From an uncultured Planctomycetaceae bacterium (GTDB taxonomy: Bacteria; Planctomycetota; Planctomycetia; Pirellulales; JAEUIK01): a stretch of DNA of 64,000 nucleotides. This document shows positions 1-64,000 of the stretch, in pieces; positions within the stretch are counted from its first letter, which is position 1, and every line of letters starts with the position of its first letter. Below the pieces are notes generated by a model, which saw only the letters and a list, made by a program, of their open reading frames with translations, had not been told where the DNA came from and searched no databases. The position numbers were made by a program, and so were the translations under genes. The stretch is from assembly GCA_964495375.1 (NCBI GenBank), contig CAZBWM010000012.1, positions 11,323 through 75,322 of the forward strand, read 5' to 3'.

Positions 1-543
1 GGCGCAGCCGGTAGCGCACGATCCGCAGCCGGCGCCGGTGGCTTCGTCGGTGCCGCAGCCGGGTCCGCACCCGCTAATGACCGTTTCAGCAAAGCTGCGG
101 AACTGCGCCTTGGCGTCGTAGGCTTCGGCCAGCTCGGCGGTTAGCGCGTCGAGCTCGGGAGGCATCTCTCCCAGGAAATAGAAGACGAGCGTCTCGCCGT
201 CGAAGAGGTGTTCGACATCCAGGAGGACCGTCGGCCATTGGCGCGTGGCGAGTTCGGCGGCGCACGCTTCGCTCGCGGCCAGGCGGTTGCGCAGCAGCCG
301 GGCTTCGAGCAACCTGTCTTCGACGGTCATGCCGCGGACGATCGTGCCGTCGAAGGCGTCGGTGCCTACATTCGATGCGAGGGGGGCAGTGTCATCCGGC
401 GGAGCCAGCACCTGGCCGATCTCAAGCCCGCGGCGCGTGCGGACGATCACCCGGCTATCGCGCGGATAGCGCGTGGCGGCGGCCGAGCCGAACGCGCCGA
501 CGTCGGCCATCGCTCCTACGCGTACCAGGTGGATGCCTGTCAT
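1..543 (-). CDS. PSP1/RicT(YaaT)-like domain protein, C-terminal part cut by window edge
   Basis: Not in the ORF track because it runs off the edge. Manual reverse translation from ATG (543-541) stays open to nt 1: MTGIHLVRVGAMADVGAFGS..RVIVRTRRGLEIGQVL..DGETLVFYFLGE..SGCGPGCGTDEATGAGCGSCATGCA. The order of motifs (VIVxTxRGLExGxV, then xFYF, then a Cys-rich tail) resembles PSP1-domain proteins. Confidence 0.45.
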   Translation of the reverse strand, partial: MTGIHLVRVGAMADVGAFGSAAATRYPRDSRVIVRTRRGLEIGQVLAPPDDTAPLASNVGTDAFDGTIVRGMTVEDRLLEARLLRNRLAASEACAAELATRQWPTVLLDVEHLFDGETLVFYFLGEMPPELDALTAELAEAYDAKAQFRSFAETVISGCGPGCGTDEATGAGCGSCATGCA

Positions 544-897
544 GGTTGTTGCACTCGCGAGCCGGTTGCGGCTCCGTTGGCGGTAACTGACTACTATTAT
601 TGTGACTTCGGTCGGGTAGTGTGCCAAGTTGAGGGTTGCTGGCACGAAGTCGCAGCCTCGCATGCCGAAAACGCTTGGCCCGCGGGATTGGGGCCGATGT
701 CCTGTTGGACGCATGGCTTAGCCGCCGCGACGACCGTCCGCTTGTCCGGCCATCCCGCTTCTGTTGTAATCCTAGGGCTGGCCCCCGCGGGGGCAATTGC
801 CCGTTCGACCGCTAATTCCACCGAACTTTCGAGAATTGCACGCATGATCGATCGCCTGGCCCCTAATTATTGTGAGGAATCGAAGTCCGCCGGCACG

Positions 898-1935
898 ATG
901 GCGACCGCTGCCGGCAGCCGCTGGAAAGATCTGGCCGATCGCGTGCTGGCCGGGGAGCGGCTGAGTTCGGACGAAGCGCTGGCGATCCTCAGGTCGCCCG
1001 ACGACGAGCTGATGGACTTGCTGGCCGCCACGTACCGCGTCCGCCGGCAGCACTTTGGCAACGCCGTGCAGCTTTACTTCTTGATGAACGCCAAAAGCGG
1101 TCTTTGCCCCGAAGATTGTTCGTACTGCTCGCAGTCGAAGGTCTCCGACGCCGAGATCCCGCGCTACAACCTGCTCGACGAGCAGAAGCTGATGGATGGC
1201 GCTCGCATCGCGGCCGAACGACAGGCCAAAACGTACTGCATCGTGATTTCTGCCCGCGGGCCGAACGAGCGCGAAGTTTCGACGATTGAGCAGATCGTCC
1301 CGAAGATCAAGGCCGCCTATAACCTCAAGGTGTGCGCGTGCCTGGGGCTGTTGCGGCCCGATCAGGCGCAGCGCTTGGCGGCGGCCGGCGTCGATCGCGT
1401 CAACCATAACCTGAACACGAGCGAAGCGTACTACGCCGATATCTGCACCACGCACACCTGGCGCGACCGCGTCGGCACGCTCGAAGCCGTGCGCGACGCC
1501 GGCATGGAGATGTGCTCCGGCGGCATCGTCGGCATGGGGGAGCGCGACGAGGACGTCGTCGAGATGGTCTTCGCGCTGCGCGACCTGGGCGTCCACTCGA
1601 TCCCGATCAACTTCTTGAACGCCATCCCCGGCACGCCGCTGGCGGGCATCAGCCGGTTGAACCCGCGCTACTGCCTGAAGGTGCTCTGCCTGGCGCGGCT
1701 GGCCAACCCGGCCAGCGAGATCCGCATCGCCGGTGGACGCGAGCTGCACCTGCGCAGCTTGCAGCCGCTGGGGCTGTACGCGGCCAACTCGTTGTTCGTC
1801 GGCGACTACCTGACGACCAAGGGGCAGCCGGCCGCCGAAGATTACCACATGCTGGAAGACCTGGGCTTCTCGGTCGCCCGCAATGCCGAGCCGGCGACGG
1901 TGCTGGAAGGCTGCGGGACGGAGTGCGGGGGGTAA
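898..1935 (+). CDS. bioB: biotin synthase (radical SAM)
   Basis: C-terminal 345 aa of ORF 208..1935. CPEDCSYCSQS radical-SAM CxxxCxxC motif, YCIVISARG, NHNLNTS, MCSGGIVGMGE and full-length BioB-like layout. ATG at 898 is in frame; the upstream 230 codons look like a non-coding extension. Confidence 0.9.
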   Translation: MATAAGSRWKDLADRVLAGERLSSDEALAILRSPDDELMDLLAATYRVRRQHFGNAVQLYFLMNAKSGLCPEDCSYCSQSKVSDAEIPRYNLLDEQKLMDGARIAAERQAKTYCIVISARGPNEREVSTIEQIVPKIKAAYNLKVCACLGLLRPDQAQRLAAAGVDRVNHNLNTSEAYYADICTTHTWRDRVGTLEAVRDAGMEMCSGGIVGMGERDEDVVEMVFALRDLGVHSIPINFLNAIPGTPLAGISRLNPRYCLKVLCLARLANPASEIRIAGGRELHLRSLQPLGLYAANSLFVGDYLTTKGQPAAEDYHMLEDLGFSVARNAEPATVLEGCGTECGG

Positions 1936-1954
1936 TAGCCCGGCCATTTCATCG

Positions 1955-1996
1955 CCCCCTCACCCCCAGGATCCTCTCGCGCCAAGGGCGAGGGGA
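1955..1996. repeat. CCCTCACCC..CTCTC-GC-loop-GAGGGG hairpin repeat (family copy 1), possible bioB terminator
   Basis: ccccctcacccccaggatcctctcgcgccaagggcgaggggag. Same architecture as 2756-2790 and 29157-29198. Lies 20 nt after the bioB stop. Confidence 0.5.
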
Positions 1997-2066
1997 GTGT
2001 CGGAGCCGGCAATCCGCAAGTGCCTGCCCGCTGGCAGCCGATCAGGTAAAGAGGAGAACCTGTCCG

Positions 2067-2660
2067 ATGACGCGCACTTGCTGCCAGATGCTGAATCACA
2101 CGCTGCTTGGCACGTTGATTGTCTTCGCTAGCATGCTCGCCGGACGAACGGCCCGGGCCGAAGAGCTGGCCGGGCGGGTGATCGACGTGCCGGACAGCGA
2201 TACCATCGTGATCATGTTCGGCACGCAGCAGAAGATCGTGCGATTGTCCGGGGTCGATGCCCCGGAGATGCCGCAGCCGTTTGGCGGCAACGCCCGCATG
2301 TCGCTCGTGAAGTGGGCGGCCGGTCGGCAGGCGATTGTCGAAGTGACGCGCGGCGAGAAGGATAATCGTCTCGAAGGGCGCGTGCTGGTCGACGGTCGCG
2401 ATCTGGCGCGCGATCTTGTCGATCAAGGACTCGCCTGGCGATTGCCGCTGGTCGACGAAGCGCAGGCCAGCAATTACAGCCGCGACCTGGCCGCCGCCGA
2501 GCGGATGGCGCGCCGCCGACGTGCCGGGCTCTGGCGACAGAGCGATCCGTTACCCCCGTGGCGCTGGCGCCAGTTCGAGGCCGAAGCCCAAGGGGTCATC
2601 GAGAGCCAGCTCGATCTGCCGTACGATGTGAATGGGCGGTACGAGCCGAGCGGCCGTTAG
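2067..2660 (+). CDS. thermonuclease (staphylococcal nuclease-like) family protein, secreted
   Basis: ATG at 2067 preceded by aaagaggag. N-terminal signal-like LLGTLIVFASMLAGRTARA. SNase motifs VIDVPDSDTIVI and VRLSGVDAPE. Last 197 aa of ORF 1512..2660. Confidence 0.8.
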   Translation: MTRTCCQMLNHTLLGTLIVFASMLAGRTARAEELAGRVIDVPDSDTIVIMFGTQQKIVRLSGVDAPEMPQPFGGNARMSLVKWAAGRQAIVEVTRGEKDNRLEGRVLVDGRDLARDLVDQGLAWRLPLVDEAQASNYSRDLAAAERMARRRRAGLWRQSDPLPPWRWRQFEAEAQGVIESQLDLPYDVNGRYEPSGR

Positions 2661-2723
2661 ATTTTCGGCTGGCAGCGCACCGACTCGAGCCGTCGCAGCG
2701 CGCAGTCGATTGCCGTGAGCGTC

Positions 2724-2814
2724 AGCCGAAGAATTACTTTCTGTTGTCTTATCCCCCTCACCCTGCCCTCTCCCGCGAGGGGAGAGGGGGATCTGGAAAA
2801 GTAATTCTTCGGCT
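2724..2814. repeat. nested hairpin: perfect 17-bp outer inverted repeat enclosing a CCCTCACCC/GAGGGG hairpin (family copy 2)
   Basis: agccgaagaattacttt (2724-2740) is the exact reverse complement of aaagtaattcttcggct (2798-2814). Inner stem ccctctccc (2766-2774) / gggagaggg (2780-2788). Confidence 0.7.
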
Positions 2815-2853
2815 CGCTCAAAGTTGCCCGTACCACTTTTACATCAGGCGCGT

Positions 2854-3957
2854 ATGACATCCACACTCGTCGCCGATCGCTTCACGCCTGCAGGGCTCGA
2901 GCGCGTCTGGCAATTGCTCGCCGACGCCGTGGCCACCGATCGCACGCCGGCAGTGTCGGTCGTGGTTGGCAGCTCGAGCGGTGCGAGCGAGCAGCGCTCG
3001 TTCGGTCGGCATCGCGCCGCGCCGGAGAGCCCGCCGCTGCGGAGCGACGCGCTGTTCTTGATCGCCAGCCCGACCAAGCCGATCGTGGCGATGGCGGTGA
3101 TGATGCTGGTCGAGGAAGGGCGCTTGCAGTTGGCCGACCCCGTGTCGACCTACGTGCCCGAGTTCCATTCCAACGGCAAGCGCAATATCACGCTGCTGCA
3201 CTGCCTGACGCACACGTCAGGGTTGCCTGACATGTTGCCCGACAACGCGCGGCTGCGAGGCGCGCAGGCTCCGCTCTCGGAGTTTCTCGCCCGGGCGTGC
3301 GAGCTGAAGCCCGACTTCCTCCCCGGCTTCGACGTGCAGTATCAAAGCCTGGGTTATCTGCTGTTGGGCGAAGTGGTGCGGCGCGTCTCAGGGCGGAGCG
3401 TGGCCGACGTGCTCGCCGAGCGGGTGTTCACACCGTTAGGGATGAAAAACACCTCGCTGGGGCTCGACGGCCAGTACGAGCGCATCCCCGAAATCCGGGT
3501 CAGCGGCGTGCAACTTTCGGGGGCTTCGTACTGGAACGAGCCGTACTGGCGGCGGCTCGGCGTGCCCTGGGGAGGGCTGTTTTCCGACGCGGCCGACCTG
3601 GGAAAATTGTGCCGGCATTTGCTCAACATCCACCGCGGCGCGGCGGGCGTGATCAATCGCGGGACGCTCGAAATCATGACCGCCAACTGGTTCGAGCGGA
3701 TGCCCGACGTGCCCGAACGGCATCGCCGCTGTTTCCCATGGGGGCTCGGCTGGCAGTTGCATTGGCCTGCGCACGCGACGACGTTTGGCGATTTGTTGTC
3801 GCACTCGGCCTACGGCCATTGGGGCTCGACGGGCACGATGCTGTGGATCGATCCGGCGCGCGACGCGTTCGCGGTGGCGCTGTCGACCGAGCCGTTGGAG
3901 CTGGGGCGGCGCTGGCTGGCGCGGTTCTCCAGCGCCGTATGCGCAGCGATCGCCTGA
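2854..3957 (+). CDS. serine hydrolase / class C beta-lactamase-related protein
   Basis: ORF 2824..3957 (TTG at 2824, first ATG at 2854). SxxK motif in LFLIASPTKPIVAMAV, YQSLGYLLLG, and HWGSTGT near the C-terminus. Confidence 0.8.
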   Translation: MTSTLVADRFTPAGLERVWQLLADAVATDRTPAVSVVVGSSSGASEQRSFGRHRAAPESPPLRSDALFLIASPTKPIVAMAVMMLVEEGRLQLADPVSTYVPEFHSNGKRNITLLHCLTHTSGLPDMLPDNARLRGAQAPLSEFLARACELKPDFLPGFDVQYQSLGYLLLGEVVRRVSGRSVADVLAERVFTPLGMKNTSLGLDGQYERIPEIRVSGVQLSGASYWNEPYWRRLGVPWGGLFSDAADLGKLCRHLLNIHRGAAGVINRGTLEIMTANWFERMPDVPERHRRCFPWGLGWQLHWPAHATTFGDLLSHSAYGHWGSTGTMLWIDPARDAFAVALSTEPLELGRRWLARFSSAVCAAIA

Positions 3958-4603
3958 GTGCGGGGCACTCCGCAGGCAGATTTTTTCTGACGCGCGCTGC
4001 GATTTCCTGGCGCGTCCCATACTAAATGGCTAGCACAGTTTGTTCGCGCCACGGACGGCTTGCGAGCGCGGGGTGACGGCAATCGGGTGATCGATCGCGT
4101 GCGATCTTGTGCTTGCGCATCGCATGATTCGCGCTTGCGCGACGCGCCTTGATAAACAGCGCGCGACGAATGCGCATTTCTCCTATGAACCGATTGCGCG
4201 ATTGCGATCGCAGTGCGCGAGCTACAGAATCGCGCGCCGAGGGTCAAAAAAATTTTCAAAAAAGTTGCGCGCCAAACGGCGAAATTCTGTTGCACTATTT
4301 CTGATAATTCGTACAACTACCACTAAGAGTGGAAAGCGCAGTATGCCATCGCGCTTCGCACGGATGAGTGACGCGAGTGTTCAACGAGTGACGCTGTACT
4401 TCGAAATGTGCCGTGTCAACGAAGTGAAGACGAAACGTTGCGAGTCGAAGCGAATCGGCCAACGCAAACTAGAGCTGGCCACTCGGAAGTAACGAAGGAC
4501 GCGTTTTAGTCAGAGGTGAGTATCGCCGATCGTTGAGCCTCGAGAGTGTTCTCAAGCGACGATTCGGTCGAAGGTCACCACGACACTTTTTAGGAGAAGA
4601 CCT

Positions 4604-4690
4604 GTGGCAAAGAAGAAGAAGGCCGCCGCGAAGAAGGGTGCGACCAAGAAGAAGGCTGCCAAGAAGAAGACCGCGAAGAAGAAGAAGTAG
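4604..4690 (+). CDS. 28-aa lysine/alanine-rich basic micro-protein (histone H1-like / polycationic)
   Basis: AGGAGA at 4593-4598, 5 nt before GTG 4604. Translates as (M)AKKKKAAAKKGATKKKAAKKKTAKKKK*, all Lys as AAG (the GC-preferred codon). The competing frames give poly-Arg from rare AGA/AGG or poly-Leu. A strong terminator lies 124 nt downstream. Confidence 0.4.
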   Translation: MAKKKKAAAKKGATKKKAAKKKTAKKKK

Positions 4691-4813
4691 CCTTCGTGGC
4701 GGTCGCCCGGTAATGACCGCGTCAACCTCGCCTAAAGAGTCGCCTTCGGGCCGCTCACGGCGCACGGTGGCCGAACGCGGTTGCTACCTGCGATCCACTG
4801 GCCACAACGAGAA

Positions 4814-4855
4814 AGAACCGCCCGCCATCTCATTTGGCGGGCGGTTCTATTTTTG
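4814..4855 (+). terminator. rho-independent terminator
   Basis: agaaccgcccgcc (4814-4826) / ggcgggcggttct (4836-4848), a perfect 13-bp stem with a 9-nt loop, followed by atttttg. Confidence 0.65.
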
Positions 4856-5036
4856 CGCCCCCGGACGGGCGACAGACAGCTTCCGCAACATAATCCCAGG
4901 GTGTTGCCGGGCCGGGATTTAGAAGAAATCGGCCAAATTGTTTGACGGGGGCCCTGGCGTCCGCTAGCTGAAATTCCCCCCGGCTGTCTCCCGGGGGACA
5001 CCGCGGGACTCGCGGAACTCTGGCAACTCACTACGA

Positions 5037-6113
5037 CTACAGTACTGGCAACGGTACCGACGGCGGGGCCTGTTTGTTCCGACTACTGATTCCTTTGACG
5101 AGCCGATAGCAAAGCGATTCGAGATACGGCGCGCAGGCCGGGTCGTCGAAACTCGCGCCGACGCGACCTTCATCGCCGTTGATGCGCATCGCCATGTTGA
5201 TCGGCACTTCGCCCAAGAAGGGAACGTCGAGCTCCGCGGCCTGCCGCGCCGCGCCGCCCGATCCGAAGATGTCGTAGCGCTTGCCGCAGTCGGGGCAGAG
5301 AAAGTAACTCATGTTTTCGACCATGCCCAGCAGCGGGATGTTCACCTTGCGGAACATGGCGATCGCTTTGACGGCGTCGATCAGCGCGACATCCTGCGGC
5401 GTGCAGACCACGACCGCGCCGGTCAACGGCAACAACTGCGATAGCGTCAGCACGATGTCGCCGGTGCCAGGTGGCAAGTCGATGAACAGATAGTCGAGCT
5501 GCCCCCAATCGGTGTCGCGCAAGAACTGGGTTATGGCGCCGTGCAACATTGGGCCGCGCCACACGACGGCGTCTCCCGGCGGCACCAGGAACCCCATCGA
5601 CATTACCTTGACATCGTCGACCACGATCGGCTGGATCTTCTGATTGACGATCTCGGGGCGACGGTTGACGCCGATCAAGTGCGGAACGCTCGGCCCATAG
5701 ACGTCGGCATCCATTAGGCCGACGGAGCAGCCGGCGCGACGCAGGCCGTAAGCCAGGCTGGCGGCAATGGTGCTCTTGCCGACGCCTCCCTTGCCCGAGC
5801 CAACAGCGATCACGCTTTTGGCGGCCAGGCCGATCTCACCAAGACGTTCGCCGGGCCGATTGTGCGTGGCCAACTCGACCTGCACTTCGGCGCCGGGGAA
5901 TTGCCGCTGGAGTCGATCGACGAGCTCGGCGCGAGCTTCCTTCCAGAGTGGGGCCGAGTGCGTGGTCAGCGCCAAGGTGAGCGCAATGCGCCGGCCGGCG
6001 ACTTCGACGTCGCGAATCTGCTCGAGCTTCACGGCGCTACGGCCCGTTTCCGGATCTTGAAAATCGTCTAGCAACCGCTGGACGTCGGCCCGATTGATGT
6101 TCATGTCGCCCAT
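5037..6113 (-). CDS. apbC: Mrp/ApbC/NBP35-family Fe-S cluster carrier ATPase
   Basis: Deviant Walker A SGKGGVGKSTIAASLA, CPDCGKRYDIFG (CxxC), N-terminal DUF59-like segment. ORF 5037..6131 begins with TTG; the first ATG is at 6113 and the next at 6104. Confidence 0.85.
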   Translation of the reverse strand: MGDMNINRADVQRLLDDFQDPETGRSAVKLEQIRDVEVAGRRIALTLALTTHSAPLWKEARAELVDRLQRQFPGAEVQVELATHNRPGERLGEIGLAAKSVIAVGSGKGGVGKSTIAASLAYGLRRAGCSVGLMDADVYGPSVPHLIGVNRRPEIVNQKIQPIVVDDVKVMSMGFLVPPGDAVVWRGPMLHGAITQFLRDTDWGQLDYLFIDLPPGTGDIVLTLSQLLPLTGAVVVCTPQDVALIDAVKAIAMFRKVNIPLLGMVENMSYFLCPDCGKRYDIFGSGGAARQAAELDVPFLGEVPINMAMRINGDEGRVGASFDDPACAPYLESLCYRLVKGISSRNKQAPPSVPLPVL

Positions 6114-6203
6114 TTCGATATAAGCCTTCAACTCTCGGATGAAAATGCGGTGCTTGAAATTCTAACGTAAGGTTGCGGGCCGTCGGTCAGGTTCCAGATG
6201 GCG

Positions 6204-6725
6204 CTATGACTCGACTCCCCAAGGAAGCGCCGTGCGGATCGATTGTTCCCAGCCACCCGGCGGCACGTCCAACTTCTGGCACACTCGTTCAAACCACTCG
6301 ACCAAGGGAGGCAACTCCCGCACCGACCAGGCACAACCGGCGGCCCCTGCCCAGCGGGCCGATGCTTCCGCCGATCGCACGGCCCTCGAGCCGACGGCGA
6401 ACAACAACCCGCAGGGCCAACGCGTCGCCAGTTGGGAAATCGCCCGGCAGGCCGAAACCTGGTTGGGTACGACGATCTCCAACAGTACAGCGGCTGGTTG
6501 CCAGCGTTCAATCGCGGCGCCAAGTTCGTCGACTTGCCGCACGGATCGAATAACTGCGCGTGAACTGTCCTGGTCAGTTGTCTGCACCGCGGAGGTCCGG
6601 AGCTTCCCCGGCGTTCGGTCGAGCCGCGACTGCCAGGTTCGCCAGGCCAGGCGCCAGCGATCGGATTGTTCGCAGACGACGAGGGTGGGCGTCACGACGC
6701 TCATGGCAGGGTCTTGCTGGCTCAT
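6204..6725 (-). CDS. hypothetical protein, possible degenerate receiver (REC-like) domain
   Basis: ATG at 6725, only 6 nt after the stop of the upstream regulator gene. Alternating beta/alpha-like pattern (TLVVCEQSD.., AAVLLEIVVP.., GLLFAVG..) without a canonical phospho-acceptor Asp. Confidence 0.45.
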   Translation of the reverse strand: MSQQDPAMSVVTPTLVVCEQSDRWRLAWRTWQSRLDRTPGKLRTSAVQTTDQDSSRAVIRSVRQVDELGAAIERWQPAAVLLEIVVPNQVSACRAISQLATRWPCGLLFAVGSRAVRSAEASARWAGAAGCAWSVRELPPLVEWFERVCQKLDVPPGGWEQSIRTALPWGVES

Positions 6726-6731
6726 GGCAGG

Positions 6732-8141
6732 TTACGGCTGCCCCTCGGTAAGTAAGCCTACCTGGACCATGCGGCGGTACAAGCGGGGTCGAGTGGTCCC
6801 GAGCAATTTGGCCGCTCGCGATTTGTTCCCCTTGGCCTGCCGCAAAGCCCGTTCGATCAGTTCCCGTTCGATCTGGCGCAGAAAATCGTCGAGGACGATC
6901 TGCGGTTGTGACCTGGCCGGAACGGGGGGTTGCGCTTCGATTGCCAGGCGAAATGAGCGAGGGAGATCGCGCTCGTGAATCAAGGGGCCCGCGGCCGTGC
7001 GATACGCTTCGGCGAGCACCTCGGTCAGTTGCGCGACGTTGGCCGGCCAGGAGTAAAGGGCCAGGCGATCGAGCACTTCGGGGGTGACACCGGCGAGTTG
7101 CTTCTCCGCCTCGACGTTCAACTGCTCGACGATCGCTTGAGCTAGCAAGGGAATATCGGCCAGGCGGTCGACGAGCGGGGGCAGCTCGATGACCAGTGTG
7201 CTGAGAGCGGCCGCGACGTCGGCCTGGTACTGTCCGCGCGCGGTCAAGGGCTCGAGCAGTCTCGTTGCGGTCGCGAGCACGCGAATCGAGTCGCGCGTAG
7301 CGCCGAGCCGGACTGCCAGTTCGCTTTGCGCATCGCTCGGTAGTTGATCGGCATCGGAAAGGACCAGTGTTGCCCGCGGCGGCTGCGCGTGGGCGAGCGA
7401 CGCCGAGAGTGAGGCCCAAGTTGCTCGCAGCAACTCGGCGCTAAGCGACCCGCAAGGAAGGGTCGCGATCGGTTCGAGCGAGTCGCCGCGACTGAGCTGA
7501 AAGATTGTGCGGGCAACGTGGCCGCGGCCGCTGCCCGGCGGACCAATGACCAGCACGTTGCCGCGGCTGGCGGCGGCCAGCTCGAGCTGCGCGCGCACGC
7601 GGCGCAGGGCAGGTGAACTGCCGGCCAGACTGGCGAGCCGATAGCGCCGCCGCTCGTGGGCCTGAAATCGGGCCAGCCAGTCGTGCAACGCTGCGGGGGT
7701 GTCAGCGTCGGAGCTGCGCGGAGAATCGCTGACCGACAATTGATCGAACGCGATCGCAGGCGACTCGGCATCGCAGGGATCGACCAGCGCGAGAACCGCG
7801 TCGAGCTGCCCGGCGGCATCGCGGATCGGAATGAACTGACACCATCGCGAGGCCGTGAGCTGGGACGCTCCGACGTGAAGAAGCACGGTCGCGCGGGCGC
7901 CATCGAGTACATTGGGCGGCGGGCAGAGGGCCGCGGCCAGTGCGTCGGCGGGGGGCAAGTCGGCCTGGGCGCTGTAGTAGCAAACGCGGCCGACGAGCTT
8001 GTCGATCGCCATGCCGGTCCAGGCGGTGCAGGCTTCGTTGGCATAGACGATGCGTCTCCGGGCATCGACCACATAAACCGGAGCTGCCAGCCCTGCGAGC
8101 AGTCGCCCTAGTTCGGCCATTGGACTGCGCAAAGATGCCAT
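6732..8141 (-). CDS. PAS + degenerate AAA+ (sigma54-interaction-like) + Fis-type HTH transcriptional regulator
   Basis: N-terminal PAS-like VYVVDARRRIVYANEACTAWTGM. Central VLVIGPPGSGRGHVAR (Walker A Lys replaced by Arg), LVLSDADQL, IRVLATAT, ELPPLVDRLADIPLLA. C-terminal GNKSRAAKLLGTTRPRLYRRM. No GAFTGA loop seen. Confidence 0.75.
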   Translation of the reverse strand: MASLRSPMAELGRLLAGLAAPVYVVDARRRIVYANEACTAWTGMAIDKLVGRVCYYSAQADLPPADALAAALCPPPNVLDGARATVLLHVGASQLTASRWCQFIPIRDAAGQLDAVLALVDPCDAESPAIAFDQLSVSDSPRSSDADTPAALHDWLARFQAHERRRYRLASLAGSSPALRRVRAQLELAAASRGNVLVIGPPGSGRGHVARTIFQLSRGDSLEPIATLPCGSLSAELLRATWASLSASLAHAQPPRATLVLSDADQLPSDAQSELAVRLGATRDSIRVLATATRLLEPLTARGQYQADVAAALSTLVIELPPLVDRLADIPLLAQAIVEQLNVEAEKQLAGVTPEVLDRLALYSWPANVAQLTEVLAEAYRTAAGPLIHERDLPRSFRLAIEAQPPVPARSQPQIVLDDFLRQIERELIERALRQAKGNKSRAAKLLGTTRPRLYRRMVQVGLLTEGQP

Positions 8142-8252
8142 GACTGCGAGTGTAGTCTGGCCGAGTCACAGGCGGAACGGGGCTCTCCGCAAACGGATAT
8201 CGCGCGAAAACCCAGGGTTGCAACCCCCGGGCTTAAGTCACGTGGAACCCAA

Positions 8253-8651
8253 TCACCCGATGCCGAAGAGGGCCGCCAGCCGCAGGCCAAAGACCATCGC
8301 CCCCACGGCCACCGAGCCAGCGGCCACCAACAGCACGGCGCCGCTGGCGATATCCAAGGCGTCGCGCAGCCGTTCGTCGAAATCGCGGGTGATTGCCTGC
8401 GAGATCAGCTCCAGCGAGGTATTAAACAGTTCGGCGACCAGCACGGCGGTCATGCAGAGAATCAGCAAGCACCATTCGAGCCGCTCGACGCGCAGCACCA
8501 CGCCAGCCACGATGACCGCCAGGGCCGCGAACAAGTGAACGGCGAAACTGCTTTGATCGCGCACTCCTTGCCGCACCCCGCGAAAGGCGTGGCGGAACTT
8601 GCGCACCCAGTAGCGTGGTCCGGAAAGTGGTTGCGGGGTCCAATGAGTCAT
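8253..8651 (-). CDS. dgkA: diacylglycerol kinase family protein
   Basis: 132 aa with three TM segments. FRHAFRGV, AELFNTSLE and DIASGAVL motifs typical of the DgkA/prokaryotic DAGK family. Confidence 0.8.
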   Translation of the reverse strand: MTHWTPQPLSGPRYWVRKFRHAFRGVRQGVRDQSSFAVHLFAALAVIVAGVVLRVERLEWCLLILCMTAVLVAELFNTSLELISQAITRDFDERLRDALDIASGAVLLVAAGSVAVGAMVFGLRLAALFGIG

Positions 8652-8742
8652 AGGAATGGCTTGAGAGTTGTGGGTAGTCCCGTTAGCCGCGGGACTTGTC
8701 CCGCGCGCTAGCTGGTATAACGCTGATATTTCACAGCTCAGC

Positions 8743-11700
8743 TTATTCCAACCCGAAGGCGCCGGCGACGGGGACTCGCATGCCGCGGGCCCGGCTGGTC
8801 GGCAGGAAGCGTGGTTCGACCATCAGTGTCGCACCGACGTTGTTCTTGCTGGCGTCGACCGTCACGCCCAGGCTCATCAAGAACGACTCGCCGACGCGGG
8901 TCAGCGTGAAGTTCTGGCCGATGTTGCGGCCGCGCAGGTCGAGCGAGGTGCCGGCCGACGACAGCCACTTCGGGCTCAGTAGATAGCTATACGAGGCGGT
9001 GAGCACGTCGGCATCGAAGGCTTGCAAGGCACCCGGCACATTCGGTCCGCGCAGCATGCGGAGGCCGACATACAAATTGCCGCGCGGCGGGCGGGTCAGG
9101 AAGCCACCGATCGACACGAGCTGCTGCCCTTGCGTGAAGAAGTCGAAGATGCCGTCAGACACCAGGCTGAAGCGATCCCCCAGGTTCCAGCGCCAGTCGT
9201 AGTTCAACAGACCGAACGGCTCGCCGAAGTTGTCGCGGCCGGGGTTCGGGTACCAGACCACGTCGGCGTCCAAGAGCATCCAGTCGATGATCCGCCGCTG
9301 GCCGGGCAGGCCGCGTTTGGTTTGCAAGCGCTGGTGCAACCCGAAGCGGCCGGCGGCGATCGTGTCGGCGATTTCCAGGCTGGGGCTGGTGACGTTGCTC
9401 GCCAGACCGTAGCGCACGGCGTATAGCCGCTCGTCAAACTGTGGCGGAATGAAGAACGGTGATGCGGGGTTCACCGCCGCGGGCGGAATGTCGAACGTGG
9501 TGTCGATGAAGCGCCGGCGGAAGAGCAGGATATTGTTGTCGTCGATCCGTTCGTACAGCGGCAACTCGGTCACGTCCTGGCTGCTGTCGGCCACGGAGAA
9601 ATCGGTCTCGAACGAAAGCTTGTGCGCCAGACCGTGAACGTTGAACAACGTGCTCTCGACGTTGGGGTTCGAGTTCCAGAAGGGGAGCGCGGCCCGCACG
9701 CCTGCCTGGCCGTACAGCCGGTTGAAGTTCGACTGATTGAGCGAGGCTCCCCAGTGCGCGGCTTCGCCCAAACCATAGGGGACGACCTTGACGGGCCCAA
9801 GGTTCAGCGGCAGGTCGATCTCTTGGCGCGAGATGAGGCGCTCGCCGCGGCGTGGCTCTTCCCAAGGGAGGGTGTGCCACTGGTCGGCGTCGTTGGGGTC
9901 GGTGGGTGGGGCCGAGATGCGTAGCTGGCCGTAGGCCGCGGTCGAGTGTTCATACCAGGTGAGCCAGTCACCCAACAGCGGCTGGCCAAGCCAGTAGTGG
10001 TCGACTTTCGGCAGCCAGTTAGGTTCGGTGAAGAACGGATTGACGCGGACGTCGGTCTCGAGGTTCAGCGAGCGGTTGTTGCGCAGCCGCTTGAGCTCCA
10101 GGCCGGTCGACTCGTCTTTGAATTCGTCCCATTCCTTCTCGTAATACTGTTCAAGGAAGTTGAAGTCGCTGATGTAGCCCGCTTCGCCGGTCAACTGCCA
10201 ATCCCCGAAGAGAATCTGCCGGTGCCGCAGCAGGGCCCGACCGCGCTCGGGGTGCGGGAAGGTAATCGTGCGGCGATTCAGACCAAGGTTGTCGATCCCC
10301 TTGTCGTAGATACCCCAGACGTCGATCAAGCCCGACGAGGGACCAGGCAGGCCGAACAAGTTCTGGCGGTTATAGAAGAACGACGTGCCGCCGGCCGGGC
10401 CGCGCTCGCTGAAGTAGTCGCCGTTCAACAACCACTCAGTTCCCTCTGGCTTGTTACGGATGCCGAGCATCTGGTAGCCGTCGAAACTGGTGAGCAACTG
10501 AGTGCCAAAGATGCGGTCGTTGCGGAATAGGATTCTCTTCAGGTAGTAGCTCGGCTCGGTCAGGTCGGTGGCCAAGGTGGGCCAGTAGAAGACCGGCACG
10601 GGGCCGAGGAAGGCAACGTTATTGCGACTCGTGGCCAGCCGCTGGTGTTCGACCATCGGCTCCCCGGTCTCGGGATTGAGCATCACGGCGCCGCTGGCCG
10701 GATCGACCAACGGGCGCTGCAGGTCTTCGACCACGATCTGGCCAGCCTGCAAGCGATAACCGGGCGAGGCCAGACGGCTTGAGGTCAAATAGCTTTGCTC
10801 GGCGACGAAGCGGTCGCGGCCGGTGATCTTCAGAATCTCCGACTTGAGCTTGAGCATGCCGGCGTACTCGGGCACCGGAGTGAGCAGTTCGGCCTTGATG
10901 ACCACACCGTGCTCATTGGGCACGTTGTAGTACATGCGATCGGCGTAGACGACGCGGTCTCCCTCGCGGAAGACGATGTTCCCTTCGACGTACAGCTCGA
11001 GCGGCACATCGTCGGACTGCAGTGTCTCGGCTAGCAGGTTTGGTTCGGCCGCGCCGACGGTCCAAACCACGACGCGATCGGCCGCGATGTCGAGTACGCC
11101 GACGCCCGGCAGCCCATCGATCAACACGCGGACGCCGTTGTCGATGGTGCCGATCCACTCGGTCCCCGTCGAGCTGGGGAACCACTTGATCCGCATCGGC
11201 ACGGTGCTGCGCGGGGAGATCCGCACGCGACGCGGCGTGTTCGGCGGGGCGCCACCAGCCAGCGGCACTGCAGGGCCGGGGCCGGGCGGCGGGGCGGCGG
11301 TTGGCGCGGGGGGAATGCCCGGGGGACCAGGCCCTGGCGTAACGATGTCGCCGCCAGCCCGCATGTCATCGACAGCGGGGAGCGGCATCGCACCGCTGGG
11401 GGAGGGGCCCGTTACCGGCATCGGCGGTTCGGCACTCGGCTGACTGAACTGCGCTTGCTTGATTCCCTTCCAGGGCTTCGGCGTGCGACGCGCGTAACCG
11501 CGCAGATAGACCGGCGGCTTCTGCTCGGGCTCGACCCGCGGCGGTGGCGTATCGAAGCGCAACGTGCGCGACGACACGAACTCGCCGAGCCAACTGGCCG
11601 ATTTAACCTCGGCGCGCCCCTCGCTGTCGACGAACTCGATCGCGACGTGCCCTTCGAGATAAGTGATCACACGGCTGAAGCGCTGGCCGCTGGGCCCTTC

Positions 11701-11949
11701 TTCTTGTGAGATCCAGAGCACGGCTTCTTCGGCTTTGGCGACGGTTTGGCCCTGTTTGAGCACGCACTCACCGAAGAGCACCCAGACATCGTAGGCGCCT
11801 TGCACCCAGCGTTGGGCTCCGCGCGCGGTGATCGACAGCGGCTCGCGCGTGTCGGGGGTGGGCAACAGCACGTCGGCTCGCGCGCGATTGGTTGGTAATG
11901 CGAGACCGGTCGCGAGCAGGAGGAGCATAAGCGCGAGTTGTCGTAGCAC
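8743..11949 (-). CDS. lptD: LptD/OstA-like outer-membrane LPS-assembly protein
   Basis: ORF 8743..12246. Likely start GTG 11949 (or ATG 11928), giving the signal peptide LRQLALMLLLLATGLALPTNRARA. Two OstA-like segments (ITARGAQRW..GECVLKQGQTVAKAEEAVLW; LYVEGNIVFREGDRVVYADRMYY), then NNVAFLGPVPVFYWP and a long beta-barrel-like C-terminus with a Pro-rich insert. Confidence 0.65.
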   Translation of the reverse strand: MLRQLALMLLLLATGLALPTNRARADVLLPTPDTREPLSITARGAQRWVQGAYDVWVLFGECVLKQGQTVAKAEEAVLWISQEEGPSGQRFSRVITYLEGHVAIEFVDSEGRAEVKSASWLGEFVSSRTLRFDTPPPRVEPEQKPPVYLRGYARRTPKPWKGIKQAQFSQPSAEPPMPVTGPSPSGAMPLPAVDDMRAGGDIVTPGPGPPGIPPAPTAAPPPGPGPAVPLAGGAPPNTPRRVRISPRSTVPMRIKWFPSSTGTEWIGTIDNGVRVLIDGLPGVGVLDIAADRVVVWTVGAAEPNLLAETLQSDDVPLELYVEGNIVFREGDRVVYADRMYYNVPNEHGVVIKAELLTPVPEYAGMLKLKSEILKITGRDRFVAEQSYLTSSRLASPGYRLQAGQIVVEDLQRPLVDPASGAVMLNPETGEPMVEHQRLATSRNNVAFLGPVPVFYWPTLATDLTEPSYYLKRILFRNDRIFGTQLLTSFDGYQMLGIRNKPEGTEWLLNGDYFSERGPAGGTSFFYNRQNLFGLPGPSSGLIDVWGIYDKGIDNLGLNRRTITFPHPERGRALLRHRQILFGDWQLTGEAGYISDFNFLEQYYEKEWDEFKDESTGLELKRLRNNRSLNLETDVRVNPFFTEPNWLPKVDHYWLGQPLLGDWLTWYEHSTAAYGQLRISAPPTDPNDADQWHTLPWEEPRRGERLISRQEIDLPLNLGPVKVVPYGLGEAAHWGASLNQSNFNRLYGQAGVRAALPFWNSNPNVESTLFNVHGLAHKLSFETDFSVADSSQDVTELPLYERIDDNNILLFRRRFIDTTFDIPPAAVNPASPFFIPPQFDERLYAVRYGLASNVTSPSLEIADTIAAGRFGLHQRLQTKRGLPGQRRIIDWMLLDADVVWYPNPGRDNFGEPFGLLNYDWRWNLGDRFSLVSDGIFDFFTQGQQLVSIGGFLTRPPRGNLYVGLRMLRGPNVPGALQAFDADVLTASYSYLLSPKWLSSAGTSLDLRGRNIGQNFTLTRVGESFLMSLGVTVDASKNNVGATLMVEPRFLPTSRARGMRVPVAGAFGLE

Positions 11950-12194
11950 GGGCTTCCAGCCTGTGACGCCAACACGGCCAGGGTGGCGGTGCCACGTGCG
12001 TGCGTGATCGCATGAGTCGGCGCGCGAAGGCGCAGAGCGACCGTTCGCGCAACAGGCGCGCGGCAGCGCGTGCATCGGCAGCACCGACCTCAAGCTCAGC
12101 AGAAAAACATTCCTTCTGTCGCGCGGAGCAGGGCGTAACGAGACGCTGACGGCGTCGTCGCAACGCGAAGGGGATAAGACCTTTAAGACAAGAA

Positions 12195-12218
12195 ATCCGC
12201 ACCCCGCGCGGGGTCGGA
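12195..12218 (-). terminator. possible terminator hairpin downstream of the GT39 gene
   Basis: atccgcaccccgcgcggggtcggat forms an approximately 11-bp GC stem with one bulge. On the minus strand it is followed by ttcttgtctt. The U-tract is weak. Confidence 0.3.
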
Positions 12219-12296
12219 TAATAAGACGCCGCGCCCGCAGGGTCAAGGCAAGTTCCGCGTGCGGAATCTCGATTCAAGTGCCGCTTGTTCGGTTAC

Positions 12297-13781
12297 TTAC
12301 GCGCGATCGCTAGCAGCCGTATCGCGGGACAGCAAGCGACCCGCGCCAGCAGCCGCCAAGAGCGCGACGACTGGCATCGCGGGGGCGCGCATTCGCAGGT
12401 CGCTCCAATAAACACTGTGAACTACCGAAAGCACCACGACCAAGAGCGCGCCCGCTAGCCAGGCCCCCCGGTTGGGGCCTCTTGCCGCGCCGGCCAATCC
12501 GATGGCGGCCAACGCAAACTCAGCAAGATACCAACTCGCAATCAGCCAGCGTGTGCTGGCACGCTCGAGCCGCGAGGCGTGGCCGCCGGTGTGCGCGGTC
12601 GCGTGGGGGGAAAAACTCCAGAAGCGGCCGAGCCGCACACCGGTCGCGCGGGCGAAGCCAGCGGGGTCGGCCCGCATGGTTTCGAGGGCCAACAGACGTG
12701 CGAGCCGATCTTCATCGACTTCGTTCTCGATGCCAGCGGCCTGCTTGCGGGCGAGCCAATCGTCGACGAACTCGCGCGAGTCCCAGACGGTTCCCCAAGC
12801 GCCGTTACGCGTCCAATCGTAGAAGCGCTGGTTGTTGGCCAACAGCAGCGTATAGCCGCCGTGCGTGGTAGTGACAATCGGCCGGCCAAATTGACTCCAG
12901 TTGCGGACGGCCCAAGGGGCAAGCGCGAGGGCTGAGGCGGCGGCAACCGTCGCGACGCAACCGAACTGTCGCGTACGCGTGGCTGACCAGAGTAGCCAAA
13001 CGAGCAGCAGTGCTACCCAGGGGAGAAACGTCGGCCGGCAGAGCATGGCGAGACCAAGCGAGAGACCGAGAGCCGTAGCCTGAAGTCTTGGACGCGGCGA
13101 TGCCGTCGTGAATTCGCGGCGATTCCTTCCGCTTGATACTTCGAGAAACGCAGCGAACAACGACCAGGCCACCACGGCCAGCAAGGTCGCTAGGGTTTCC
13201 GTCATCAACTGCGCCGATTGGTGGACGAGCAGCGGATCGCAGGCCACGAGCGCGGCGGCCAACAGCGACCAGCGGCCCAGCCCCCGGCGCCACCCCAAGC
13301 GCGCGACCAACTGCACCGTCAGCGCACCACAGATGACTTGCGTGAGCCCGACCAGAAACACGAACGTGCGGTACGCGTTTGCGGTCGGCAGGTGTTCGGC
13401 GATCCAGAGCAGCTTGGCCAGCAATAGCGGATAGAGCGGCGGGCGCCAGGCAGTGGGGCGACCGTCGCGCAGAAAATCTCCGTGATCCAGCAGCGACTGG
13501 GCGATCGCGCGATAACCGTCGGTATCGTGACGGAGTCCATCGGCTAGATACCAAACCGCCGCACCGCGCACGGCAATTGCCAGCACCGCGATATTCAGCA
13601 CAGTGATCGCCGACAGCGCCACGATCTGGCGACGACGACTGGCGGGCACGCCGCTCGACGGTTGGGGCAAATCCACGCGGTGGCCTGACACTGGTTGGGG
13701 CGGTTGGTCGCGGCGGCGGGCGCGTGTAAAATGCCGACCGCCCGCCGCCGGTTTTTCGATTATCCGCTCGACCACCCGCAC
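12297..13781 (-). CDS. ArnT/PMT-like (GT39/GT83-type) membrane glycosyltransferase
   Basis: Polytopic membrane protein. DTDGYRAIAQSLLDHGDFLRDGRPTAWRPPLYPLLLA is typical of dolichyl-phosphate-mannose/ArnT-like transferases. The ORF start GTG 13781 lies only 9 nt from the divergent MMPL start, so an internal start (e.g. GTG 13649, MPASRRRQIVAL..) is more likely. Confidence 0.6.
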   Translation of the reverse strand: MRVVERIIEKPAAGGRHFTRARRRDQPPQPVSGHRVDLPQPSSGVPASRRRQIVALSAITVLNIAVLAIAVRGAAVWYLADGLRHDTDGYRAIAQSLLDHGDFLRDGRPTAWRPPLYPLLLAKLLWIAEHLPTANAYRTFVFLVGLTQVICGALTVQLVARLGWRRGLGRWSLLAAALVACDPLLVHQSAQLMTETLATLLAVVAWSLFAAFLEVSSGRNRREFTTASPRPRLQATALGLSLGLAMLCRPTFLPWVALLLVWLLWSATRTRQFGCVATVAAASALALAPWAVRNWSQFGRPIVTTTHGGYTLLLANNQRFYDWTRNGAWGTVWDSREFVDDWLARKQAAGIENEVDEDRLARLLALETMRADPAGFARATGVRLGRFWSFSPHATAHTGGHASRLERASTRWLIASWYLAEFALAAIGLAGAARGPNRGAWLAGALLVVVLSVVHSVYWSDLRMRAPAMPVVALLAAAGAGRLLSRDTAASDRA

Positions 13782-13790
13782 CCGCCACCC

Positions 13791-16043
13791 ATGCCGCTGA
13801 CGACTATTTCCGAGCGCATCACCGCGGGGTTGATCCGTTGGCGAATGCCGCTATTGGCGACGGCGGTCGTCGCCACGCTGCTGTCGGTGCGGCCGGCCGG
13901 GCGGTTGGGTTTCGATCGTTCGGTCGAAAACATGTTCGCCCCTGACGATCCGCTGATGGTCCCGTACCAACAGCTCAAGCGGACGTTCGGCGGCAACGAG
14001 ATCGCGTTGGCCGCCTACGTCGACGAGGACCTGCTGACGACGGGAGGGCTCGCGCGGCTCGGCGATTTGACGACAGCGCTGGCCGGCGTGTCCGGCGTGC
14101 AAAACGTGCTCAGCTTGTCGGCGGTGCCGTTCGTGGCCGAGTTCTTGGACAAGCCCAACCAGTTGCAACCGCTGTTGGATGTGTTCGAGGGCTATCTGAT
14201 CAGCAAAGACCGGCGCACGGCAGCCGTGGTCTGCATGCTGGCCCCCGAAGAGGATTCGAACAAACGAACCGAAACCGTCAGCCTGCTACGCGAGCACGTC
14301 GCCGAGCATGACCCCACGGGTGTGTTGACCGGCGAGCCGGTGATGGTGTGCGAGGGCTTTCGTTCATTAGAAGAAGATGGCGAGCTCTTGGGGCGCGTGT
14401 CGACGGCGCTGTTGATGCTGACGATTGTGCTCTGTTTTCGCAGCTTGCGCTGGGTGATCGCGCCGGTGGCCGTGGTCGTCGCGGCCCTTTGGATGACCAA
14501 GGCTGTGCTCGTGCTAGGTGGCTTTCACCTCAGCATGGTCAGCAGCATGCTGTGGTCGATCATCACGGTGATCGGCGTGGCCCACGTGGTCCATATCATC
14601 GTCAAGTTTCGCGAGGAGCGCGAAAAAGGGACGACGCCACGCAGCGCGTTCTTGGCCTGCGGCAGCATGCTGACCGTGCCGATCATCTGGGTCTGTTTGA
14701 CCGACACCGCTGGCTTCGCGTCGCTGCTGGCCGCCAAGGTGGGGCCGGTGCAGGATTTTGGCGCGATGATGGCGATCGGCTCGGTGCTGGTGCTGCTGTG
14801 TATCGCGCTGGTACTGCCGGGCATTGCGCTGTTGGGCAAGTTCGACGCCGATCCGCATCGTGCCTGGGGCGAAGAGAATCTCGATCGTGGATTGCACGAC
14901 ATCGTCTACTGGCTCGAGCGGCGGCCGCGCACCGTCGGTTTCACGGCCCTGGCGTTTATCGCCGTGTCGCTGATTGGATATCGCTGGCTGGAGGTCGAAA
15001 CCGACTTCACGAAGAATTTTCGCGCGTCGAGCCCGGTGGTCAAAAGCTACCAGTTTGTGGAGACCAACCTGGGGGGAGCCGGCGTGTGGGACATCTTTCT
15101 GCCGATGCCGGCCCAAGTCGACGCGGCATTCTTCCAGCGCGTGGGGGCGCTCGAAGACGACTTGCGCAGCCAGGTGCGCGTGCTCAATGAACAGGGCGAA
15201 ACAGTGCCGGGCCTGACCAAGGTGCTCAGCGTGGTCGACACGCTCGACGCGATGCGCAAGAGTTTCACCGCGGCGCTGGCCGGCTCGAATTTGTCGCTAG
15301 AGACGATGCTGCCGGTCGACGAGTTGTTGAGCCAGTTCCGCACGACGATGCCCGGCGCGCACGGCGCGCTGGTGGGGCGCGATCCGGTTGATGGAAAGCA
15401 GTACCTGCGGATCATGCTGCGCGCCCGCGAGCGCCAGCCGTCGGCCCAGAAGAACGTGCTGATTTCCCAGGTGCGCGAGGTGTGCGCCAAGCACTTTGGC
15501 GAGGAAGCCCGCGTGACCGGCTTCTTCGTGCTGTTGACGAACCTGATCGACAGCATGATCCGCGACCAGTGGGTGTCGTTCTTGATCGCCACGTCGTCGA
15601 TCTGGCTGATGATGGTCGTGGCCTTCCGCAGCGTGCCGCTGGCGGTGATCGCCATGATCCCCAACGCGCTGCCGATCATGGTGGTGTCGGGGTTGATGGG
15701 CTGGCTGGACGTGCGGATCAACATGGGAGCGGCCATGATCGCGGCCGTGTCGATGGGGCTGGCCGTCGATTCGTCGATTCACTACATCTACGAATTCCTC
15801 GACGCGCGGCGCGACGGGCTCGGCGTCTACGCGGCGATCGACCGGGTACACCAGAGCGCCGGCCGGGCGATGGTCTTCTCGACGTTGTCGCTGGTCGTCG
15901 GCTTCAGCGCGTTGGTGTTCAGCCAGTTCGTGCCGCTGATTTACTTTGGCGTGCTGATGGGGCTATCGATGATCGGCGGCATGCTGGGCAACTTGATTTT
16001 GTTGCCGCTGCTCTTGCGATTGTGGTCGGGCGAGCGGTTTTAG
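13791..16043 (+). CDS. MMPL/RND-superfamily exporter (two 6-TM SSD-like bundles)
   Basis: ATG 13791 (MPLTTISERI..) in frame within ORF 13695..16043. Two repeated TM bundles with large periplasmic loops. Motifs LLMLTIVLCFRS and SFLIATSSIWLMMVVAFRS are typical of the MMPL/HpnN-like family. Confidence 0.8.
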   Translation: MPLTTISERITAGLIRWRMPLLATAVVATLLSVRPAGRLGFDRSVENMFAPDDPLMVPYQQLKRTFGGNEIALAAYVDEDLLTTGGLARLGDLTTALAGVSGVQNVLSLSAVPFVAEFLDKPNQLQPLLDVFEGYLISKDRRTAAVVCMLAPEEDSNKRTETVSLLREHVAEHDPTGVLTGEPVMVCEGFRSLEEDGELLGRVSTALLMLTIVLCFRSLRWVIAPVAVVVAALWMTKAVLVLGGFHLSMVSSMLWSIITVIGVAHVVHIIVKFREEREKGTTPRSAFLACGSMLTVPIIWVCLTDTAGFASLLAAKVGPVQDFGAMMAIGSVLVLLCIALVLPGIALLGKFDADPHRAWGEENLDRGLHDIVYWLERRPRTVGFTALAFIAVSLIGYRWLEVETDFTKNFRASSPVVKSYQFVETNLGGAGVWDIFLPMPAQVDAAFFQRVGALEDDLRSQVRVLNEQGETVPGLTKVLSVVDTLDAMRKSFTAALAGSNLSLETMLPVDELLSQFRTTMPGAHGALVGRDPVDGKQYLRIMLRARERQPSAQKNVLISQVREVCAKHFGEEARVTGFFVLLTNLIDSMIRDQWVSFLIATSSIWLMMVVAFRSVPLAVIAMIPNALPIMVVSGLMGWLDVRINMGAAMIAAVSMGLAVDSSIHYIYEFLDARRDGLGVYAAIDRVHQSAGRAMVFSTLSLVVGFSALVFSQFVPLIYFGVLMGLSMIGGMLGNLILLPLLLRLWSGERF

Positions 16044-16163
16044 AGTTCGCTCGCGGCGAGCAGCATTTCGCGCGACGTGCTCTCACTCAAGCCCAGGGCA
16101 CAGGCGCGACCGACTCTGCGCCAATGCCTGACGTTGCCGCCATGCCCTGGGAGGCGGCTACAT

Positions 16164-17885
16164 TCAACTTCCCGATCCGTTTGCCGGCCGCGGCGGGGCG
16201 GCCGGCGCTGTTTGTGCAGCAGGCTTGCGCGGCGCGGGACGCGGAACCGTTGGACTGGCTACAGGAGTTGCCGGCGGGTTGGCCACCGGCGCGGCGCTTG
16301 GCTGCCGGGGGCGTTGCGGCGCGGTGGGAGTCGCGGGCTCGTTGGTCGGACTGGCGGCCGCGCCCCCACCAACCGGCATCAAGAAGTTCAGCTTCTCTTG
16401 CCCCATGTTGGTCCAGAAGGTGCCGGGCCCGCTGTGGAACAGCCGCAGTTGCACGTTGGGGTTGAGCTGGTCGGCGAGTGAGTAGCGAAGGAAAGCGTCA
16501 GCGTCGTTCTGAAATGCCGCCAGCGTGAGCGGGAAGAGCGTGTTGTCGGCCGTTTCACGGAGCTTGACGACGGTGGCCTCGGCCTCGCCCAACAGTTGCG
16601 TGCGCTGGGCGTCGAGCTGCGCGATCTTGGCGCCGTAGTCGGCCTTGATTTTCTCGATCTCAGCCTCGACGCCGGTGCCGAGGTTTTCGACGTCGCGATC
16701 GAGCTCAGCCACCATGCGACGGGTTTCGGCTTCGACCTCGGCCACGCGTTGCTTGATCAACTGCTGCTCACGTTCGACGTCGGCCTCGCTTTGGGCGGTC
16801 GCCTCTTTGGCCTTGTTGGTGCGCTCGGTTTCGGCGGCGATCTGTTTATCGCGAATCGGCTGCAGGTAGTTTTCGGGGATGACGATATTGCGAATGAACG
16901 CCGAATGGACGGTGACGTTCTTCACCTTGCAAACGCGCGTCAACTCGTCGGTGAACTCGGTTTGAAAGCGCTCGCGCTTCGAGCCTTCGAGAAAATCTTG
17001 CACGCCGTAGTCGATGCCCTTGTCGCGGCCGATGGCGTGGGCTTGCACGTCGACCACGTTCTGTTCGATCCGCTCGCGGGCACCGTACTCGGCCACCAGG
17101 TTCGGCATGTCGCTGGGCAAAATCTCCCATTCGATCGTGCAGTCCATGCTGATCTGAAAACCACCCCGGCTGGTGAACGTAATGGCGGTATTCTGCTGGG
17201 GATCCTGGTCGTAGCGGAAGGTCGTCTGGAAGATGCCCACCTTGGTCGGCAGCACTTCGTATTCGCGGGTGTTGAGGTAATACAACCCCGGCTCGAGCAC
17301 CTGGGGAACGATCCCCTGGTGCGCCGGAGATTCAGCGAAGCGGCCCTGGCTGGGTAGCCCCAATTTGCGGCGTAGCACGCCGACAAAACCGGCCGGAATA
17401 TCGACGGCGTCGACCAACTCGACGTCGTAGCCATGTTGATTGATGCGGTAAGTGCCCGGCGGCAGCACGTCGCGACGGATGCCCCGCTCTTTGTCGCTGA
17501 TCGCCAGCACGCGCCCCGGCGGTAGCGGTTTGCCACCTTTCGCGGTGACGACGCCAACCTTGCCGGCCGGCACGGTGAGATTGTCTTCGAGTTCCCAGGT
17601 ATAGAGGATCGGCATCACGAAGTGCCAACCCTCGCCTTGCACTTCGCGGAGCACGCCTTTCTGGCCGCGCTCAGCAAGAACTTCATCGGCCGGAAGCTGC
17701 GCGCCTTCTTTGGCCACGATTACGAGATGCTTGCCCTGCGGCACGTAGGCAAAGAACTCGTTCCAGGCGAGCAAGAACAAGACCAACAGCGAGAAGGTAA
17801 GCACCGCCAGCACGATCAAGCGCCGCCGCCAAATCTTGAAATTGAAGGAGCGGCCGCGGGCGGAGAAGTCAAATGCCTGACTCAT
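16164..17885 (-). CDS. SPFH (band 7/flotillin-like) domain membrane protein with coiled coil and Pro/Ala-rich tail
   Basis: N-terminal TM LIVLAVLTFSLLVLFLLAW. SPFH core (GKHLVIVAKEG..GWHFVMPILY; ITFTSRGGFQISMDCTIEWEI..; VTVHSAFIRNIVIPENYLQPIRDKQIAAE). Long coiled coil. Paralogous to 18267..20120. Confidence 0.75.
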   Translation of the reverse strand: MSQAFDFSARGRSFNFKIWRRRLIVLAVLTFSLLVLFLLAWNEFFAYVPQGKHLVIVAKEGAQLPADEVLAERGQKGVLREVQGEGWHFVMPILYTWELEDNLTVPAGKVGVVTAKGGKPLPPGRVLAISDKERGIRRDVLPPGTYRINQHGYDVELVDAVDIPAGFVGVLRRKLGLPSQGRFAESPAHQGIVPQVLEPGLYYLNTREYEVLPTKVGIFQTTFRYDQDPQQNTAITFTSRGGFQISMDCTIEWEILPSDMPNLVAEYGARERIEQNVVDVQAHAIGRDKGIDYGVQDFLEGSKRERFQTEFTDELTRVCKVKNVTVHSAFIRNIVIPENYLQPIRDKQIAAETERTNKAKEATAQSEADVEREQQLIKQRVAEVEAETRRMVAELDRDVENLGTGVEAEIEKIKADYGAKIAQLDAQRTQLLGEAEATVVKLRETADNTLFPLTLAAFQNDADAFLRYSLADQLNPNVQLRLFHSGPGTFWTNMGQEKLNFLMPVGGGAAASPTNEPATPTAPQRPRQPSAAPVANPPATPVASPTVPRPAPRKPAAQTAPAAPPRPANGSGS

Positions 17886-17920
17886 GGAAGTTCGATCCGT
17901 AAAGGGTTGGATGCGTTCTA

Positions 17921-18215
17921 GGTCTAGTGGTTAGCCTGCGGTGAGCTTGTCGAACCGTGGCGAGTGGTCAGCCTGCGGCCCTCGGTCGGATCCCCAGGTC
18001 GGTCGCCTGATCTGTTACTCCACTGCTCGCGGCCACAGGCCTCTTCAATAAAGTTGCCCGGGAATTTGCGTCCGGGTGCGTCCGGGTGACTTGATGTGCG
18101 ACGATAAATCAAATGGATGCAACACCTTAGGGCGACAGGTGTCCGCCCAATTTTGCGTCCGGGTGATCGTCCGGCTTGCGTCCGGGTCCTAGGGTTTGCG
18201 TCCGGGTGGCGGGGC
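17921..18215. repeat. intergenic element A: array of TTGCGTCC-GGGTG direct repeats, paralogous to 26976-27230
   Basis: TTGCGTCCGGGTG at 18066, 18153 and 18196. TTGCGTCCGGGTC at 18176. CGTCCGGGTG at 18079. CGTCCGG at 18168. Shares ACTCCACTGCTC (18017-18028) and the lead-in CTCTTCAATAAAGTTGCCCGGGAATTTGCGTCC with element B. Confidence 0.7.
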
Positions 18216-18266
18216 CGTGGCTTGACTCGAGTGCAAACGTATTCTCTGACCAATCGCCACGACTCA

Positions 18267-20120
18267 CTACTCCGGCACTGGCGTGACGACCGGAGGCGCG
18301 GCCGCCGAAGCCGCCTCGGTCGTCGTCGTTGGTGATGTTGTCGGTTCGACCGTCGGTTCGCTGACTGGCACGGTCACGGGGGCAATCGTCGGCGGCGCCG
18401 GTTGGTTCGCCGGCGGTTGCCGCGTCGTCATGTATTCGGCGACCAGACGGGCGAACTCGCTGTCGTCGGAAGCAAAAATCTCCGAGATCGCCGGACCCAG
18501 CCGCGACAGAATCTGATACTGCGCGAACTGCTGGGCACTACCGAAACCGTCGACCGCCGTCTGCAAGCCCGAGACGGTCGCCTCGTTCTGCAACTGAATG
18601 ACCGCGGCGTCAGCGCGGCCGTGGGCCAGCGTGGCTTCGGCCTGCTGGCGGGCCGCGTCGAGTGTCACTTGGGCATTGGTCAGATCCTGCCTGAGGCGCG
18701 ATTCTTCGACTTCGAGCATTTGGGTGGCCTTGGTCTTGGCCTGCACGACGCGCGTCTCGGCTTCCACTTTTTCGCGAGCCTGCTGCTTGAGCGCCTCCTT
18801 GGCCTTGAGTTCTTGTTCGGCCTGATACTGGCGAAGCCGCACCACGTTTTTCTCGCGCTCGACCCGGGCAAGTTCACGCTGCGAGATCTGATCAGAAAGC
18901 TCATCGGGAGGTCGCATGTCGGCCAAGGTCACGGCGCGGACATCGACCCCCATTTCGGTGCAGCGTGGTTTAACCTTGGAGAGCAGGGCCTTCTGCAATA
19001 CTTCGCGCGCGTTCGTCGGTTTGACGGGGGGCGTAGCGGCAACGACGGGCTGACCCTCGGCGGGCTCAGCAGCGGCGACCGGAGCGGCATCAGGCTTCGC
19101 GGCTTCGTCAGGCTTAGCGTCGGCTGGCTGCGCGGCGCCCTCGCCTGCGGGTGCGGCCGGCGGCACGATGTCCTCGGGTTCGGCGGCCGTGAGAATGAAA
19201 TCGCGGGCGTCGAAGTTGCTTCCCTCGATCCGCGCGTAGCCGCGAATGTGGGGCAGAATCACCTTCTGCAGCACTTCGTTGGCTTGCTGCTCCTCGGGGG
19301 TGCTGTCCGCCTGGTGCAAAATCCCCTCGTCGGTGATGCGGACCAACAACTGCGAGGCGCTCTCGGGCCGCACGGCGTACTCGACGACGACATAGGGCTT
19401 AATGATGAAGCCGTCGCGCGAGGGGAATTCGATGTCGCCCAACCCCACGCGATGACTGCGGATATCGATCGGATCGATCGTCTCGACGTAGGGATTGATG
19501 TAGTAAGTGCCCGGCGGCAGTGGTTTGTCCTGTACGCCGCGATAGCCCTCGGGGACGGTGTAGGGATTGCTGCGCTCGTTGGCGGCGAGCTGGCTGGGGT
19601 CTTTGCCGATCTTGAGCGTGCGCACGCCGACCTGATTGACTTTGACTTCGCGGGCCGGCACCTTCTCCCACGTGTAGGCGTAGGGGTTCAGTCGGTAGCT
19701 GCCTGGCACGAGCACTTCCTTGACGATGCCGCGTTCCTTCTTGGGCTCGTCGCGAGCGAGAATATCGCCGGCCTCGATCCGCTTGTGATCGATCGGCTCG
19801 CCGTACATCCGTGTCAACACCAGGCACTGCCCGGGCTCTACATAGAGCAGATCCTTCATTTCATAGGTCCAGAGGATCGGGTTCAAAAAGTGCCGACCTT
19901 CGGGAAGCACGTCGAGCATGACCCCCTGGTAGCTCGCGTCGCGAGCGACGATATCCCCTTCAGGAAGTGGTGTACCCCAGCGATGGATGACTACCAGGAA
20001 CTTGCCGGGGGGGACCTCGATGCGCTCGATTTCCCAGTGCCAGATTTGTTGGACGATGCCCAGGCCGACGATCAGGGCGACCAGCGTGGTCCAGAAGCGC
20101 GCTCGTTTGTAGAAAGACAC
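18267..20120 (-). CDS. SPFH (band 7/flotillin-like) domain membrane protein, paralog 2
   Basis: GTG start 20120. TM TTLVALIVGLGIV. PPGKFLVVIHRWG..GRHFLNPILW SPFH entry motif. Coiled coil (RELARVEREKNVVRLRQYQAEQELKAKEALKQQAREKVEAE). Thr/Pro/Ala-rich C-terminal tail. Confidence 0.75.
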   Translation of the reverse strand: MSFYKRARFWTTLVALIVGLGIVQQIWHWEIERIEVPPGKFLVVIHRWGTPLPEGDIVARDASYQGVMLDVLPEGRHFLNPILWTYEMKDLLYVEPGQCLVLTRMYGEPIDHKRIEAGDILARDEPKKERGIVKEVLVPGSYRLNPYAYTWEKVPAREVKVNQVGVRTLKIGKDPSQLAANERSNPYTVPEGYRGVQDKPLPPGTYYINPYVETIDPIDIRSHRVGLGDIEFPSRDGFIIKPYVVVEYAVRPESASQLLVRITDEGILHQADSTPEEQQANEVLQKVILPHIRGYARIEGSNFDARDFILTAAEPEDIVPPAAPAGEGAAQPADAKPDEAAKPDAAPVAAAEPAEGQPVVAATPPVKPTNAREVLQKALLSKVKPRCTEMGVDVRAVTLADMRPPDELSDQISQRELARVEREKNVVRLRQYQAEQELKAKEALKQQAREKVEAETRVVQAKTKATQMLEVEESRLRQDLTNAQVTLDAARQQAEATLAHGRADAAVIQLQNEATVSGLQTAVDGFGSAQQFAQYQILSRLGPAISEIFASDDSEFARLVAEYMTTRQPPANQPAPPTIAPVTVPVSEPTVEPTTSPTTTTEAASAAAPPVVTPVPE

Positions 20121-20200
20121 GGTTTAGTCCTGTCGTGGTCAGTGTTCGGTTTTCAGTGGGCAAGTTCGGCGCATCGGCAAGCGGTGAATCGAGTGGCGTG

Positions 20201-21019
20201 TTAGCCGTGGCCGTTGGTTTCGCTTTGGGTTCGTGGACGTGCGGGCGACGGCGCGGTTTCGGCAGCCGCCTTTTCTTTCAGGGTGCGATCGAGATCGGCG
20301 CGGAGCTCGGCCAATTGGGCTTCGAGCACGGCGGGGTCGATGGTCGGTTGACCGGGCACAGCCAGATCGGCGGTGTCGGCGAAGACGCGTTCCATGGCGC
20401 GGGCCGTGAGGGCTTTCTCTTGCACGAGCCCTTCGGCCTTTTGCCAATCGGCCACGGCATTGAACGGATCGAACTGGTTGGCGATCGCGTACTGCTGTTC
20501 GGCGGTTTCGGCCTCGGCCAATTGGCTGAGCAAGATGCTCCGTCCGACTTCGTACTGGCGCAGTTGCAGTTCGAGCAAGTAAAGCCGGCGGCGCGACTCG
20601 GCCATCAACTTGCGCTGCCGCTCGAGCTGCGCACGGAAGTTCTCGATCGCCATCCGCTCGAGGTTCAGCTTGTAAAGATCGGCCTGGGCGCCGAGCGCGT
20701 CTTGATGCGCGGCGTGCTCGCGAGCTTCGCGCTCAAGCGTGCCGACGCTGGCTTCGCTTTGCTCGAGGTTGCGCACGAGATCGGCCTCGGCGACTTCGGC
20801 CTGGGCGACGGCCTTGCGCACCGCAGCCACGTGCTGCTGATGCTGGCGCACGACCTGCGTGAGGATCTCTTCGGGATCGAGCCGTTTCTGGGTGACCCAT
20901 TGCCAGGCCCGCTTGACGCCGCTCCACAGCCGCCGCGGGCCAACGACCAGCATCAGCAGGATCAGCGGCAAGCCGAACAAGAGCACGAGCCGGATGATGA
21001 GTCGATCGAGAAATCCCAT
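20201..21019 (-). CDS. PspA/IM30(Vipp1)-like coiled-coil protein with N-terminal transmembrane helix
   Basis: ATG 21019 (MGFLDRLIIRLVLLFGLPLILLMLVV..) inside ORF 20201..21601. After the TM comes DPEEILTQVVRQHQQHV.., then about 200 aa of heptad-rich helix laid out like PspA (DPxxL.. helical hairpin .. FDPFNAVADWQKAE). Confidence 0.55.
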   Translation of the reverse strand: MGFLDRLIIRLVLLFGLPLILLMLVVGPRRLWSGVKRAWQWVTQKRLDPEEILTQVVRQHQQHVAAVRKAVAQAEVAEADLVRNLEQSEASVGTLEREAREHAAHQDALGAQADLYKLNLERMAIENFRAQLERQRKLMAESRRRLYLLELQLRQYEVGRSILLSQLAEAETAEQQYAIANQFDPFNAVADWQKAEGLVQEKALTARAMERVFADTADLAVPGQPTIDPAVLEAQLAELRADLDRTLKEKAAAETAPSPARPRTQSETNGHG

Positions 21020-21470
21020 GCGGGCGCTTTCACGGAGTACGGCGAACCAGCGAGGCGCACAGTGGAGCTGCTCGCTTGCGGTCGATGTGTCAAAGGTAGC
21101 TTTCCCCGATTGTAGGGGGACGCAGCCGGGCTCGCCAACTTTGCAATCCGTGCCCCGCGGCAGCGTGATGCCTAAAGTCAACATCGCGGTGCGGTTGTGG
21201 CGCGTGATGTACCGTGGCGCTGGCAGCCGCACTAGGAAGCGCGCTGCCACGACGGCCGAACTTTTGACCGCATGGCGATCGTGAGCTATCCGTTTCAGTA
21301 GCGACTGTTTTCGTCGAGGGCACTCGCCCGCGCGCCGACGCGTGATTGGTAGTTCGTCAGTGTGCGGCACGACTGTCGTGCCTTCGGGGTACAGCATCGT
21401 GCTACCGGATCGGCCGGCAGCGGCGCTGCGGTCGCTGTGTATTGAACTCCTGGAATTGAGCCGAATCCCG

Positions 21471-22010
21471 ATGCGACCTGACGACCGAATCGCGAACCGT
21501 GGAGCGCTGCGCAAGCTGCGCGTGGCCCGCGCGCGGCGCGGCGCCGTGGCGGTCGAAGCCGCGATCGTGATGCCACTGTTGATCATCATGATGTTCGGCA
21601 TTTGGGAAGTCGGCCGGCTGATTCAGGTGCAGCAGGTAATTACGAACGCCGCCCGCGAGGGGGCCCGCGTGGCCTCGGGCGGATATGTCGATGGTACGCC
21701 GGTGACCGTGGCCTACGTGCAATCGACGGTACGCAACTACATGACGGCCTCGGGGCTGCCGACCGCGGCGGCGACCGGAGCCACGGTGACGCTCACCAAC
21801 ACCAGCGCGAACACCTGGACCGATCCGGTCAACGCGCAACCGCTCGACTCGTTTCGGGTGACGGTGCTGATTCCGCAGGGCACGGCTTTCAACAGCCTGC
21901 CGTGGTCGACGGTCTACAACCTGACGGGCGTGAAGAGCTTGCAGGCGATCGTCAACTGGCGGTCGGCGAACGATACGTTGATCAACATTGATTCTTCGTT
22001 GCCGTATTGA
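21471..22010 (+). CDS. TadE-like (Flp pilus pseudopilin-type) protein
   Basis: ATG 21471 in ORF 21342..22010. RRGAVAVEAAIVMPLLIIMMFGIWEVGRLIQVQQVITNAAREGAR is the TadE N-terminal signature. Confidence 0.7.
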   Translation: MRPDDRIANRGALRKLRVARARRGAVAVEAAIVMPLLIIMMFGIWEVGRLIQVQQVITNAAREGARVASGGYVDGTPVTVAYVQSTVRNYMTASGLPTAAATGATVTLTNTSANTWTDPVNAQPLDSFRVTVLIPQGTAFNSLPWSTVYNLTGVKSLQAIVNWRSANDTLINIDSSLPY

Positions 22011-22022
22011 GGGTGAACTGAG

Positions 22023-22511
22023 ATGAACCAGCGACGCACACTCAATCGGCGTGGTTCGGCGATTGCCCGTCGCCGGAGCGGGGCGGCCATCGTCGAAGCG
22101 GCGCTGGTGTTGCCGTTCTTGATGATGTTCCTCCTGGGAGTCATGGAGTACGGCCGTTACGTGATGATGCTGCACGTATTGCAGAACGCCGCCCGTGAAG
22201 GGGCTCGCTACGCCATCGCGCATACCGAGCCGGTGGTGATTTCGGGCGTGAGCTACGGCAACACGACGACCGACGTCACCAACGTGGTGAACAACTTTAT
22301 GGCGGGGCGAACGCTCAGCAGCCAGACAGTGCAGGTGTACTTGTCCGACACGTCGGGCAACAACATCGGCACCTGGACGAACGCTCAGGGTGGGGATCTG
22401 ATCTGTGTGCGGATCAGCGGCAACTTCAATTTCATTGTTGCCAGCTTGTTACGGACCTCTAGTTCGTTGAGCGTGCAAGTGCGGTCGGTGATGCGGAACG
22501 AGGCGACTTAA
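22023..22511 (+). CDS. TadE-like protein, paralog 2
   Basis: RRSGAAIVEAALVLPFLMMFLLGVMEYGRYVMMLHVLQNAAREGAR. Starts 12 nt after the previous gene. Confidence 0.75.
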   Translation: MNQRRTLNRRGSAIARRRSGAAIVEAALVLPFLMMFLLGVMEYGRYVMMLHVLQNAAREGARYAIAHTEPVVISGVSYGNTTTDVTNVVNNFMAGRTLSSQTVQVYLSDTSGNNIGTWTNAQGGDLICVRISGNFNFIVASLLRTSSSLSVQVRSVMRNEAT

Positions 22512-22526
22512 GCGAGGAGCGATACG

Positions 22527-25040
22527 ATGCGCGGCATGCGACGTTTCACCCAACGCTCTCGACGGCGCGGCACGGCCCTGGTGCTCGTCGTGCTGGCTTT
22601 GATTCCGCTCATGGCCTTTGCGGCGCTCGCCATCGATCTGGGTTTGTTGGCCGTGGCGCGCACGCAAGCGCAGCAGGCCGCCGACGCGGCGGCGATGTCG
22701 GGCGCGCGCGTGATCAACGGCAATTCGGCGAACAACAACAATTACTCGAGCGTGACGCCGATCGCCACGGCCGCCGCGACGGCGAACTCGGTGCTGGGGA
22801 CGCAATTGCAGTCGAGCCACTTGGCGCTGCAAATCGGCCGCTACACGTACAGCAGCGCCAACAAGCGGTTCGAGGGGCAGTTTCCTGGCCCAACGGGTGA
22901 GAATTGGAGCCTCGTGAAGGCGACAATCTCGACCAACGTCAGCACCAACCTGGCCTTTGCCAAGGTGTTCAACTTTGGCTCGACCAACATGACCGCCTCG
23001 GCCATGGCGGCGCACCGCCCTCGCGATGTAGCGGTGATCCTGGATTTCTCGGGTTCGATGCGGTTCGCGAGCCTGCTCTCGACACCGATTACCGGCAACC
23101 GCTCGAGCAACCACGAGGATCCCGATTACCCGCAGTTCGGGCATTACATTTCGTCGTCGGCCGGCATATATCAGACGTCGCACTCGAGCCCTTACATCGA
23201 GCCGAATATCAGCAACACGACCAGCGACAACCGCGCGCCGGTGATTGAGGATTTCTACACGGACGCCAACGGCTCGCCGGCGTTCAGCAAGGCCCCGTCT
23301 TCGTATAAGACGAACCCCGCTGGCGACAAGCCGTTATCAGCTAGTTTCGACACGGCCTCGTATACAACGACGCTCAATGGTGTGCTGAATATCGGCTCGG
23401 TGAATAACGGAACGAAGGACGCGCAATTTGAGGCACAAGGCTACAAGGCCTATGGCATGCGCGCCTCGTTCGCGCGGTATACGCAAGGGCCCGGATACTA
23501 CGGCAAGACGTTCTTTATTTGGCCTCCAGACCCTGTCAACGGACCCGATGGCACGACGAACGATTGGCGCAAGCGCTATTTCGACTATCCCGGCACCAGC
23601 ACCGGCATGGATGACAACTCGCGTCTCTGGGACACCTCGGGCAACTGGCGCGCGCCGGCCAGTGGAACCTATTCGATCGATTACACGGCGATCCTCAACT
23701 TCATCAAGAATATCGGGCCAAATCCCTTCCCGTCGCAGCTCCGCTCGGGGCGCATCCTCTATTACGATGCGATTCCTAATAGCATCAGCAGCAGTTGGCC
23801 ACCGTCGAACCAGAACGAGCGCTTCTGGAAGGACTACATCGACTACGTGCTGGGGCTGATGCAAACCGGTAGCAGCTCGTGGCAGTTGATCGGCGGCGGT
23901 AGCAACGGCCTGACCGGCTACGGCGTCGACTACGCCTGGGGCACTATCCGGATCACCGCCAAATCGAGCCTGACGGCCTCGGGGAATCCGTCGACGACCC
24001 CCTTCATGCGCTACGACGACAATCCGAAGCGCCCGAAGTTGGGCTTCTGGTTTGGTCCGCTCTCGATGATCGACTTCTTGGGCAACTACAACTTGTGGGG
24101 GGAAACCTCCCCGTACGCAGCGCGTTACTGCTGGTGGCCCGGCACTTGCCACGAGGCGCCGATGTACGCCTGCAAGCTGGGGGTGCGCGCCGGCTTGATC
24201 GACGCCAAGGACAACCACCCCAACGACATGGTCTCGCTGATTTACTTTAGCGGCCCCAAGACCAGCACGAACGACACCGGTTCGGGACGGTTCAATCGCG
24301 TCCGGGTCGGGCTGAGCCGCAACTACGACAACATGATCGAAAGCCTGTGGTATCCCCCCAGCACAATCGGCAATGCGAACGCCACGATTCGGCCTTATGA
24401 CGCCGACAACATGGACGTGCCCCGCGCGATGGGCGCTACCTGCTACAGCATGCCCCTGATGCTGGCCTACAACCAGTTCAGCGGCAACACGAGCCTGCAA
24501 ACGTACAGCAGTGGTCAACCGACCGGCGATGCCGGAGGCAACGGTCGTAAGGGTGCCCAGAAAATCATCATCTTCGAAACCGACGGCGCCCCCAATACGA
24601 GCGCCACGGCCAGCTTCACCAACTCCGGCTCGCACAATTCGTACTACAACGTACGCTACAACTACGGTAACCCCGGAGCCAGCCAGTATCCGACGGGCGT
24701 CAGCGGCTACAGCGACAACGCCAGCACGGTGACCACGCAAATCAACTCGGTGTGCACGCAGATTTGCGCGTTGGAAACCGCTACCAACCCGGGATACTCG
24801 TCGGCCACGAAGAAAGTGCAGATCCACTGCATCGGCTTCGGCCCGCAGTTCGATCCGAGCACGTCGGGGCAGGCGACGCGCGTCGCGACGTTGAATGCCA
24901 TGCAAGTGATCGGCAACGTCAACGACGGTATGCCCAGCTACAAGCTGGTCTACGGCAACGAAACGACCATGATCAACAACATGCAGCAGGCGTTCACGAA
25001 GATTCTGCAAAACGGGATTCAAATTTCGCTGATCCAATAA
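22527..25040 (+). CDS. TadG-like N-terminal domain + von Willebrand factor A domain protein
   Basis: RBS gaggag. RRGTALVLVVLALIPLMAFAALAIDLGLLAVARTQAQQAADAAAMSGA (TadG/Flp-assembly N-terminus). MIDAS DVAVILDFSGSMRF. 837 aa. Confidence 0.75.
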   Translation: MRGMRRFTQRSRRRGTALVLVVLALIPLMAFAALAIDLGLLAVARTQAQQAADAAAMSGARVINGNSANNNNYSSVTPIATAAATANSVLGTQLQSSHLALQIGRYTYSSANKRFEGQFPGPTGENWSLVKATISTNVSTNLAFAKVFNFGSTNMTASAMAAHRPRDVAVILDFSGSMRFASLLSTPITGNRSSNHEDPDYPQFGHYISSSAGIYQTSHSSPYIEPNISNTTSDNRAPVIEDFYTDANGSPAFSKAPSSYKTNPAGDKPLSASFDTASYTTTLNGVLNIGSVNNGTKDAQFEAQGYKAYGMRASFARYTQGPGYYGKTFFIWPPDPVNGPDGTTNDWRKRYFDYPGTSTGMDDNSRLWDTSGNWRAPASGTYSIDYTAILNFIKNIGPNPFPSQLRSGRILYYDAIPNSISSSWPPSNQNERFWKDYIDYVLGLMQTGSSSWQLIGGGSNGLTGYGVDYAWGTIRITAKSSLTASGNPSTTPFMRYDDNPKRPKLGFWFGPLSMIDFLGNYNLWGETSPYAARYCWWPGTCHEAPMYACKLGVRAGLIDAKDNHPNDMVSLIYFSGPKTSTNDTGSGRFNRVRVGLSRNYDNMIESLWYPPSTIGNANATIRPYDADNMDVPRAMGATCYSMPLMLAYNQFSGNTSLQTYSSGQPTGDAGGNGRKGAQKIIIFETDGAPNTSATASFTNSGSHNSYYNVRYNYGNPGASQYPTGVSGYSDNASTVTTQINSVCTQICALETATNPGYSSATKKVQIHCIGFGPQFDPSTSGQATRVATLNAMQVIGNVNDGMPSYKLVYGNETTMINNMQQAFTKILQNGIQISLIQ

Positions 25041-25065
25041 GTCCCTCCCACCGCACGAGGCCCCC

Positions 25066-25965
25066 GTGCCCCGGCTCGCTCCCCACTCCCTCGAACTCGA
25101 GCACGTGACCAAGACGTACCGCAGCGGCTGGCTCGGCCGCCGCCGGTTGCGCGCCTTGGACGACGTCTCACTGCGCGTCAGTGCCGGGCGAACTTTCGGC
25201 CTGGTCGGGCCGAATCGCGCCGGCAAAACCACGCTCGTCAAAGTGCTGCTCTCGATCTGCCATCCCACGTCGGGTCGCGTGACCCGCTTGGGGCGACCCG
25301 CGCGCGACCGCAGCACGCTGGCCCGCGTCGGCTACGTCCACGAGCGGCAGGCCTTTCCCGGTTATCTCACGCCGGTTCAGTTACTCGAATTGTATGGTCG
25401 GTTGTCGGGAGTCGGTCGGCATCTCGTGCGCTGCCGTACTCAGGATCTGCTTGAGCGCATCGAGTTGGCCGATCGCGCGACCTCGCCGATCTCCACCTTC
25501 AGCAAGGGCATGGTGCAGCGGCTGGCCTTGGCCCAGGCACTGATTAACGAGCCCGATCTGCTGGTGCTCGACGAACCGACCGAAGGGCTTGACCTGTCGG
25601 CGCGGCGGCTCGTCTACGAAATCCTGGCCGAACGGCGCAGCAAGGGTCGCTCGGTGCTGTTGGTCACGCATCAGCTCAGCGACATCGAACGATTGTGCGA
25701 CGAAGTGGCCGTGCTCCGCGCGGGGCGCGTGGTGTTCACCGGGTCGCCCAGCTTGCTCGTCGCCCGCGACGATGCCCGATTGGCCAAGGAGCACGCTCTG
25801 CCCACCGCCGGCGCGGACAGTGCCGGTCGAAATGGCGCGCCGGCGCTCGTCGACTCGTCGGGCTGGCCCGAGTTGGGACTCACCGCCGCGCCGCACGCCG
25901 CCGACGTTGGGCAATCGGCCTTCGAATCGGCCATGCAGCATTTGTATGAGGAGGCGCCGGCATGA
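25066..25965 (+). CDS. ABC transporter ATP-binding protein
   Basis: Walker A GLVGPNRAGKTTL, signature-like FSKGMVQRLALAQAL, Walker B LLVLDEPTEGLD. GTG start 25 nt after the TadG-like stop. Confidence 0.9.
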   Translation: MPRLAPHSLELEHVTKTYRSGWLGRRRLRALDDVSLRVSAGRTFGLVGPNRAGKTTLVKVLLSICHPTSGRVTRLGRPARDRSTLARVGYVHERQAFPGYLTPVQLLELYGRLSGVGRHLVRCRTQDLLERIELADRATSPISTFSKGMVQRLALAQALINEPDLLVLDEPTEGLDLSARRLVYEILAERRSKGRSVLLVTHQLSDIERLCDEVAVLRAGRVVFTGSPSLLVARDDARLAKEHALPTAGADSAGRNGAPALVDSSGWPELGLTAAPHAADVGQSAFESAMQHLYEEAPA

Positions 25966-26975
25966 CGTCGAACTTAGCGCTGGTGACCGTCGATCAACTG
26001 GTGCGCGACACGTTTCGGCAGTCGCGCGCGCAAGGGGTCTTTTGGCTGCTGTTGGGGATCTCGGCGGTCTGCATCCTGCTGTGCGCCAGCGTGAGCATCG
26101 ATGGGGCCGTGCAGTTGGCCGGGCCGGGCGAAAACCCCGACTTTCTGCCGCGCACCGAAGCGCAGGCCCACGACAAAGAGATCCTCAAGCGCGACGGCGT
26201 GGCCGTTGTCGGCGGCGACCTGTCGCTTGGCTTTGGGGCCGTGCGGGTGCCGCTGGCGCGCGACGCGAAACATGCCGTCCACGCGCTGCAATTGGCGCTG
26301 GCCTCGGGCGTGGCCGACACGCTCGGCGTGCTCTTGGCATTGGTGTGGACCGCTGGGTTTCTGCCTGGCTTCTTGGATCGGCAATCGATCAGCGTGTTGC
26401 TGGCCAAACCGGCGCCGCGCTGGGCGCTGCTCTTGGGCAAGTACGCCGGCGTGCTGGCCTTCGTGCTGTTTCAAGGAGCGATCTTCGTCGGTGGCACCTG
26501 GTTGGCGCTCGGCGCACGCACCGGCATCTGGGATTTTGCCTACTTGAAAAGTGCTCCGTTGTTGCTGTTGCACTTTGGGATTTTCTTTAGCGTTTCGTTG
26601 TTGTTGGCGGTCTGCACGCGTAGCACCGTGGCGAGCGTGTTCGGCTCGATCGCGTTCTGGCTGATGTGCTGGGGAATGAACTTCGGCCGGCACGCCTTGG
26701 TGGCTGACGTGGCCGCCGGCAGCGGCGCCGAGTTCGGCCAACCGCTGTTGGGCATCGTCGAGTTCGGTTACTGGTTCCTACCGAAGCCGGCCGACCTGGG
26801 GATCTTGGTCCGCGACGCGCTCAAAGCACAAGACTTCTACAGCCAGCCGGCCGCCTTCGACTTCGTGCAAGCGCACGGGCAGTTCCACCCTGTGTGGTCA
26901 GTGGCCGCCTCGCTGGCGTTCATGCTGTTGATCTTCTGGGCAGCCGTGCGGCAGTTCGTGGCGACAGACTACTGA
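25962..26975 (+). CDS. ABC-2-type transporter permease
   Basis: ATGA overlap with the ATPase gene. About 6 hydrophobic segments with a large first extracytoplasmic loop. Confidence 0.7.
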   Translation: MTSNLALVTVDQLVRDTFRQSRAQGVFWLLLGISAVCILLCASVSIDGAVQLAGPGENPDFLPRTEAQAHDKEILKRDGVAVVGGDLSLGFGAVRVPLARDAKHAVHALQLALASGVADTLGVLLALVWTAGFLPGFLDRQSISVLLAKPAPRWALLLGKYAGVLAFVLFQGAIFVGGTWLALGARTGIWDFAYLKSAPLLLLHFGIFFSVSLLLAVCTRSTVASVFGSIAFWLMCWGMNFGRHALVADVAAGSGAEFGQPLLGIVEFGYWFLPKPADLGILVRDALKAQDFYSQPAAFDFVQAHGQFHPVWSVAASLAFMLLIFWAAVRQFVATDY

Positions 26976-27230
26976 GTAGTGGCTAGTGCTCAGTGGTTAG
27001 TGGTTCGAGAACACCACTCCACTGCTCAACTGATATCCTGCTCACCTTCTCGCCGGCAGGGCGCACCCCTCTTCTATAAAGTGTTCCGGGATTTTGCGTC
27101 CTAACCGTCCTAAGCCCGACAAAACAGCACCTAAAGCCTTGCCAGGTTAGCACTTGACCTTAGGACGCAAAACCGAAAAAGCTTGCGTCCTAAACCGTCC
27201 TAAGAGGGCCGTTTTGCGTCCTAAGCCTGA
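26976..27230. repeat. intergenic element B: array of TTGCGTCC-TAA(G) repeats, paralogous to 17921-18215
   Basis: TTGCGTCCTAA 27094-27104 followed by CCGTCCTAAG 27105-27114. Inverted copy cttaggacgcaaaac 27159-27173. TTGCGTCCTAAA 27183-27194 followed by CCGTCCTAAG 27195-27204. gttttgcgtcctaag 27211-27225. ACTCCACTGCTC at 27016-27027. Confidence 0.7.
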
Positions 27231-27259
27231 ATCGCGAAGCCTTGGACGATGAAGATTTT

Positions 27260-27336
27260 GACCACGGATGACACCGATCGCACGGATGGTTGAATTCGTG
27301 TTCCGTTCATCCGTGTGATCCGTGACATCCATGGTC
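27260..27336. repeat. imperfect palindromic 'CACGGATG' hairpin element
   Basis: gaccacggatgacaccgatcgcacggatgg versus the reverse complement of ccgttcatccgtgtgatccgtgacatccatggtc. Arms are roughly 80% complementary. Confidence 0.5.
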
Positions 27337-27708
27337 AACGTGGTCTTGGTTTTTGATTCGCGCGGCGAGTCGTGCTTAGCGCTTGGTCATCGTGGTGTCG
27401 TTGTGGTGACTCTCGATGCGGCGCATGTTCTGGCGGCGCGCAAAATGCCAATGCATCCACAGAAGAACACGCCGAAGGACACAGAAGTTCGATCGGTGAT
27501 GCCGTTGGGCGTGGCCACGATCGTTCTGTGATCGTCTGCGCCTTCTGCTGATGTATTCTGTAATTGTTGGCGCGCACGGCGAGCGGGCTCGCGCCAAGCC
27601 GACCCCTTGAACGCATGCGTGCGTGGGCTCCTTGGTGGCAAGTATTTGATTGCAGTCCGCGGCGCGCACCGTATGCGCACGCGGAATTGACTCGCGTCCC
27701 CTTTCGTG

Positions 27709-27790
27709 CCGACGGTGTCAGGAACCACCTCCGACGACGTGCAAGGCACTGGATCGTCGTAGGCTCGGCGGTTCCAGACACCGATTCCGG
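27709..27790. repeat. degenerate 4th copy of the GGTGTCAGGAACCG palindromic element
   Basis: Left arm gccgacggtgtcaggaacca, right arm cggttccagacaccgattccgg. One stem mismatch (A where the other copies have T). Confidence 0.5.
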
Positions 27791-27930
27791 AGCGACTCGC
27801 GTGCCCGGCGCGCATCGCTGGTTTTCGCCGCGTAGCGGCGACGTCGACTTCGAGATCGCCGTGAACTCGCGACCACACAGCAGCGACAATGTCGCCACTG
27901 CGCGGCTTGGTCTTCGCTGAACGTCGAGTG

Positions 27931-27974
27931 TCCGTGGGTTTCACCCACGGCTAAACGCCGCGGCCGCTACGCGG
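27931..27974 (+). repeat. 44-nt CCGTGGGTTTCACCCACGGCTAA..GGCCGCTACGCGGC unit (left, inverted partner at 28576-28621)
   Basis: About 80% identical to the reverse complement of 28576-28621. Contains its own 7-bp hairpin ccgtggg/cccacgg. Confidence 0.6.
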
Positions 27975-28434
27975 CCAAGGACACACGACGATTTACGTCA
28001 GACCATGCGAGCGCGCACGGAAATCGCTTGCCGAAAGCCATCGCTCGACCTTTCGATCGCGCTGCTCCGGAGGAACCGGATTGCGGCGCATTCCTTGCGG
28101 AATTGCACACAATCGGGCACAAAGCTCAACGGGCCGCGATCGGGGCCGATCGGCAGTTTGCGGGCAAATGGCCGGGTCTATCGCCCAGGCCATACCAGCA
28201 TCCTAGGCGCCGGGTGGCTCAGTGTCAATATGTTTTGGAACACCTTTTTGTACATTATTCTCGGAGTTCGAGCCACGATGGGGGCTGGCAAAAACGCCAG
28301 GCTTTGCCCCAATGGCCGCGAGGCTCGCAAGAGATTTCGACAGCGGCCAGCGCAATCAGGCATCGCCCAACACGTTGCATCGACCAAGATCGGGCGGAGC
28401 CTGACTCCCGGCGGCAAACGTCTCGCAGAAAGAA

Positions 28435-28462
28435 GTCTCGCGCAAAGGCGCGAAGGCGCAGA
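28435..28462 (+). repeat. TCTCGCGCAAAGGCGCGAAGGCGCAGAG short repeat (second copy at 37663-37690)
   Basis: The two 28-nt copies differ at only 4 positions (tctcgcgcAaaggcgcGaaggcgcAGag versus tctcgcgcCaaggcgcTaaggcgcGAag). Confidence 0.55.
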
Positions 28463-28575
28463 GCAACGAGGCGGATCAGGATTTCCCGCCCGGCCATTTG
28501 CGGTTGCGGTTCGTCGAGCCCCAAAGGGGATCGGAACTTTCAGCCCAGCGGTTGTCACACAGCGACGATTGCATT

Positions 28576-28621
28576 CGCCGCGTAGCGGCCGAAAGAGCTT
28601 AGCCGTGGGGTGAACCCACGG
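28576..28621 (-). repeat. right inverted partner of the 27931-27974 unit
   Basis: gccgcgtagcggccgaaagagcttagccgtggggtgaacccacgg. A partial third copy ttcgccgcgtagcggcgac lies at 27824-27842. Confidence 0.6.
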
Positions 28622-28720
28622 AACCGTTCGCGAATAGGCGAACAAGCCGCGCAGCGGCGAGAGACAGTGTAGTCATCGCCCTCCGCGTGATGAATCTTCG
28701 TGGAGTGAGCTGAGCAAGAC

Positions 28721-28756
28721 GAGACCAGGGGCTGCGCCAGTGCGGCTATTGACGGT
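28721..28756 (+). repeat. GAGACCAGGGGCT..GGCTATTGACGGT 36-nt direct repeat, copy 1
   Basis: gagaccaggggctgcgccagtgcggctattgacggt versus 29063-29098 gagaccaggggcttccgccacctggctattaacggt. Confidence 0.6.
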
Positions 28757-28892
28757 TAGGGCGCCAGCCGTTTGAGAGCTTGGAACGTATATCGCTGCGC
28801 GGCTGGCGCGAACTGGCGGGGCAACGTCAACTCGCCCTCGCTGGCGCGTCGGGTTCGTGTTGGTGCGCCGCATCGCACGCGGGGCTGCGCCA

Positions 28893-28966
28893 GGGGAACG
28901 GGAGTCGTTTCCGGCCTGCGTCGTCGATGTGTTCTTGGTCGTCGCCCGGAAACGACTCCCGTCCCC
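28893..28966. repeat. GGGGA(A)CGGGAGTCGTTTCCGG long-stem hairpin element (family copy 1)
   Basis: Left arm 28893-28914 and right arm 28946-28966 are complementary over 21 bp with one bulged A. The loop is 31 nt. Confidence 0.7.
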
Positions 28967-29062
28967 TTCAGGCTTGCGGCGGCATCACGTGCCGCAACAT
29001 CGCTAGGCGCGTCAGGGCGGTTTTCTGTCGCCCCGGTTGGGGCTTGCGCTCGATTGCGCGAT

Positions 29063-29098
29063 GAGACCAGGGGCTTCCGCCACCTGGCTATTAACGGT
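29063..29098 (+). repeat. GAGACCAGGGGCT..GGCTATTAACGGT 36-nt direct repeat, copy 2
   Basis: See 28721-28756. Confidence 0.6.
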
Positions 29099-29137
29099 CA
29101 CGGCGTTGTCGTTCATGCAGATCAATAGCATTGCCGA

Positions 29138-29222
29138 GTCGCGCGCGAGGCAACGGCCCCCTCACCCCTAACCCCTCTCCCGCAAGGGGAGAGGGGAACC
29201 GGATGTTGCGTCGCGCGCGAGG
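29138..29222. mobile_element. candidate miniature insertion: 59-bp CCCTCACCC/GAGGGG hairpin element (family copy 3) flanked by a perfect 13-bp direct repeat
   Basis: gtcgcgcgcgagg occurs at 29138-29150 and again at 29210-29222. The enclosed 29151-29209 starts caacgg and ends ccggatgttgc (short terminal inverted match) and contains ccctcacccctaacccctctcccgcaaggggagaggggaac. Confidence 0.4.
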
Positions 29223-29226
29223 CCTA

Positions 29227-29329
<103 letters not shown>

Positions 29330-29344
29330 AGGCTAGCCGTTCTA

Positions 29345-29743
29345 CTAGAACGAAAGTCCCTCGACGTCGGTGGCTTCGGCCAGGAGCTGCGCGAAACTCA
29401 TCGCCCGCGTCTCGATGCACGTGAAGGGGCAGTCGCTGCCGGCGGCGGCGACAATTAGCAGCTCATGAACGCGCGCGACATAGGCCGGCAGCAGCTCGAG
29501 CGCCTCGGCAGCGCTCGTTGGTTCTTTGCCGATTTCTTCGTAAACGTATTGAACTCCGTCGACGATACTGAGCTCGCAGACGATTGCCTGAAGAACGGAC
29601 AGGCTACCCACCCAGCTCAGGATCAGGTTTTCCTTGTACACTTCAAGCTCGCCATCAATCAACGGCGCAACCTCTGCGATCGACCGTCGCAAATAGTCGA
29701 CGATCACCAGCGCTGCATTCAGTCCGCGGTCGAAGTCGATCAT
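29345..29743 (-). CDS. hypothetical acidic 132-aa protein
   Basis: ATG 29743, 23 nt after the stop of the PQQ-propeller gene. Coding-like GC3. No motif recognised. Confidence 0.5.
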   Translation of the reverse strand: MIDFDRGLNAALVIVDYLRRSIAEVAPLIDGELEVYKENLILSWVGSLSVLQAIVCELSIVDGVQYVYEEIGKEPTSAAEALELLPAYVARVHELLIVAAAGSDCPFTCIETRAMSFAQLLAEATDVEGLSF

Positions 29744-29766
29744 GCTTGTCTCGAAGACTCTCTACG

Positions 29767-30882
29767 CTATTTCTCCTCGTCACCCAGCTCGACGCAGACG
29801 ATCTCACGGCTGCCGCGCACGAAGATCCGCGTGCCGACCAGGGCCGGGTGCGAGTAGACGCCGGGGTCGTCGGCGAACAACGACACGCGCGACAGGGGCG
29901 CGAACTGCTCGGCCGCGGCATCGAGCAAAATCAATTCGCCGTGCATGGTGACGATTAGCACCCGGCCGTCGCTGGCGATGGCCGTCGCGTAGTCGTTGAA
30001 GGCCGCGTCGTCGGAAGTCCAAAGCGGTCGCAGGCCGGCCGCCAGATCAAGGCAATGCAACCCACCCCACACGCCGAACACGCGGTTGCCCACCACCACG
30101 GGCGTGTGCGCGTCGGGGGCGAGGTCTTCGTTCACCGCAACTGGCTGCGGGACGATGCGGCCCATCGAGTCGAACTGGTAGAGCCGGGTGCCATTGTTCT
30201 CGGTGGAGACGAGCAGCTTGTCGCCGACGACGATCGGAGTGGGGACGTTGAAATCGTTCGCGCGCGGCGGCTTCAATTGCCAAAGTTGCTGGCCGGTGGC
30301 GACGTCGAACCCGCACAGCGTAGTGCGCTGGTAGCCGATCAGTTGCCGGCGCCCACCCAAGGTGCCGACGACGAACGAGCTGAAGGCGGCTTTGTCGCCG
30401 GGGGTTTGCCAGACGACTTCGCCCGTGGCGGGGCGCAGGGCCACGACTGCGGCGCCGGCCGCGCCGGGATTAACGATCAACAGATCGTCGACCAGCAGCG
30501 GCGACGAGCTGGTCCCCCACGGGGTGTCGTCGGTGACATTGAACTCGCGGTGCAGCGACTTTTTCCAGACCACCTCGCCAGTCGCCAGCCGCACGCACTG
30601 CAAGCGGGAGAAGGCGTTATAGAAATAGACGAACTCGCCATGTACCAGCGGCGACGCGCGCGGCGAGTTGCCGTAGTCGAGATGCCCTGAGGCCAGGTCA
30701 CGGACGGCCCACAGTTCGGCCCCCGTATCGGCGTTTAGGCAGCGGAAGATGTCCAGCTTGTCGAGCGGATCGCGATCGGCGACGAGGACGACGTCGGGCG
30801 TGGCGGCCAGGCCGGCGAGTGCCTGGCCCGTCAGCGTTTTGCGCCAGACCACGCGCGGCGGATCGGCCAAACGCTCGGGCAA
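29767..30882 (-). CDS. PQQ-like (BamB-type) beta-propeller repeat protein
   Basis: Repeated xxGxxxW blades (TGAELWAV, TGEVVWKK, TGEVVWQT, TGQQLWQL, LRPLWTS). ORF begins with TTG and no signal peptide is visible. Confidence 0.7.
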   Translation of the reverse strand: MPERLADPPRVVWRKTLTGQALAGLAATPDVVLVADRDPLDKLDIFRCLNADTGAELWAVRDLASGHLDYGNSPRASPLVHGEFVYFYNAFSRLQCVRLATGEVVWKKSLHREFNVTDDTPWGTSSSPLLVDDLLIVNPGAAGAAVVALRPATGEVVWQTPGDKAAFSSFVVGTLGGRRQLIGYQRTTLCGFDVATGQQLWQLKPPRANDFNVPTPIVVGDKLLVSTENNGTRLYQFDSMGRIVPQPVAVNEDLAPDAHTPVVVGNRVFGVWGGLHCLDLAAGLRPLWTSDDAAFNDYATAIASDGRVLIVTMHGELILLDAAAEQFAPLSRVSLFADDPGVYSHPALVGTRIFVRGSREIVCVELGDEEK

Positions 30883-30941
30883 CCAGTCGGCATGACCGTC
30901 GCGCGCGGGGCCACGCCAGCCTGGCCAGGCGCCGTTGCTAC

Positions 30942-31832
30942 TTACTTTTTTTTTAGGTCGGCGGGGATAGGGACGAAGCCGTCGCGAGTTTCCAGCGCGA
31001 TCCGCAGTTGCGGATCGGTGGTGCTTTTCTTCAGGACGGCGGCGATCTGGTCGCGCTCGGCCTGCGGTAGCTCAGAACGAACGTAGACCTCAATGAAGGG
31101 GACGGGCGTAGTCTCGCCAACGACGCGCAGGGCACCCTTGGCCACGGTTCCGCAACCTTCCAGCAGCGGCTGCGCGTAGCTCGAGATCACCGCGGCCCCG
31201 CGGCGCCCTTGCTTGGCGTCATCGAGAATTTTGAGCGCTCCTTCGTCGCAAGCGACGGCCGTTTCGAGCGTGGCCGGAGGCGTGACGCCATTTTGCTTGA
31301 ACAGCGCCAGGGCGGCCGTGTGCTTTTCGTCGCATTCGGCCGGGCCGAAGACGAGCCGCACGCCGTTCAATTCAGAAATCGACTGCGCCGGATCGGCGGT
31401 CGGCACGACGACCAGCCCGGTCATCGTGGTGCCACCGGCCTTGTTCGACAGCGCGAGAATGGGCGTAAGCGCGAGTTTGGCGCGGGCGGCGTCGTACAGC
31501 ACGACCGAGTGCTTGCCGACGACGATATCAGCCCGGCCCTTGGCGTCGCCATCGAGGGCGGCTTGCAGCGACTCGTTGAAGACAATTGTGACCGGGCGTT
31601 TCAGGTCGCGCTCGAGCCGCGCAGCGAGCAGTTCATAGTCGCGCTGCGCGTAACCTTGCACGCAAGGGCACGACAGCGGCTTGGCCAGTGGGTCCATGAC
31701 GACCAGCGTGAGCGCTTCGGCCGGCGGCGCGGCGAGCGTGGCGCCAGTCGGCAAGGCGAACACCAGCGCTGCGATGACTGACGCTGCGAACAACCGACCA
31801 ACAGACGGCGAGTAGTTTGTGAACCTGGACAT
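30942..31832 (-). CDS. PhnD/PBP2-like periplasmic substrate-binding protein
   Basis: Signal peptide LFAASVIAALVFALPTGATLAAPPA. LTLVVMDPL..RPVTIVFNESLQAALDG..ADIVVGK..LVVVPTADP layout resembles phosphonate-type SBPs. The family call is tentative. Confidence 0.5.
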   Translation of the reverse strand: MSRFTNYSPSVGRLFAASVIAALVFALPTGATLAAPPAEALTLVVMDPLAKPLSCPCVQGYAQRDYELLAARLERDLKRPVTIVFNESLQAALDGDAKGRADIVVGKHSVVLYDAARAKLALTPILALSNKAGGTTMTGLVVVPTADPAQSISELNGVRLVFGPAECDEKHTAALALFKQNGVTPPATLETAVACDEGALKILDDAKQGRRGAAVISSYAQPLLEGCGTVAKGALRVVGETTPVPFIEVYVRSELPQAERDQIAAVLKKSTTDPQLRIALETRDGFVPIPADLKKK

Positions 31833-31926
31833 GAGAGTCCCTTTGGTTGTGCGAATGTGTGGCGGATGGCTGCCGAGTAGCTGCGGGCCGAGCCGCTTCG
31901 CTCGCGAGTAGTTTTCGGATGGACTC

Positions 31927-33360
31927 TTACTTCGACGCCTGATCGGCGACCGGAGCTTGCCGCTTCAGCACGCAGATCGACGACTGGTGCACGTCGAAGC
32001 AATAGACCGTGTTGCCGTCGGGCGAGACCTCGACAATCGAGCTCTTGCAGCCGGGCTGCACGTTGGCTTTGCCGACCAGCCCGAGGAATTCGCCGTCGAG
32101 CGAGAAGAGCTTGACGCGGCCGTCGGACTCGGCGACGTAAAGCTTGTCGCCCAACAGGCGGGTGTTCATCGGATTGCAGCAGCCGCCGAAAGTTTCGCCT
32201 TCGCCGCCGCGGCTCCGCTTGCCCCAGGCCTTGATCTCTTTGCCCTCGGCATCGAAGCGCACGACGCGGTGCCGGGAGTTTTCGGCGACGACCAGTTCGG
32301 CGCCGCAGCACTGCACGTCCATCTGGCCGCAGCAGCCGCTGAGCCCGTCGACGATCCGCACGGGGTTGGCGAAATCGAGATCGGTGCGCCACACGCCGTA
32401 GCCGAATCCTTTGGAGGCGGCGCAAGTGACGAACACGTGATCGGGCCCGGCCGCGATGGCGTTGATCTTGCGCTGCTGGCCGAGCAGGGCTTGCTTCATC
32501 TGCTGGATCTGGGCTTTTTGCGCGTCTTCGCTGGTGCCGCCGATTTGATCGATGGCCTGACGATAGGCGGCGATTGTGGAATCGACCTGCGCTTTGAGCT
32601 CGCGCTCTTCGTCGGTGAGCTCCTCCTCGCTCTTGGCGTCGAGCTCCTTTTTCTGCGCCTCGATTTGATTGAGCGCTTCGGTCAGGGCCTGCGCCTGACC
32701 GAGGACTGCTTCGCGCGCCTGACGCTCGATTGCCTCGGGATCTTGACGGGCGGCGGCCAGGTGCGGCGCTTCGGCCCGGGCGAGCTGCTTACCCTCGCGG
32801 TCGAAGCGGGCCAACACGCCATCGCCAGCGACGATGATGTTGCCATCGACGCCGACATTGATCACCTGCGCGGCGAAGTCGACAGGGAACTTCGCCGGCA
32901 GTTTGCCATCGGCATCGAGCAGGCGAACTTCGGCCGGCGGTGCGTCGGCAGCGGCGGCCTTCGCGTTGGGGTCGACGGGGGCGGCGCCGTGCACGCCGGC
33001 TTCGGGTTGCAGCCGCACGAGGGCGACGAGCTGCCCTTCCTTGGTCAAACAGAACGAGGCCAATTGCTGCGTGGTCCCTTCGTCGATCGGGCGAATGACG
33101 GCCGCTTGCTGATGGGTGCCGGGCCCGTCCTGGCTGGTGGACTCGGGCTCGGCTTGTTCGACGGCGGCGGGAGCGAGCTTCAATCGCAGGCGGCTGCGCG
33201 TTTTCGACGGCTTGCCGGTTTCGGTACAGACGGCGCCGGCCGAGAGGAGCAGGACGCCTCCCCACAACAACACGCGATACTGGCGTGTGAACGCGCGTCG
33301 CTTTGTTTCGAACTCTTGACGCTCCGCGGAAATGTCTTGCAGCTTCGCTGTGGTCTGCAT
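31927..33360 (-). CDS. membrane-anchored protein: split beta-propeller-like domain with coiled-coil insert and paired-cysteine motifs
   Basis: ATG 33360 with RBS agaggag (ORF 31927..33552). TM VLLWGGVLLLSAGAV. Coiled coil EAVLGQAQALTEALNQIEAQKKELDAKSEEELTDEERELKAQ. C-terminal NHL-like blades carrying SGCCGQMDVQCCG, GGCCNPMN and PGCKSS. Confidence 0.55.
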   Translation of the reverse strand: MQTTAKLQDISAERQEFETKRRAFTRQYRVLLWGGVLLLSAGAVCTETGKPSKTRSRLRLKLAPAAVEQAEPESTSQDGPGTHQQAAVIRPIDEGTTQQLASFCLTKEGQLVALVRLQPEAGVHGAAPVDPNAKAAAADAPPAEVRLLDADGKLPAKFPVDFAAQVINVGVDGNIIVAGDGVLARFDREGKQLARAEAPHLAAARQDPEAIERQAREAVLGQAQALTEALNQIEAQKKELDAKSEEELTDEERELKAQVDSTIAAYRQAIDQIGGTSEDAQKAQIQQMKQALLGQQRKINAIAAGPDHVFVTCAASKGFGYGVWRTDLDFANPVRIVDGLSGCCGQMDVQCCGAELVVAENSRHRVVRFDAEGKEIKAWGKRSRGGEGETFGGCCNPMNTRLLGDKLYVAESDGRVKLFSLDGEFLGLVGKANVQPGCKSSIVEVSPDGNTVYCFDVHQSSICVLKRQAPVADQASK

Positions 33361-33602
33361 GGCCTGCTCCTCTGTTGGTTCCCCCGAACGGACGTGGCAG
33401 CCCGAGCCGAAGATGGACTGGCCCAGGCTGACGACTACGACACCACAACCGCGAGTACCCCAGTCAGCATATCGCTGGCGAGCGGCGGGGGGCAAATTTA
33501 TTCGGGGCGGAGGGCGGGAGACGGCTGACAAGAGAGCAAGACCTTGCGGCATTCGAGCGAATTACGCGGCGAATCTAAGTGTATTGGCGGCGCGATCACC
33601 GA

Positions 33603-33628
33603 GGTGCTGCGCACGCCCTACAAAGCTC
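33603..33628 (+). repeat. GGTGYGYTGCGCACRCCCTACAAAGCTC repeat, forward copy
   Basis: ggtgctgcgcacgccctacaaagctc. Confidence 0.65.
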
Positions 33629-33701
33629 CGGCGATGTCCGCGGCACCGCGCGAGAATTCCCCAGCGCGACAATACAGTGCAGCGTCGCGCGAGCTACGGA
33701 G

Positions 33702-33776
33702 GGGGACAGTCCCATGTTTTCGGGCAGCGCGGTTTGATTTTCGCGCGATCGAAGACCGAAAAACGGGACGGTCCCC
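33702..33776. repeat. GGGGACAGTCCC..TTTTCGG hairpin element (family copy 3)
   Basis: Left arm ggggacagtcccatgttttcgg (33702-33723). Right arm ccgaaaaacgggacggtcccc (33756-33776). Confidence 0.55.
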
Positions 33777-33995
33777 GGCACTGCTTGTTCGTCGGCGGAT
33801 ACGTCGATTCGTTAGGACTACACGAATGACGCCGACGACCAAGCAATGGCACACGGGTCGATATCACGCTGGTTCCTGCGCACGCCCCACGAGCGACCCC
33901 GCGTGAAGTGCTGATCGCGAGAACATGATGCTCCGCCAAACGAGCTAGCGCGCGGGATGAATCCCGGGGCTAACAAGATCGCGGCGAACGATCCG

Positions 33996-34024
33996 TGGTG
34001 TGCTGCGCACACCCTACAAAGCTC
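33996..34024 (+). repeat. GGTG..GCGCACACCCTACAAAGCTC repeat, forward copy abutting the stop of 34038..36338
   Basis: ggtgtgctgcgcacaccctacaaagctct. Confidence 0.65.
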
Positions 34025-34037
34025 TGCGCGAGTGTGG

Positions 34038-36338
34038 CTACCGCCCGGCGGTCATTTTCGCCGCGACTTGCGTGAGCAGCTCCACCGCGGCCGGGCTGAA
34101 GGCGTCGGCCTCGGTGCTCCAGAAGTTCACCGTCGCCGGCTTTCCACCGATCTGCACCGGAATGTGCACGCTCGAAGCCAGACCACGCCCAACCATGCGC
34201 TTGGCCAGCGAGCCGGGCTCCTTGGATAGATCAGGCACCACGATCGGCTTGTCCATCGACAGGTAGTTGGCCAGCGCCTGGCCGTCGGCTTTCATGATGG
34301 TCGACGTACTGCGGAAGGTGCCGCGGAAGCCATCGATTTCCTCGACCCGCATGAGACGCAAGTTCTCGCCGTCGATGTAAGTGATGCAGACGCGGTCGAG
34401 CTGCGGCACGCGGTCCTTCAAGAAGTAGGAGAAGAACTTGAAGTTCTCGTCCTGGCCTTCGTCGAGCGCCTTGCCGGCGACCTGGCTGAGCTGTTCGTCA
34501 ACGGTGCCTCCGCCGGCGGCGACGAGCTCGGCGAACTGTTTGGCGCGCGAAGGACGCGGCGGTTGTGGTTTCGTGAGGTCTTGATCGACTAGCGCCATCT
34601 CGAACCAGCCGAACATCATTTCTTCCCAGGTCTGCTCACCCCAGCGCACTTCCTGCGAGGGATCGGGATTGTTGAGGTTGGCGTCGGAGTTGTCGAAGTG
34701 GGCCGTACAGTGGAGCTTGCTCCCCTTGGGCAACACCTTCGGCTCGGTGAAGACATAGGTCGTCTGCCAGCCGAAGTCGTAGTGCGGCACCCACAGCACC
34801 TTCTCCCGTTTTCCATCCGGATAGATCACCTCATACAAAAAGTCCTTGCCGCGGACGTGCATGTGGGGAGAGACCGACCACAGCAGCGTGTCTTCGCGGA
34901 AGGCGAACTCCGATTGCACCTCGAAGTTGCCTTCGTGTGCCGGAATTTTGAAGCTGAAGTTGCCGGCGTTCTTGACGGCGACTTCTTTGCGCACGGTCTT
35001 GGGATCGGCGAAGACCAGCCCCAGGTAGCTGTGATCGGTTTGCGCGACGCCGTTGGGCGTATAGTGCAACTCGAAGATCAGCTTCGAGCCAGCCGGAGCA
35101 TAACGGGCGTAACCCTCGGGCAATACCTGCGGACGCAAGCCGGGGGCGTACGCAGCGAGCCAGTCGTTGCGCAGGCGGCCGGCGGCCCCTTTCTTCGGTC
35201 CACCGGGGGCTTGCAGGTACATGACCACGTGATGCACCACGGCCGGGTTGCCCGCCTTGGGTTCGATCGCCTTGATCCACTTATCTTCGGTCCAACCGGG
35301 ATCGACGACGAAGCGAATGTAGGGGACCGTGCCGGTAGCCGGCACGTTGTACGGCTTGGGGTCCATGTAGACGATCTGATCGGGCGTGGGGATCATCCAA
35401 CCTTCGGTGAATTTTGGTGTTTCGGGCAGGTCGCTCGGGTTGCCTTCCGGCGCACCATCGGCGACCCACCGGTTGACCAGCGCGATCTCTTCGTCGCTCA
35501 GCCGGGCGTCGTTCGTAAAGTGGCCGATCGACGGATCGGCATGCCAGGGCGGCATGCGGCGCTCGTTGACGACTTCGCGAATCATCTCAGCCCAGCCGGC
35601 GGCGTCGTCGTAGCTCAACAACGCGAAGGGGCCGATCTGACCGGGACGATGGCACGACACGCAGTGCTGATTGAAGAGCCGGGCCATTTGGTTGCTGTAG
35701 GTCACGGCGGCGTCGGCGGCCGGCGTGCGCGCGCGGCCAATCAAGCAGCCTTGCGCGGCGACTTCGGCGACGCTGACCGGCTTGCTGTCGAGCAGCTCGT
35801 CGAGCGCGGCGGCCAGATCTTGGCGGCGCGGTTCGCGCAGTTGATAGGCGACTCCGCCATCCTGGAAGCCGTATTGATCGTCGATGCGGCCGGCGTACTG
35901 CACGCGGCCTTCGCGATCGAGCACGAAGACTTCCGGTGTACGCTCGGCGCCGATAGCGTCGGCCAGGCGATTGCCGGGATCTTTCATAAACGGAATCTTG
36001 AGGGCCTGCGCCCGAGCGTAGGCCTGCATCTCGGCGATCGAGTCTTGCTGATTGGAGTCGACCGCCAGGAAGGCGACTCCGCGCGCGGCGTACTGCTCGG
36101 CCAGCTTGTTCAAGCGCGGCGCGTAGAACTTGGCCAATGGGCATTCGACTCCCAGGAACGCGAGCACGACGAACTGCTTGTCGGCGTAATCGGCGAGCTT
36201 GTGCTCGCGATTGTCGGAATCGCGGAGCGCGAACTCGGTGACTTGCCGGCCGAGGCGCGTGGCCCTTTCTGCTGCAGGGGAATTTGTGGCAACGACCGCC
36301 AGAACTACGACTACCGAAAACCAGGCACGAGCGCGCAT
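34038..36338 (-). CDS. fusion protein: thioredoxin/redoxin-like + mono-haem cytochrome c + copper type II (PHM/DBH-like) monooxygenase-like domain
   Basis: Signal peptide MRARAWFSVVVVLAVVATNSPAA. FVVLAFLGVECPLAKFYAPRLNKLAEQY (redoxin fold). NQHCVSCHRPGQIGPF (CxxCH). AVVHHVVMY and SPHMHVRGKD (HH / HxH copper-site-like), later WEEMMFGWFEM. Confidence 0.65.
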   Translation of the reverse strand: MRARAWFSVVVVLAVVATNSPAAERATRLGRQVTEFALRDSDNREHKLADYADKQFVVLAFLGVECPLAKFYAPRLNKLAEQYAARGVAFLAVDSNQQDSIAEMQAYARAQALKIPFMKDPGNRLADAIGAERTPEVFVLDREGRVQYAGRIDDQYGFQDGGVAYQLREPRRQDLAAALDELLDSKPVSVAEVAAQGCLIGRARTPAADAAVTYSNQMARLFNQHCVSCHRPGQIGPFALLSYDDAAGWAEMIREVVNERRMPPWHADPSIGHFTNDARLSDEEIALVNRWVADGAPEGNPSDLPETPKFTEGWMIPTPDQIVYMDPKPYNVPATGTVPYIRFVVDPGWTEDKWIKAIEPKAGNPAVVHHVVMYLQAPGGPKKGAAGRLRNDWLAAYAPGLRPQVLPEGYARYAPAGSKLIFELHYTPNGVAQTDHSYLGLVFADPKTVRKEVAVKNAGNFSFKIPAHEGNFEVQSEFAFREDTLLWSVSPHMHVRGKDFLYEVIYPDGKREKVLWVPHYDFGWQTTYVFTEPKVLPKGSKLHCTAHFDNSDANLNNPDPSQEVRWGEQTWEEMMFGWFEMALVDQDLTKPQPPRPSRAKQFAELVAAGGGTVDEQLSQVAGKALDEGQDENFKFFSYFLKDRVPQLDRVCITYIDGENLRLMRVEEIDGFRGTFRSTSTIMKADGQALANYLSMDKPIVVPDLSKEPGSLAKRMVGRGLASSVHIPVQIGGKPATVNFWSTEADAFSPAAVELLTQVAAKMTAGR

Positions 36339-36383
36339 GGCGAATTCCCTTGATCTATTGAGTTAGCTGCTCGACTGACCGCC

Positions 36384-36476
36384 TTGTAGGGTGCGTGGAA
36401 CGCACCAACTCGTCGCTTCGCGCTTGGTCAATGCAACCACTACGCAACGGTGTGTTGCGCACACCCTACAGAACTC
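36384..36476. repeat. inverted pair of CCCTACA repeats (reverse copy 36384-36406, forward copy 36449-36476)
   Basis: ttgtagggtgcgtggaacgcacc ... ggtgtgttgcgcacaccctacagaactc. Lies between the divergent genes 34038..36338 and hsp20. Confidence 0.65.
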
Positions 36477-36604
36477 GAACGAGCGTGAAACCGACGTGAT
36501 GGGCGAAAATTGATTAGCCTGCTACCGATATGGATTCTGACGCCGCTCGGCACGCGGGTCAACCGAACTTTCTGGGGGGCGGCAGCGGGCGGTTCGCGGA
36601 GAGC

Positions 36605-36686
36605 CCGAACGGTGCCAGGAACCGATTCAAGCAGCGCGTCACCCCGTTGCTATGCATCGATTGAAACGGTTCCTGGCACCGATCGG
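36605..36686. repeat. 82-bp palindromic element CCGAACGGTGYCAGGAACCGATTCAAG..loop..GAAACGGTTCCTGRCACCG (copy 1)
   Basis: The arms pair at 24 of 26 positions. This copy has C/G (gccagg/cctggc) where copies 2 and 3 have T/A (gtcagg/cctgac). Confidence 0.75.
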
Positions 36687-37021
36687 AGAACCCGGCGCGC
36701 GGGCAGACTGCCAGGCATCTGCCAGTTTGACCGCGACATTCTGTCACCCCCAACGGCGGCGAACCGCGCCCCGGCGGCGGCGTAGAAAAAGTGGCCAAGG
36801 GGCCTCGCCCTCTCGGGGCTCCGGAGGTTGGTACCGCTCCTGCGTGAGCGCGAATTTGCTGGCTGGTCCGGAGACGAGTGGAGCGCCGCTACCTCACGAC
36901 AGGCGGGGGGCGTCGCCCAGGCTGGCGAGGCCCCGGGGGCCCGAACAAGAAGAGGCACTTTTCAACATCCATTCAACAGAGCAGGCATATCAGGGTTTAT
37001 TAGGGAAAGGAGGCACAAACC

Positions 37022-37513
37022 ATGTTCGGCACATTAATTCCTCGCCGTGAGAGCGCCGCGTTTGATCGGCTCGAACGTGAAATGCACGGGCTGGTCGATC
37101 GGTTCTTCGGTGGCGATGGCGGATGGCTCGTGCCGACGACACAGTTCATGCCTAGCCTGAACGTCGCGGAAACCGAAACCGCCTTCGAGGTCACCGCCGA
37201 GTTGCCGGGTTTGAAGCCTGACGAGTTCGAGGTCGAATTCAAGGCGGGTGAGCTCTGGATCACCGGCGAAAGCAAGCAGGAGAAGGAAGAACGGGGCAAG
37301 ACGTGGCATCGGGTGGAGCGCCGGTATGGTGAGTTCCGCCGCGTGGTGCCACTGCCGGAAACCGTCGATCCGGACAAGGCCGAGGCCACGTACCACGACG
37401 GCGTGCTGAAGGTGATGGTGCCCAAGACGTTGAAGGCACAGCCGAAGCACGTGCCGGTCAAGGTCGAGACCAAGCCGACCAACGGACATGAAGCGTTGCC
37501 TGCCGAAAAGTAA
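37022..37513 (+). CDS. Hsp20/alpha-crystallin family small heat-shock protein
   Basis: RBS aaaggagg. PSLNVAETETAFEVTAELPGLKPDEFEVEF..GELWITGE..RRYGEFRRVVPLPETVDPDKAEATYHDGVLKVMVPK. Confidence 0.9.
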   Translation: MFGTLIPRRESAAFDRLEREMHGLVDRFFGGDGGWLVPTTQFMPSLNVAETETAFEVTAELPGLKPDEFEVEFKAGELWITGESKQEKEERGKTWHRVERRYGEFRRVVPLPETVDPDKAEATYHDGVLKVMVPKTLKAQPKHVPVKVETKPTNGHEALPAEK

Positions 37514-37584
37514 GCGCTGCGAATGTCCCGATCGGAGCCCGTCCGATCAATAGTTGATATCCAGTGGGAGTCAGACTCCTCGGC

Positions 37585-37623
37585 GGCCGGGCGGTCCTAG
37601 TGTGGACTGCTCGGCCGTTTTTA
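37585..37623 (+). terminator. rho-independent terminator of hsp20
   Basis: ggccgggcggtcc / ggactgctcggcc, a 13-bp stem including 2 G-U pairs, loop tagtgt, then gttttta. Confidence 0.6.
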
Positions 37624-37662
37624 TGCGCTTGCCCGGAGTGACGGCGCTAAAGGGGAAGAGGA

Positions 37663-37690
37663 TCTCGCGCCAAGGCGCTAAGGCGCGAAG
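37663..37690 (+). repeat. TCTCGCGCCAAGGCGCTAAGGCGCGAAG short repeat (copy 2 of 28435-28462)
   Basis: See 28435-28462. Confidence 0.55.
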
Positions 37691-37715
37691 AAGACCGGGG
37701 GGTGCATCCGCGACC

Positions 37716-37776
37716 CTGTAGGGTGTGCGCAGCACAGCAGCGATCCTGGTGCGTTTCACGCACCCTACAAAGCTCC
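37716..37776. repeat. inverted pair of CCCTACA repeats (reverse 37716-37736, forward 37748-37776)
   Basis: ctgtagggtgtgcgcagcaca ... ggtgcgtttcacgcaccctacaaagctcc. Lies between hsp20 and ygiQ. Confidence 0.65.
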
Positions 37777-37859
37777 ATGGATTGAGTTTCCGCGCGTAAT
37801 CTTTGCGACTTCGCGCCTTTTCGCGAGGCAGTCGGTTGCTCGCGCGACCAAGCAAGCGC

Positions 37860-39977
37860 TTACGGCCGGGTGCGGCGGCGCGACGATTTGCGCTTCGGGC
37901 GGTAGCCGGGGCCTGGCTTCGACTGATTAGCCCGATCGCCGAGGCGATTGTTCGGCATTTCTTCGGTGGCCGGCCGCGCCTCGCGATTGGCTTCTGCCCG
38001 GCGAGCGGCGAGCGCCTCCTTTGGTGGTTGCGAGGGGATCAAGCTGTCGCAGTCGTCGCCGATCAGGTCTTGCCGGCCGGCGGCCTCTAAGGCGCGGCGC
38101 ACCTCGAAGTAGTTCTCCGGTTTGAAGAATTGCAACAGCGCTCGCTGCAGCTTGCGGTCGCGCAAATTGCGGGCGACGTAGACGGGCTCGAGCGTGAAAG
38201 GATCGAGGCCCGTATGGTACATCGTGGCCGCGATATCCAACGGACTGGGGATGAAGTCTTGCACCTGGTCGGGGCGGTAGCCGTTCTGTTTGAGGAACAC
38301 GGCCAGGTCGATCATCGCCTCGAGCGTGCTGGCCGGATGGCTGGCAATGTAATAGGGAACCAGGAACTGCTCTTTGCCGGCCGCGCGGCTCTCACGCGTG
38401 AAGGCTTCGTCGAACTTGGTGAAGTCGTCGCCGCCAGGCTTCTTCATCGCCGAGAGGACGTCTTCATCGGTGTGTTCGGGAGCGACCTTCAGGTGACCAC
38501 CGACGTGATGTTGGGCCAGCTCGCGGATGTACTCGGGGCTGCGATGGGCCAGGTCCATGCGGATGCCTGACGCGACGAAGACCTTCTTGATGCCCGGTTG
38601 CGAACGGGCTTTCTTCATCAGCTTGATGAGCGGCCCATGATCGGTCCCCAGCAGCTTGCAGATCTTGGGGTGCACACAGCTTAGCCGGCGGCAGACTTTT
38701 TCGACTTCCGGCTGGGAACAGCGCATCTGGTACATGTTGGCGGTCGGTCCGCCGATGTCGCTGACGACCCCGGTGAATTTCGGGTCTTCGCCGAGGCGGT
38801 TGATTTCGGCCAGCACCGATTGCTGCGAGCGGCTCTGAATGATCCGCCCTTCGTGCGTGGTGATCGAACAGAATGTGCAGCCGCCAAAGCAGCCCCGCAT
38901 GATCTGCACCGAATGTTTGACGACGTCGTAGGCGGGAATCCGCTGCTTACCGTACATGGGGTGCGGGCGGCGCGTGAAGGGCAGGCCGTAGAGGTAATCC
39001 ATCTCGGGCTGCGTGAGCGGCAGCGCCGGGGGATTGGCGACCACCGCCTCGCGATCGTGATACTGCACCAGGCGGCGCGCGTTGTGCGGGTTGGTCTCCA
39101 TGTGGATGGTGCGGGTCGCGCGGCAGAAGGCCAGCTTGTCGGCGACGACCTCTTCGTAGCTGGGCATCGCGAGCGCGTCGGCCGGCGGCGTTTCTTTGGC
39201 GCCCATGCGATAGACGACGCCGCGCAGGTCGCGCAAGTCGCGGACCGTGGCGCCGGCGGCCAGGCGATCGGCGATCTGCACGATGCCGCGCTCGCCCATG
39301 CCGAAGGCGACGAGATCGGCCTTGGCGTCGAGAATGATCGCGCGGCGGACCTTGTCGCTCCAGTAGTCGTAATGGGCGAGACGCCGCAAGCTGGCTTCGA
39401 CTCCGCCGGCGATGATCGGCACACCAGAGTACGCCTCGCGAGCGCGTTGGCAGTAGGCCAACGTGGCGCGATCGGGGCGCAGGCCGATGCGGCCGCCCGG
39501 GCTGTACGCATCGTCGTTGCGCACTTTGCGGTTAGCCGTGTAGTGATTGATCATCGAGTCCATGTTGCCGGCGCTGATGCCGAAGAAGAGCCGCGGCCGG
39601 CCGAACGTGCGCCAGGCGTCGCAGTTGTGCCAATCGGGCTGGCTCAAGATGGCGACGCGGTAACCGCGGGCTTCGAGCAGTCGGCCCAACAGGGCCATCG
39701 CGAAACTGGGATGATCGACGTAGGCATCGCCCGTGACGAACACCACGTCGACGGCGTCCCAGCCGCGGGCATCCATTTCGGCGCGCGTGGCGGGGAGCGG
39801 CGCCGCCGCGCCGCGCGGGATGCGTGACGCGTTGAAATCGGCCGGAACAAGGCTGTCGGCCACGTCGACTGAGTTAACTGACGTTTGGGGGAGCGGCCCG
39901 CTCGGCGCGCAGTCGTCCGCCGGCCGATCGACAATCGGCAGCAGACTCGAACTGGTTTGCGCGGCGGGGTCGGTCAT
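37860..39977 (-). CDS. ygiQ: YgiQ-family (UPF0313) radical SAM protein
   Basis: [42 protein letters not shown]-terminal domain. [14 protein letters not shown] radical-SAM cluster motif. Basic C-terminal tail. Confidence 0.85.
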
Positions 39978-40249
39978 CTAGCTGCTTTCGTGAACGCTCG
40001 TGGCGAATGCGCGAGATTCCGCACGTGTGCCAGCTTGCCGGCGGGCGGACTCGGGAAGCCAAGTGCGGGCAATCGAACGCCGTAAGTGGCGAGACCTTCA
40101 TTCTATCGTGGACCGGCGACAAATCTCAGGCACAAAACCGGCGGAAATGGCTCCGCTTTTTGGGCGACGAGCTGAATCGGCGACTGGGCTATGCAGTTGC
40201 GTGAGGGGGAACAGCCGTGTGCGTGTCTCGTTTCGTCGCGGCGGCTAGA

Positions 40250-40507
40250 ATGGCGGGGATGGAAGAGAAGCCCCAAAGCCGCTGGTTCCGCTTCCGGCTG
40301 AGCACTTGGCTGGTCCTTTTGGCGTTGCTACCGGCTTACGCGGGAGGCGTAGTAAAGTCCCTGGGTACCGTTGCGATTGGTGGATCTAGGAACCTGACTC
40401 GTGGACCAATCGATGAGGGCTGGCTCACCGTTATCTTGGCCGTCTTCCTCGTCTGGAAAACCGCGTGGGCCGTGTTCGAGCGTCGACGCGCACGGTCGAC
40501 CGCGTGA
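40250..40507 (+). CDS. hypothetical small membrane protein
   Basis: ORF 40217..40507 (GTG) with ATG at 40250. FRFRLSTWLVLLALLPAYAGG and WLTVILAVFLVWKTAW are hydrophobic helices. Confidence 0.35.
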   Translation: MAGMEEKPQSRWFRFRLSTWLVLLALLPAYAGGVVKSLGTVAIGGSRNLTRGPIDEGWLTVILAVFLVWKTAWAVFERRRARSTA

Positions 40508-40517
40508 GAATAGAGGC

Positions 40518-40865
40518 ATGGACGAGAACCCGTACCGAGCGCCGGACATCGTGGAGCCAGCCGCTCGTTGTGGCCGCGCGTCGGCGATTTATGGGGTGCT
40601 GACATTCGGCGGCTTGCTGGCGTGCTTTTCGTCCTTGGGCCTGTTGGGGATTCTTCAGGCCTTGATTCAGAACGCGTGGATCGGCCACTCCAAGCCCCTG
40701 AATTTCGTCATTCTGTCCCTGAGCGCTCTCTCATTTCTGAGCGTGCTCGCCGCGGTACTCGGAAACGTCGCGTGGATCGCCGCGAAAGTCCTCGGCCGGC
40801 TACGCTGGCGGTCAAGATCGGCTGAGGGCGAAGTGAGAGGCAGATCGCGATTTCCAGTCGCATGA
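40518..40865 (+). CDS. hypothetical small membrane protein (N-terminal NPYRAP motif, two TM helices)
   Basis: ATG 40518 in ORF 40401..40865. MDENPYRAPD.., then IYGVLTFGGLLACFSSLGLLGIL and FVILSLSALSFLSVLAAVLG. Confidence 0.45.
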   Translation: MDENPYRAPDIVEPAARCGRASAIYGVLTFGGLLACFSSLGLLGILQALIQNAWIGHSKPLNFVILSLSALSFLSVLAAVLGNVAWIAAKVLGRLRWRSRSAEGEVRGRSRFPVA

Positions 40866-40897
40866 CTACGCACTGAATCGCGATGAGCGCCTCAGCG

Positions 40898-41503
40898 TCA
40901 CGCATCCCACAAATCGTCATCAGGACCACGTCTGCGAATCACGTTGGGTGAGACGACGAATTCGCGAGCAATTGACGTTTCGAGAGCGTCCCAAGCGGCT
41001 GGCTCAGCATTGTCCAGATGGATATCGAGGGCGGCGAGCTTGCGCTTGGCGACTTCAAACTGCTCGGCAAGTCGGATGGGAGGCACGAGCACTAAGCCTG
41101 CAAAGTAATTGGCGTGCCATTCAATGAACCCGTACTCTCGCTCCGAAATCTGTGCTCGCGCCGACTTCCACTGTGCGATTGTGGAAAACTGCAGTTGCCG
41201 AAATACGTCGGCGTGAAGCTCGCGATGCGCCAGCTCATGCGCCAAACTGAAGCGATAGCGATTCTCGCGCGACTCATAGACGTATTGGTCGACGCGAATC
41301 TCCGTTAGATCGCTCGTGATAAAAGCATCAATTCCAAAGCTGCCATGCAGCCCCGGCACAGGAACAATGTCCATGTGAAAGTTGGCTTCGATCATGCGCT
41401 CAATGGGCACCGGGATCGTTCGCGACGCGTGGTGCTCGTCAAGAAAGCGATCGGCGCGGGCGCGTAGATCACTCCGCGAGTAGGTTGGCGCCAGAATCGC
41501 CAT
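40898..41503 (-). CDS. ImmA/IrrE-family (COG2856) zinc metallopeptidase
   Basis: HEXXH in RFSLAHELAHRELH, plus the downstream E..H..Y (WHANYFAG) typical of the ImmA/IrrE family. Starts 1 nt after the XRE gene stop (TGAgATG). Confidence 0.8.
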   Translation of the reverse strand: MAILAPTYSRSDLRARADRFLDEHHASRTIPVPIERMIEANFHMDIVPVPGLHGSFGIDAFITSDLTEIRVDQYVYESRENRYRFSLAHELAHRELHADVFRQLQFSTIAQWKSARAQISEREYGFIEWHANYFAGLVLVPPIRLAEQFEVAKRKLAALDIHLDNAEPAAWDALETSIAREFVVSPNVIRRRGPDDDLWDA

Positions 41504-41504
41504 C

Positions 41505-41876
41505 TCATGTCTTCCGGATCAGGTCAATGAGCTCATCGAGCTGATCGGCGGCCACCGCCTTGCCCCGCAACGTGCGAAACAGCGCGGGCAATTTCGCTAG
41601 TAGCGCCTCATCCTCTTGCAAGTCGGGCGGAATTTGACCCGTTGCAGCGGACGCGAGATCGAACAACTCGAGCCAGTCGTCTGAGCCGGGACGCACACCA
41701 AGGGCCCGAAGGTACTTTTCCAACAACTCGCGTCTTTGTGGTGGCGGAAGAACGCCCCGCTCAAGGCGACTATAATTGCCAGGGTCGAACTTATTTTCCA
41801 GGCAGAAATCGCGCAGCGTCTTTCCGGTGCTGATCCGAATCTCTTTCAGCCGCGCGCCGAACGAATTTGATGCCAT
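41505..41876 (-). CDS. XRE-family helix-turn-helix transcriptional regulator
   Basis: ATG 41876 with RBS gggaggtg. FGARLKEIRISTGKTLRDFCLENKFDPGNYSRLERG is an HTH_3/XRE signature. Confidence 0.8.
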   Translation of the reverse strand: MASNSFGARLKEIRISTGKTLRDFCLENKFDPGNYSRLERGVLPPPQRRELLEKYLRALGVRPGSDDWLELFDLASAATGQIPPDLQEDEALLAKLPALFRTLRGKAVAADQLDELIDLIRKT

Positions 41877-41911
41877 CGTCGCACCTCCCTTCAATTCTCG
41901 TGATGCGAAGT

Positions 41912-41930
41912 GTTGTATTAATAATACAAC
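41912..41930. promoter_or_regulatory. perfect 9-1-9 palindrome, candidate operator of the XRE/ImmA operon
   Basis: GTTGTATTA-A-TAATACAAC, 36-54 nt upstream of the XRE start. AT-rich in a GC-rich genome. Confidence 0.5.
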
Positions 41931-42147
41931 GCGCTGGCCGGAAGTAAATGCCGCGGAATTGGGTAGTTTTCACGCAATGTCGCCACATGGACCCGCTGTC
42001 GCCCCCGGCGCAACGGCTGTCTATACTCGACAAGTCATGGGGCAACGGGGCCGGAGGAGGGGCCGGATCGAGGGTCACCGGCGAGGCCGGTTCGCGGACC
42101 AGCCGCCGTGCAGACAGGTTCGGCGCACGCACGAAGAGGGAACGCTA

Positions 42148-44676
42148 ATGCTGGCGTGGGGATTTCGATTTTCTGGCAATCCCGGCGCCCGCTCCGCGCC
42201 GGCTCGGCTCGGGGCGTTTCGTCGTGTCGCCGTACGGCCAATCTGGTGCCTGCTTGCGGGCCTGCTCGCTTTGCTGCTGTTCGCCGTCGCGCGACCGACC
42301 ACGGCTCAGATGACGATCCCCACGACCGGCGTGCTTCCCCCCGCGATGCCCACCCGGTCGCTGCTCTTGGGAAACCAGCTCACGCAACTGCGGGCCGATT
42401 GGGCCAGCCCAGTCAACGCCACGCAGCAGCTCTACATCAACAGCGTGAACGGCTTTGCCAATCGCGCGACGAGCGGGGCGGCCCCCACGACGCTGGCCAC
42501 GGCCGCCGCCGACGGCGCCACGGCCGAGAACGCCGGTTTACGCTACGCCATGACGGGAAATGCCGCCGACTTGAACAAGACGGTCGGCGCGCTGTTGGTC
42601 GCGGCCGTACCCAACCCAGGCTACTTGAACGATCAGAACGCATTCATCACGCGCCCCGAGATGGTGACCAACTATCTGATGGCGTACGACTTCATTCGAG
42701 GCGCGCCACTGGCAGATCTTCCCCAGGCCACGCGCACGCAGATTGAAACGCGGCTCGCCTCGCTGGCCGCGAGCCTTGACTACGGCAACGGCACCGACAG
42801 CAACGCGCGGGCGAAGATCGGCGGCACTGTGGCCCTGGCGGGTGAGATCCTTCGCAATCAGACGCTACTCAATCGCGGCCTGACCGATTTGCAGAAGAAT
42901 CTCAACTACAGTACCACCGATGATGGTTGGTACGCCGACGCCCCCTCCGGCTATCTCAATTACACGTTGCGGCATTTCGCCACATTCGTGCGGGCGTATG
43001 AGCAGGGCTCGGGGGTAAACCTTTACCCCAACTTGCAACCATTCGTCGAGATGACCAACGCTTTGCGATTACCTAATGGCGAAGTGCCCAACGTGGTCAA
43101 CGGTCTGAATCTACCGGTCGCTACGAGCCTGCTGACGAACAACCCCGACGCCCAGCAGGCCGGCCAGGCGCTGTGGTATTTGAACAATATCGCAACGCTG
43201 AATCCGCTCCCCTGGAATACCGAGACGAACGTCACCAACAACGACGGTTCGTTGGCGACGTTCTTCGCGCTGACGAACTTTCATGTCGCGCCGGTGGCAC
43301 CCGCGTCGCCAACCTATCTCGCGCAGGGTCAAAGCCACGTCACCGTGCTGCGGCAGGATTTTGGCCCCACGAGCGACTACTTGTTGTTGTCGGCCGGCAT
43401 CGATCCGCCGGCGACGGTGCTGAGCTTTCCCGGAGATCCGCCGGAAAACTACATCATTCCGGCTTATCATTCGCATGCCGACACGGGCGAGATTCTGGTG
43501 GCCTCGGGCGGGCAATACTTACTCGTGGCGCCGGGCTACGATCGCACCGACTACTCGAACGCGCCGCCGGGCTTCGCGCCGCAGAGCGCCGACTGGCACA
43601 ACGTGGTGCTCGTCGACGGGGGACTGGGGATCAAGCCCGACAATTTCGCCTTCACGAGCGAAGGGCTGGCGATGCGCCCGGGCGATTTCACGAGCACGCA
43701 TCGGCTCGACAGCGGCGAGTTCGGCAGCCATCACGGCGTGTCCGATTTCTCGACGCTCAGGATGAACTACGCCCAGACCGACGTGTCACGGAGTGTCGGA
43801 CTGGCGAACGAAGATTATTTCGTCGTGGCCGATCGCATGCAGGGGACCCAGAGCCATGCCTACGGATTCAATCTCGTCGGCCTGGGGACACAGACGGTGC
43901 TCACCGACACGCCCGACCTGGTCGAAGTGCAGTGGGAGCAGAACGGGCAGCGGGTGATTCAGCATCTGGTGTCGACGCACGCCATGTCGCTGACGACCGC
44001 TGCGCTGGCCATGCACGACACTTACAACCAGTTCGTCACCACGCAGCGGATGACGGCCACGATCGAGGCCACGGCCGGGCAGTTCTTGAGCATTCTGGAA
44101 ACGGGTCCGGCCGGCGGCCCCGCACAACTGGCGATTACCGATCTTTCGACCAGCACACTGGCCGCGGCCGAAGTGCTCAATGCTGGCGCAGGTTGGACCG
44201 ACACGATCCTCTCGCAGCGCAACACGCAGTTGGCGCTGGCCGGCGATTTGTTGAGCGACGGGCAGTACGCCTACGTGCGACAAAGCGGCGGCACGGTCGC
44301 CAGCGCGATGCTGGCAGCCGGCACGCGGATTGACTTTGCCGGTCACACCCTCTTGCGCACCACCTCGGCGCTCACCATGTCGGCCGCCTTCGAGAGCGAT
44401 AGCGTATTGGGCACCATCTCGGCCGATGAATTTGTGAGCGGAACGGAGTTGCATTTGTTCGGCCGCACGATCGGCTCGGCGACGCTCAACGGCGCGCCGT
44501 TGGCCTTTTTGAACGGGCCAGAGTTTGACGTGGTCTATGTGACCGGACCTGGCGATCTCGTTGTGACGTATCTCGCGGTGCCGGAGCCGAGTGGGCTGAT
44601 GCTGGGAGTGATCGGCGCGCTGAGTGTGGTGGGCATGCAGGTGCGGCGGCGAAGCAGTCTCGCGGCTACGCACTAG
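42148..44676 (+). CDS. heparinase II/III (alginate-lyase-like) family protein with C-terminal PEP-CTERM anchor
   Basis: ATG 42148 within ORF 41776..44676. Signal/TM LLAGLLALLLFAVARPTTA. AYHSHADTGEILVASGGQYLLVAPGY..DWHNVVLVDG (heparinase II/III C-domain pattern). C-terminus VPEPSGLMLGVIGALSVVGMQVRRR. Confidence 0.65.
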   Translation: MLAWGFRFSGNPGARSAPARLGAFRRVAVRPIWCLLAGLLALLLFAVARPTTAQMTIPTTGVLPPAMPTRSLLLGNQLTQLRADWASPVNATQQLYINSVNGFANRATSGAAPTTLATAAADGATAENAGLRYAMTGNAADLNKTVGALLVAAVPNPGYLNDQNAFITRPEMVTNYLMAYDFIRGAPLADLPQATRTQIETRLASLAASLDYGNGTDSNARAKIGGTVALAGEILRNQTLLNRGLTDLQKNLNYSTTDDGWYADAPSGYLNYTLRHFATFVRAYEQGSGVNLYPNLQPFVEMTNALRLPNGEVPNVVNGLNLPVATSLLTNNPDAQQAGQALWYLNNIATLNPLPWNTETNVTNNDGSLATFFALTNFHVAPVAPASPTYLAQGQSHVTVLRQDFGPTSDYLLLSAGIDPPATVLSFPGDPPENYIIPAYHSHADTGEILVASGGQYLLVAPGYDRTDYSNAPPGFAPQSADWHNVVLVDGGLGIKPDNFAFTSEGLAMRPGDFTSTHRLDSGEFGSHHGVSDFSTLRMNYAQTDVSRSVGLANEDYFVVADRMQGTQSHAYGFNLVGLGTQTVLTDTPDLVEVQWEQNGQRVIQHLVSTHAMSLTTAALAMHDTYNQFVTTQRMTATIEATAGQFLSILETGPAGGPAQLAITDLSTSTLAAAEVLNAGAGWTDTILSQRNTQLALAGDLLSDGQYAYVRQSGGTVASAMLAAGTRIDFAGHTLLRTTSALTMSAAFESDSVLGTISADEFVSGTELHLFGRTIGSATLNGAPLAFLNGPEFDVVYVTGPGDLVVTYLAVPEPSGLMLGVIGALSVVGMQVRRRSSLAATH

Positions 44677-44707
44677 CACCTCGCGCGGAAGTCTCCGCAC
44701 CAGGCGA

Positions 44708-47455
44708 TCAGCGGAAGCGAGGGTCCGCGGCGCTAGCGTCGGCGCTGGGGTCACTGAGCAAGTAGCCGAGCAGGTCAAGAATTTCTTCTTGCCTAAGCAC
44801 GTTGAGCGTGCCGGCGGGCATGTTCGAGATGTTCGATTTGTGCCGCTCGGCGATCTGGTCGACAGCGATCTCAATGGGAGACTCGCCGGCGGCGCTGGGG
44901 CGCAAGACGAGCGTTTGCGCGTCTTCGCGCTCAATGCGCCCCGAGAAGACCTGACCCCCGTCGGTCGCCACGACAAAGATCGCGTATTCATCGGCGATTT
45001 TGTTGGCGGGTGAGAGTAGCGACTCGAGCAGATCGCGCGGAGTGAGCCGGCGGCTGATGCCCGTAAGATTCGGCCCGACGGAGCCTCCCTCGCCGCCGAA
45101 GCGGTGGCACTCGGCGCAACCGATTTCGCGAAATAGGTTCTGGCCGGCATCGACGGAGCGCGCGGCGACTTGCTCCAAGTGGGGGACGAGATCGTCGAGT
45201 TGCCAATCGCGCACGAACGGACGGGTCGGTTGGAGCTGACTGATCCAGGTGCGCAGCAGTTCGACGGCCGCCACGTCGACCGCGCGCGACACCAGCGGCG
45301 GCATCTGCCCCGCGCCGCGCTGCGACAGCCGACGCACGAGCACCGAGCGGTCGGGCTCGCCGGGGGCCACGAGCATCGCGTTGTCGATGCCAAACGTGTC
45401 GTGCTGCGGTCGGGCGCCGATCAGCTTCATATCGGCGGTCGGCGTGGCCAGCCCCAGTTCCATGCGGGCGTTCCCTCCGCCGGCGGCCACGTGGCAGACC
45501 GAACAATTGACGTGCAGGTACGCGCGAGCGCGAGCTTCGATATTTTGTGACCCGTCTTGCGACTCATCGTGCGGGTCGGTCAGTCGGGCGAGCTCGGCCG
45601 GCGGTTTGGGGAGCGGGGCACTGAACAGCCCGATGTGGTCGAGCGACCGCAACTGGTTGTCGGCACCAGCGGGATAGTTGTGGTCGCGGTTCAATTGTGC
45701 TTCGGTAAGCCCGAGCACAAAATTGGCGGCGCGGCTGTGGCAGGCGAGACATTCGGCGCGGCTGGGAAAGCGCCACGAGCGCTGCGGCTGCGAATCGGCG
45801 ATCGGTAGCGTCGCATCGGCGCCATCGCGCGGTACCAGCACGGCATCGGTTTGCTCGTCGTTCCAGCGGTAACTGAAGCCGGCCCACTCCCCTTGTTGGC
45901 GCAGCAGCACGCGGGTTTCGATACGGCGGATTGTGGCTTCGTTCGCGTCCGCTCCATCTTCTCGACTCGACTGCTCGATCGAGAGCGTTTGCACGAGCGC
46001 CGTGCCATCGGGGAAGGTCCAGCTCGGCCCCGACGTGTAGCCGACCTGCGCGTCGCCGGGCACGGCCAGGTAGCGCTCGGCCGTGGCGCCGTCGTGCCAG
46101 CCGGGGGCGTTGATCGAGTAGGGGATCACCCCCGCGGCCGGACGATGCTCGCTGGTTGTCGCGAACAGCCCGGTCTCGCTGAGTCGCTGCGGGAAGGGAG
46201 TTGGCGGCGCGGTCGTTTGATTTCGCACCAGGCGATAGAGAGCGCCGCCGGTGTGATCGACCACGAGCAGTTGGCCCGAGCGCGTGGTGCGAAAGGCGGC
46301 GATCGCCAGTTGCGTGTCGGCCAGTTCGCGATGCCAGAGGGGATGCTGTCCATCGTGCTTCATTCCCCAGATGCGGCCGCTGGAGTAGTCTCCGTAAAGG
46401 TAGGCGCCGGCCAGTTCAGGGAATTGCTGGCCATAGTAGACGTCGCCGCCGGTGAGCGAGCGGAACTCGGCGTGATGGTGCTCGATGGTCGGCAGTACCA
46501 GCGGCGTCGGCCCGCGGCGACGACCGAGATAGAACGGATGGCTTCCTTCATAAACGCTCCAGCCAAAATTGTCTCCGCGGTTCACCAGGTGGGCGGTTTC
46601 CCAGAGGTCTTGCCCGTTGTTGCCGACCCAGAGGTGGCCAGTCTGGCGATCGACACACATTCGCCAGGGGTTTCGCAGACCGTAGGCCCAGATTTCTCCG
46701 CGAGCATTCGGAGTGTTAACAAAGGGGTTGTCGGCCGGCACCGCGTAGGGGCGCGCGTCGGTCGGCTTGTCGACGTCGATCCGCAGCACGCTGCCGAGCA
46801 GATCATCAAGCGTCTGGCCCGAGTCCCAGGTGTCGGAATCGCCGGTGCCGTCGCCGGTCGTGATGTACAGCATGCCATCAAGGCCAAAGACGAGGTCGCC
46901 CCCGTCGTGTCCCATCGAACGCCACTCGATGACGGTCTGCTCGCTGTCGGGCGCGATGACGTGCGTGTCGGGAGCAACCGTGTAGCGCGCGACGCGGTTC
47001 GTGCGCTTCTGGTCGCCGGTCGGTCCGTTGCTGAACAGGTAGACAAAACCATTGCGGGCGAAGTCGGGATGGAACGCGAGCGAGTAAAGGAGCCGGCCGG
47101 GGAGCTCGAAGTAGGTCTCGAACTTGTCGGTATTGAATTCGTTCGACACGCGCACGATGCGCGAGCCTTGTTTGCCATCGGTCGATGCCAACACGATGAG
47201 CAAGTGATCGCTACCGGGCTCTTCGATGGCGTAGATCGGCGACGCGAGCGCCAAGTTCTGATAGACGCGCTCGACAGTGAACTCCAGCGGTGGCTCGGGC
47301 GAACCGATCAGGCGCGACGCGGTCCACGGTACGCGCTTGTCGAGGCCGAAGGGAGTGTCTGCGGCGCGGGCCAGTGTGTACGCCGCGCCGGGCAGCACGA
47401 GCAGCGCGATTAGCGGCAGGGCAGTTTGTCGGGCAGCTCGGCAGTTTCGACGCAT
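44708..47455 (-). CDS. PQQ-dependent sugar dehydrogenase (SGDH-type beta-propeller) fused to three c-type haem domains
   Basis: ATG 47455 gives the signal peptide ALPLIALLVLPGAAYTLARA. GMLYITTGDGTG, GSVLRIDVD, WAYGLRNPWR, GNNGQDLWE. CxxCH three times (CLACH, CSVCH, CAECH). Confidence 0.75.
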   Translation of the reverse strand: MRRNCRAARQTALPLIALLVLPGAAYTLARAADTPFGLDKRVPWTASRLIGSPEPPLEFTVERVYQNLALASPIYAIEEPGSDHLLIVLASTDGKQGSRIVRVSNEFNTDKFETYFELPGRLLYSLAFHPDFARNGFVYLFSNGPTGDQKRTNRVARYTVAPDTHVIAPDSEQTVIEWRSMGHDGGDLVFGLDGMLYITTGDGTGDSDTWDSGQTLDDLLGSVLRIDVDKPTDARPYAVPADNPFVNTPNARGEIWAYGLRNPWRMCVDRQTGHLWVGNNGQDLWETAHLVNRGDNFGWSVYEGSHPFYLGRRRGPTPLVLPTIEHHHAEFRSLTGGDVYYGQQFPELAGAYLYGDYSSGRIWGMKHDGQHPLWHRELADTQLAIAAFRTTRSGQLLVVDHTGGALYRLVRNQTTAPPTPFPQRLSETGLFATTSEHRPAAGVIPYSINAPGWHDGATAERYLAVPGDAQVGYTSGPSWTFPDGTALVQTLSIEQSSREDGADANEATIRRIETRVLLRQQGEWAGFSYRWNDEQTDAVLVPRDGADATLPIADSQPQRSWRFPSRAECLACHSRAANFVLGLTEAQLNRDHNYPAGADNQLRSLDHIGLFSAPLPKPPAELARLTDPHDESQDGSQNIEARARAYLHVNCSVCHVAAGGGNARMELGLATPTADMKLIGARPQHDTFGIDNAMLVAPGEPDRSVLVRRLSQRGAGQMPPLVSRAVDVAAVELLRTWISQLQPTRPFVRDWQLDDLVPHLEQVAARSVDAGQNLFREIGCAECHRFGGEGGSVGPNLTGISRRLTPRDLLESLLSPANKIADEYAIFVVATDGGQVFSGRIEREDAQTLVLRPSAAGESPIEIAVDQIAERHKSNISNMPAGTLNVLRQEEILDLLGYLLSDPSADASAADPRFR

Positions 47456-47486
47456 GCAAACACCTTGGCCCGACTCGTCATGGCGA

Positions 47487-48821
47487 TCAATTGGCCGGCA
47501 GCGCGCCGGAATCAACATGTTCGCGCTCGGGCAAGAACAGGCCGAGAACCGCCGCGGGAAGGAACAGAAACCCAGCGTACATTAGCGCCTGGCGATAGTC
47601 GCCGACTTGCGTGAAGAGTCCGAAGGCCACGGTGCCTGCCGCGGCGGCCAGGCGACCAATGTTGTAGCAGAAGCCCGCGCCGGTGGTGCGCAGCAGGGTG
47701 GGAAACAGCGGTGGCAGATACATCGTGAACAGGGCGAACACGCCGGAACAGGCGCCGACCGCCGCGAGCCAGTAGAGGGTGCTGGTGTGATCGCGCGGCA
47801 CGCCAAAGGTGAGCAGCAGCGAGAGGAAGTAGCTGACGCACAACAGCACGATCGTCAATCGATAGCCGAGCCAGCGCGCGACCGCGGCGGCCAGAAAATT
47901 GCCAACGATCGACGCGACCATCACCAAGGTCATCGCTTCGCTGACGAATTGGCTGCGCTGGGCGTCGCTCCAGGCGGCCAGATCGGGCAGATTGCGCAGA
48001 TGCTGCGAGCACCAGAACATGAAGGCCCAATGCCCCGAGAGTGAGAAGGCGCAGACCAAGAGCGTCAACCAGGTGATGCGGCGCACGCTGCCGCGGAAGA
48101 GGTCGAGAATGCCGGGCTCGTTGTCGCGCGATTGGGCTTTGGCGGCGTGCCAGCCATCAGTCTCGGGGACGTTACGCCGTATCCAGAGCACAAGTAATGC
48201 TGGCGCGACGCCGATCAAGAAGACGGTGCGCGGCGGAAAGCCGGCCAGCACGAAGACGGAAAAACTCGCCAGCATGACGCCGAGATTCACGGCCGATTGG
48301 AGCACGGCCGCCAACCAGGGTCGCCAGTTGCGCGGCCAGGTTTCTGACAAGAGCGCGGCGCCGACCGCCCATTCGCCGCCGATGCCCAAGGCCGCGAGGA
48401 AGCGGAAGATCAGCAGGTGCCACCAGGTTTGCGCGAAGAACGACAGGCCCGTGAACAGCGCGTACGTGAGAATCGTGAGCACCAGCGCCCGGCTGCGTCC
48501 CAGGCGATCGCCCAAGCGGCCGAAGAATCCACCGCCCAGCGCCCAGCCGACGAGAAACGATGCTTGAATCCAACTGGCGTGCTCGCCGACGGCCGGGTCC
48601 TTGCGATCGACGGCCAACAGTTCGGCGACGAACGGCGTGGCGACGAGCGTGTAGAGGTGCATGTCGAGCCCATCGAACAGCCAGCCGAGCCAGGCGGCCG
48701 CGCCCGACTTCCACTGCGTGTGGGTGAGATCGCGCAGCCGCACGGCTTGCGCGGGCGAGGGCGTGGCGGCGCTACGGGTTGGCGCCCCGGCTTCGGCGGG
48801 CGGTAATTCACTGACTGACAT
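47487..48821 (-). CDS. MFS transporter
   Basis: 12 predicted TM helices. GWLFDGLDMHLY and GRLGDRLGRSRAL (MFS loop 2-3 motif). Confidence 0.85.
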   Translation of the reverse strand: MSVSELPPAEAGAPTRSAATPSPAQAVRLRDLTHTQWKSGAAAWLGWLFDGLDMHLYTLVATPFVAELLAVDRKDPAVGEHASWIQASFLVGWALGGGFFGRLGDRLGRSRALVLTILTYALFTGLSFFAQTWWHLLIFRFLAALGIGGEWAVGAALLSETWPRNWRPWLAAVLQSAVNLGVMLASFSVFVLAGFPPRTVFLIGVAPALLVLWIRRNVPETDGWHAAKAQSRDNEPGILDLFRGSVRRITWLTLLVCAFSLSGHWAFMFWCSQHLRNLPDLAAWSDAQRSQFVSEAMTLVMVASIVGNFLAAAVARWLGYRLTIVLLCVSYFLSLLLTFGVPRDHTSTLYWLAAVGACSGVFALFTMYLPPLFPTLLRTTGAGFCYNIGRLAAAAGTVAFGLFTQVGDYRQALMYAGFLFLPAAVLGLFLPEREHVDSGALPAN

Positions 48822-48870
48822 TGCGAAACCTTCTTATCCGGTAGTGGGTCAGTCCAAATCAATCTCGCGT

Positions 48871-48951
48871 CCGAACGGTGTCAGGAACCGATTCAAGCAA
48901 GGCCTCACCAACATCTGGGCAACAATGGAAACGGTTCCTGACACCGTTCGG
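48871..48951. repeat. palindromic GGTGTCAGGAACCG element (copy 2)
   Basis: ccgaacggtgtcaggaaccgattcaagc...ggaaacggttcctgacaccgttcgg, with a 20-bp perfect stem. Confidence 0.75.
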
Positions 48952-48983
48952 GCTGCCCGCTGACCAGACTGACCCACAGTTAT

Positions 48984-50075
48984 CTATCCGCGCATATCGA
49001 CTTGCGCCGGATTGATGGCTTTGTACTTTCCTTTGTTGGCCGTGATCTCGAAGGCCTGGGGGACCGACTGGATGCCTGGCAGGATATGCGTAATCGTCGG
49101 CGCGAGACCGACGCGGCCCGAGGCGACGAGCCGCACCGTGTGCTCCAGGTGTTGCGGCGTGCTGATATCGGGGAACAGGTAGCGCAAGCTGCGCTCGCGG
49201 AGCGTGTCGATATTGACTTCTAACGGACCACCGAACCAGGAAACGCCGATGATCTTGCCGCCGGAGCGGACGGCGTCGATCGCTTGCGTCAACGTGCGGC
49301 TGCCGGCCAATCCTTGCTTGACGCTACCGCCGGCGCATTCGAAGACGACGTCGGCGCCGATGTCTTCGGTCAGGTCGCGGATCGTGGCCACGGCATCGCA
49401 GGTGCTGGCGTTGAGCGCCACGTCGGCGCCGAGCTGCTTAGACATCGCGCACGCTTCGTCGCGCACGTCGACCGTGATCACGCGCCCCGCGCCACTCACG
49501 CGGGCGATCTGCAGGCATTCGAGGCCCATGCTCCCCTGACCGAAGATCACTACGGTGTCGCCGATCTGGAGGTCGGCCGTTTCGACCGCCGCCACGCTAT
49601 CGCTCAACGATTGCAGGCAGGCGGCTTCGCTGTCGGAGATCGAGTCGTCGACTTTCACGAGGGCGATCTCGGGTAGCAGCGCCAGCTCGGAGAAGCAGCC
49701 GGGGAGATCGAAGCCGATCACCGGTCCGCGACGGCAGAGCGTGCTGCGCCCCGAGTCGCAGAGAGCACAGTGCTGACAGGGGAGTTTTGCCCGGGCCGCG
49801 ACGCGCTCGCCGACGCGAAACCTCGTGACCCCGGCACCAGTGGCGACGATCCGCGCGCAGAACTCGTGGCCGAAGAGTTGCACCGGGGCTTCGGTTTCCA
49901 AGCGGCGTTTGATGCGATCAAACGCCAGCGTGGGAATGCCACAGGCCAGTTGCGCTTCGGTGACGGAGGGCTGCACGACCAGCGGTTCGACCACCACGTG
50001 CGCGGCAGGGCACGCGGGCTCGGGCACGTCGTCGAGCCGCAGATCGTTGAACGCGTAGAATCGCCAGGCCTTCAT
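48984..50075 (-). CDS. zinc-dependent medium-chain alcohol/polyol dehydrogenase
   Basis: GHEFCARIV catalytic-Zn motif, structural-Zn CQHCALCDSGRSTLC, Rossmann VVIFGQGSMGLECLQIA. Confidence 0.85.
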   Translation of the reverse strand: MKAWRFYAFNDLRLDDVPEPACPAAHVVVEPLVVQPSVTEAQLACGIPTLAFDRIKRRLETEAPVQLFGHEFCARIVATGAGVTRFRVGERVAARAKLPCQHCALCDSGRSTLCRRGPVIGFDLPGCFSELALLPEIALVKVDDSISDSEAACLQSLSDSVAAVETADLQIGDTVVIFGQGSMGLECLQIARVSGAGRVITVDVRDEACAMSKQLGADVALNASTCDAVATIRDLTEDIGADVVFECAGGSVKQGLAGSRTLTQAIDAVRSGGKIIGVSWFGGPLEVNIDTLRERSLRYLFPDISTPQHLEHTVRLVASGRVGLAPTITHILPGIQSVPQAFEITANKGKYKAINPAQVDMRG

Positions 50076-50085
50076 CGGCGGTCAC

Positions 50086-51129
50086 TCAGCGGTTGCGGTC
50101 GGGGAGGGTAGCGCGGGTGAATTTCTGCAAGGAGTGGCAATCGGGGCCGATCGCTCCGCGGGCGATGCCGGCCGTGTAGGTGACTTCGCTCACGTACAGG
50201 TCGCCACGGCGGTCGATCCAGATATCGTGCGGCGCGAAGAAGTCCCCCGGCGAGCAAGGATTGTCGCCGCCCCCCCAGCGCGCTTGCAACTGGCCGTCGG
50301 GCGAAAAGATGCTCATTCGCCCTCCGGTGGCGCCGGGTCCGGGGGGTTCGTTCCCCGGGAACATGCCGGCGCGAAAGCCCAACTCGGCGACAAAGAGGTT
50401 GCCGGCCGCGTCGATGAACACTTCACTCGGCCGAGCGACATCGGTCCACTCGTCGAGATACTCGCCATCGGGCGTGAAGCGCTGCAGGCGACTGTTCTCG
50501 CGATCGGCGATGTAGATCGTTCCTTGCGCGTCGATGGCGATGCCGTGCGGTACGTGAAACTGTCCTGGCCCCGCGCCGGGCTCGCCCCAACTCTTCAGCA
50601 GCCGGCCATCGGGGGAGAAATGATGCACGCGCGCATTGCCGTAGCCGTCGGTGATATAGAGCGAACCATCGGCGGCCAGCGCCAGATTCGTCGGATAGTT
50701 GAACGGCGGGCCGGCGTGGCGAATCTCGCGGTAGTCGACGCTCGTGGCACCGGTGTCCGAGGGTCGGCCACTAGTGCCCAACGTCAGCAGCAGTCGACCT
50801 TCGGGCGTGTACTTGCGCACGGTGTGATCGGTGTCGTCGGTGCAGTAGACCGCGTCGTCGGGGCCGATGGTGATTCCGTGCGGGCGGACGAACTGACCCG
50901 CGCCCCAACCGAAGAGGTAACGCCCGTCGGGCTCGAAGACAGTTACCGGGTTTTCCGAGCGGCTGAAGACGAAGACGCGATCGCGCGAGTCGGTAGCGAC
51001 CGCGACGACTTCCAACCACGACTGGCCGGCAGGCAGCCGAGCCCAATCGGCATTCGCGGAATAGGAAAACTCACCGGCGCCGACGAGCGCGGTTTGCGGG
51101 CGCGATTGTGATGCCGAAGCGGGATTCAT
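50086..51129 (-). CDS. NHL-repeat six-bladed beta-propeller, peptidyl-alpha-hydroxyglycine lyase (PAL)-like
   Basis: Repeated HG(I)xxDxxGxxYxxDxxNxRxxxFxxxG blades (PHGITIGPDDAVYCTDD, PTNLALAADGSLYITDG, PHGIAIDAQGTIYIADRENSRLQRF, PHDIWIDRRGDLYVSE). Stop is 10 nt before the ADH start. Confidence 0.7.
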   Translation of the reverse strand: MNPASASQSRPQTALVGAGEFSYSANADWARLPAGQSWLEVVAVATDSRDRVFVFSRSENPVTVFEPDGRYLFGWGAGQFVRPHGITIGPDDAVYCTDDTDHTVRKYTPEGRLLLTLGTSGRPSDTGATSVDYREIRHAGPPFNYPTNLALAADGSLYITDGYGNARVHHFSPDGRLLKSWGEPGAGPGQFHVPHGIAIDAQGTIYIADRENSRLQRFTPDGEYLDEWTDVARPSEVFIDAAGNLFVAELGFRAGMFPGNEPPGPGATGGRMSIFSPDGQLQARWGGGDNPCSPGDFFAPHDIWIDRRGDLYVSEVTYTAGIARGAIGPDCHSLQKFTRATLPDRNR

Positions 51130-51335
51130 CGAGTAGGCCGCTGGGGTGTGCGAGGTTTTGCGTCAATCGCTTCGCCGCCGATCGCCGATGGAAAAACTAG
51201 CCGGGGCGGCATTTTCGGTCGACGGTGGATGACGCGGGCCGTCATTGTAACCTCGGCCGAGGTGGCGGGTTGAGTAGTGCGGTCGGACGCGATTTCGGGC
51301 CTCAAAATCCGAACGACAAATACACGAGCGTATCT

Positions 51336-51417
51336 CCGAACGGTGTCAGGAACCGATTCAAGTACGTGCCAACGATTAGAGACTTGCCGGTTGAATCGGT
51401 TCCTGACACCGATTGGG
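51336..51417. repeat. palindromic GGTGTCAGGAACCG element (copy 3)
   Basis: ccgaacggtgtcaggaaccgattcaag...ttgaatcggttcctgacaccgattggg, with a 21-bp perfect stem. Confidence 0.75.
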
Positions 51418-51633
51418 CGCGGCTGGGCGGTCGCGGATTGCGCATCGCGGCTGTAACATTCGGCAGAGGTTCGCGCCAGGCGACGAGGAGAGGCCCCCGT
51501 CGCACGGCCCCTGCTGGGCAAAAACCCGCGGGACGAATCTGGCAACACGACGGGGCGATTTCTTAGCAGCGCCGCCTGAGCGGCCCTAAACCGGAACATC
51601 TTCGCAGCTGCACCTGAGAGAGGATCAATTGCC

Positions 51634-53754
51634 ATGAGTCGCACTCTGCGCGCCGTGGTCGTGGCGCTAGTCGCCGTTACCTGGAACAACCTGGCGTGGG
51701 CGGCCGCGCCGCTCGATGCCGGCGCCGTGCGGCAGTTGATCAATAAGCTCGATCTGCGGGCCGTCGAATTGCCGGCCGAGAGCCAACTCGCCGAACAAAG
51801 CCCCGGCTTGGTTCGCGCGGTGGCGCCGCTTTCGATTCAAAAGACGTACGACAAACTGCTGGCTCAGCTCCTCGCCCAGAACTGGCAGCTCTTGCGAGTG
51901 CCTGGCTCGCCGCAGGTAACCGCCGAATATGCGCAAGCATTCTTTGAGCGCGAAGGGTGTCAGCTCTCGCTGTCGCTTTATCCCGAAAATGCCGAGCCGG
52001 GCACGACGAACCTCACGCTGCAAAACACCGGGCCGCTCGACACCCGCAAGTTGCCGCGCCTACCAAACACCAGCGTGGTCTACGAGAGCCGGCCGCTGAC
52101 GATCCTCTCGACCACGGCCACGGTGCCGGCCGCCGTCGAAGCATGCCGAGAGCAATTGCGCGCCGCGGGCTGGCAAGAATATGGACCGGCCGACGCCGCG
52201 GTGGTCGAGAACGCCGACCAGCAATCGGTCGACTTCCGCTGCGGCCCGGTCGTGGTTTCGGTGTTCATCGGCGTCGCGCCTGCTCAAGGGGGTAAGACCA
52301 CGCTGAACTATTCAAGCCATCTGCTGGAGAGCGAACTGCCGTGGCCGGCCGACGTGGCAAAGGGCGACTTCAGCGAACATGGACCGACGCTGCGGACGAC
52401 CAGCTCGATGAAGCTTGACGAGCTGGTGCGCTGGTATGGTCGCGAGATGAAACCGCTTGGCTTTGAGCCCAACGCCGGCTGGATTCAGGTTCACGAGAAG
52501 TCGGCTCAGATCGCGTACACGCAGTTCAACACGCCGCAGCGAAACCTGCTGCTGCGGCTGGCGACGACCGACGCGGGGACCAAGATCGACATCGAGGCGA
52601 TCTCTTCCGAGACGCTGGTGCAGTTGGCGCGCGATGCGATTGATGCCGAGCGCCCGGCGCTGGCCGAGCAATCGGGCCAGGCCGAGGCCGACATGCCGGC
52701 GGAAGAGGGAGCGGAAGTTGCGGAGGCACCCGCACTCAACGCCCGCGATATTCCGCTACCTGCCAACGCCGAGGGAGTGCACTTTGACGAAGAGGAGATG
52801 GAGATCACGCTGGCGAGCGAAACGGCGATCCGCGATCTGGTCGCGTTCTTTCGCAAGGCGCTCGTCGGCGAAACGTGGAAGGAGAATCGCGCGTTCTCGG
52901 TCGTGACTCCGCAGGCCGGCTCGTTCGAGTTCGAAGGGCCCGGCGGCGCTTCGCTGCGATTCCTGTTGATCAACACCGGCTTGGGAGATGGCACGTCGAT
53001 CACGATCAGCGTCTCGGGCATGTCGATGGCGAAGAACGCACGGCGCGCGGGGAGCAAACCGCCGGTTGCTGAAGCGAATACGGACGAAGGTGGTGAACCC
53101 CTCGCTGAACAGCCGCTTGCCGAGGAGACACCTGCCGAGCCAGCGCCGACGGACGAGCCACTGCAAGCCGAGGATAAAGAGGGGCTGCCCGTCCCGACCA
53201 ATTACACAAGCTTCGGCACGGAGAAGACACCATTCCGGCGCACGATCATGGCGGCCACACCAGCGCCGCTAGCCAAGGTGGTCGACTTCTATCGAGAGCA
53301 CCTGACTAAAGCTGGCTGGAAAGAAGACGCCAAAATCGCGGAGCAGCAGGAGTCGTCGGCGCATCTGGTTTTCACCGGGCAAAGCGGCACGCTGCACGTG
53401 CGGTTGAGCGTCGCCAACGAAGAAACGCAGATCGAGCTGGCCACTCGCTCGGCGGCGGCCGCCAAGAAGGCGGGCATCTTGCCGAAGCCGGGTCAGGCCC
53501 GCGTGATCTTCGGCAACCCCGGCGAGAAGCAAGTTAAAGTGACGCTGGGGGGCAAGTCGTTCACGCTCAAGCCAGGGACCGGCGCGAAGAAGCCGGATGG
53601 GCCGTCGCTCGATCTGAAGCCGGGCAAGTATAAGGTGAAAGTCGAAGCGACGGGCGAGCCGGCGGTGACTGAAGAAGTTGAAGTTTCGGCCGACGGGACC
53701 TGGGCCGTGATGGTGGGGACGGAGCTGGGCGTGCTGGCGCTGCAAGTGTATTGA
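51634..53754 (+). CDS. secreted protein of unknown function built from about 5 repeated modules plus a C-terminal beta-sandwich-like domain
   Basis: RBS gagagagga. Signal peptide RAVVVALVAVTWNNLAWAAAP. Recurrent module signature hxxFY/YxxxLxxxGW (YDKLLAQLLAQNWQ, ACREQLRAAGWQ, WYGREMKPLGFE, FFRKALVGETWK, FYREHLTKAGWK). Acidic linkers. Confidence 0.6.
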   Translation: MSRTLRAVVVALVAVTWNNLAWAAAPLDAGAVRQLINKLDLRAVELPAESQLAEQSPGLVRAVAPLSIQKTYDKLLAQLLAQNWQLLRVPGSPQVTAEYAQAFFEREGCQLSLSLYPENAEPGTTNLTLQNTGPLDTRKLPRLPNTSVVYESRPLTILSTTATVPAAVEACREQLRAAGWQEYGPADAAVVENADQQSVDFRCGPVVVSVFIGVAPAQGGKTTLNYSSHLLESELPWPADVAKGDFSEHGPTLRTTSSMKLDELVRWYGREMKPLGFEPNAGWIQVHEKSAQIAYTQFNTPQRNLLLRLATTDAGTKIDIEAISSETLVQLARDAIDAERPALAEQSGQAEADMPAEEGAEVAEAPALNARDIPLPANAEGVHFDEEEMEITLASETAIRDLVAFFRKALVGETWKENRAFSVVTPQAGSFEFEGPGGASLRFLLINTGLGDGTSITISVSGMSMAKNARRAGSKPPVAEANTDEGGEPLAEQPLAEETPAEPAPTDEPLQAEDKEGLPVPTNYTSFGTEKTPFRRTIMAATPAPLAKVVDFYREHLTKAGWKEDAKIAEQQESSAHLVFTGQSGTLHVRLSVANEETQIELATRSAAAAKKAGILPKPGQARVIFGNPGEKQVKVTLGGKSFTLKPGTGAKKPDGPSLDLKPGKYKVKVEATGEPAVTEEVEVSADGTWAVMVGTELGVLALQVY

Positions 53755-53797
53755 GCGCATGTTCTGTAGCAGAACAAGGCGCTGCTAGAATCACGGT

Positions 53798-54076
53798 ATG
53801 CCCCGCCTTCGATGCACCCGTGCGCAAGCAGAAGCCGAAGCGATTCGCCTGGCCGAAGAGTTCTTGCTGACCATTCCGAAGACGTCGGAGTACCGATTTC
53901 GCGGTGCTCGGCCCGACACTTCCTTGCCCCGAACGAACAGCGGGAAGATTCCGGCTGTGTGGTGCATCGCGTTTCAATGGCAACCACCGGATGGCTCAAC
54001 AGTGGACGGTTGCGAGCTGTTCATTCGCGTGAACGTTCAGACGAAAGTGGCGGAGGAGGTTCCAAACTCCGTCTAA
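53798..54076 (+). CDS. hypothetical 92-aa protein
   Basis: ORF 43 nt after the previous gene on the same strand. No motif recognised. Confidence 0.4.
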   Translation: MPRLRCTRAQAEAEAIRLAEEFLLTIPKTSEYRFRGARPDTSLPRTNSGKIPAVWCIAFQWQPPDGSTVDGCELFIRVNVQTKVAEEVPNSV

Positions 54077-54080
54077 GGAA

Positions 54081-55583
54081 TCACGCCAGCAGATCGCGGA
54101 TCACGTGTCCGTGGACGTTGGTCAGGCGGCGCTGGATGCCGTTGTGGTAGAAGGTCAACCGTTCGTGATCGATGCCCAACAGGTGCAACACCGTGGCGTG
54201 GAAGTCGTGCCAAGTGGTCGGTTTGTCGACGGCCTTGTAGCCGATGTCGTCGGTCGCCCCGTAGCTTGTGCCTGACTTGAGCCCCGCGCCGGCCAGCCAG
54301 ACCGTGAAACCATATTGGTTATGATCGCGCCCCGTGCCGACGATATCCGAGGCCGACTGCGTGAAGGGGGTGCGGCCGAACTCCGTGGTGAACAGCACCA
54401 GCGTGTCGTCGAGCAAGCCGCGCTGGCGTAGATCGGTCAAGAGGCCCGCGACGGGCTGATCGATGCGCGGCGCTTCGCGCCCGTGGTTCTCGAGCATGTC
54501 TTCGTGACCGTCCCAGTTGATGCGCGGGGAGCCGAACGATCCGCCGGAGAACAACTGCACGAAGCGGACGCCGCGCTCCAACAACCGCCGCGCAAGCAGG
54601 CAGCCGCGGCCAAAGTCGGCGGACTGGGGTTTATCGAGCCCGTAGAGCGCGTGCGTGGCGGCCGTCTCGCGCTCGATGCCGGCGACCTCGGGGACGGCCA
54701 ACTGCATGCGGGCGGCCAGCTCGTAGCTGCGGATACGCGAGGCCAACGCGTCTTCTTCACCGCGCTCGGCCAGGTGCCGGCGATTGAGTTCGGCCAGCAG
54801 CGTGCGCGTCGCCTGCTCGCGCTCGGGCGCCATGGCCACGGCCGGCTCGAGATCGTCGATCGGCGCGCCGCGGCTGCGGAGCGTGACCCCTTGATGCCGG
54901 GCGGGCAAGAAACCACTCGACCAGTTGATGGCGCCGCCGGCCGGATAGCCGCGCGCGTCGGGGATCACGACGTAGGCGGGCAGGTCGTCGCTGTCGTTCC
55001 CCAGCCCGTAGGAAAGCCAGGCCCCCGCGGTCGGAAATCCGTTCAGCCGAAAGCCGGTGTTCTCCTGGAATGTGGCGGGCGTGTGGTTCGACGTTTCGGC
55101 GACCATCGAGTGAATGATCGTCAGCTCATCAGCCTTGGTGGCCATCTGCGGAAACAATTCGGAGACCCACAGGCCGCTATTGCCGCGCTGCTGGAACTGC
55201 CAATCGGGCTTCCGCAACAGGCCGACCTGGCCGAAGAAAACGTCGGGTTTTTCGTCGCTCGTCAGCGGCTTGCCGTGCAACTTGCCCAGCAGCGGCTTGT
55301 GATCGAACGAATCGATGTGGCTGAGCGCGCCGCACAGGCAGATATGGATAACGCGTCGGGCGCGCGGCGGGTGATGGGGTGGCAGATCGGCAGCCTCGCC
55401 CGGGATGGCGGCGCGCGATTGGTTTGTGCCGGAGGTCAGCAGGGAGAGAGCCGCGATACTGCCAAGCCCTCGACTCGCGAAGGAGAGGAAGCCGCGACGG
55501 TCGATCGCGGGCGCAAGGTTCGCTGCGCCACGGCGCGATAGCGCACCTGGCTCGGCAGGATTTCGTTCACGATCAATCGACAT
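54081..55583 (-). CDS. DUF1501 (sulfatase-like) domain protein with Tat signal
   Basis: ATG 55583 (MSIDRER..) within ORF 54081..55772. Twin-arginine DRRGFLSFASRGLGSIAAL. Overlaps the upstream DUF1549/1553 gene by 11 nt. HICLCGALSHIDSFDHKP and FTTEFGRTP are family-typical. Confidence 0.85.
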   Translation of the reverse strand: MSIDRERNPAEPGALSRRGAANLAPAIDRRGFLSFASRGLGSIAALSLLTSGTNQSRAAIPGEAADLPPHHPPRARRVIHICLCGALSHIDSFDHKPLLGKLHGKPLTSDEKPDVFFGQVGLLRKPDWQFQQRGNSGLWVSELFPQMATKADELTIIHSMVAETSNHTPATFQENTGFRLNGFPTAGAWLSYGLGNDSDDLPAYVVIPDARGYPAGGAINWSSGFLPARHQGVTLRSRGAPIDDLEPAVAMAPEREQATRTLLAELNRRHLAERGEEDALASRIRSYELAARMQLAVPEVAGIERETAATHALYGLDKPQSADFGRGCLLARRLLERGVRFVQLFSGGSFGSPRINWDGHEDMLENHGREAPRIDQPVAGLLTDLRQRGLLDDTLVLFTTEFGRTPFTQSASDIVGTGRDHNQYGFTVWLAGAGLKSGTSYGATDDIGYKAVDKPTTWHDFHATVLHLLGIDHERLTFYHNGIQRRLTNVHGHVIRDLLA

Positions 55584-58578
55584 ACAAAAACTCGTTGCTG
55601 TTGAATAACACGCGGGCCAGGGTCGCGAGCCCTTCGCGCTCGACCAGGTCGACGGCGAGCCGCGCTTCGTCCGCATCGGGCGATCGGCCATACACCAGCG
55701 CCAGCATGCGGTTGACCTGTGCCGAGGAATTCTCACCTGCTTCGCCACGTACGCGCTCGGCCAACGCGTCACTCATGCGCAGCACGAATGAGTTGTTCAA
55801 GAGCGCGAGCGCTTGCAGGGGGGTAGTCGTGATCGCGCGGCGCGGCGTAGTGGTCGACGGATCGGGACAATCGAAGGCGTCGAGAAGGCCGCCGCGACCG
55901 CCGCGCATGGCCGTGCGATAAATGGTGCGCCGCTCGAACTGGGGGCCCTCTCGGTCGGCCGGTAGATATGACCAGGTGCCGGCGCGATTGAGCTCCTGAT
56001 AGTCGGCGAAACCTGGGCCGCCGCCTGCGTGTTGCAAACGGTCGGCCGCCACGAGCATGGCGTCGCGGAGTGACTCGGCTTCGAGCCTTTGAGGAGTGCG
56101 TCGCCAGAGCCAGCGATTCTCGCGATCGACGGCTAGCGCGTCGCCGCGCGGCTTGGACTGCTGGCGGTACGTGGCACTGGTGACCAGCAGGCGATGCAGT
56201 TCCTTCAGGCGATAACCGCCCTGAGCGAGCTCGGTCGCGAGCCAGTCGAGCAACTCGGGATGCGTCGGTCGACCGCCGTTGAAGCCAAAGTCGTTCGGCG
56301 TGTCGACCAGGCCGACGCCGAAATGATAGTGCCAGAGGCGGTTGACGATCACCCGGGCGAAGAGCGGGTTGTCGCGATGCGTGATCCAACGGGCGAGCGC
56401 CGCGCGGCGCTCGGCTTCGGGGGAATCGGGGACGAGCGCGAAATCGCTGCTGGGCCCGGTGACCGCGGCGACCCCGCCGGCTGCGACCGCTTCGGCCGGC
56501 TGGCGCGTATCGCCGCGCTTCAGCAAGTGCGTCGCTTCGGGCTGCTCGGGCGTGCAAGCGTAGAGCATGCGCGCGGGGGGCGCTTCAAGCTTCGCGCGCG
56601 CGGCGCTTAGTTGTTCGACCAGCGCGGCGCGGCGGCCGGCGGTGTCGGCATCAAGCTGTGCGATGATGGCGGCCGTGGAGACTTCGTCACCGGCTGCGGC
56701 AACGTCGGCGGCCGTGAGTGCGCGGTCATACAACTCGGCCTGGAGGATTTCCCCCTTGAGCAGCCGATTGCCCCCGGCTGGCGTGTGCCGCAATCCGAAC
56801 ACGATTTGCGCTTGGCCGGCGGCGAACAGCACCGGCTCGGCGGCGCGATACGGGCGACCATAAGGGGCGCCGTCGCGATAAGCGGTGATCGTACCATCGG
56901 CTGCGTAAGTGATCGTGACGCGCACGGGGCGCTCGGCTGCAGCCGTTTCGGCAGGGCCACTGAAGCTTTGCGTGCGGGCGAAGTTGTTGCTGCCGGAGAG
57001 CCACTCACCGGGCTGCTGTTCGCCGAACACCACGGCATCGAACGATTGGCCATCGAGCGATTGAATGCTGATGGCCGCGCCACCTTGCTGCTGAAGATCG
57101 ACCAGGCGAACCCAGGCTTGCAGCGTTTTGGCGCGGATGTCGTGCGTGAGAGGGATGGTCGCGGCGAAGCCCGACTGACCGTCGACCACCAGCGCGCCGT
57201 CGCGCAGCTCGGCGGCGCCGTGCGTTTTGATCGGGAGCCCGCCTAAGGCGTCGGTCAGATCGTCGAAGTCCCAGCGGGCAATCGGCCGAGGGCGCTGGCC
57301 GTCGGGCGGGTGCTTCGTGGTCGATAGCTTCTGCCGCACGGGCCCGTCGATCGCTTCGATCTCGGCCAGCAGGCGTTCGACGTCTTGGCGCGCGGCGAGC
57401 AACTGCTGCTCGATGGTCGCCCGCTCGGCCGGGGTTGTGATGTCGCGCTTACCGTGCCGAACGCCCGAGAGTGCTGAGACGAAACGGTAATACTCTTCTT
57501 GCCGCAAGGGATCGAACTTGTGGTCGTGGCAGCGAGCGCAGTTGAGCGTCAGGCCGAGAAACGATTGCGCGACGGTGCCGACGAGGTCTTCCATTTCGTC
57601 TTGGCGGACGACAGCCCGCATCGCCGCGCTTTGCTGATTCTGGCCAGGCGTGTCGTAGGGGCCGGCGACGAGAAAGGCGGAAGCGGTAATGGCAGCCGGG
57701 TCGTCGGGCTGGAGCACGTCGCCGGCGATCTGCAGCCGGCAGAATTCGTCGTACGGGAGGTCGCTGTTGAGCGCGGCGATCACCCAATCGCGATAGGGCC
57801 AGGCGTCGCGGCGCGGCTCGTCGTATTCGAAACCGTTCGATTCGGCGAAGCGGACGACGTCGAGCCAGTGCCGAGCCCAACGCTCGCCATAGCGGGGCGA
57901 GTCGAGCAACCGCGTCACCAGATTGTCGTAGGCGGCCGGATCGCTGTCGGCCGCCAAGGCGGCAACTTCCTCGGGCGTTGGCGGCAAGCCAATCAGATCG
58001 AAGTAGAGCCGGCGAATGAGCACCGCGCGCGACGCGGGGGGGGATGGCGCGAGCCCGGCTTGATCAAGCCGCGCGAGCACGAAGCGATCGACGGCATTGC
58101 GCGGCCACGCTTCGTCGGCAACTACCGGCAGCGAAGGCGAAGCGATTGGTTGCAGCGACCACCAGTCGTAGCCGGCCCGGCGATCGGTCGTGAACCGGAA
58201 GCGATCGATGGGGTCGGTCCCCCACGGGGCGCCCGCTTCGATCCACTCGCGGAGCAGTTGTTTGTCGGCATCAGGGAGCGGGCCGCGTGGCGGCATTTCG
58301 CCATCGGCCAGGCGTTGCCAGAGATAGCTGCCTGCGGTGTCGCCTGGCACAAGCGACTGGCCCGATTCCCCCCCAGCAAGCGCCGCAGTGTGGCCGGTCA
58401 GGTCGAGCTCCCCTTTTTTGTCCGAGGGGTTGTGGCACTCGAGGCAGTGTCGGGCGAGGAGGGGAGCGATTTGGCGATCGAAGCGGGCGGCGTCCCAATC
58501 GGCGGCCGAGGCCATCGCCGGCAGCGCAGTCGCCAGCGAGGCGATTGTCGTCAGCACGATGCTCAGGCGAACTCGCAT
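55573..58578 (-). CDS. planctomycete cytochrome c (PSCyt) + DUF1549 + DUF1553 (PSD1) protein
   Basis: Signal peptide. FDRQIAPLLARHCLECHNPSDKKGELDL. DRFVLARLDQAGLAPSP (DUF1549). CARCHDHKFDP (DUF1553). 1001 aa. Confidence 0.85.
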   Translation of the reverse strand: MRVRLSIVLTTIASLATALPAMASAADWDAARFDRQIAPLLARHCLECHNPSDKKGELDLTGHTAALAGGESGQSLVPGDTAGSYLWQRLADGEMPPRGPLPDADKQLLREWIEAGAPWGTDPIDRFRFTTDRRAGYDWWSLQPIASPSLPVVADEAWPRNAVDRFVLARLDQAGLAPSPPASRAVLIRRLYFDLIGLPPTPEEVAALAADSDPAAYDNLVTRLLDSPRYGERWARHWLDVVRFAESNGFEYDEPRRDAWPYRDWVIAALNSDLPYDEFCRLQIAGDVLQPDDPAAITASAFLVAGPYDTPGQNQQSAAMRAVVRQDEMEDLVGTVAQSFLGLTLNCARCHDHKFDPLRQEEYYRFVSALSGVRHGKRDITTPAERATIEQQLLAARQDVERLLAEIEAIDGPVRQKLSTTKHPPDGQRPRPIARWDFDDLTDALGGLPIKTHGAAELRDGALVVDGQSGFAATIPLTHDIRAKTLQAWVRLVDLQQQGGAAISIQSLDGQSFDAVVFGEQQPGEWLSGSNNFARTQSFSGPAETAAAERPVRVTITYAADGTITAYRDGAPYGRPYRAAEPVLFAAGQAQIVFGLRHTPAGGNRLLKGEILQAELYDRALTAADVAAAGDEVSTAAIIAQLDADTAGRRAALVEQLSAARAKLEAPPARMLYACTPEQPEATHLLKRGDTRQPAEAVAAGGVAAVTGPSSDFALVPDSPEAERRAALARWITHRDNPLFARVIVNRLWHYHFGVGLVDTPNDFGFNGGRPTHPELLDWLATELAQGGYRLKELHRLLVTSATYRQQSKPRGDALAVDRENRWLWRRTPQRLEAESLRDAMLVAADRLQHAGGGPGFADYQELNRAGTWSYLPADREGPQFERRTIYRTAMRGGRGGLLDAFDCPDPSTTTPRRAITTTPLQALALLNNSFVLRMSDALAERVRGEAGENSSAQVNRMLALVYGRSPDADEARLAVDLVEREGLATLARVLFNSNEFLYVD

Positions 58579-58714
58579 TGAATCACCGCGACGACGACGA
58601 TCGGTTCATTGGAAGTGCGACGGTGCTGGCCGTGGGTCGGCATCCGCGAATCAGCGTGCGTGAAATCCGCTGGCCTTTCGACCCCACATTCTACTGTGCT
58701 TTGCGGAACGACTT

Positions 58715-59584
58715 CTACGGTCCGGGCGTGGAACTGGTGGGAGCCCGGGATTTCCCCCGTTCGCGAATCGCGGTCTGCCGCCGCAAGCCCTTGGCGGTGA
58801 GCGTGGGGAGCACGTGGGCAGCCCAGGTGGGGAAGCAACTCGTCAACTTGGAGAGAAACCCGCGGCTCCAAGGGAGGATGATTTCGAGGCGGCCGCGCTC
58901 GAGCGCTTGTTCGACGATCGCCCGACCAACTTCTTCGACGCTGAGCAAGCGAGGGCCAGAAAAAGTAAGCGCCGCCTCTTGATAGTCGAGCTGCTTGTCG
59001 AGCATGGGGGTCTCAACGGCGTCGGGGTAGACGATGCTCACGCGCACGCCCAGCGGCGCGAGCTCCTGGGCGATCGCCAGCGAGAAACCACGAACGGCCC
59101 ACTTCGACGCCGTGTAAAGGGCCAACCCCGGCACGGCAGCCAGGGCGGCCATCGACGCCAGGTTGACGATTTGCCCGCTGCGCTGCGCGACCATGACAGC
59201 GGCGGCCGCCTGCGTTCCGTAGATCAATCCCTTGGCATTGATGTCGAGATGCCAGTCGATGTCGCGCGGCGATTGGGCGTGTACCTGTCCCGGCTGAATG
59301 ACGCCGGCCACGTTCAACAGCACGTCCAAGCGGCCCCAGGTGTCGATTGCGTGCTGGATGGTTTGCCGCCAGGCGGCGGAGTCGCGGACATCGAGCGCGG
59401 CGAGTCGTACGCGATCGGTGGGCCAAGTATCGTGGCGCGCGGCCGTCTCGAGGGCCGCGAGATCGATGTCGGTGGCCAGCAGGCGGTCACCGCGGGCAGC
59501 CAGCAGGCCGGTCAGATGTCGGCCGATGCCGCTGGCCGCACCGGAGAGGACCACGACCCGCGACGAAGCTGCAATGGGGGTCAT
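58715..59584 (-). CDS. short-chain dehydrogenase/reductase (SDR)
   Basis: VVVLSGAASGIGRHL (TGxxxGxG-type) and YTASKWAVRGF (YxxxK). Confidence 0.85.
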   Translation of the reverse strand: MTPIAASSRVVVLSGAASGIGRHLTGLLAARGDRLLATDIDLAALETAARHDTWPTDRVRLAALDVRDSAAWRQTIQHAIDTWGRLDVLLNVAGVIQPGQVHAQSPRDIDWHLDINAKGLIYGTQAAAAVMVAQRSGQIVNLASMAALAAVPGLALYTASKWAVRGFSLAIAQELAPLGVRVSIVYPDAVETPMLDKQLDYQEAALTFSGPRLLSVEEVGRAIVEQALERGRLEIILPWSRGFLSKLTSCFPTWAAHVLPTLTAKGLRRQTAIRERGKSRAPTSSTPGP

Positions 59585-59620
59585 GGGGAACGGGCCAGGC
59601 GGAAGAAACGGGCCAGCGGA

Positions 59621-62600
59621 TCAATCGATCGAGGTGAAGATCTCGCCGACTTTATCACGATTGATCTGATCGATAAGCAACGTGTAGAGGTACCAGTTCG
59701 GGCTACCGCTGGAATCGCCATACAACTGATCGATGGCGGCGTCGCCCGCGATGTTGATACCGGGCAGCAAGAAGTTGTTGCCGTTGCTGCGCGTGCCCGT
59801 GCCCAGGCCGAGGATATTGTCGACGCGCGTGGCGTAGTCGCGACCCGAAGTCCATTCGCTGAGGACCGAAAGCAGCGCGGATTGGCTCAACGAGGTGGTC
59901 CCGGAGACGATCACGCTTCCCTTTCCGCCTTCGGCGCCGTCGGCTTCCTGCGACGAGTAGACGACGTCGGCGCCACCGCCGGCGATGATCAGGTTGCGAC
60001 CCCCTTCTCCACCGTTCGACGCGACGGTTGCATACGAGCCATAGATGGTATCGCTCCCCGAGCCGCCGACAATCAGATTATTGCCGCCAACGGAGCCTTT
60101 GAGGCCCGCGATGCCGTTGCCGTAAATGGTGTTGGTGCCATTGCCGGCGATGATAATGTTATCGGCCTGGCGCCCCTCGGCGCCGTTGGAGCCGCCGATG
60201 AGGATATCGCCCGCGGCGCCACCATAGAGCGTGTTGGTGCCGGCGCCTCCGTCGAGCGTGGCTTGGGTGCTGGAGAGGGCACTGGCATTGAGCACGTCGC
60301 CGCCTGCGCCGCCGTTGGCGACTACGCGGCCGGTAATGCCCGAGATGGTCTCGGAATAGTTCGTGGCGACGCCGTTTTCTCGGAGCGTGACGACGCGAAT
60401 GGTCGTGGCGTCGATTTGCTCGAACTGCACCTCATCGGCGCCGGCGGTCCCAGTCCACGACAAGTCGAACTGACCGCTACTCTGCACCACTTGCACGGCG
60501 GTCACGGCGACATTGGTCGTGGCCGGGAGGCTGCTAACGCCATACGACGTGCTGGCCACCACGCTCACCACGTTCGCACCAACTTTGCTGAACGTATGGG
60601 TGACCTGCGTGCCGGAGGGGCCGCTGACGAGTTGAGGAGCGGAGCCATCGCCCCAATCGATCGTGAAGTCGAACGAGGTCGACGCGCCGTCGGAGGCGAC
60701 CAGGGTAAAAGTTTGCTGGCTATCGCGGAGGGCCGTGGCCGGTCCTTGGACTTCCGCGGTGGGGACTGCGACGGCGACAAAATCGGTGCCGTACACCGAC
60801 CAGCCAACGAAGGTCGTGACGCCCGGCGCCTGGTTCAGATTCAGCGTGAACCCGCTGGCGGTGACGTTCGAGGCCCAGGCCGACGTGGCGGCGCCCGGCG
60901 AGGAGGCGAAGGTGAGGTGAACGTTGGCCAAATCGGGCACGAGGGCCAAGGGGCTCGTAAAGGTGACCTGGACTGCAGTCTGGCCGGCGGTGATCGTGCT
61001 GAGCCCCGAGGTGTCGGTCATGCCAACTTCGAGGTCGGCGGTATCGACGGCCAGGTTGGCCGCGATCGTGGTGCCGGCATCAATGGCGCGGAAAATCCAG
61101 GGCTTCTTGCCGACCGTGAGGTTCGTGGCCCGGTTGCCGACGAACGTCGTGCCGACCGCGTCGATATCGACCATGGCCGCGGTGGCGACGCCGCCATCGG
61201 CGCGGAACAAGTTGCCGGTCACCTGATTGCCGGTTTGCGTGTTGGCGATTTGCAATACAGTCGCCGTCAGGTGGTTCTTGATCACAAAGCTGTTGTCGGC
61301 AATGGTGACGCCATCAACCGAGTAGCCGGGATCGGCATTGAGCAGGATGCCGGGGCGCCCGAGCAAGCCGAAGCTGTTGCCGACGATCGAGACGCCCGTG
61401 AGCGAAGTTGCGGCCGGGCCGACGATCGCCGGCCCGCTCTGTGCGGTGAAGTTGTTGTGCTCGATGAGGTTGCCGGCGCCAAACGAGCTACCCGGATGAG
61501 GCCCACCCGTCCAATCGGTACTGCTGAAGACGATATTGCCGACCGAGAAATCGAAGGTAATGACCCCCGGTGAGCCACTCTCCAAGCCGAAGTTATTGCT
61601 CGAAACCGTATTGTTGTTGCCGCGGATCACCAGTCCGGCCAGCGCAGGGGTGGCAGCGGTGGAGCCGTTGATGATGTTGCCGTAGATGGTGTTGCCGTTG
61701 TCGATAATCAGACCGAGCATCGCATTGCCGGTGAACACGTTCGCGCCGACGACGCTGTTTTGGATGCGCGCACCTTCGGTGGGCATCATCCCGAGCGTGT
61801 TGCTCGAAAAGTAATTCGAGAGAATCGTGGCGCCATCGAGATTGCCCGTGATCCCGATGATCGCGCCATTGAAGCGGCAGTTGACAATCTGTGGATCGCC
61901 ATTGACTTCGACGCCGACGTCGCCACCGCCGAACAGCGAGTTGGTCATCAGCGTCTGCTGTTCGTTGGCCGCTCCGCGATAGCCCACCTGGAAGCCGATG
62001 AACACGGAGTGGTCGATGTAGACGTTGGTCAGCGGGCCGTTAACGTTGCTGAAGTTGACGCCCACGGTGTCTTTGGTGACCTTGCCGTTTAAGGTCAAGT
62101 CGAGGAAACCGGCGCGGTCGAAGGCCGCGGCGGGCGCAGCGCGAAACATGTCGCTGGTGGCCGCGGCGCCTTGCGTGAGTAGGCTGACGTTGGCGCCGTC
62201 TCCTTGGAAATAAACGCCCGGCAAGAGCGTCAAGGTGTCGTTGAGCGTGTAATTCCCTCTGGGGAAGTAAACGATCCCTCCGCCGGCCGCGTACGCCGCG
62301 TTGATGGCGGCGGTGACTTCAGGGGAATCGTTGTGCCCGCCGGATCCCCAGGCACCGTAGTCCTTGACGTTGAACACCGGAAGCGCCGACAAATCGGGAA
62401 TCGGTAGCGGCGGTAAGGTTGCCGACGCGAGTCCCTCGTCCGGGGGCAGGGCGGCGGACGCCACGCCCGTGAAGGCCTGATCGGCGACCGACCAGGCGAC
62501 TTGAATGCTGCCTGTCCCGGGGGCCTGATTCAAATTCAGCACAAAGCCCTGGGCGGTGATGCTGCTGATCCACAGCGCGGTGGTGTTCCCGGGATTGCCG

Positions 62601-64000
62601 ACGATGCTCACGCGGAAATCGGCCACGCTGGGGACCAGCGCGAACTTGGCCGAGAACGGCACAAAGATCACCGACGTGGCCGCCGAAACGGTGGCCGTCC
62701 CCTGATCGCTGAAGAGCCCGACTTTTTGACTGTTGGTATCCAGCGCCAGATTACTGCGGACCGTCGTCTGGGTATCGACAGCGTTGAACCGCCAAGGTTG
62801 ATCTCCGACGGTGACTCCCGTCGCGGTATTGCCGAGAAAAATGGTGCCGCGGCCATCCATCTCAACCAGGCCCGCGGAGGTCACGCCCGGCAGAACCGTG
62901 AAGGTATTGTCCTGCAGCGAATTGCCATAGAACGAACGAACGATCTGCACGACCGGCTGGCTCATATCGGCCGCCAGCACGAATTGGTTGTCGCTGATGA
63001 CATTGGCACGCACCCAGGAAGTGCTATTGGCATTGAACACGATGGCCGGCTGGCCGTGCAGCTCAAAGATGTTCGCCAAGACCGAGGTGCCGATCAGCGA
63101 CATGCTCGGCGCGGCGACAATCGCCGGGCCGGCCGAGGCCACGAAGTAGTTCTCAGTGACGATCGTGTTATAGCCAAAGGTGCCACTTGCATGTGGATTG
63201 CCGAAGCGGTCGACGGCGCTGAAGTAGATCGCGGCGATCGAAAAGTCTTGATGGGGAGCGCTGCCCGTGTGGCCGAACTGATTTCCGGAGAAGGTGTTCA
63301 GATCGTCGCGCACGAGGATACCGTACTGCGCGGGCGTGACAAGCGAGCCACTGTCGATCTGATTGTTATTGACGGTGTTCTGATCGTCGATCACCATCGC
63401 GATCGAATGGTTGCCGCTAAAAATGTTGCTGGAGATGGTGCTCTGGCTGACGCGCTGGCCCGAGCTGGCGGCCAGGCCGATATCGTTGCCCGTAAACACG
63501 TTGTTCACGAGGAAAGCGTCGATCAAGCGGCCGGTCAGGCCGACGCCGTTGTCGATGAAGCTGCAATCGTAGATGTAGGGGTTCTCGAAGACGACGGCGC
63601 CAGCGTCCGCGTTGTTCTTGAACGTCGAACGCGTCGTCATGTTCTGATATTCGAACGGCGCGCCGTAGTAACCGGTACCGAAGCCGTCGACTTCGACGGA
63701 GTCGATGTGGTAGATGCCCAGGAAGCCCGTTACGAGCGACAGATCGATGCCGATGTACGAGTGAGTCGACTCGCCGCGCAGCGTCAGGTCGTTGAAGCCG
63801 CCGAAATTAAAAGTGCTGATCGCCGCGGACTTAAACAGGCTGCCGGTCGCGCCTTCCCCCTGCTGGATGATCGAAACGCCGATGCCGTCGCCGTAGTGGT
63901 AGACATTGGGCAGGAGCGGCAACGTTTGATTGACGAGGTATGTTCCCGCCGAGAAGTACACCGCGCCGCCCCCTGCGGCACTAGCGGCATTGAGCGCGGC
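59621..64000 (-). CDS. giant secreted protein: tandem right-handed beta-helix (pectate-lyase-3-like) modules + PKD domain + RTX-type Ca-binding repeats; N-terminus outside window
   Basis: The frame is open to nt 64000 (..AALNAASAAGGGAVYFSAGTY mirrors the internal INAAYAAGGGIVYFPRGNY). Two modules of about 540 aa, rich in NxxxGN turns. PKD-like FDFTIDWGDGSAP..HTFSKVG. GGAGGDVL / GGAGTNTLYGGAAGDILIGG / GGSGSDTIYG nonapeptide repeats. Confidence 0.8.
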   Translation of the reverse strand, partial: AALNAASAAGGGAVYFSAGTYLVNQTLPLLPNVYHYGDGIGVSIIQQGEGATGSLFKSAAISTFNFGGFNDLTLRGESTHSYIGIDLSLVTGFLGIYHIDSVEVDGFGTGYYGAPFEYQNMTTRSTFKNNADAGAVVFENPYIYDCSFIDNGVGLTGRLIDAFLVNNVFTGNDIGLAASSGQRVSQSTISSNIFSGNHSIAMVIDDQNTVNNNQIDSGSLVTPAQYGILVRDDLNTFSGNQFGHTGSAPHQDFSIAAIYFSAVDRFGNPHASGTFGYNTIVTENYFVASAGPAIVAAPSMSLIGTSVLANIFELHGQPAIVFNANSTSWVRANVISDNQFVLAADMSQPVVQIVRSFYGNSLQDNTFTVLPGVTSAGLVEMDGRGTIFLGNTATGVTVGDQPWRFNAVDTQTTVRSNLALDTNSQKVGLFSDQGTATVSAATSVIFVPFSAKFALVPSVADFRVSIVGNPGNTTALWISSITAQGFVLNLNQAPGTGSIQVAWSVADQAFTGVASAALPPDEGLASATLPPLPIPDLSALPVFNVKDYGAWGSGGHNDSPEVTAAINAAYAAGGGIVYFPRGNYTLNDTLTLLPGVYFQGDGANVSLLTQGAAATSDMFRAAPAAAFDRAGFLDLTLNGKVTKDTVGVNFSNVNGPLTNVYIDHSVFIGFQVGYRGAANEQQTLMTNSLFGGGDVGVEVNGDPQIVNCRFNGAIIGITGNLDGATILSNYFSSNTLGMMPTEGARIQNSVVGANVFTGNAMLGLIIDNGNTIYGNIINGSTAATPALAGLVIRGNNNTVSSNNFGLESGSPGVITFDFSVGNIVFSSTDWTGGPHPGSSFGAGNLIEHNNFTAQSGPAIVGPAATSLTGVSIVGNSFGLLGRPGILLNADPGYSVDGVTIADNSFVIKNHLTATVLQIANTQTGNQVTGNLFRADGGVATAAMVDIDAVGTTFVGNRATNLTVGKKPWIFRAIDAGTTIAANLAVDTADLEVGMTDTSGLSTITAGQTAVQVTFTSPLALVPDLANVHLTFASSPGAATSAWASNVTASGFTLNLNQAPGVTTFVGWSVYGTDFVAVAVPTAEVQGPATALRDSQQTFTLVASDGASTSFDFTIDWGDGSAPQLVSGPSGTQVTHTFSKVGANVVSVVASTSYGVSSLPATTNVAVTAVQVVQSSGQFDLSWTGTAGADEVQFEQIDATTIRVVTLRENGVATNYSETISGITGRVVANGGAGGDVLNASALSSTQATLDGGAGTNTLYGGAAGDILIGGSNGAEGRQADNIIIAGNGTNTIYGNGIAGLKGSVGGNNLIVGGSGSDTIYGSYATVASNGGEGGRNLIIAGGGADVVYSSQEADGAEGGKGSVIVSGTTSLSQSALLSVLSEWTSGRDYATRVDNILGLGTGTRSNGNNFLLPGINIAGDAAIDQLYGDSSGSPNWYLYTLLIDQINRDKVGEIFTSID

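Follow-up and report, generated by a model that had tools for sequence, protein, structure and literature searches.

Two CGTCC repeat arrays in a Pirellulales contig are probably orphan copies of an iteron-type origin module

We found that the window, i.e. the whole 64 kb stretch of DNA analyzed, carries two arrays of CGTCC units, designated locus A (18066-18208) and locus B (27094-27225), and that each of them is probably an orphan copy of an iteron-type origin module that acts, if at all, in trans. The two arrays are read as orphan modules because of the gene-linked arrays found elsewhere and because of the likeness to SaPI origins. The term "iteron array", which had been used for locus A in a first-pass annotation, turned out to be the best description; homologous arrays are located in or beside an initiator-helicase gene.

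Structure of locus A and locus B

The window is part of a Pirellulales metagenome contig of 114.6 kb. Two SPFH genes on the minus strand (16164..17885 and 18267..20120; Pfam Band_7) are separated by a 381 bp spacer, in which locus A is located; locus B follows an ABC-2 permease gene. Each array contains six helically phased CGTCC units with a short invariant core, which read CGTCC-GG(GTG) in locus A and CGTCC-TAA, with one unit inverted, in locus B. All motif copies reported for locus A in the first-pass annotation were recovered, i.e. TTGCGTCCGGGT(G/C) at 18066, 18153, 18176 and 18196, CGTCCGGGTG at 18079 and CGTCCGG at 18168; in locus B, TTGCGTCC-TAA(C/A/G) occurs at 27094, 27183 and 27214. 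Such motifs were more frequent in the window than expected by chance. For example, CGTCCGGGT was observed 6 times (1.06 expected) and CGTCCTAA also 6 times (0.74 expected), and for neither did any of 100 shuffles reach 6. TTGCGTCC was observed 10 times (3.7 expected), with 8 of the 10 copies within locus A and locus B.

On the plus strand, locus A starts with the lead-in CCTCTTCAATAAAGTTGCCCGGGAAT (18040..18065), which is the conserved left end of the element and recurs before nearly all copies. It is followed by a forward iteron doublet, TTGCGTCCGGGTG and then CGTCCGGGTG, with a 10 bp period (18066..18088), by a central spacer (18089..18152, 48% G+C) that includes a degenerate inverted unit CCTTAGGGCGACA (18125-18137), and by the distal forward iterons (18153..18208), which are TTGCGTCCGGGTG at 18153, CGTCCGG at 18168, TTGCGTCCGGGTC at 18176 and TTGCGTCCGGGTG at 18196. 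The distal units are spaced 12, 11 and 20 bp apart, within the family-wide peaks of 9-12 and 18-21 bp. Locus B, also on the plus strand, consists of the lead-in CTCTTCTATAAAGTGTTCCGGGATT (27069..27093), a forward doublet of TTGCGTCCTAAC and then CGTCCTAAG at 27106 (27094..27114), a central spacer (27115..27157, 51% G+C), an inverted iteron on the minus strand that reads CCTTAGGACGCAA on the plus strand (27158..27170), and the distal forward iterons TTGCGTCCTAAA at 27183, CGTCCTAAG at 27196 and TTGCGTCCTAAG at 27214 (27183..27225). An additional inverted CGTCC unit with an AA-type flank (27240..27251, minus strand; CCTTGGACGATG on the plus strand) could be what is left of the far arm of a complete origin. 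Downstream of locus B, a long hairpin with a T-run spans 27255-27350.

The lead-in of the form CTCTTCWATAAAGT...CCGGGAWTTTGCGTCC occurs in the window only at 18041 and 27069, in agreement with the earlier proposal that it is shared by the two arrays, and nhmmer profiles detected only two copies of the element in the 64 kb, locus A and locus B. The further proposal, of paralogy between the entire spacer and 26976-27230, held only in part; the shared 5' motifs, among them ACTCCACTGCTC at 18017 and 27016, are generic hairpin sequence. The segment 17921-18028, which includes ACTCCACTGCTC, lies outside the element; it belongs to a generic hairpin of low complexity, of the type GTGGTTAGTGG.../...CCACTGCTCAC and also GTGGTTAGTGG/CCACTAACCAC.

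Locus A is an insertion that is absent from relatives

Orthologous clusters were compared in relatives whose SPFH protein was 84-91% identical and in which genes for PspA-like, SPFH, SPFH and MMPL proteins are flanked on the opposite side by TadE/Tad and ABC transporter genes. The gene order of the cluster was identical in all relatives compared. The array was absent from the orthologous SPFH-SPFH spacer in all six of them (L005, L007, L008, L010, L097 and L099), where the spacer is 92-170 bp in length and contains only a hairpin, of the type seen at 17921-18028. Compared with these spacers, the window has roughly 215 bp of extra DNA (18029..18245, plus strand, with ends good to approximately 15 bp), which interrupts a terminator-like hairpin; the element proper starts at about 18029/18040 and ends at about 18209/18245. 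Locus A is thus a lineage-specific insertion into a terminator hairpin. The empty sites in the relatives are too diverged to define a target duplication.

The first-pass annotation placed the array in the upstream region of 16164..17885, inside the SPFH/PspA cluster, and considered operator arrays as one explanation; a conserved regulatory region of that gene it is not. A local operator array, bound by a transcription factor of the downstream SPFH gene or of the PspA/SPFH cluster, would be in keeping with the position of the array upstream of 16164..17885, in the spacer of 381 bp, and with the presence of a sigma-54 activator gene a few kb away on the same contig. However, the array is missing from six relatives with identical gene order, a lack of conservation at orthologous loci that the annotation itself had taken to speak against a local operator. 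In addition, the same element adjoins unrelated genes at more than 100 other loci, and locus B is located after the ABC-2 permease gene. The arrays do not regulate the SPFH/PspA genes, and we consider a local operator extremely improbable. A sigma-54 promoter or PspF site was also rejected, as a search for GG-N10-GC was negative and the relatives do not have the array.

Locus B was present in L005 and absent from L007 and L008. All units of the L005 copy, the inverted one among them, have CGTCC-AA(A/G) in place of CGTCC-TAA, the inverted unit CTTGGACGCAA having changed in step with the forward units GCGTCCAAA; the central spacer is replaced, and the lead-in and the downstream hairpin are kept. 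Because of this switch in L005 and the absence from L007 and L008, we conclude that the arrays are polymorphic and that the class of an array can be exchanged as a block.

A dispersed family with several flank classes in Pirellulales

The first scan was carried out on DNA only, with one genome per species and the pattern TTGCGTCC-N4-5-CGTCC-N60-78-TTGCGTCC, and identified at least 85 stretches. Metagenome-assembled genome (MAG) GCA_019745975.1, which is also the source of the array-free orthologous locus L007, had at least 31 array loci, and MAG JBFXAH had at least 16 array loci (at least 24 copies). A metagenome scan that used the lead-in together with the doublet added 74 loci, mostly (approximately 70) from one sample series, in which the lead-in was nearly identical to that of the window. 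The dispersed element is about 170-220 bp in size and has a common layout: lead-in, forward doublet, 45-65 bp spacer, one inverted unit, and two or three forward units. Its unit is (TT)GCGTCC followed by a specificity flank of 2-5 nt (GGGTG at locus A and TAA at locus B), and five or six units are present per module, approximately 10 or 20 bp apart and on the same helix face. Among adjacent units in the same orientation, spacings of 9-12 bp were found in 481 cases and of 18-21 bp in 154 cases, and those of 13-17 bp in only 12.

Based on the 2-5 nt after CGTCC, the copies fall into GG, TA, AA and CG classes; in the metagenome scan, GG(GTG) was represented by 45, AA by 14, TA by 8 and CG by 4, besides minor classes. 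In more than 150 further copies the core was constant, the flank was consistent within each locus, and the classes were few, which supports the earlier suggestion of related binders with distinct specificities. In GG-class copies, including locus A, the inverted unit is found only in degenerate form, and a module of about 110 bp is often reiterated. Orphan arrays of different classes are often clustered as mixed sets, for example as tandem clusters of CG+AA+TT, TA+GG or CG+GG, in which each unit is followed by a long hairpin. These hairpins constitute an independent repeat family that is also found alone. In other subfamilies, the lead-in is swapped for unrelated sequence (CTCTCGCTCCATGGCCG...).

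A MITE-like selfish dispersed repeat with no present function would also account for part of these data. According to this explanation, a fragment of an origin has spread, and its units are alike because of recent spread or gene conversion. High copy number, the location of many copies at contig ends, presence/absence polymorphism, clustering with other intergenic repeat hairpins, and the replacement of a whole class at the orthologous locus B, which suggests conversion between copies, are all consistent with it. Like MITEs and REP/BIME repeats, the orphan arrays are short, non-coding, intergenic, high-copy and polymorphic between close relatives. Unlike them, they have an origin-like interior, and no terminal inverted repeats, REP-like palindrome, transposase or RAYT; no recurrent neighboring gene, transposase or integrase was found near the Pirellulales copies, and the orphan copies showed no terminal inverted repeats. 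For the same reasons, ends of a Tn7/Mu-like transposon were dismissed. Besides, sequence conservation was concentrated in the units. Among 51 distinct GG-class copies, iteron columns (including those of the doublet at 18066..18088) were 90-100% identical, compared with 30-50% in a 15-nt segment of the spacer in the same copies. The units of locus A are perfect even though its center is only about 65% similar to the copies of relatives, and the phasing of units is kept. Gene conversion among copies, instead of selection, could have produced this conservation of units. On balance, we regard a functionless repeat as unlikely, and orphan origin modules as the better explanation of the family.

Little indication of a structured RNA

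The arrays could also be multi-copy small RNA genes, in which the WATAAAGT lead-in would serve as a -10 box, the GCGUCC-x motifs would pair with the inverted copy or sponge a protein or an RNA, and the downstream hairpin would terminate transcription. This possibility, related to the structured RNA family considered in the first-pass annotation, draws on the -10-like AATAAAGT/TATAAAGT 12-14 nt ahead of the first unit, on the hairpin and T-run after locus B and the hairpins that follow units in tandem clusters, and on the complementarity of the inverted unit to the forward units, whose flanks covary. However, no relevant Rfam match was obtained with either gathering or permissive thresholds, the sub-threshold miRNA-like matches being on hairpins only, and promoter and terminator scans showed no sigma-70-like promoter at either locus. 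When whole-locus folds were compared with those of shuffled sequences, three of the four had z-scores of 0.16, -0.20 and 0.65; the minus strand of locus B was somewhat better (z = -1.88), with 7 of 200 shuffles folding as well. Central segments had mean z-scores of -0.7 and -0.4. The sole consensus helix was that of the inverted unit with a forward unit, so that covarying pairs were present only between repeat copies, and GG-class copies have no complementary unit. Furthermore, the lead-in is replaced in the subfamilies with CTCTCGCTCCATGGCCG... and flanks a gene-embedded array (L091, see below) on both sides in opposite orientations, hairpins occur without arrays, and homologous arrays are found inside protein-coding sequence. 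We therefore consider small RNA genes improbable, more so than a functionless repeat. A central hairpin with a GTTAAGT loop and apparent compensatory changes was not supported when 37 copies were folded against shuffles. A CsrA-type GGA sponge on the minus strand was dropped in view of the location of arrays within ORFs and next to helicase genes.

Homologous arrays at the 3' end of a primase/SF3-helicase gene

Outside Pirellulales, the first scan matched sequences from Alpha- and Gammaproteobacteria, Chloroflexi, Acidobacteria, NPL-UPA2, Gemmataceae and a Thermoplasmata archaeon. With trivial tandem repeats of a 9-mer, further low-complexity repeats and matches due to plain chance excluded, 13 non-Pirellulales loci were present among the matches listed, and in all 13 the array overlapped the 3' end of a gene for one protein family. 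Linkage of array and helicase was also found in 6 of 15 matches on viral contigs. At all 24 helicase loci with an adjacent or embedded CGTCC array, the array was no more than about 650 bp from the end of the ATPase domain. A gene-linked array is usually inside the ORF, where it codes for a low-complexity tail. The proteins have a P-loop ATPase core with the Walker A motif GEQGSAKST and without a Pfam model, and their N-terminus is fused to Toprim/DnaG-zinc, DUF3854 or PrimPol domains. The family has thousands of members, and in one subgroup, GCGTCC is retained as the core all the way from Planctomycetota to an archaeon.

The window arrays have their lead-in, core, doublet and general layout in common with L091, L013, L165 and L168. 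In Gemmataceae L091, a Pirellulales-type lead-in (CCAGATAAGAAAAGGTCCGGGATTTTGCGTCC) is located at one end of the array and an inverted lead-in at the other. L013 has the layout of the orphans (forward doublet, spacer, inverted unit, forward units), followed by three inverted units. Because of the lead-ins of L091 and the layout of L013, we conclude that the orphan element is a homologue of part of the gene-linked arrays. In complete gene-linked relatives, an AT-rich center with at least two opposed iterons on each side is present.

Members of the helicase family were found both on small plasmids, from Methanothrix, Methylobacterium, Stanieria and Streptomyces (pFP11 among them), and in islands that also carry HTH_17 and integrase genes. 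Homologues of lower similarity (33-39% identical; five viral contigs), as well as pH6Ac, a complete 12 kb plasmid of Methanothrix harundinacea, have other short direct or inverted repeats after the ATPase domain, namely CTGACACC, GGGGACAA, GGTGACA and ACCGCCTCC, around an AT- or purine-rich spacer. For the Methylobacterium plasmid homologue, no obvious array was found just downstream of the gene; the location of the array in the gene is therefore common and not universal. In pFP11, ten GTGCGTCCCT/AGGGACGCAC units with the GCGTCC core are located about 550 bp downstream of the helicase homologue. It has been reported that the basic replicons of pFP11 and pFP1 consist of rep and of iterons to which RepA binds, and RepA-iteron binding was demonstrated for pWTY27 (PMC3583192). 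As judged from sequence, the helicase homologue of pFP11 is a candidate RepA and its array a candidate for the mapped iterons; pFP11, pFP1 and pWTY27 are all Streptomyces theta plasmids that replicate from rep and iterons.

Related Pirellulales have stand-alone Rep-like helicases of about 620-700 aa (P0241-P0250). Their genes have no embedded array and no integrase, occupy non-syntenic positions on the chromosome, and have a promoter, TTGACA-N17-CATAAT, in common. One of these proteins was annotated from a Pirellulales MAG and another originates from the sample that also yielded relative L010. Comparison of helicase sequences with PDB chains gave no match, and only the fold search was successful. 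An AlphaFold model of P0241 (pLDDT 82.5) matched folds of SF3 initiator-helicases in the PDB, namely those of SaPI5 PriRep (PriRep5, 7OLA), SCCmec Cch (5DGK) and PriRep1 with dsDNA (7PDS), and further those of poxvirus D5/E5, ASFV PrimPol and NrS-1. The model ends at the C-terminus with a helix and a beta-hairpin, which would be compatible with a winged helix.

Comparison with known origins and initiator-binding arrays

Self-loading helicases that bind iteron origins are familiar from SaPIs and some plasmids, and the ori of phage lambda is an iteron origin embedded in an initiator gene, O; unlike the proteins of the family described here, lambda O is not a helicase. It has been reported that the SaPI origin, which directly follows rep, is composed of 6-12 iterons of five or six nucleotides, with an AT-rich center and iterons oppositely oriented on each side, and that the C-terminal winged-helix domain of SaPI Rep recognizes the origin, which Rep melts and onto which it self-loads (PMC9371898). 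The gene-linked arrays are similar to the pri-rep-ori regions of SaPI/PICI (Rep1, PriRep5) and to SCCmec Cch in core length, number of iterons, presence of both orientations and position at the 3' end of a helicase gene. Element-specific iteron sequences are another common property, as is, judging from the model, a helicase with a C-terminal winged helix. The arrays described here also fit the SaPI description in their AT-richer center (48-51% G+C in the central spacers, 63.9% in the window) and in the phasing of their units. On the other hand, the SaPI/PICI and Cch proteins have no detectable sequence similarity to the helicase family, in which, unlike in SaPIs, the array is usually inside the ORF. 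The window copies differ further in having no rep gene and one or no inverted unit, and in belonging to a family with dozens of copies per chromosome.

Two features of the SaPI type are of interest for the window. An AT-rich center with at least two opposed iterons per side is absent from both window loci, the orphans having one intact inverted unit (locus B) or none (locus A, GG class). An array in or just after an initiator gene was found at 24 loci elsewhere and not in the window. No Rep homologue was found in the 64 kb window, and no Rep-family gene was found within 8 kb of the Pirellulales copies, except for stand-alone genes 3-6 kb away on three contigs, a distance that could be due to chance at such a density of copies.

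Proposed mechanism

In autonomous relatives, the module extends into further inverted units and is located in or directly after the 3' end of a primase/SF3-helicase gene on small plasmids or integrase-bearing islands. By analogy with SaPI Rep, we propose that the C-terminal winged-helix domain of the initiator would bind the iterons, and the protein would oligomerize on both sides of the AT-rich spacer, melt it and load itself as a helicase. The window copies would serve as trans-acting binding arrays for Rep-like helicases; they would act only in trans because no initiator gene is near, because the family has dozens of copies and because locus A is an insertion. Obvious candidates for binders are the stand-alone Rep-like helicases or the Reps of incoming elements. 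By binding such a helicase, the arrays may titrate it as an incompatibility decoy or may fire as satellite origins. Because the orphans fall short of the SaPI firing rule, titration is at least as likely as satellite replication. The orphans may also bind protein without firing, or be inert. What counts against reading them as origins is that each is a fragment of about 170 bp with sharp ends, present in dozens of copies whose spread is not explained.

Other initiator-binding arrays are located away from the origin, such as P1 incA, P4 crr, the 39-mers and crtS of Vibrio chromosome 2 and E. coli datA, and these act in trans, by titration or by handcuffing. However, such clusters reside on the replicon of the initiator itself or are present once per chromosome, whereas the orphan arrays number dozens, with at least four specificity classes, and are distributed chromosome-wide with no linked initiator.

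A more speculative extension, which we consider unlikely at present, is that this Pirellulales clade has domesticated a plasmid replication system composed of stand-alone SF3 Rep-like genes and arrays of at least four classes. The arrays might then provide iteron-decoy immunity, titrating the initiators of incoming primase-helicase plasmids and islands, or might be secondary origins that fire conditionally and amplify parts of the chromosome in situ.

Implications

The type of array is already known; a high-copy, multi-class orphan family on the chromosome, near stand-alone Rep-like genes, is new. A literature search for the 8-mer of the array returned primers only, and a survey of planctomycete plasmids lists only RPA-type initiators and does not mention the helicase family. 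In the literature searched, we found no description of a very large primase/SF3-helicase family with the origin inside its own 3' coding end, of an origin module that escaped as a high-copy orphan repeat of Pirellulales with classes switching as a block, or of stand-alone Rep-like genes in the clade with orphan arrays. If the orphans bind initiators, they would represent plasmid incompatibility in a chromosomal version, or else a group of satellite origins. In practical terms, the arrays break assemblies, and they offer candidate origins and initiators for vectors in Planctomycetota, for which genetic tools are scarce.

Array classes at orthologous and clustered loci

Comparison of the TA-class array, locus B, with its orthologous counterpart in the relative L005 showed that the specificity class, named by the bases right after CGTCC in the array units, differed between the two: the units were of the TA class in the window (27086-27233), whereas those of L005 (854-1001, minus strand) were of the AA class. 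The flanks were conserved, every unit including the inverted one was switched, and the central spacer was replaced. Where arrays were clustered, adjacent units differed in class (e.g., CG+AA+TT or GG+AA) instead of one class being duplicated in tandem. Such mixed-class clusters were found in L048 (780-1640) and in L025, L049, L035, L030, L067, L141, L148, L155, L164, L170 and L185. Bartonella, Chlamydiae, Oligosphaeraceae and other unrelated genomes (L023, L031, L085-L089 and L096) held plain tandem 9-mer arrays, (TTGCGTCCN)n, whose periodicity was the sole reason for their match to the search pattern.

Other repeats in the window and its relatives

Long imperfect hairpins, made up of degenerate units, 6-8 nt in length, and the complements of these units (e.g., GTGGTTAGTGG.../...CCACTAACCAC and CACGGATGACAC.../...GTGATCCGTG), were abundant in intergenic regions, both in the window (17921-18028, 26976-27040 and 27255-27345) and in the spacers of the relatives L005, L097, L099 and L010. 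They lay 3' of genes, in a terminator-like position, their unit sequence varied from locus to locus and among relatives, and in L048 they were also present as a free-standing repeat family. Three further kinds of repeat occurred in the window: a 29-36 nt repeat (..GGTGTGCTGCGCACACCCTACAAAGCTC; families D1 and D5) with an internal palindrome, whose four copies (33593-33628, 33989-34024, 36441-36476 and 37747-37775) were irregularly spaced across 4 kb; an inverted-repeat element of ~85 nt (CCGAACGGTGTCAGGAACCGATTCAAGC ... GAAACGGTTCCTGACACCGTTCGG; families D3 and D9) at 36605-36688, 48871-48953 and 51336-51418; and near-identical GC-rich palindromes (CCCTCTCCCGCGAGGGGAGAGGGG; family D16) at 1972-1995, 2766-2789 and 29173-29196. 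The two adjacent SPFH genes may be tandem paralogues, which agrees with a 28 nt stretch of 93% identity within both (17438-17465 and 19493-19520; repeat family D8).

Rep-like genes and the primase/SF3-helicase family

Stand-alone Rep-like genes of Pirellulales were preceded by a conserved segment, CCTGGCCTCCTTTT.CCTTG.C...TGTGTACATAATACTG (L200, 9930-10000; L201, 5440-5512), which holds a good predicted promoter, TTGACA-N17-CATAAT, together with a near-palindrome centred on TGTACA, a possible operator. The ATPase core of the primase/SF3-helicase family is without a Pfam model despite thousands of homologues. In the regions just 3' of the ATPase domain in the gene-linked loci L116-L121 and L123, the iteron cores were lineage-specific (CTGACACC, GGGGACAA, GGTGACA, ACCGCCTCC and GCGTCC), and across this family the replication origin presumably lies within the 3' coding end of the helicase gene itself.

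Follow-up and report, generated by a model that had tools for sequence, protein, structure and literature searches.

We found that the perfect 15-bp inverted repeat downstream of the ABC-2 permease gene belongs to one copy, element B, of a dispersed, non-coding and non-autonomous repeat family of about 165 bases, which is confined, as far as sampled, to one lineage of the Pirellulales. An element is made up of a near-invariant leader and, behind it, a 12-15-bp motif that is repeated five or six times at fixed positions, once in inverted orientation. The inverted repeat of B consists of two full-length copies of this motif, the inverted site and site 3, which face each other. The family shows insertion polymorphism among close relatives, and its members are linked neither to transcription units nor to any gene nearby. 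Their most likely role is that of clustered docking sites to which a DNA-binding protein attaches, an RNA hairpin being less likely, and the bases that follow the core of the motif form a barcode that may reflect a compatibility requirement.

The window, i.e. the whole stretch of 64,000 nucleotides that was analysed, carries two elements, A and B (Table 1). The first-pass annotation had described B as a second, paralogous copy of A, and the leader and site plan that the two share bear this out. Every motif that it had reported for B was recovered at its coordinates by a motif search of the window, and a repeat search returned the inverted repeat as two 15-nt arms (27159-27173 and 27211-27225) that are 100% complementary and separated by 37 nt containing a motif doublet. 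Site 1a forms a second perfect inverted repeat, of 13 nt, with the same inverted copy. The core motif TTGCGTCC occurs 10 times in the window compared with 3.7 expected, and 8 of the 10 occurrences lie within A and B. A 26-nt leader pattern occurs twice compared with none in 100 shuffles, while perfect inverted repeats of at least 15 bp within 100 nt are present at six window loci compared with none in 10 shuffles; the perfect 15-bp inverted repeat of B is far beyond chance.

The core of B spans positions 27076-27225 and is separated from the ABC-2 permease ORF, which ends at 26975, by a heptad-repeat hairpin module and a 5' module. Fast-evolving heptad hairpins of like kind are also found at orthologous and paralogous sites. 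The 5' module is common to most metagenome copies, and its small hairpin co-varies among them (GGCCGCAGGCC, GCCGGCACGGC and GCCCGCAGGGC). The position of the site 1 doublet is fixed in all copies, and the interior spacer of B contains a G-U helix on the minus strand only. A 21-nt match, 81% complementary, between the site 1 doublet and positions 28744-28764 was judged likely to be due to chance.

Table 1. Features of elements A and B and of the modules adjoining B (positions in the window).
Feature	Position	Strand	Sequence	Remark
Element A, GGGTG (G) class	18048-18208	+		Leader and forward sites 1a, 1b, 2a, 2b, 2c and 3
Inverted-type block of A	18126-18136	-	CCTTAGGGCGA; reverse complement TCGCCCTAAGG	Mismatches the forward GGGT suffix of A
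Heptad-repeat hairpin module	26976-27033	+	GTAGTGG CTAGTGC TCAGTGG TTAGTGG ... CACCACTCCACTGCTC	GTAG start directly after the ABC-2 stop codon
5' module	27034-27075	+	CT-rich CTGCTCACCTTCTC, small GC hairpin GCCGGCAGGGCG, CCCCTCTTCT	
Leader of B	27076-27093	+	ATAAAGTGTTCCGGGATT	Near-palindrome TTCC-G-GGA; most conserved part of the family, in all suffix classes
Site 1 doublet	27094-27114	+	1a TTGCGTCCTAAC, 1b CGTCCTAAG; in motif search TTGCGTCCTAA+CCGTCCTAAG	CGTCC starts 9 nt apart
Interior spacer	27115-27158	+		Length conserved; sequence about 50% identical between genomes
Inverted full-length site	27159-27173	-	CTTAGGACGCAAAAC on + strand	Class-matched in 29/32 non-G copies
Site 2 doublet	27183-27204	+	2a TTGCGTCCTAAA, 2b CCGTCCTAAG; in motif search TTGCGTCCTAAACCGTCCTAAG	Inside the spacer of the 15-bp inverted repeat
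Site 3, full-length	27211-27225	+	GTTTTGCGTCCTAAG	Best partner of the inverted site
Downstream hairpin module M1	27258-27338	+	CACGGAT-repeat arms	31-nt arms, 87% complementary
Downstream hairpin module M3	27454-27553	+	CACAGAA / TTCTGTG-repeat arms	Within the ~700-nt composite repeat

A search of a genome collection with the pattern ATAAAGTNNNCCGGGAWTTTGCGTCC gave 24 loci, all of them in one MAG, Pirellulales bacterium JAIESQ01, and a slightly looser leader pattern gave 51 metagenome loci; no match to the leader pattern was obtained in viral contigs. The copies gathered in this way, which by definition are those with a canonical leader, include 83 full-length copies (74 distinct) from this MAG, from related metagenome contigs and from the window. 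Rfam release 15 used at gathering thresholds gave no match in the window and only one tRNA in 14 of the loci, and a scan of positions 26900-27400 with E values of up to 10 gave only generic hairpin (miRNA-model) matches far below threshold. A full-text search of the literature, including a search for the motif itself, returned no description of the element.

Comparison of the copies showed a shared plan, in which the leader ATAAAGTGTTCCGGGAAT is followed by the site 1 doublet (TTGCGTCC-xxx-CGTCC-xxxx), an interior of about 45-60 nt, the inverted site, an A-rich spacer of about 10 nt, the site 2 doublet (a triplet in the G class) and site 3. The motif takes the form (T)TTGCGTCC-N-AAG or TTGCGTCC-GGGT. 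The distances from one CGTCC start to the next are 9, 78-79, 10-11 and 18-20 nt in non-G copies and 10, 77, 12, 11 and 19-20 nt in the G class, and the gap between the site clusters is constant at 77-79 nt although the interiors cannot be aligned between classes. The leader and the sites are near-invariant across classes and genomes, while the interior of B is about 50% identical to those of the T-class copies of the MAG. The G-class arrays of the MAG hold one to three units of about 78 nt, and the ATAAAG of the leader is degenerate in several otherwise intact copies.

The copies fall into suffix classes according to the bases that follow CGTCC: GGGT(G), which accounts for 42 of the 74 distinct copies and includes element A; TAAG, which includes B; AAAG/AAG; CGG; and CAAAA and GAAG, with one copy each. 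Elements differ in the base that directly follows CGTCC, which can be T, A, C or G, but within 69 of the 74 elements this base is uniform at all five or six sites, and in the T, A and C classes the inverted site shares it. When only non-G elements are considered, the four direct sites and the inverted site agree in 27 of 31, compared with a mean of 0.66 and a maximum of 5 after shuffling. Two MAG copies, L014 and L024, are T/A hybrids with mismatched halves. Homologous composites located at the same locus of related genomes can carry different suffixes (T in the window and A in L081), and some suffix variants are characteristic of one slot, such as the TAGA of site 2a, which is found in nearly all T-class copies of the MAG. 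The conservation of these slot-specific variants and of the spacings argues for purifying selection on the sites and on their geometry.

The inverted site was intact, located at the same offset and class-matched in 29 of the 32 non-G copies, so that the inverted repeat of B recurs in other members of the family; its absence from all other copies, which the first-pass annotation had named as a refuting result, was not observed. When it was compared with site 3, 92.8% of the cells were paired, and the number of cells changed on both sides was 30, compared with 10.8 ± 2.5 after shuffling (0/500 shuffles), while sliding one site along the other reduced pairing to 31-47%. The comparison of site 1b with the inverted site gave 93.5% paired cells and 26 cells changed on both sides, compared with 7.8 after shuffling. 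The longest complementarity of the inverted site is with site 3 (mean of 12.2 Watson-Crick bp, up to 16), followed by site 1a (mean of 11.0), and since this preference for site 3 holds throughout the family, the 15-bp repeat of B represents the family norm. The first-pass annotation had opposed covariation to simple identity; the inverted copy does co-vary with the direct copies, but all of this covariation is at the level of the classes and corresponds to about four to six events, and the counts are therefore inflated by relatedness.

Folding relative to dinucleotide shuffles gave a mean z of about -2.1 on both strands for the non-G elements, an excess that is expected of any inverted repeat, and mean z values of +0.11 and -0.39, i.e. 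no excess, for the G class. For B, the sub-regions ranged from z -2.2 to z -6.2. Positions 27150-27230, which had been proposed to form a long hairpin, gave z values of -2.7 (+ strand) and -2.2 (- strand) as RNA and of -3.7 and -3.6 as DNA, and positions 27088-27180 gave -42.7 kcal/mol and z -6.2 on the minus strand, where a G-U-rich interior helix absent from other copies is formed. Extension of the helices by G-U and by A-C was equal, so that no RNA strand signature was detected, and single-sequence predictions for the interior disagreed among copies and gave no conserved structure. RNAalifold kept only the helix between the inverted site and site 2a in the non-G copies, and in the G class it gave invariant G-U helices only and no compensatory pair. 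A search of the elements returned no sigma-70-like promoter, and neither a promoter nor a terminator was conserved among them. The terminator consensus matched weakly at two places (0.7 expected), neither of them at the 15-bp inverted repeat, and a GC-rich hairpin followed by a T-run, as in an intrinsic terminator, was not found, the T-run after M1 not being conserved in paralogous copies.

The G class is the only large class without an intact inverted copy. In an alignment of 26 G-class copies from several genomes, the leader and the six forward sites show essentially no variation, unlike the interior, and the position of the inverted site is occupied by the block CTTGGGGCGA, on which 22-26 of the 26 copies agree at each position. 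The reverse complement of this block, CGCCC-C-AAG (with C/T variation), is an NAAG-type site and is not complementary to the forward GGGT sites. In element A, where the block reads CCTTAGGGCGACA at positions 18126-18138, it is literally of the TAAG type, and the earlier remark that A carries GGGTG on its forward copies only agrees with our results; the NAAG form extends throughout the class, with a consensus of CAAG rather than TAAG, the A that gives TAAG being present in 4 of the 26 copies and the full motif in 3. The B-like (TAAG) ancestor that the first-pass annotation had suggested for A is not supported by this consensus. Element A itself folded with z values of -0.39 and +0.53. As plus-strand RNA, the 10-mer CGUCCGGGUG of the G class is self-complementary, since GGGUG is the wobble equivalent of GGACG; it would form six G-C and four G-U pairs, with a chance of about 1/256 per class.

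The genomic contexts of the elements were then compared. Element A precedes the start of a gene, in the gap between two Band_7 genes of the minus strand, and B lies between the ABC-2 permease gene and a 2.4-kb stretch (26976-29345) without convincing coding signal. The flanking genes were convergent at 9, divergent at 6 and in tandem at 11 of 26 sites, which is close to the random expectation of 1:1:2, and no preference of orientation was observed; this disfavours a role as terminator, 3'-UTR or 5'-UTR. An all-against-all BLASTP comparison of the 547 ORFs of the loci showed no gene family recurring beside the elements other than large housekeeping paralogue families, and a crude regular-expression search of 689 kb of sequence found no Y1/HUH-like ORF. 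At 42 of the 60 loci compared, which include some duplicate contigs, the top strand of the element coincided with the strand that is locally richer in G (p ~0.003).

Orthologous loci in relatives were reached through homologues of the Band_7 proteins, which show 84-91% amino-acid identity in close relatives and 68% in L086. The distance between the two Band_7 genes is 381 nt in the window, 118 in L081/82, 170 in the MAG (L083), 92 in L084/85 and 61 in L086, and the CGTCC element is absent from this site in all of these relatives. Element A is inserted inside a heptad-repeat hairpin that is intact in the relatives, and the flanks are too diverged in L081, L083 and L084 for a target-site duplication to be called. 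At the B site, the window has a T-class element followed by modules M1-M4, L081/82 has an A-class element followed by M1-M4, L050 has a G-class element, a C-class element, an A-class remnant and M4, the MAG (L083) has 77 nt and no element, and L084 has unrelated DNA, so that related genomes carry T-class, A-class or G- plus C-class elements or none. A composite of about 700 nt (5' module, site array and M1-M4) recurs elsewhere at 76-87% identity, and M1 accompanies A- or T-class elements at five other loci. The elements form mosaics, in which G+A, G+T and G+C tandems are combined with heptad and M1-M4 hairpin modules. Terminal inverted repeats were not found, the leader having no inverted partner at the 3' end of any copy. 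Several copies are located at contig ends and assemblies break within copies; the Logan assemblies of the organism from which the window comes break about 120 nt past the ABC-2 stop codon, inside B.

Taken as a whole, these results lead us to favour, tentatively, the reading that the element is a multi-site docking array that acts at the level of DNA, carried by a mobile mosaic repeat and read by a trans-acting DNA-binding protein. Such a protein would dock in a sequence-specific manner on the sites, for example on the duplexes TTTTGCGTCCTAAG and TTTTGCGTCCGGGTG, with the doublets aligned along the same side of the helix and the interior, whose length is conserved, serving as a spacer or a bend. 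The arrangement would resemble the sub-terminal sites of a transposase or recombinase, or Rep iterons paired with an inverted operator. The nucleotide or nucleotides 3' of CGTCC would act as a compatibility barcode, required to be equal at the sites of one element, and the hairpin potential would be a by-product of the inversion of one site. The preference for sites over a hairpin comes from the G class, whose sites are invariant while compensatory pairs are absent and z is close to 0, and whose conserved block CTTGGGGCGA is unable to pair with the forward sites. It also comes from the lack of an RNA strand signature, from the inconsistent folds of the interior, from the elements having no promoter and no convincing terminator, from an interior whose length is kept without its sequence and from doublets spaced by about one helical turn. 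The docking reading further draws on the independence from transcription units, on the insertion polymorphism and on the uniform suffix within elements. Of the two roles suggested by the first-pass annotation, the symmetric protein-binding site is therefore the one that the family evidence favours, whereas the long hairpin, if transcribed, is less supported though possible, given the missing G-U signature, promoter or terminator and the G class that folds no better than shuffles. Some results do not favour a docking protein. No candidate protein emerged from the neighbouring genes, a single protein that reads the constant octamer would not alone account for the uniform base behind it, and the six suffix types (TA, AA, CG, CA, GG and GA) would mean many cognate proteins. 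In addition, the non-G elements fold better than shuffles, the G-class 10-mer can pair with itself as RNA, and neither terminal inverted repeats nor a callable target-site duplication was found.

The possibility that has to be weighed most seriously against docking sites is a hairpin switch made in single-stranded RNA or DNA, in which the inverted copy would alternate between two partners: pairing with site 1a/1b would enclose the interior, and pairing with site 3 would expose the site 2 doublet in a loop. Such a switch could act as a small RNA or riboregulator, or be the folded single-stranded DNA substrate of a Y1/HUH (RAYT-like) transposase. As the inverted copy would pair with alternative partners, its suffix would have to match at all sites, which would account for the class matching that a single protein reading only the constant octamer leaves unexplained. 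The inverted copy co-varies with every direct copy and is most complementary to site 3 and then to site 1a, the non-G elements and positions 27150-27230 of B fold better than shuffles, and the sole large class without an intact inverted copy has a forward site that is palindromic at the RNA level. Placement on the G-rich strand would be expected under insertion based on single-stranded DNA, and R. baltica and other Planctomycetes hold many REP families and Y1 transposases (PMC3733652, PMC6006769). We keep this explanation as a strong rival because of the class matching, the CGUCCGGGUG palindrome, the strand bias and this Planctomycete record, and consider it possible. It is weakened by covariation that is class-level and inflated by kinship, by equal G-U and A-C extension and an interior without conserved fold, and by the G class, in which z is about 0 on both strands in 42 of the 74 distinct copies and the inverted block is conserved but non-complementary. 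The mismatched-half hybrids L014 and L024 persist, the search for promoters and terminators was negative, no Y1 gene was seen nearby, a 37-nt loop on a perfect 15-bp stem is unlike known REP hairpins, and the GC-skew bias is modest and includes duplicate contigs. A further and unlikely reading is that the base or bases 3' of TTGCGTCC are the barcode of a homology-checked or self-templated process, and hence of a new recombination or mobility module in Planctomycetes. Here a recombinase or transposase might require its crossover nucleotides to match between partner sites, as in lox spacer variants, or all sites might be regenerated from one template copy.

It is also rather doubtful that the elements are functionless selfish or decaying repeats, in which the sites would be kept uniform without any reader by concerted evolution alone, through slippage, unequal exchange or gene conversion among closely spaced repeats. 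The variable number of units (1-3) in G-class arrays, the hybrid elements and the hypervariability of the intergenic islands are in agreement with this, but the leader and sites stayed near-invariant across genomes while the interior fell to about 50% identity. A local cis-regulatory array of operators or promoters, such as response-regulator repeats or an ECF-type promoter in the leader, appears very improbable. Its direct repeats are spaced by about one helical turn, like boxes of the OmpR/PhoB type, and the TAAAG-N15-CGT of the leader is loosely like TAAAT-N16-CGT, the promoter pattern of iron-starvation sigma factors. However, different copies have unrelated neighbours, sites are commonly flanked by convergent genes, orthologous loci with and without the element do not differ in gene content, and ATAAAG is degenerate in several otherwise intact copies; an ECF promoter was rejected on this last ground and for its misfit in spacing. 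We give equally little credit to a REP-like 3'-end element of the ABC transporter operon that would terminate transcription or shield the mRNA from 3' exonucleases. B does begin right after the ABC-2 stop codon and is followed by hairpin modules, and REPs are mostly located downstream of genes (PMC3733652), but 6 of the 26 sites lie between divergent genes, orientation relative to the upstream gene is random, A precedes the start of a gene, the T-run that follows M1 is not a conserved feature, the terminator-like matches are weak and the orthologous ABC operon of the MAG has no element at all.

The family was compared with known systems. REPs tagged by GTAG or CGTC are units of 20-40 nt with an unpaired tetranucleotide tag, a 6-13-bp stem and a 2-5-nt loop, and those of the CGTC type have an unpaired CGTC, an 8-9-bp stem that starts with A-T, a 4-5-nt loop and a CCA tail (PMC3733652). 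Several REP families and many Y1 transposases are reported from R. baltica (PMC3733652), and the Y1/HUH transposases of Planctomycetes include a "class 3" with atypical structures of high copy number on its flanks (PMC3733652, PMC6006769). The motif described here contains CGTC and the flanking heptad hairpins start with GTAG, but its sites are 12-15 nt long without an adjacent stem-loop and the CGTCC of non-G copies lies within the paired region. The only hairpins that sites form involve the inverted site, which leaves a loop of 55 nt when paired with 1a and of 37 nt when paired with site 3. Membership in the REPs was rejected, as neither their unit structure nor their bias to positions downstream of genes was found. 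The BIMEs of E. coli and NIMEs of Neisseria, made of REP or dRS3 units, are likewise non-coding, dispersed in dozens of copies, intergenic only, mosaic and capable of forming hairpins, with several sub-types per genome and islands that vary between strains, and modules in variable order, the mark of such mosaic intergenic repeats, are found here too. The present element differs from them in being an array of five or six mostly direct 12-15-bp motifs behind a leader instead of a tagged palindrome of 20-40 nt and in showing no bias to the 3' ends of genes; no associated RAYT was seen in the 689 kb searched. The BOX element of Streptococcus pneumoniae (boxA-boxB(n)-boxC) is also modular and intergenic with a variable number of internal units, but it is unrelated in sequence and lacks both a short recognition motif in repeated copies and a suffix that encodes the class. 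The family behaves like the BIME, NIME and BOX mosaics but is distinguished by the fixed arrangement of a single short motif whose suffix is class-coded.

Phased direct repeats with an inverted copy and lineage-specific specificity classes are shared with iteron arrays (pPS10, F, R6K and geminiviruses), which differ from a family of dozens of chromosomal copies that has no adjacent rep gene, AT-rich unwinding element or DnaA boxes. An iteron-type replication origin was rejected, the neighbours being Band_7, ABC transporter and other housekeeping genes. The clustered sites of transposase type and the unconstrained interior are like those of multi-site transposon ends (TnsB of Tn7, MuA of Mu) and MITEs, and the elements are, like MITEs, small, non-coding, non-autonomous, multi-copy and insertion-polymorphic. 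Unlike these, they have no pair of inverted termini, the inverted repeat being internal, and no cognate transposase was found in the sequence searched. Other candidates were tried and set aside: an inverted repeat of the Tn3/Tn21 type (GGGGG...CAGAA...TAAG in the leader of the MAG), as GGGGG is absent from the window and metagenome copies; a resemblance to the Tn7 end (ACAATAAAGT); a CsrA sponge based on reverse-strand GGA motifs, which leaves the suffix matching unexplained; and IS110 bridge RNA, IS200/IS605 guide pairs, attC, CRISPR-like arrays and tRNA-like folds, whose architectures do not fit.

Planctomycete genomes are large, with long and largely uncharted intergenic regions, and the family described here is a recognisable building block of these regions. 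Its architecture is fixed, it comes in specificity classes and its insertions are polymorphic among close relatives. Were the sites read by a protein, the family would point to an unknown system of transposition, recombination or chromosome organisation with a compatibility code of one to three bases, and if the elements act as RNA, they would form a multi-copy family of riboregulators in a phylum with almost no characterised small RNAs. On the practical side, the elements break short-read assemblies, and since their class content at a given locus differs between related genomes, they may serve as strain markers.

The 2.4 kb that follow the stop codon of the ABC-2 permease gene (window 26976-29345) showed no convincing coding signal in the GC3 test and were densely filled with repeat modules. 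Lengths of the homologous interval ranged from 77 nt in the Pirellulales bacterium JAIESQ01 MAG (locus L083) to 920 nt in L081, with L084 (367 nt) and L050 (730 nt) in between; given these sizes, this stretch is a hypervariable intergenic island.

Downstream of element B, a TAAG/T-class copy of the CGTCC-site repeat family, lie the modules M1 to M4, which together also come after A/T-class elements at five other loci. The A/T-class element and M1 to M4 thereby make up a composite repeat of about 700 nt, with 76-87% identity. The inverted module copies found further along, whose GCCGCGTAGCGGC/CCGTGGGTTTCACCCACGGCTAA module was also present in L028, L046 and L075, enclose about 600 nt holding a 202-aa ORF that gave no Pfam match, and the whole looks like a putative nested MITE-like insertion. 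The module with the ACGGGAGTCGTTTCCGG inverted repeat is common to L007, L010 and L066/72. Copies related to the dispersed hairpin family, the arms of which are perfect and 15-21 bp long, were present in L046.

Coordinates of hairpins, inverted repeats, modules and hybrid elements
Feature	Sequence	Positions	Description
Heptad hairpins	window	17921-17975; 26976-27033	
Heptad hairpins	relatives	L081 9883-10000; L083 9831-10000; L084 9909-10000	
M1 hairpin module	window	27258-27338	arms: short tandem repeats of CACGGAT
M3 hairpin module	window	27454-27553	arms: short tandem repeats of CACAGAA
Inverted module copies	window	27824-27978; 28574-28660	about 85 nt each; contain ..GCCGCGTAGCGGC..CCGTGGGTTTCACCCACGGCTAA..
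Dispersed hairpin family	window	36610-36681; 48871-48951; 51341-51411; also ~27716-27783	arms based on CGGTGTCAGGAACCG / CGGTTCCTGACACCG
Perfect 17-bp inverted repeat	window	2724-2814	AGCCGAAGAATTACTTT; intergenic
Perfect 17-bp inverted repeat	window	28894-28966	ACGGGAGTCGTTTCCGG; intergenic
Hairpin	window	29139-29220	CTCACCCCTAACCCCTCTCCCGCAAGGGGAGAGGGGAAC; GC-rich palindromic module
Hybrid element	MAG, L014	105-274	5' half T-class; 3' sites A-class
Hybrid element	MAG, L024	40-209	5' half T-class; 3' sites mixed A- and T-class

The arms of the heptad hairpins consist of tandem (T/C)(T/C)AG(T/G)GG heptads, frequently starting with GTAG, and these hairpins were located immediately 3' of stop codons and in intergenic positions. 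Every relative carried one at the orthologous intergenic site between the two Band_7 genes, the heptad sequences differing among relatives. They are similar to cyanobacterial STRR heptamers or to GTAG-tagged REPs.

Folding of 27088-27180 gave -42.7 kcal/mol (z -6.2) for the minus strand and -26.7 kcal/mol for the + strand; only the minus-strand fold contains an 11-bp helix in the interior of element B, four pairs of which are G-U. In several A-class copies the G-U helix of the interior forms on the + strand instead.

The + strand is G-rich across the whole window, with a cumulative GC skew that climbs monotonically (mean +0.05). The minus strand carries 22 of the 32 likely genes, yet genes of either orientation show the skew, which is therefore an asymmetry of the strands (replication) rather than of coding.

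The more distant relative L086/L087 (68% amino-acid identity) had no CGTCC element in its 21-kb locus. Immediately downstream of its Band_7/PspA cluster is an island (12888-21357) with genes for a phage-type integrase, a Toprim/AAA_25 primase-helicase-like protein and HTH_17.

The 5' halves of the two hybrid elements, L014 and L024, are identical to the T-class interior of the same MAG. The mixed-class halves of these hybrids demonstrate recombination between classes.

Follow-up and report, generated by a model that had tools for sequence, protein, structure and literature searches.

The intergenic region and its repeats

The DNA analysed here (the window) is a stretch of 64 kb which, judged by homologues named from Pirellulales MAGs, derives from the chromosome of an uncultured Pirellulales bacterium. 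The site of interest lies within a gap of 2.37 kb (26976-29344) between an ABC-2 permease gene (25962-26975, + strand) and a gene encoding a 132-aa protein (29345-29743, - strand), the two genes being convergent. A 202-aa ORF at 28005-28613 appears as a gene call in the JGI record. It gave no Pfam match, its GC3 is below the cut-off of 0.70 (accepted genes have 0.71-0.86), and it is partly missing in two related contigs (L126 and L132). The low GC3 and this partial absence suggest that the ORF is probably not a gene and that the whole gap is probably non-coding. In other lineages the corresponding gap measures 760 nt (L136/L137), 166 nt (L142) and 77 nt (L272). The gap has expanded in the window lineage, where the addition of several unrelated hairpin repeats has enlarged it. 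The features referred to in the text are listed below in window coordinates, with TM standing for the hairpin motif described in the next section.

1955-1995, + strand: TM copy A, divergent, just 3' of the stop of gene 208-1935
2753-2790, + strand: TM copy B, enclosed by a perfect inverted repeat of 17 nt (2724-2740 / 2798-2814)
28718-28763, + strand: box 1 of the ~335-nt unit (GACGAGACCAGGGGCT..GGCTATTGACGG)
28872-28885, + strand: third, degenerate copy of the 14-mer, ATCGCACGCGGGGC (11/14), 7 nt 5' of the first long hairpin
28893-28966, no strand assigned: long hairpin copy 1 (arms GGGGAACGGGAGTCGTTTCCGG / CCGGAAACGACTCCCGTCCCC)
29060-29105, + strand: box 2 of the ~335-nt unit, which anchors orthology with L126, L269 and L270
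29138-29151, + strand: left copy of the 14-nt direct repeat, GTCGCGCGCGAGGC, holding the 10-nt palindrome TCGCGCGCGA
29152-29209, + strand: 58-nt segment between the 14-mers, made of AACGG, the TM hairpin and AACCGGATGTTGC
29157-29196, + strand: TM core CCCCCTCACCCC-TAA-CCCCTCTCCC-GCAA-GGGGAGAGGGG, with pyrimidine, pyrimidine and purine boxes (C-box 29157-29168, linker TAA, C-box 29172-29181, loop GCAA, G-box 29186-29196)
29210-29223, + strand: right copy of the 14-nt direct repeat, 3 nt 5' of the second long hairpin
29227-29299, no strand assigned: long hairpin copy 2 (arms GGGGGACAGGAGTCCTTCCGG / CGGAACGACTCCAGTCCCC), at whose 3' end Logan assemblies break

The gap holds two units of a repeat of about 335 nt, each consisting of a box and a long hairpin with 20-nt arms. 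The 46-nt box heading each unit (GAYGAGACCAGGGGCT..GGCTATTRACGG) is kept in relatives (L126, L269, L270) at about 75% overall identity, and could be a promoter or the start of a small RNA. The arms of the long hairpin recur in about 20 distinct hairpins (24 rows, several on both strands) from Planctomycetota and other MAGs. Their flanks are unrelated, which rules out the 14-mer as a part of the long-hairpin consensus. In this family, conserved arms GGGGACGGGAGTCGTTTCC / GGAAACGACTCCCGTCCCC enclose loops of 0 to about 45 unrelated nt (L166, L167, L172, L193, L201 and others); it occurs in MAGs of Pirellulales, other Planctomycetota, Phycisphaerae and Vicinamibacterales, and an A-run and a T-run frequently border it, as in a bidirectional terminator. 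A scan of genome contigs with an arm of 15 specified bases proved too short, most of its 112 matches being due to chance. Yet another repeat family is represented by the hairpin GCACTGCTGGGCAAGCCAGCAGTGGC at 29300-29330, after the 132-aa gene; extra copies of it are found in contig L134, one of them ending inside the right 14-mer. Near the other end of the gap, the interval 27065-27225 shares CTCTTCWATAAAGT..CCGGGAWTTTGCGTCC with the intergenic region 18040-18215, followed in both by dispersed copies of TTGCGTCC(GGGTG/TAA), and part of this is conserved in L269 and L270. These intervals look like putative arrays of binding sites downstream of a common promoter-like motif.

The hairpin and its flanking 14-nt repeat

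The order of elements at the site is CCGA-GTCGCGCGCGAGGC-AACGG-CCCCCTCACCCC-TAA-CCCCTCTCCC-GCAA-GGGGAGAGGGG-AACCGGATGTTGC-GTCGCGCGCGAGGC-CTAGGGGG. A preliminary description had noted a perfect 13-bp direct repeat around a 59-bp insert. The repeat is real, its actual length being 14 nt and that of the insert 58 nt. Its two copies match at 14 of 14 positions and abut the segment 29152-29209 directly on both sides, while the bases bordering them differ (A vs C on both sides). A dinucleotide-shuffled 64-kb window is expected to contain about 0.2 exact direct repeats of at least 14 nt within 150 nt. In same-contig control trials run around 134 other hairpin copies, at least 12 positions matched between flanks in 0.3%; in these copies and 2,680 same-contig control positions taken together, the share is less than 1%. 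The sequence of the region is moreover identical in two JGI samples (L001/L004 and L005). The shuffles, the same-contig controls and the two identical samples rule out chance or an assembly artefact as the source of the repeat. At 49348/49420 there is also a 13-nt repeat whose copies are likewise 72 nt apart; it falls within a zinc-dehydrogenase gene and is coincidental.

The palindrome TCGCGCGCGA makes up 10 of the 14 bases, so that the direct repeat is also an inverted repeat whose copies pair as an outer stem. The predicted DNA fold of the resulting hairpin has an MFE of -34.7 kcal/mol (z = -5.2). Short inverted ends had also been proposed for the insert. These come down to GCAAC/GTTGC (29150-29154 / 29205-29209), which is present; it is a weak feature, as the GC of its left arm belongs to the 14-mer.

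By its sequence, the hairpin at 29157-29196 is the already known BoxC or PIT element, also called the G/C-rich intrastrand triplex motif (TM). This motif is defined by three blocks of about 9-11 nt separated by linkers of 1-6 nt, type A having the linker TTA on the G strand. The window core consists of two near-repeat pyrimidine blocks and then a purine block complementary to the second, with the linker TAA (TTA on the other strand) and the loop GCAA; its complement is a four-run G-tract. The arrangement CCCTCACCC-TAA-CCCTCTCCC-loop-GGGAGAGGG is the reverse complement of the E. coli type A arrangement CCCTCTCCC-loop-GGGAGAGGG-TTA-GGGTGAGGG (PMC4666352, Table 1), and likewise the E. coli type A motif written CCCTCTCCC..GGGAGAGGGTTAGGGTGAGGG reverse-complements the window core. 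The pattern CCCTCACCC-N-CCCTCTCCC-loop-GGGAGAGGG was found in at least 120 IMG/VR contigs. Across the copies found elsewhere, conservation is limited to a core of about 35-40 nt. All three TM copies of the window are intergenic, and the 134 copies elsewhere have unrelated flanks. The window motif thus resembles E. coli TM in its three-block sequence, its intergenic location, its several copies per genome, its cosmopolitan distribution and the instability of its loci between close relatives; it differs in that each box is 1-2 C/G longer.

TM was described as BoxC in E. coli in the 1990s, and is also named PIT element or TM_ECO (PMC4666352). E. coli K-12 carries 23 copies, and the motif occurs in more than 260 other genomes (Holder et al. 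2015, PMC4666352), in a report in which the word Planctomycetota has 0 occurrences. It forms a stable single-strand triplex in vitro, as seen by CD and NMR on E. coli sequences only; the triplex was not found in double-stranded DNA or in vivo (PMC4666352). It has also been described as HPGQ, a switch between G-quadruplex and hairpin (Kaplan et al. 2016, PMC5100583). The preliminary description stated that this type of hairpin is usually treated as a passive REP-like or terminator sequence. That label does not suit a motif with a literature of its own, in which an earlier study, cited in PMC4666352, reports PIT elements to be devoid of promoter or terminator activity. An intrinsic terminator would be a GC-rich stem-loop with a T-run. 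A T-run is absent after each of the three window copies on either strand and the terminator scan made no call at 29130-29230, so this identity was rejected. Rfam had no family at gathering score for the hairpin; matches at relaxed E-value were far below threshold, mostly to eukaryotic miRNA-precursor or generic hairpin models, none of them near gathering score. A search for tRNA genes found none. The hairpin at 29157-29196 should carry the known-motif label (BoxC/PIT/TM) in annotations.

The site in relatives and other copies of the motif

Related contigs were reached through homologues of the 132-aa protein, and two more (L269 and L270) through a scan of JGI metagenomes for the pattern "motif + long-hairpin arm". 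The contigs obtained through ABC-2 permease homologues all stop before the site or come from a lineage with a different gene order. One relative, L126 (about 91% nucleotide identity), has the repeat-insert-repeat plan of the window. Its left copy, GTCGCACGAGGGGC, agrees with the 14-mer at 11 of 14 positions and is followed by AACGG, while its right copy is exact and preceded by GCTGC. Its insert measures 97 nt, 39 extra nt standing in place of the 5' stem arm of TM, and the hairpin is disrupted. The left copy bears three changes in 14 nt vs about 1.3 predicted from the local divergence of 9%. As this relative, diverged by about 9%, shares the plan, the event is older than their split and the insertion is not recent, contrary to the earlier suggestion. 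The decayed left copy and the disrupted stem indicate that L126 is maintaining neither the repeat nor the stem. In two other relatives (L127 and L132) the interval 29044-29243 is wholly missing, and in L134 the end of another element, or a rearrangement breakpoint, falls inside the right 14-mer.

L269 and L270 are colinear with the window from about 27070, at about 75% identity, and around the site they align from 28829 to exactly 29151. They carry a single 14-mer, GTCGCGCGCGGGGC (one base different), located 40 nt after box 2 (42 nt in the window). They have no TM; a hairpin of a different family follows the single 14-mer immediately. To the right of the 14-mer they are not significantly similar to the window, as judged with shuffles and controls, and they lead to a different gene. 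A downstream homology perceived by eye in L269 (GGCAACGG, GATGTCGC, GAC.G.AGTCCT) was rejected because it was not significant against these same shuffles and controls; GGCAACGG there probably represents the terminal part of the other hairpin element. Orthology is thus limited to the left side, which makes these contigs half an empty site, compatible with either polarity. The proposed search for an empty site was successful to this extent: a single copy without hairpin exists, matching the window only to the left of the 14-mer. A clean allele, with left flank, one 14-mer and right flank, was not seen among the relatives examined. What these contigs do establish is that relatives without TM carry one 14-mer at the same place, in the same way as L126 establishes that the event predates a split of about 9% divergence.

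The context of the 14-mers is informative. An upstream GCCG(C/A) is common to the left copy of the window, the unit-1 site (28872-28885) and both L270 sites, while the right copy has GTTGC. Conversely, the downstream context, "C + hairpin", is kept by the right copy and lacking at the left one. A left copy with native upstream context and a right copy with native downstream context form the pattern left by a target duplication. With the single copy in L269 and L270, this pattern partly supports the earlier suggestion of a target-site duplication for the window site; as a property of the whole family it does not hold, as detailed below.

The motif also occurs nearby without TM. The unit-1 site reads GTCGCGCGCGGGGC in L132, L269 and L270, and every lineage has a 14-mer-like motif 5' of the first long hairpin. 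In L270 the unit-1 site and the site after box 2, about 270 nt apart and both devoid of TM, share 20 of 20 nt (GCCGCGTCGCGCGCGGGGCC). Position 11 of the 14-mer co-varies by lineage, being G at both sites in L270 and A at both in the window, where this A completes the palindrome with the T at position 2. The element that follows the 14-mer also varies: it is the TM segment in the window and L126 and a hairpin of another family in L269 and L270, and in L134 the right copy contains the end of a third element. The presence of three different elements at copies of the 14-mer in three lineages suggests a hot spot of breakage or recombination, a behaviour that fits a palindrome holding (CG)4.

The window contains three TM copies in total, all single and in the same orientation, with none further in the 64 kb. 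The preliminary description had placed two related hairpins at 1955-1996 and 2756-2790, and both were recovered with slightly different limits: copy A, which is divergent, at 1955-1995 and copy B at 2753-2790. Neither has a flanking direct repeat. Orthologues of these sites were reached through the SNase gene located between them. In L255 (90% protein identity), a 16-nt spacer replaces a block of about 178 nt containing copy B (about 2667-2844), with no duplication beyond 2-3 nt; L256 and L259 likewise do not have this block. The site A sequence in L255 is divergent and does not form a hairpin; in L259 some 58 nt are missing there, with CCGGC alone repeated at the edges. All three TM sites of the window therefore show indels or replacement in relatives, TM sites alone having been compared.

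We then considered the family as a whole. Around the 134 TM copies on other contigs, flanking repeats were in no excess over same-contig controls: a match of at least 9 was observed in 8 cases vs 4.9 expected. The best flank-to-flank match of these copies is slightly above cross-locus nulls. Border repeats around TM copies exist but are rare and irregular in length. The expectation that each copy would be flanked by a duplication of constant length was thus not borne out, either at copies A and B or among these 134. These copies also settle whether GTCGCGCGCGAGGC belongs to the repeat consensus, a point that the preliminary description had singled out: with more than 130 other copies in unrelated flanks, it does not, and the element is not "simply 85 bp long". 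Nor are the extensions of the core at 29152-29209, AACGG and AACCGGA, conserved in other TM copies.

In E. coli, spacers bearing TM are rearranged significantly more often between strains, and the origin of the motif was left unexplained (PMC4666352). The pstB-pstA spacer of K-12 (L292, NC_000913.3 3908300-3908730) contains a TM-bearing block of 92 nt bounded by an 8-nt repeat, AACCGTGT. This repeat is present in three copies in K-12 and in one copy in many E. coli strains without the block (e.g. L294, NZ_AP022409.1). This is a clean pair of occupied and unoccupied alleles for TM, cleaner than the Pirellulales pair. Repeat-bounded TM cases accordingly vary in length, with 14 nt in the window and 8 nt at pstB-pstA. 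The tauD-hemB and adk-hemH spacers gave no information on duplication, their TM-less alleles having a wholly different spacer, and the yjdP-phnP alleles differ through deletions between the C-boxes of TM itself. In one strain (Ec-U7, L263), a 51-nt insertion in the tauD-hemB spacer adjoins a BoxC/TM copy and has an imperfect 8-nt flanking repeat (GGACGGTC / GGACAGTC).

Origin of the 14-nt repeat

We tentatively favour, at somewhat less than an even chance, a reading in which the 14-nt repeat is the footprint of a single old duplication linked to an insertion at a palindromic hot spot, within a spacer of hairpin repeats that changes fast. The 58-nt TM-bearing segment would have been inserted directly 3' of a GC-rich palindromic 14-mer that was already there, GTCGCGCGCGRGGC; during the insertion this 14-mer would have been duplicated, for instance through the filling-in of a staggered break or a second round of copying following a template switch. 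Such a duplication would come from breakage and repair at the palindromic (CG)4 hot spot and not from a transposase with a fixed stagger, as suggested by the lack of a regular duplication at other TM copies and by the three elements found at the 14-mer in three lineages. We infer the direction of change: a precise deletion between the repeats in the relatives would leave the same single copy. In favour of insertion, all three TM sites of the window differ structurally in relatives, as reported for E. coli (PMC4666352), and the pstB-pstA spacer offers an analogue, with a single AACCGTGT in strains without the block. Against it, palindrome pairing explains 10 of the 14 repeat bases, and the recurrence of the motif nearby without TM (28872-28885; L270) means that two native copies could have pre-existed.

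This last point leads to the main alternative, considered somewhat unlikely, in which both 14-mers are native parts of an architecture of box, motif and long hairpin, with TM merely lying between them and their identity maintained by gene conversion or hairpin-templated correction. It would account for the motif 5' of the first long hairpin, for the two identical TM-less sites of L270, for the co-variation at position 11 and for the lack of a family-wide duplication. The box-to-long-hairpin distances of units 1 and 2 (129 vs 121 nt) also agree with it, as an inserted 72 nt would not predict such a likeness. However, the box-to-hairpin segments of the two units are not significantly alike (score of 12 vs 9.8 +/- 4.1 for shuffles), which fails to establish a common "two-site" plan; those relatives in which box 2 is retained (L269 and L270) have one copy only, and in the window the right copy is without native upstream and the left copy without native downstream context. 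The repeat might instead be a by-product of selection for one long hairpin with TM at its tip and the 14-mers as its outer stem, serving for instance to define an RNA 3' end, to stabilise RNA or, as a cruciform, to bind a protein. The strong predicted fold (outer stem of 10 bp + 5 bp), the location between convergent genes and the nesting of copy B and of the other-family hairpin at 48871 in perfect 17-bp and in 11-bp inverted repeats, respectively, are in keeping with such a structure. In L126, however, the outer stem is broken by three one-sided changes, none compensatory, and the TM stem is disrupted too, while four of the 14 repeat bases are not accounted for by pairing. The lack of a following T-run, of a terminator call, of an Rfam match and of promoter or terminator activity in PIT/TM elements (PMC4666352) also argues against this explanation, which appears very improbable.

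The view taken in the preliminary description was that of a true MITE, a unit of 58-60 nt (GCAAC...GTTGC) with a target-site duplication of 12-14 bp and a transposase encoded elsewhere. MITEs are non-autonomous IS derivatives, such as Correia/NEMIS or Nezha, and their families have common ends and a duplication of fixed length set by the transposase. To our knowledge, target duplications of 12-14 bp are outside the usual range of bacterial IS families. The window copy has features of a MITE: it is a short intergenic insert forming a hairpin, abutted by an exact host direct repeat, with a 5-bp terminal inverted repeat, a palindromic target and one copy of the target at the unoccupied site. The difference lies in the other TM copies. 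The two others in the window and the 134 elsewhere share the internal core of about 40 nt with it and not the ends, GCAAC/GTTGC being found at the 29150-29209 copy only, with ends unlike those of copies A and B or of other contigs, and they have no regular duplication. The insertion is also old, as seen in L126. No transposase family was matched by Pfam among the 28 window ORFs scanned, 10 of which matched no Pfam family and are unclassified; near the E. coli copies, neither a transposase nor an integrase was found (PMC4666352). We regard a true MITE as quite improbable, and the site does not count as evidence for a MITE having a target-site duplication of fixed length.

A RAYT or an IS200/IS605-type transposase had been put forward as the mobilising enzyme. 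IS200/IS605-type Y1 enzymes are not known to make a target duplication, and the RAYT/IS200 type is therefore the wrong candidate for the 14-nt repeat. The segment 29152-29209 contains no GTAG/CTAC or CGTC/GACG tag, and no RAYT match was found among the window ORFs scanned. REP/REPIN elements, mobilised by RAYT (Bertels & Rainey 2011, PMC3116915; Di Nocera et al. 2013, PMC3733652), are like TM short extragenic palindromes in many copies; they are recognised by a GTAG/CGTC tag and inverted doublets, while TM has no tag and its copies are single. A distinct REP family with a GTAG tag (GGTGTGCTGCGCACACCCTACAAAGCTC) is present in the window at 33593-33628, 33989-34024, about 36385-36476 and about 37700-37775. 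Two of these sites are inverted doublets (GTAGGGTG...CACCCTAC), REPIN-like and of the kind that a RAYT would mobilise. Another parallel is found in Nostoc, where small dispersed repeats (SDR) reportedly appear and disappear between orthologous loci; they are said to be very short and often nested in other repeats or hairpins, with no transposase known. They consist of other sequences in another phylum, and their mechanism may differ from that of the window TM.

TM motifs have been known for thirty years and occur in many bacterial groups. The published account reports neither a link to mobility nor flanking duplications (PMC4666352); the window copy, by contrast, is flanked by an exact repeat of 14 nt, and relatives have a single-copy site. 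A pair of occupied and unoccupied sites differing by a duplicated target would provide the first structural hint of how insertion takes place. The yield here is one imperfect pair in Pirellulales and a cleaner 8-nt pair in E. coli, such footprints being the exception. The result is a lead and not a discovery. A broader possibility is that TM is, or was, a cosmopolitan non-autonomous mobile element whose insertion duplicates a variable 8-14 bp of target, with a preference for GC-rich palindromes or the loops of hairpins; the copies in the window (14 bp) and at pstB-pstA (8 bp) would be preserved footprints, and most copies would have lost theirs through local instability provoked by the motif. 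We hold this generalisation to be unlikely.

A third family of hairpins (CCGAACGGTGYCAGGAACCGATTC ... GAAWCGGTTCCTGRCACCGWTYGG) is present at 36605-36688, 48871-48953 and 51336-51418, and in L269 at about 1001-1088. The inverted repeat around its member at 48871 is 11 nt long (GTGGGTCAGTC / GACTGACCCAC) and encloses it as TM copy B is enclosed in its own. The nesting of repeats in the loops of older hairpins looks like a pattern in this genome.

Follow-up and report, generated by a model that had tools for sequence, protein, structure and literature searches.

Described XRE/M78 pairs and the Pirellulales locus

In the Bacillus subtilis element ICEBs1, one autoregulated operon holds the ImmR repressor gene and, behind it, the gene for the ImmA peptidase. 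CapH/CapP pairs sit upstream of, and opposite, CBASS and other defence operons; CapP carries a C-terminal GAF domain that forms an ssDNA-binding groove as well as an autoinhibitory cysteine-switch loop, the features through which CapP and IrrE have been reported to sense ssDNA, and its partner CapH is cut at F82/R83 (bioRxiv 10.64898/2026.05.16.725639). In the DdrO/IrrE (PprI) system of Deinococcus, the cut in DdrO falls at L106/R107, within the loop that joins its last two helices (PMC6868357), and takes off the final helix of the dimerisation domain. Xre-COG2856 pairs have also been predicted to be toxin-antitoxin-related, and one of them, the ZnMP/HTH-Xre pair of Brucella abortus, has been studied (PMC6868357; PMC10538038); such pairs, like the one analysed here, are stand-alone, autoregulated and patchily distributed two-gene cassettes.

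The locus analysed here lies in a 64-kb stretch of DNA from a Pirellulales genome (hereafter the window) and consists of an XRE gene and an M78 (ImmA) gene in a cassette of ~1.16 kb (Table 1). As in ImmR/ImmA, the genes are adjacent and co-oriented behind an operator-bearing promoter, but they form a stand-alone unit with no integrase, excisionase or conjugation genes adjacent, and sequence similarity is confined to the M78 and HTH cores. A PADLOC search of the locus, proposed in an earlier note made from the sequence alone, returned weak capH (7.4e-5) and capP (3.8e-14) matches as its best hits, and its models detected no catalogued defence effector or sensor gene in the locus. Unlike CapP, the window ImmA is a single peptidase domain with no GAF domain and no cysteine, and so has no cysteine-switch loop. 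Whereas CapH/CapP sit opposite a defence operon, the divergent neighbour in the window encodes a heparinase-like PEP-CTERM protein and also occurs in relatives without the cassette; the placement described for CapH/CapP (bioRxiv 10.1101/2022.04.27.489752; 10.64898/2026.05.16.725639) is seen in a minority of family loci, where the pair lies upstream of a BstA-like gene or DrmA and on the other strand. A hydrophobic-Arg bond in the repressor C-terminal domain is plausible as a cut site, as in CapH. With DdrO/IrrE the pair shares the M78 peptidase and a repressor of near-equal length (123 aa versus 129 aa) and domain plan, an HTH followed by a three-helix C-terminal domain (PMC6868357). It differs in that the window genes are adjacent and mobile, in the lack of a regulon motif elsewhere in the 64-kb window and 716 kb of family loci, in an operator unlike the RDRM, and in that IrrE has extra HTH and GAF domains. 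From the Xre-COG2856 toxin-antitoxin-like pairs it is set apart by the defence-gene neighbours in part of its family, which point to a regulatory role.

Table 1. Features of the XRE/ImmA locus (positions in the window)
Feature	Position	Strand	Remarks
sm1	40217..40507	+	two hydrophobic segments; pre-existing neighbour outside the cassette
sm2	40518..40865	+	two hydrophobic segments; pre-existing neighbour outside the cassette
Inserted cassette, ~1.16 kb	40824..41980	-	promoter/operator, XRE, ImmA, 3' hairpin
Stem-loop just past the ImmA stop codon	40834..40894	-	inverted repeat I4; within the inserted DNA
ImmA, M78/COG2856 (ImmA/IrrE-type) zinc metallopeptidase, 201 aa	40898..41503	-	Pfam PF06114
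XRE-family repressor, 123 aa	41505..41876	-	Pfam HTH_31
Shine-Dalgarno GGGAGGTG	41882..41889	-	5 nt 5' of the XRE ATG; direct sequence reading
Predicted operator TGTTGTA-TTAATAA-TACAACg, 21 bp	41911..41931	.	perfect core 41912-41930
Sigma70-like promoter	41921..41948	-	-35 TTTACT (41948-41943), 16-nt spacer, -10 TATTAT (41926-41921)

Gene identities and cassette layout

The identities that the earlier note had assigned to the two genes were borne out by profile matches. ImmA exceeds the cut-off for Peptidase_M78 (3e-8; 33.9 bits against a cut-off of 22), and its zinc-site residues H89, E90 and H93, within a HELAH motif at residues 89-93, are, together with the downstream Glu ligand E128, invariant in 33 homologues. 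The AlphaFold2 model (pLDDT 95) was matched by Foldseek to PprI, IrrE, CapP and an M. tuberculosis regulator, with TM-scores of ~0.5-0.56 that are query-normalised and fall to 0.33-0.46 when normalised to the 240-330-residue targets; the solved structure best matched by sequence belongs to the CapH/CapP system (7T5T). Similarity of the pair to studied systems in profile searches is weak (CapP, E = 7e-4; IrrE, E = 0.1), with DdrO matched over the HTH only.

XRE likewise exceeds the cut-off for HTH_31 (9e-7; 29.6 bits against a cut-off of 27), and NCBIfam returned a weak match for the pair to the 'spr1629 family repressor/antitoxin'. The HTH of XRE occupies residues 5-58, with three helices C-terminal to it; in the AlphaFold2 model, pLDDT exceeds 87 from residue 11 to residue 70 and is low in a loop at 103-106. 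Foldseek searches with this model hit generic HTH domains only (those of ClgR, SinR, C-proteins and DdrO); nothing matched the C-terminal domain, whose model is of low confidence, and a DdrO-like C-terminal fold is thereby unconfirmed. A conserved C-terminal motif, K95-L-P-x-L-F100-R101-T-L103-R104-G, stands out in an alignment of 32 of the 437 XRE homologues (mean column identity 64%) and is the predicted cleavage region. Combined with the 667 ImmA homologues found at 45-66% identity, these sequences place the pair in a large, uncharacterised subfamily.

The two genes are adjacent, as the earlier note described, with a junction of TGA-g-ATG and a gap of 1 nt, and the inserted cassette is a complete transcription unit. 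The stem-loop at its 3' end folds as RNA at -29.8 kcal/mol (z = -2.3) and is likely a terminator without a U-tract. An Rfam scan of 39800-42300 gave no match. Base composition sets the module apart from its surroundings: its GC content is 57.0% against a window mean of 63.9% (SD 2.4 points among same-size windows), a value as low being reached in only 0.7% of same-size windows, and its GC3 is 0.62-0.65 compared with 0.79-0.83 in neighbouring genes and intermediate values (0.70-0.72) in the small ORFs sm1 and sm2. The lower GC reported earlier therefore stands, although the figure of 78% then quoted for the neighbouring dehydrogenase gene came from a single unrepresentative 60-nt line, with nearby 400-nt windows at 0.62-0.69. 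Also in agreement with the earlier reading, no integrase or phage gene lies within ~10 kb of the pair.

Insertion borders and the neighbouring small ORFs

The cassette is a recent, cleanly bounded horizontal insertion. Horizontal acquisition had been suggested from GC content, and the comparison with relatives lacking the segment that was proposed alongside now defines its borders, at 40824 on the left and between 41980 and 41995 on the right. One relative (L212; ~84% DNA identity) is colinear with the window over 39833-40823 and then from 41996 onward, with 23 nt between these anchors compared with 1172 nt in the window. This relative has the heparinase-like and radical-SAM genes as well as sm1 and sm2, and only the segment from window 40824 to ~41995 is missing from it; the absence of the segment from 40824 to ~41980 with flanking genes kept indicates a discrete insertion. 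The same site is also empty in L210 and L211, in which the radical-SAM gene (93% and 88% protein identity to the window copy, respectively) directly abuts the heparinase-like gene. Neither a target-site duplication nor a terminal inverted repeat was found at the insertion borders. Low GC extends to the family as a whole, with 54 of 62 loci below their flanks (median -5.4 points).

Both small membrane ORFs exist as the earlier note had it, convergent on ImmA and each with two hydrophobic segments. In L212, sm2 encodes 102 aa (87% identical) and ends in a TAA exactly at the junction, whereas the last 14 codons of the window copy (40824-40865) are read from cassette DNA. The cassette thus landed on the end of sm2, cutting off and then extending its 3' end. 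The 50 nucleotide differences between the two copies of sm2 are distributed 11/3/36 by codon position, a pattern that marks sm2 as a genuine gene under constraint. For sm1, which shares 70% aa identity with its L212 counterpart and is absent from L210 and L211, the three codon positions hold 21/10/23 of the differences, and 18 codon changes are synonymous against 29 non-synonymous; we call it protein-coding only tentatively. A search of 1.84 billion representative proteins returned one true homologue of sm2, which is otherwise an orphan, and neither ORF matched a family in PADLOC, Pfam or NCBIfam. Both ORFs predate the cassette and are unrelated bystanders.

A conserved putative operator overlapping the promoter

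The perfect palindrome noted earlier ahead of the pair, GTTGTATTA-A-TAATACAAC at 41912-41930, was confirmed with arms of 9 nt. It is one of five perfect 9-nt palindromes counted in the window, and so not unique; we take it as real because it is conserved in 77 homologous loci. These 77 match at least 12 of the 14 half-site positions, and in 72 of them the site, with a fixed 7-nt spacer, lies 5' of XRE. The family form, TGTTGTA-N7-TACAACA, has near-invariant half-sites and a median distance of 32 nt to the start codon, and is kept across phyla although the proteins are merely 40-60% identical; many loci carry two tandem copies. This conservation strongly supports the palindrome as a predicted operator. 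In the window, the -10 hexamer sits inside it, and the arrangement recurs in the family, where the operator spacer yields a TAnnnT hexamer in 91% of loci (most commonly TACAAT and TATAAT), preceded by a TTGACA-like -35 ~17 nt upstream.

The search for further sites took in 64 kb from the source genome and, for every homologue, ~12 kb of surrounding sequence. Besides the cassette's own operator, no second operator-like site (≤2 mismatches) was found in the window, and none (≤1 mismatch) elsewhere in the 716 kb of family loci. Among the first 120 exact motif matches listed from a metagenome scan, 20 are immediate neighbours of an XRE homologue. Matches away from XRE were considered as a regulon and rejected, as they lie mostly on low-GC contigs or inside coding regions and were taken as chance. 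Searching the literature for the operator sequence turned up nothing but primers and unrelated sequences.

Family distribution and genomic context

XRE and ImmA genes occur together in 78 of the 80 genome loci, separated in most by -7 to +17 nt, in at least six phyla. The loci are mainly from Planctomycetota, with others from Nitrospirota, Methylomirabilota, Gemmatimonadota and Acidobacteriota, and a scan by exact peptide patterns found the family in 233 stretches among 185,579 species genomes. An all-against-all BLAST of ORFs from the 80 loci revealed no conserved neighbour beyond the pair itself, save for a 5-locus BstA-like cluster, and the orientation of the upstream neighbour is random (36 divergent versus 35 co-directional). 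Approximately 15% of family members adjoin BstA-like, DISARM or type IIG restriction genes. BstA-like genes stand divergent and ~100-130 nt upstream in 5-6 genome loci, a Bro-N/BstA_C gene pair lies next to the cassette in one locus (L084), and other defence neighbours include DrmMI-like and type IIG genes downstream and DrmA upstream. Most members, the window copy included, have no recognisable cargo.

A motif scan of viral contigs brought out one real phage copy of the family: among the first 120 exact matches listed, a single contig has the pair, with tandem operators. In IMG/VR, a search by protein pattern gave distant matches at 24-34% identity but no close relative, and neither GenBank phages nor PLSDB plasmids yielded a match.

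A proposed stress-triggered switch

We consider it probable that the pair is an autorepressed, stress-triggered XRE/M78 switch of the ImmR/ImmA or CapH/CapP type, which was acquired horizontally and is orphaned here. An XRE dimer would bind the 21-bp operator and, because the -10 box of the sigma70-type promoter that drives the cassette lies within this site, binding would shut off the two-gene operon in negative autoregulation. Upon a stress signal (DNA damage or phage infection being the likeliest), the co-translated peptidase would cleave XRE, as suggested by the conserved KLPxLFRTLRG motif and the flexible loop at 103-106 of the model. The cut would likely fall at a hydrophobic-Arg bond within this motif, F100/R101 or L103/R104, and would remove the last dimerisation helix, leaving the promoter derepressed.

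The same cassette is elsewhere joined to BstA-like, DISARM or type IIG genes or found in a phage, and the window copy can thus be read as an orphan of a portable defence-island or mobile-element switch. In the source genome it seems to control only itself, and we infer that trans targets are absent elsewhere in that genome. It is not obvious what selection would favour in a switch that regulates only itself, and the family is nonetheless well conserved and for the most part intact; its output may therefore have been missed, in the form of trans targets or of a second peptidase substrate.

Alternative roles of the cassette

It is conceivable, if unlikely, that the pair is a toxin-antitoxin-like addiction module, in which XRE would be an autorepressing antitoxin, the M78 peptidase a toxin acting on host proteins, and loss of the module harmful to the cell, by which the cassette would persist and spread. 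The layout is that of a type II system, with the small DNA-binding gene first, the second gene 1 nt on and a palindromic operator over the promoter. The cassette also stands alone in most loci and is patchy among close relatives, with GC below the host in the 54 loci mentioned above, and both the spr1629 match and the predicted toxin-antitoxin nature of Xre-COG2856 pairs point the same way. However, in every biochemically studied M78/XRE pair the target of the peptidase is its partner repressor and not a host protein (PMC6868357; bioRxiv 10.1101/2022.04.27.489752), and the family members beside defence genes occupy regulator-like positions.

We also hold it to be rather improbable that the cargo-less cassette is a functional selfish or protective two-gene element in its own right, kept because its peptidase has host or phage targets or because its repressor silences invading phages or mobile elements that bear the same operator. 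If true, this would explain the companion-free spread of a 1.16-kb unit with its operator unchanged across at least six phyla. Doubtful to a greater degree is a trans-acting immunity or regulatory module, in which XRE would repress operator promoters on incoming phages or mobile elements of the same immunity type, as repressor-mediated exclusion, or those of a distant defence system. Retention of the operator across phyla despite the divergence of the proteins, the phage contig carrying the pair with tandem operators, and the many loci with two tandem operators, like phage immunity regions, are consistent with such a role. It is opposed by the single pair-bearing contig among the viral matches listed, by the searches of IMG/VR, GenBank phages and PLSDB plasmids, and by the lack of a second site in the window or the family loci.

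It is very unlikely that the pair acts as a global regulator of stress or DNA damage and governs a dispersed chromosomal regulon, in the way of DdrO/IrrE in Deinococcus. The DdrO-like size and architecture of XRE and the strong conservation of the operator would fit, but the site lacks the cassette in three relatives, the cassette is of foreign composition, the scan by exact peptide patterns recovered the family in only 233 stretches, and no extra sites were found in the 64-kb window or the 716 kb of family loci; moreover, a regulator that had only just been inserted would find no host operators. Finally, the earlier suggestion that sm1 and sm2 are regulated cargo or effectors of the switch, to which their adjacency, intermediate GC3 and the constraint on sm2 had lent some appeal, is already contradicted and scarcely credible, as both occur in L212 without the cassette, occur in none of the other 80 family loci and lie on the opposite strand with no operator upstream of or near their starts, the 3' end of sm2 being itself altered by the insertion.

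Significance

The analysis delimits a large and so far unstudied subfamily of proposed switches that pair a repressor with a metallopeptidase, and supplies it with a precise, testable operator and a predicted cleavage motif. Its hosts include Planctomycetota, anammox bacteria among them, Nitrospirota and Methylomirabilota, groups in which transcriptional control is almost unexplored. As the cassette occurs bare, beside BstA-like, DISARM or type IIG genes, or in a phage, it is a good system for studying the movement of defence-island regulators between cargoes, and the same range lets one ask whether XRE/M78 pairs act on their own.

Gene content and composition

An earlier note had described an XRE/ImmA module preceded by a perfect palindromic operator, and the positions of the two genes, their spacing of a single nucleotide (TGA-g-ATG), their family matches and the palindrome itself, GTTGTATTA-A-TAATACAAC, were all confirmed (see table). 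The lower GC content that it had reported was also recovered, the module having 57.0% GC compared with a window mean of 63.9%, with only 0.7% of equal-sized windows this low, and a GC3 of 0.62–0.65 compared with 0.79–0.83 in the flanking genes; the 78% cited for the neighbouring dehydrogenase gene proved unrepresentative. No integrase or phage gene was identified near the module, as the note had stated, the neighbours being YgiQ radical-SAM, Hsp20, heparinase-II/III-like PEP-CTERM and GSDH/cytochrome c genes. The heparinase-like protein carries a C-terminal PEP-CTERM-type sorting signal, VPEPSGLMLGVIGALSVVGMQVRRRS, and relatives keep its gene adjoining ygiQ. The best YgiQ matches carry Pirellulales annotations, placing the source genome in that order. 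Two more stretches of the window are as GC-poor as the cassette (0.56–0.58), one comprising small ORFs without Pfam matches and the other including an ABC-2 transporter membrane gene.

Features of the cassette and its surroundings (window coordinates)
Feature	Position	Strand	Details
GC-poor stretch	~3750-5200		small ORFs
GC-poor stretch	~26450-27900		ABC-2 transporter membrane gene
Conserved anchor	40097-40108		GATAGAATGAA
sm1-sm2 segment	40109-40823		
sm1	40217-40507	+	small membrane-protein ORF
sm2	40518-40865	+	small membrane-protein ORF
Cassette	40824 to ~41980		~1.16 kb
M78 peptidase (ImmA)	40898-41503	-	201 aa; PF06114, 3e-8; HELAH at residues 89-93
XRE repressor	41505-41876	-	123 aa; Pfam HTH_31, 9e-7
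Palindrome	41912-41930		
Heparinase II/III-like gene	42148-44676		842 aa

Insertion of the cassette

The horizontal acquisition suggested in the note was upheld by comparison with three relatives lacking the cassette, which also defined its borders. In L210 and L211 (Pirellulales GCA_019745975.1), whose YgiQ proteins are 93% and 88% identical respectively, the heparinase-like gene is directly divergent from ygiQ across a ~320-bp spacer (9680-10000) containing no XRE, ImmA, sm1 or sm2. The third relative, L212 (~84% DNA identity), is colinear with window 39833-40823, covering the start of ygiQ, sm1 and sm2, and resumes on the heparinase-like side at 41996, so that the two anchors are 23 nt apart in L212 compared with 1172 nt in the window; similarity at the right end is weak, placing that border between ~41980 and 41995. 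The segment absent from L212 is a complete transcription unit, in which the promoter/operator precedes XRE and ImmA and a hairpin (-29.8 kcal/mol, z = -2.3) follows the ImmA stop. The sm2 of L212 stops with TAA exactly at the junction, whereas that of the window runs 14 codons further into the cassette, which in this sequence comparison speaks for an insertion in the lineage of the window rather than a precise deletion in L212. A search of the cassette borders revealed neither terminal repeats nor a target-site duplication. The sm1-sm2 segment is itself an indel, present in the window and L212 and missing from L210 and L211, and the conserved anchor beside it looks like the -10 region of ygiQ.

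The proposal that the small membrane ORFs are regulated cargo or effectors was rejected, as both exist in L212 without the cassette, lie on the opposite strand and have no operator. Compared with L212, sm2 has 50 nucleotide differences (11/3/36 by codon position; 29 synonymous and 13 non-synonymous codon changes), and on this pattern we regard it as a real gene; sm1, with differences of 21/10/23 and 18 synonymous and 29 non-synonymous changes, is doubtful as a gene. Each has two hydrophobic segments and neither matches a Pfam, NCBIfam or PADLOC family or was found in any other family locus, with a single true sm2 homologue among 1.84 billion representative proteins.

Predicted operator and promoter

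The -10 element (TATTAT) of a sigma70-like minus-strand promoter falls within the palindrome. A near-perfect TGTTGTA-N7-TACAACA occurs within 200 nt upstream of XRE in every locus examined (n=78), with a half-site score of at least 11/14 in all 78 and of 13 or 14 in 67. In 72 of 77 loci the half-sites are 7 nt apart, invariance reaches at least 95% at operator positions 2-7 and 16-20, and spacer position 11 is T in 70/77, as a result of which a TAnnnT -10 box, most commonly TACAAT or TATAAT, is formed by the final two left half-site bases together with the first four of the spacer; a TTGACA-like -35 element lies ~17 nt upstream. Because the motif is conserved upstream of XRE and has the -10 box inside it, the palindrome is predicted to be a conserved operator and at the same time to serve as the core promoter. 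The operator end and the XRE start codon lie a median of 32 nt apart, and in many loci a second copy is present at a distance of 20-30 nt. A search of 716 kb from the family loci placed the motif (up to one mismatch) upstream of XRE only, and the cassette's own operator is the sole site in the 64-kb window at up to two mismatches. Among the first 120 exact matches listed from a metagenome scan, 20 are right beside an XRE homologue and the others are mostly inside genes or in low-GC contigs.

Distribution and genomic neighbours of the family

Homologues were detected for both the peptidase (667, many full length with 45-66% identity) and the repressor (437, best matches ~58-67% identical across the whole length). 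A scan using one genome per species yielded 80 loci (233 confirmed stretches), which by their record labels belong to the Planctomycetota (48, including Brocadia, Scalindua and Kuenenia), Nitrospirota (10), Methylomirabilota (6), Gemmatimonadota (3), Acidobacteriota (3) and, with a few loci, other groups. The XRE homologue is directly 5' of the peptidase gene in 78 of the 80, the two genes being mostly -7 to +17 nt apart. In the two Isosphaeraceae loci L071 (3124-5119) and L074 (1835-3819), XRE is divergent from an unannotated gene of 230-268 aa without Pfam match, which is followed by the peptidase gene, and the operator lies between XRE and the extra gene; this variant includes the cultured Aquisphaera insulae JC669. 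One MAG (LejiaA_56_15) has two cassette copies on different contigs (L031 and L061), its Paceibacterota label looking doubtful at 59% GC. Apparently decaying copies were seen in L026 (~5500-6525), with XRE and a BstA-like gene fragmented, and L041 (6001-6393), where the ImmA match ends at residue 131. The GC content of the pair is lower than that of the adjacent DNA at 54 of 62 loci (median difference -5.4 points) and nonetheless correlates with host GC (r = 0.85), which fits an accessory unit transferred repeatedly.

No neighbour family is conserved across the family loci, and orientation is random (upstream 36 divergent vs 35 co-directional; downstream 40 vs 28). Most of the flanking genes have housekeeping roles (for example RtcB, PGK, NadA and chorismate synthase), and defence genes are a minority, among them a DrmMI-like methylase (L030; 1495 aa, same strand, 24 nt downstream), type IIG enzymes (1057 aa, downstream in L058 and L069; one convergent in L057) and an upstream DrmA (L078). 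A BstA-like Bro-N protein of ~277 aa is encoded divergently 97-128 nt upstream in L012, L015, L026, L041, L068 and probably L022, and the same position in L084 is taken by two genes, Bro-N and BstA_C. The operator-bearing spacer is common to both sides of this head-to-head arrangement (L012 837-1667; L015, L041 and L068, with the ~277-aa gene 97-123 nt upstream of XRE; L084 8668-9396). We consider the recurrent BstA-like/XRE/ImmA arrangement a candidate regulated abortive-infection unit. The pair is absent from deposited phages and plasmids and rare in the viral data searched, where the one true phage contig carrying it (L330 9703-10800; IMGVR_UViG_3300044673_000561) encodes terminase, portal, head protease and ParB-like proteins and includes two operators in tandem, a further, weaker site lying just beyond the ImmA end.

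Inferred function

The peptidase was modelled confidently (pLDDT 95) and aligns structurally with the corresponding domains of PprI, IrrE, CapP and an M. tuberculosis XRE-M78 regulator (TM ~0.52-0.56). Having neither a GAF domain nor a cysteine, it lacks both features through which CapP reportedly senses ssDNA (bioRxiv 10.64898/2026.05.16.725639); in plan it is closer to the short-form ImmA. In the repressor model the HTH (residues 5-58) is confident and three C-terminal helices less so, with a flexible loop at 103-106 inside a nearly invariant K-L-P-x-L-F100-R101-T-L103-R104-G. The bond cleaved in DdrO is L106/R107, in the loop that joins the final two helices, and its cleavage abolishes dimerisation (PMC6868357); in CapH it is F82/R83 (bioRxiv 10.64898/2026.05.16.725639). 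By analogy with these bonds, we predict cleavage of XRE at F100/R101 or L103/R104.

Membership of the M78 and XRE families and of the adjacent repressor/peptidase operon class is evident, whereas the GAF domain, cysteine switch and adjacent defence operon of CapP and the mobile-element context of ImmR/ImmA are not found here, and we therefore liken the cassette to these systems and file it under none. For a cassette without cargo, a toxin-antitoxin-like role appears unlikely and trans-acting immunity quite improbable. We favour, as the probable reading, that this bare 1.16-kb cassette is a switch of the ImmR/ImmA, CapH/CapP or DdrO/IrrE kind that represses itself until released by its protease and that, as judged within the available sequence, would control its own promoter only.
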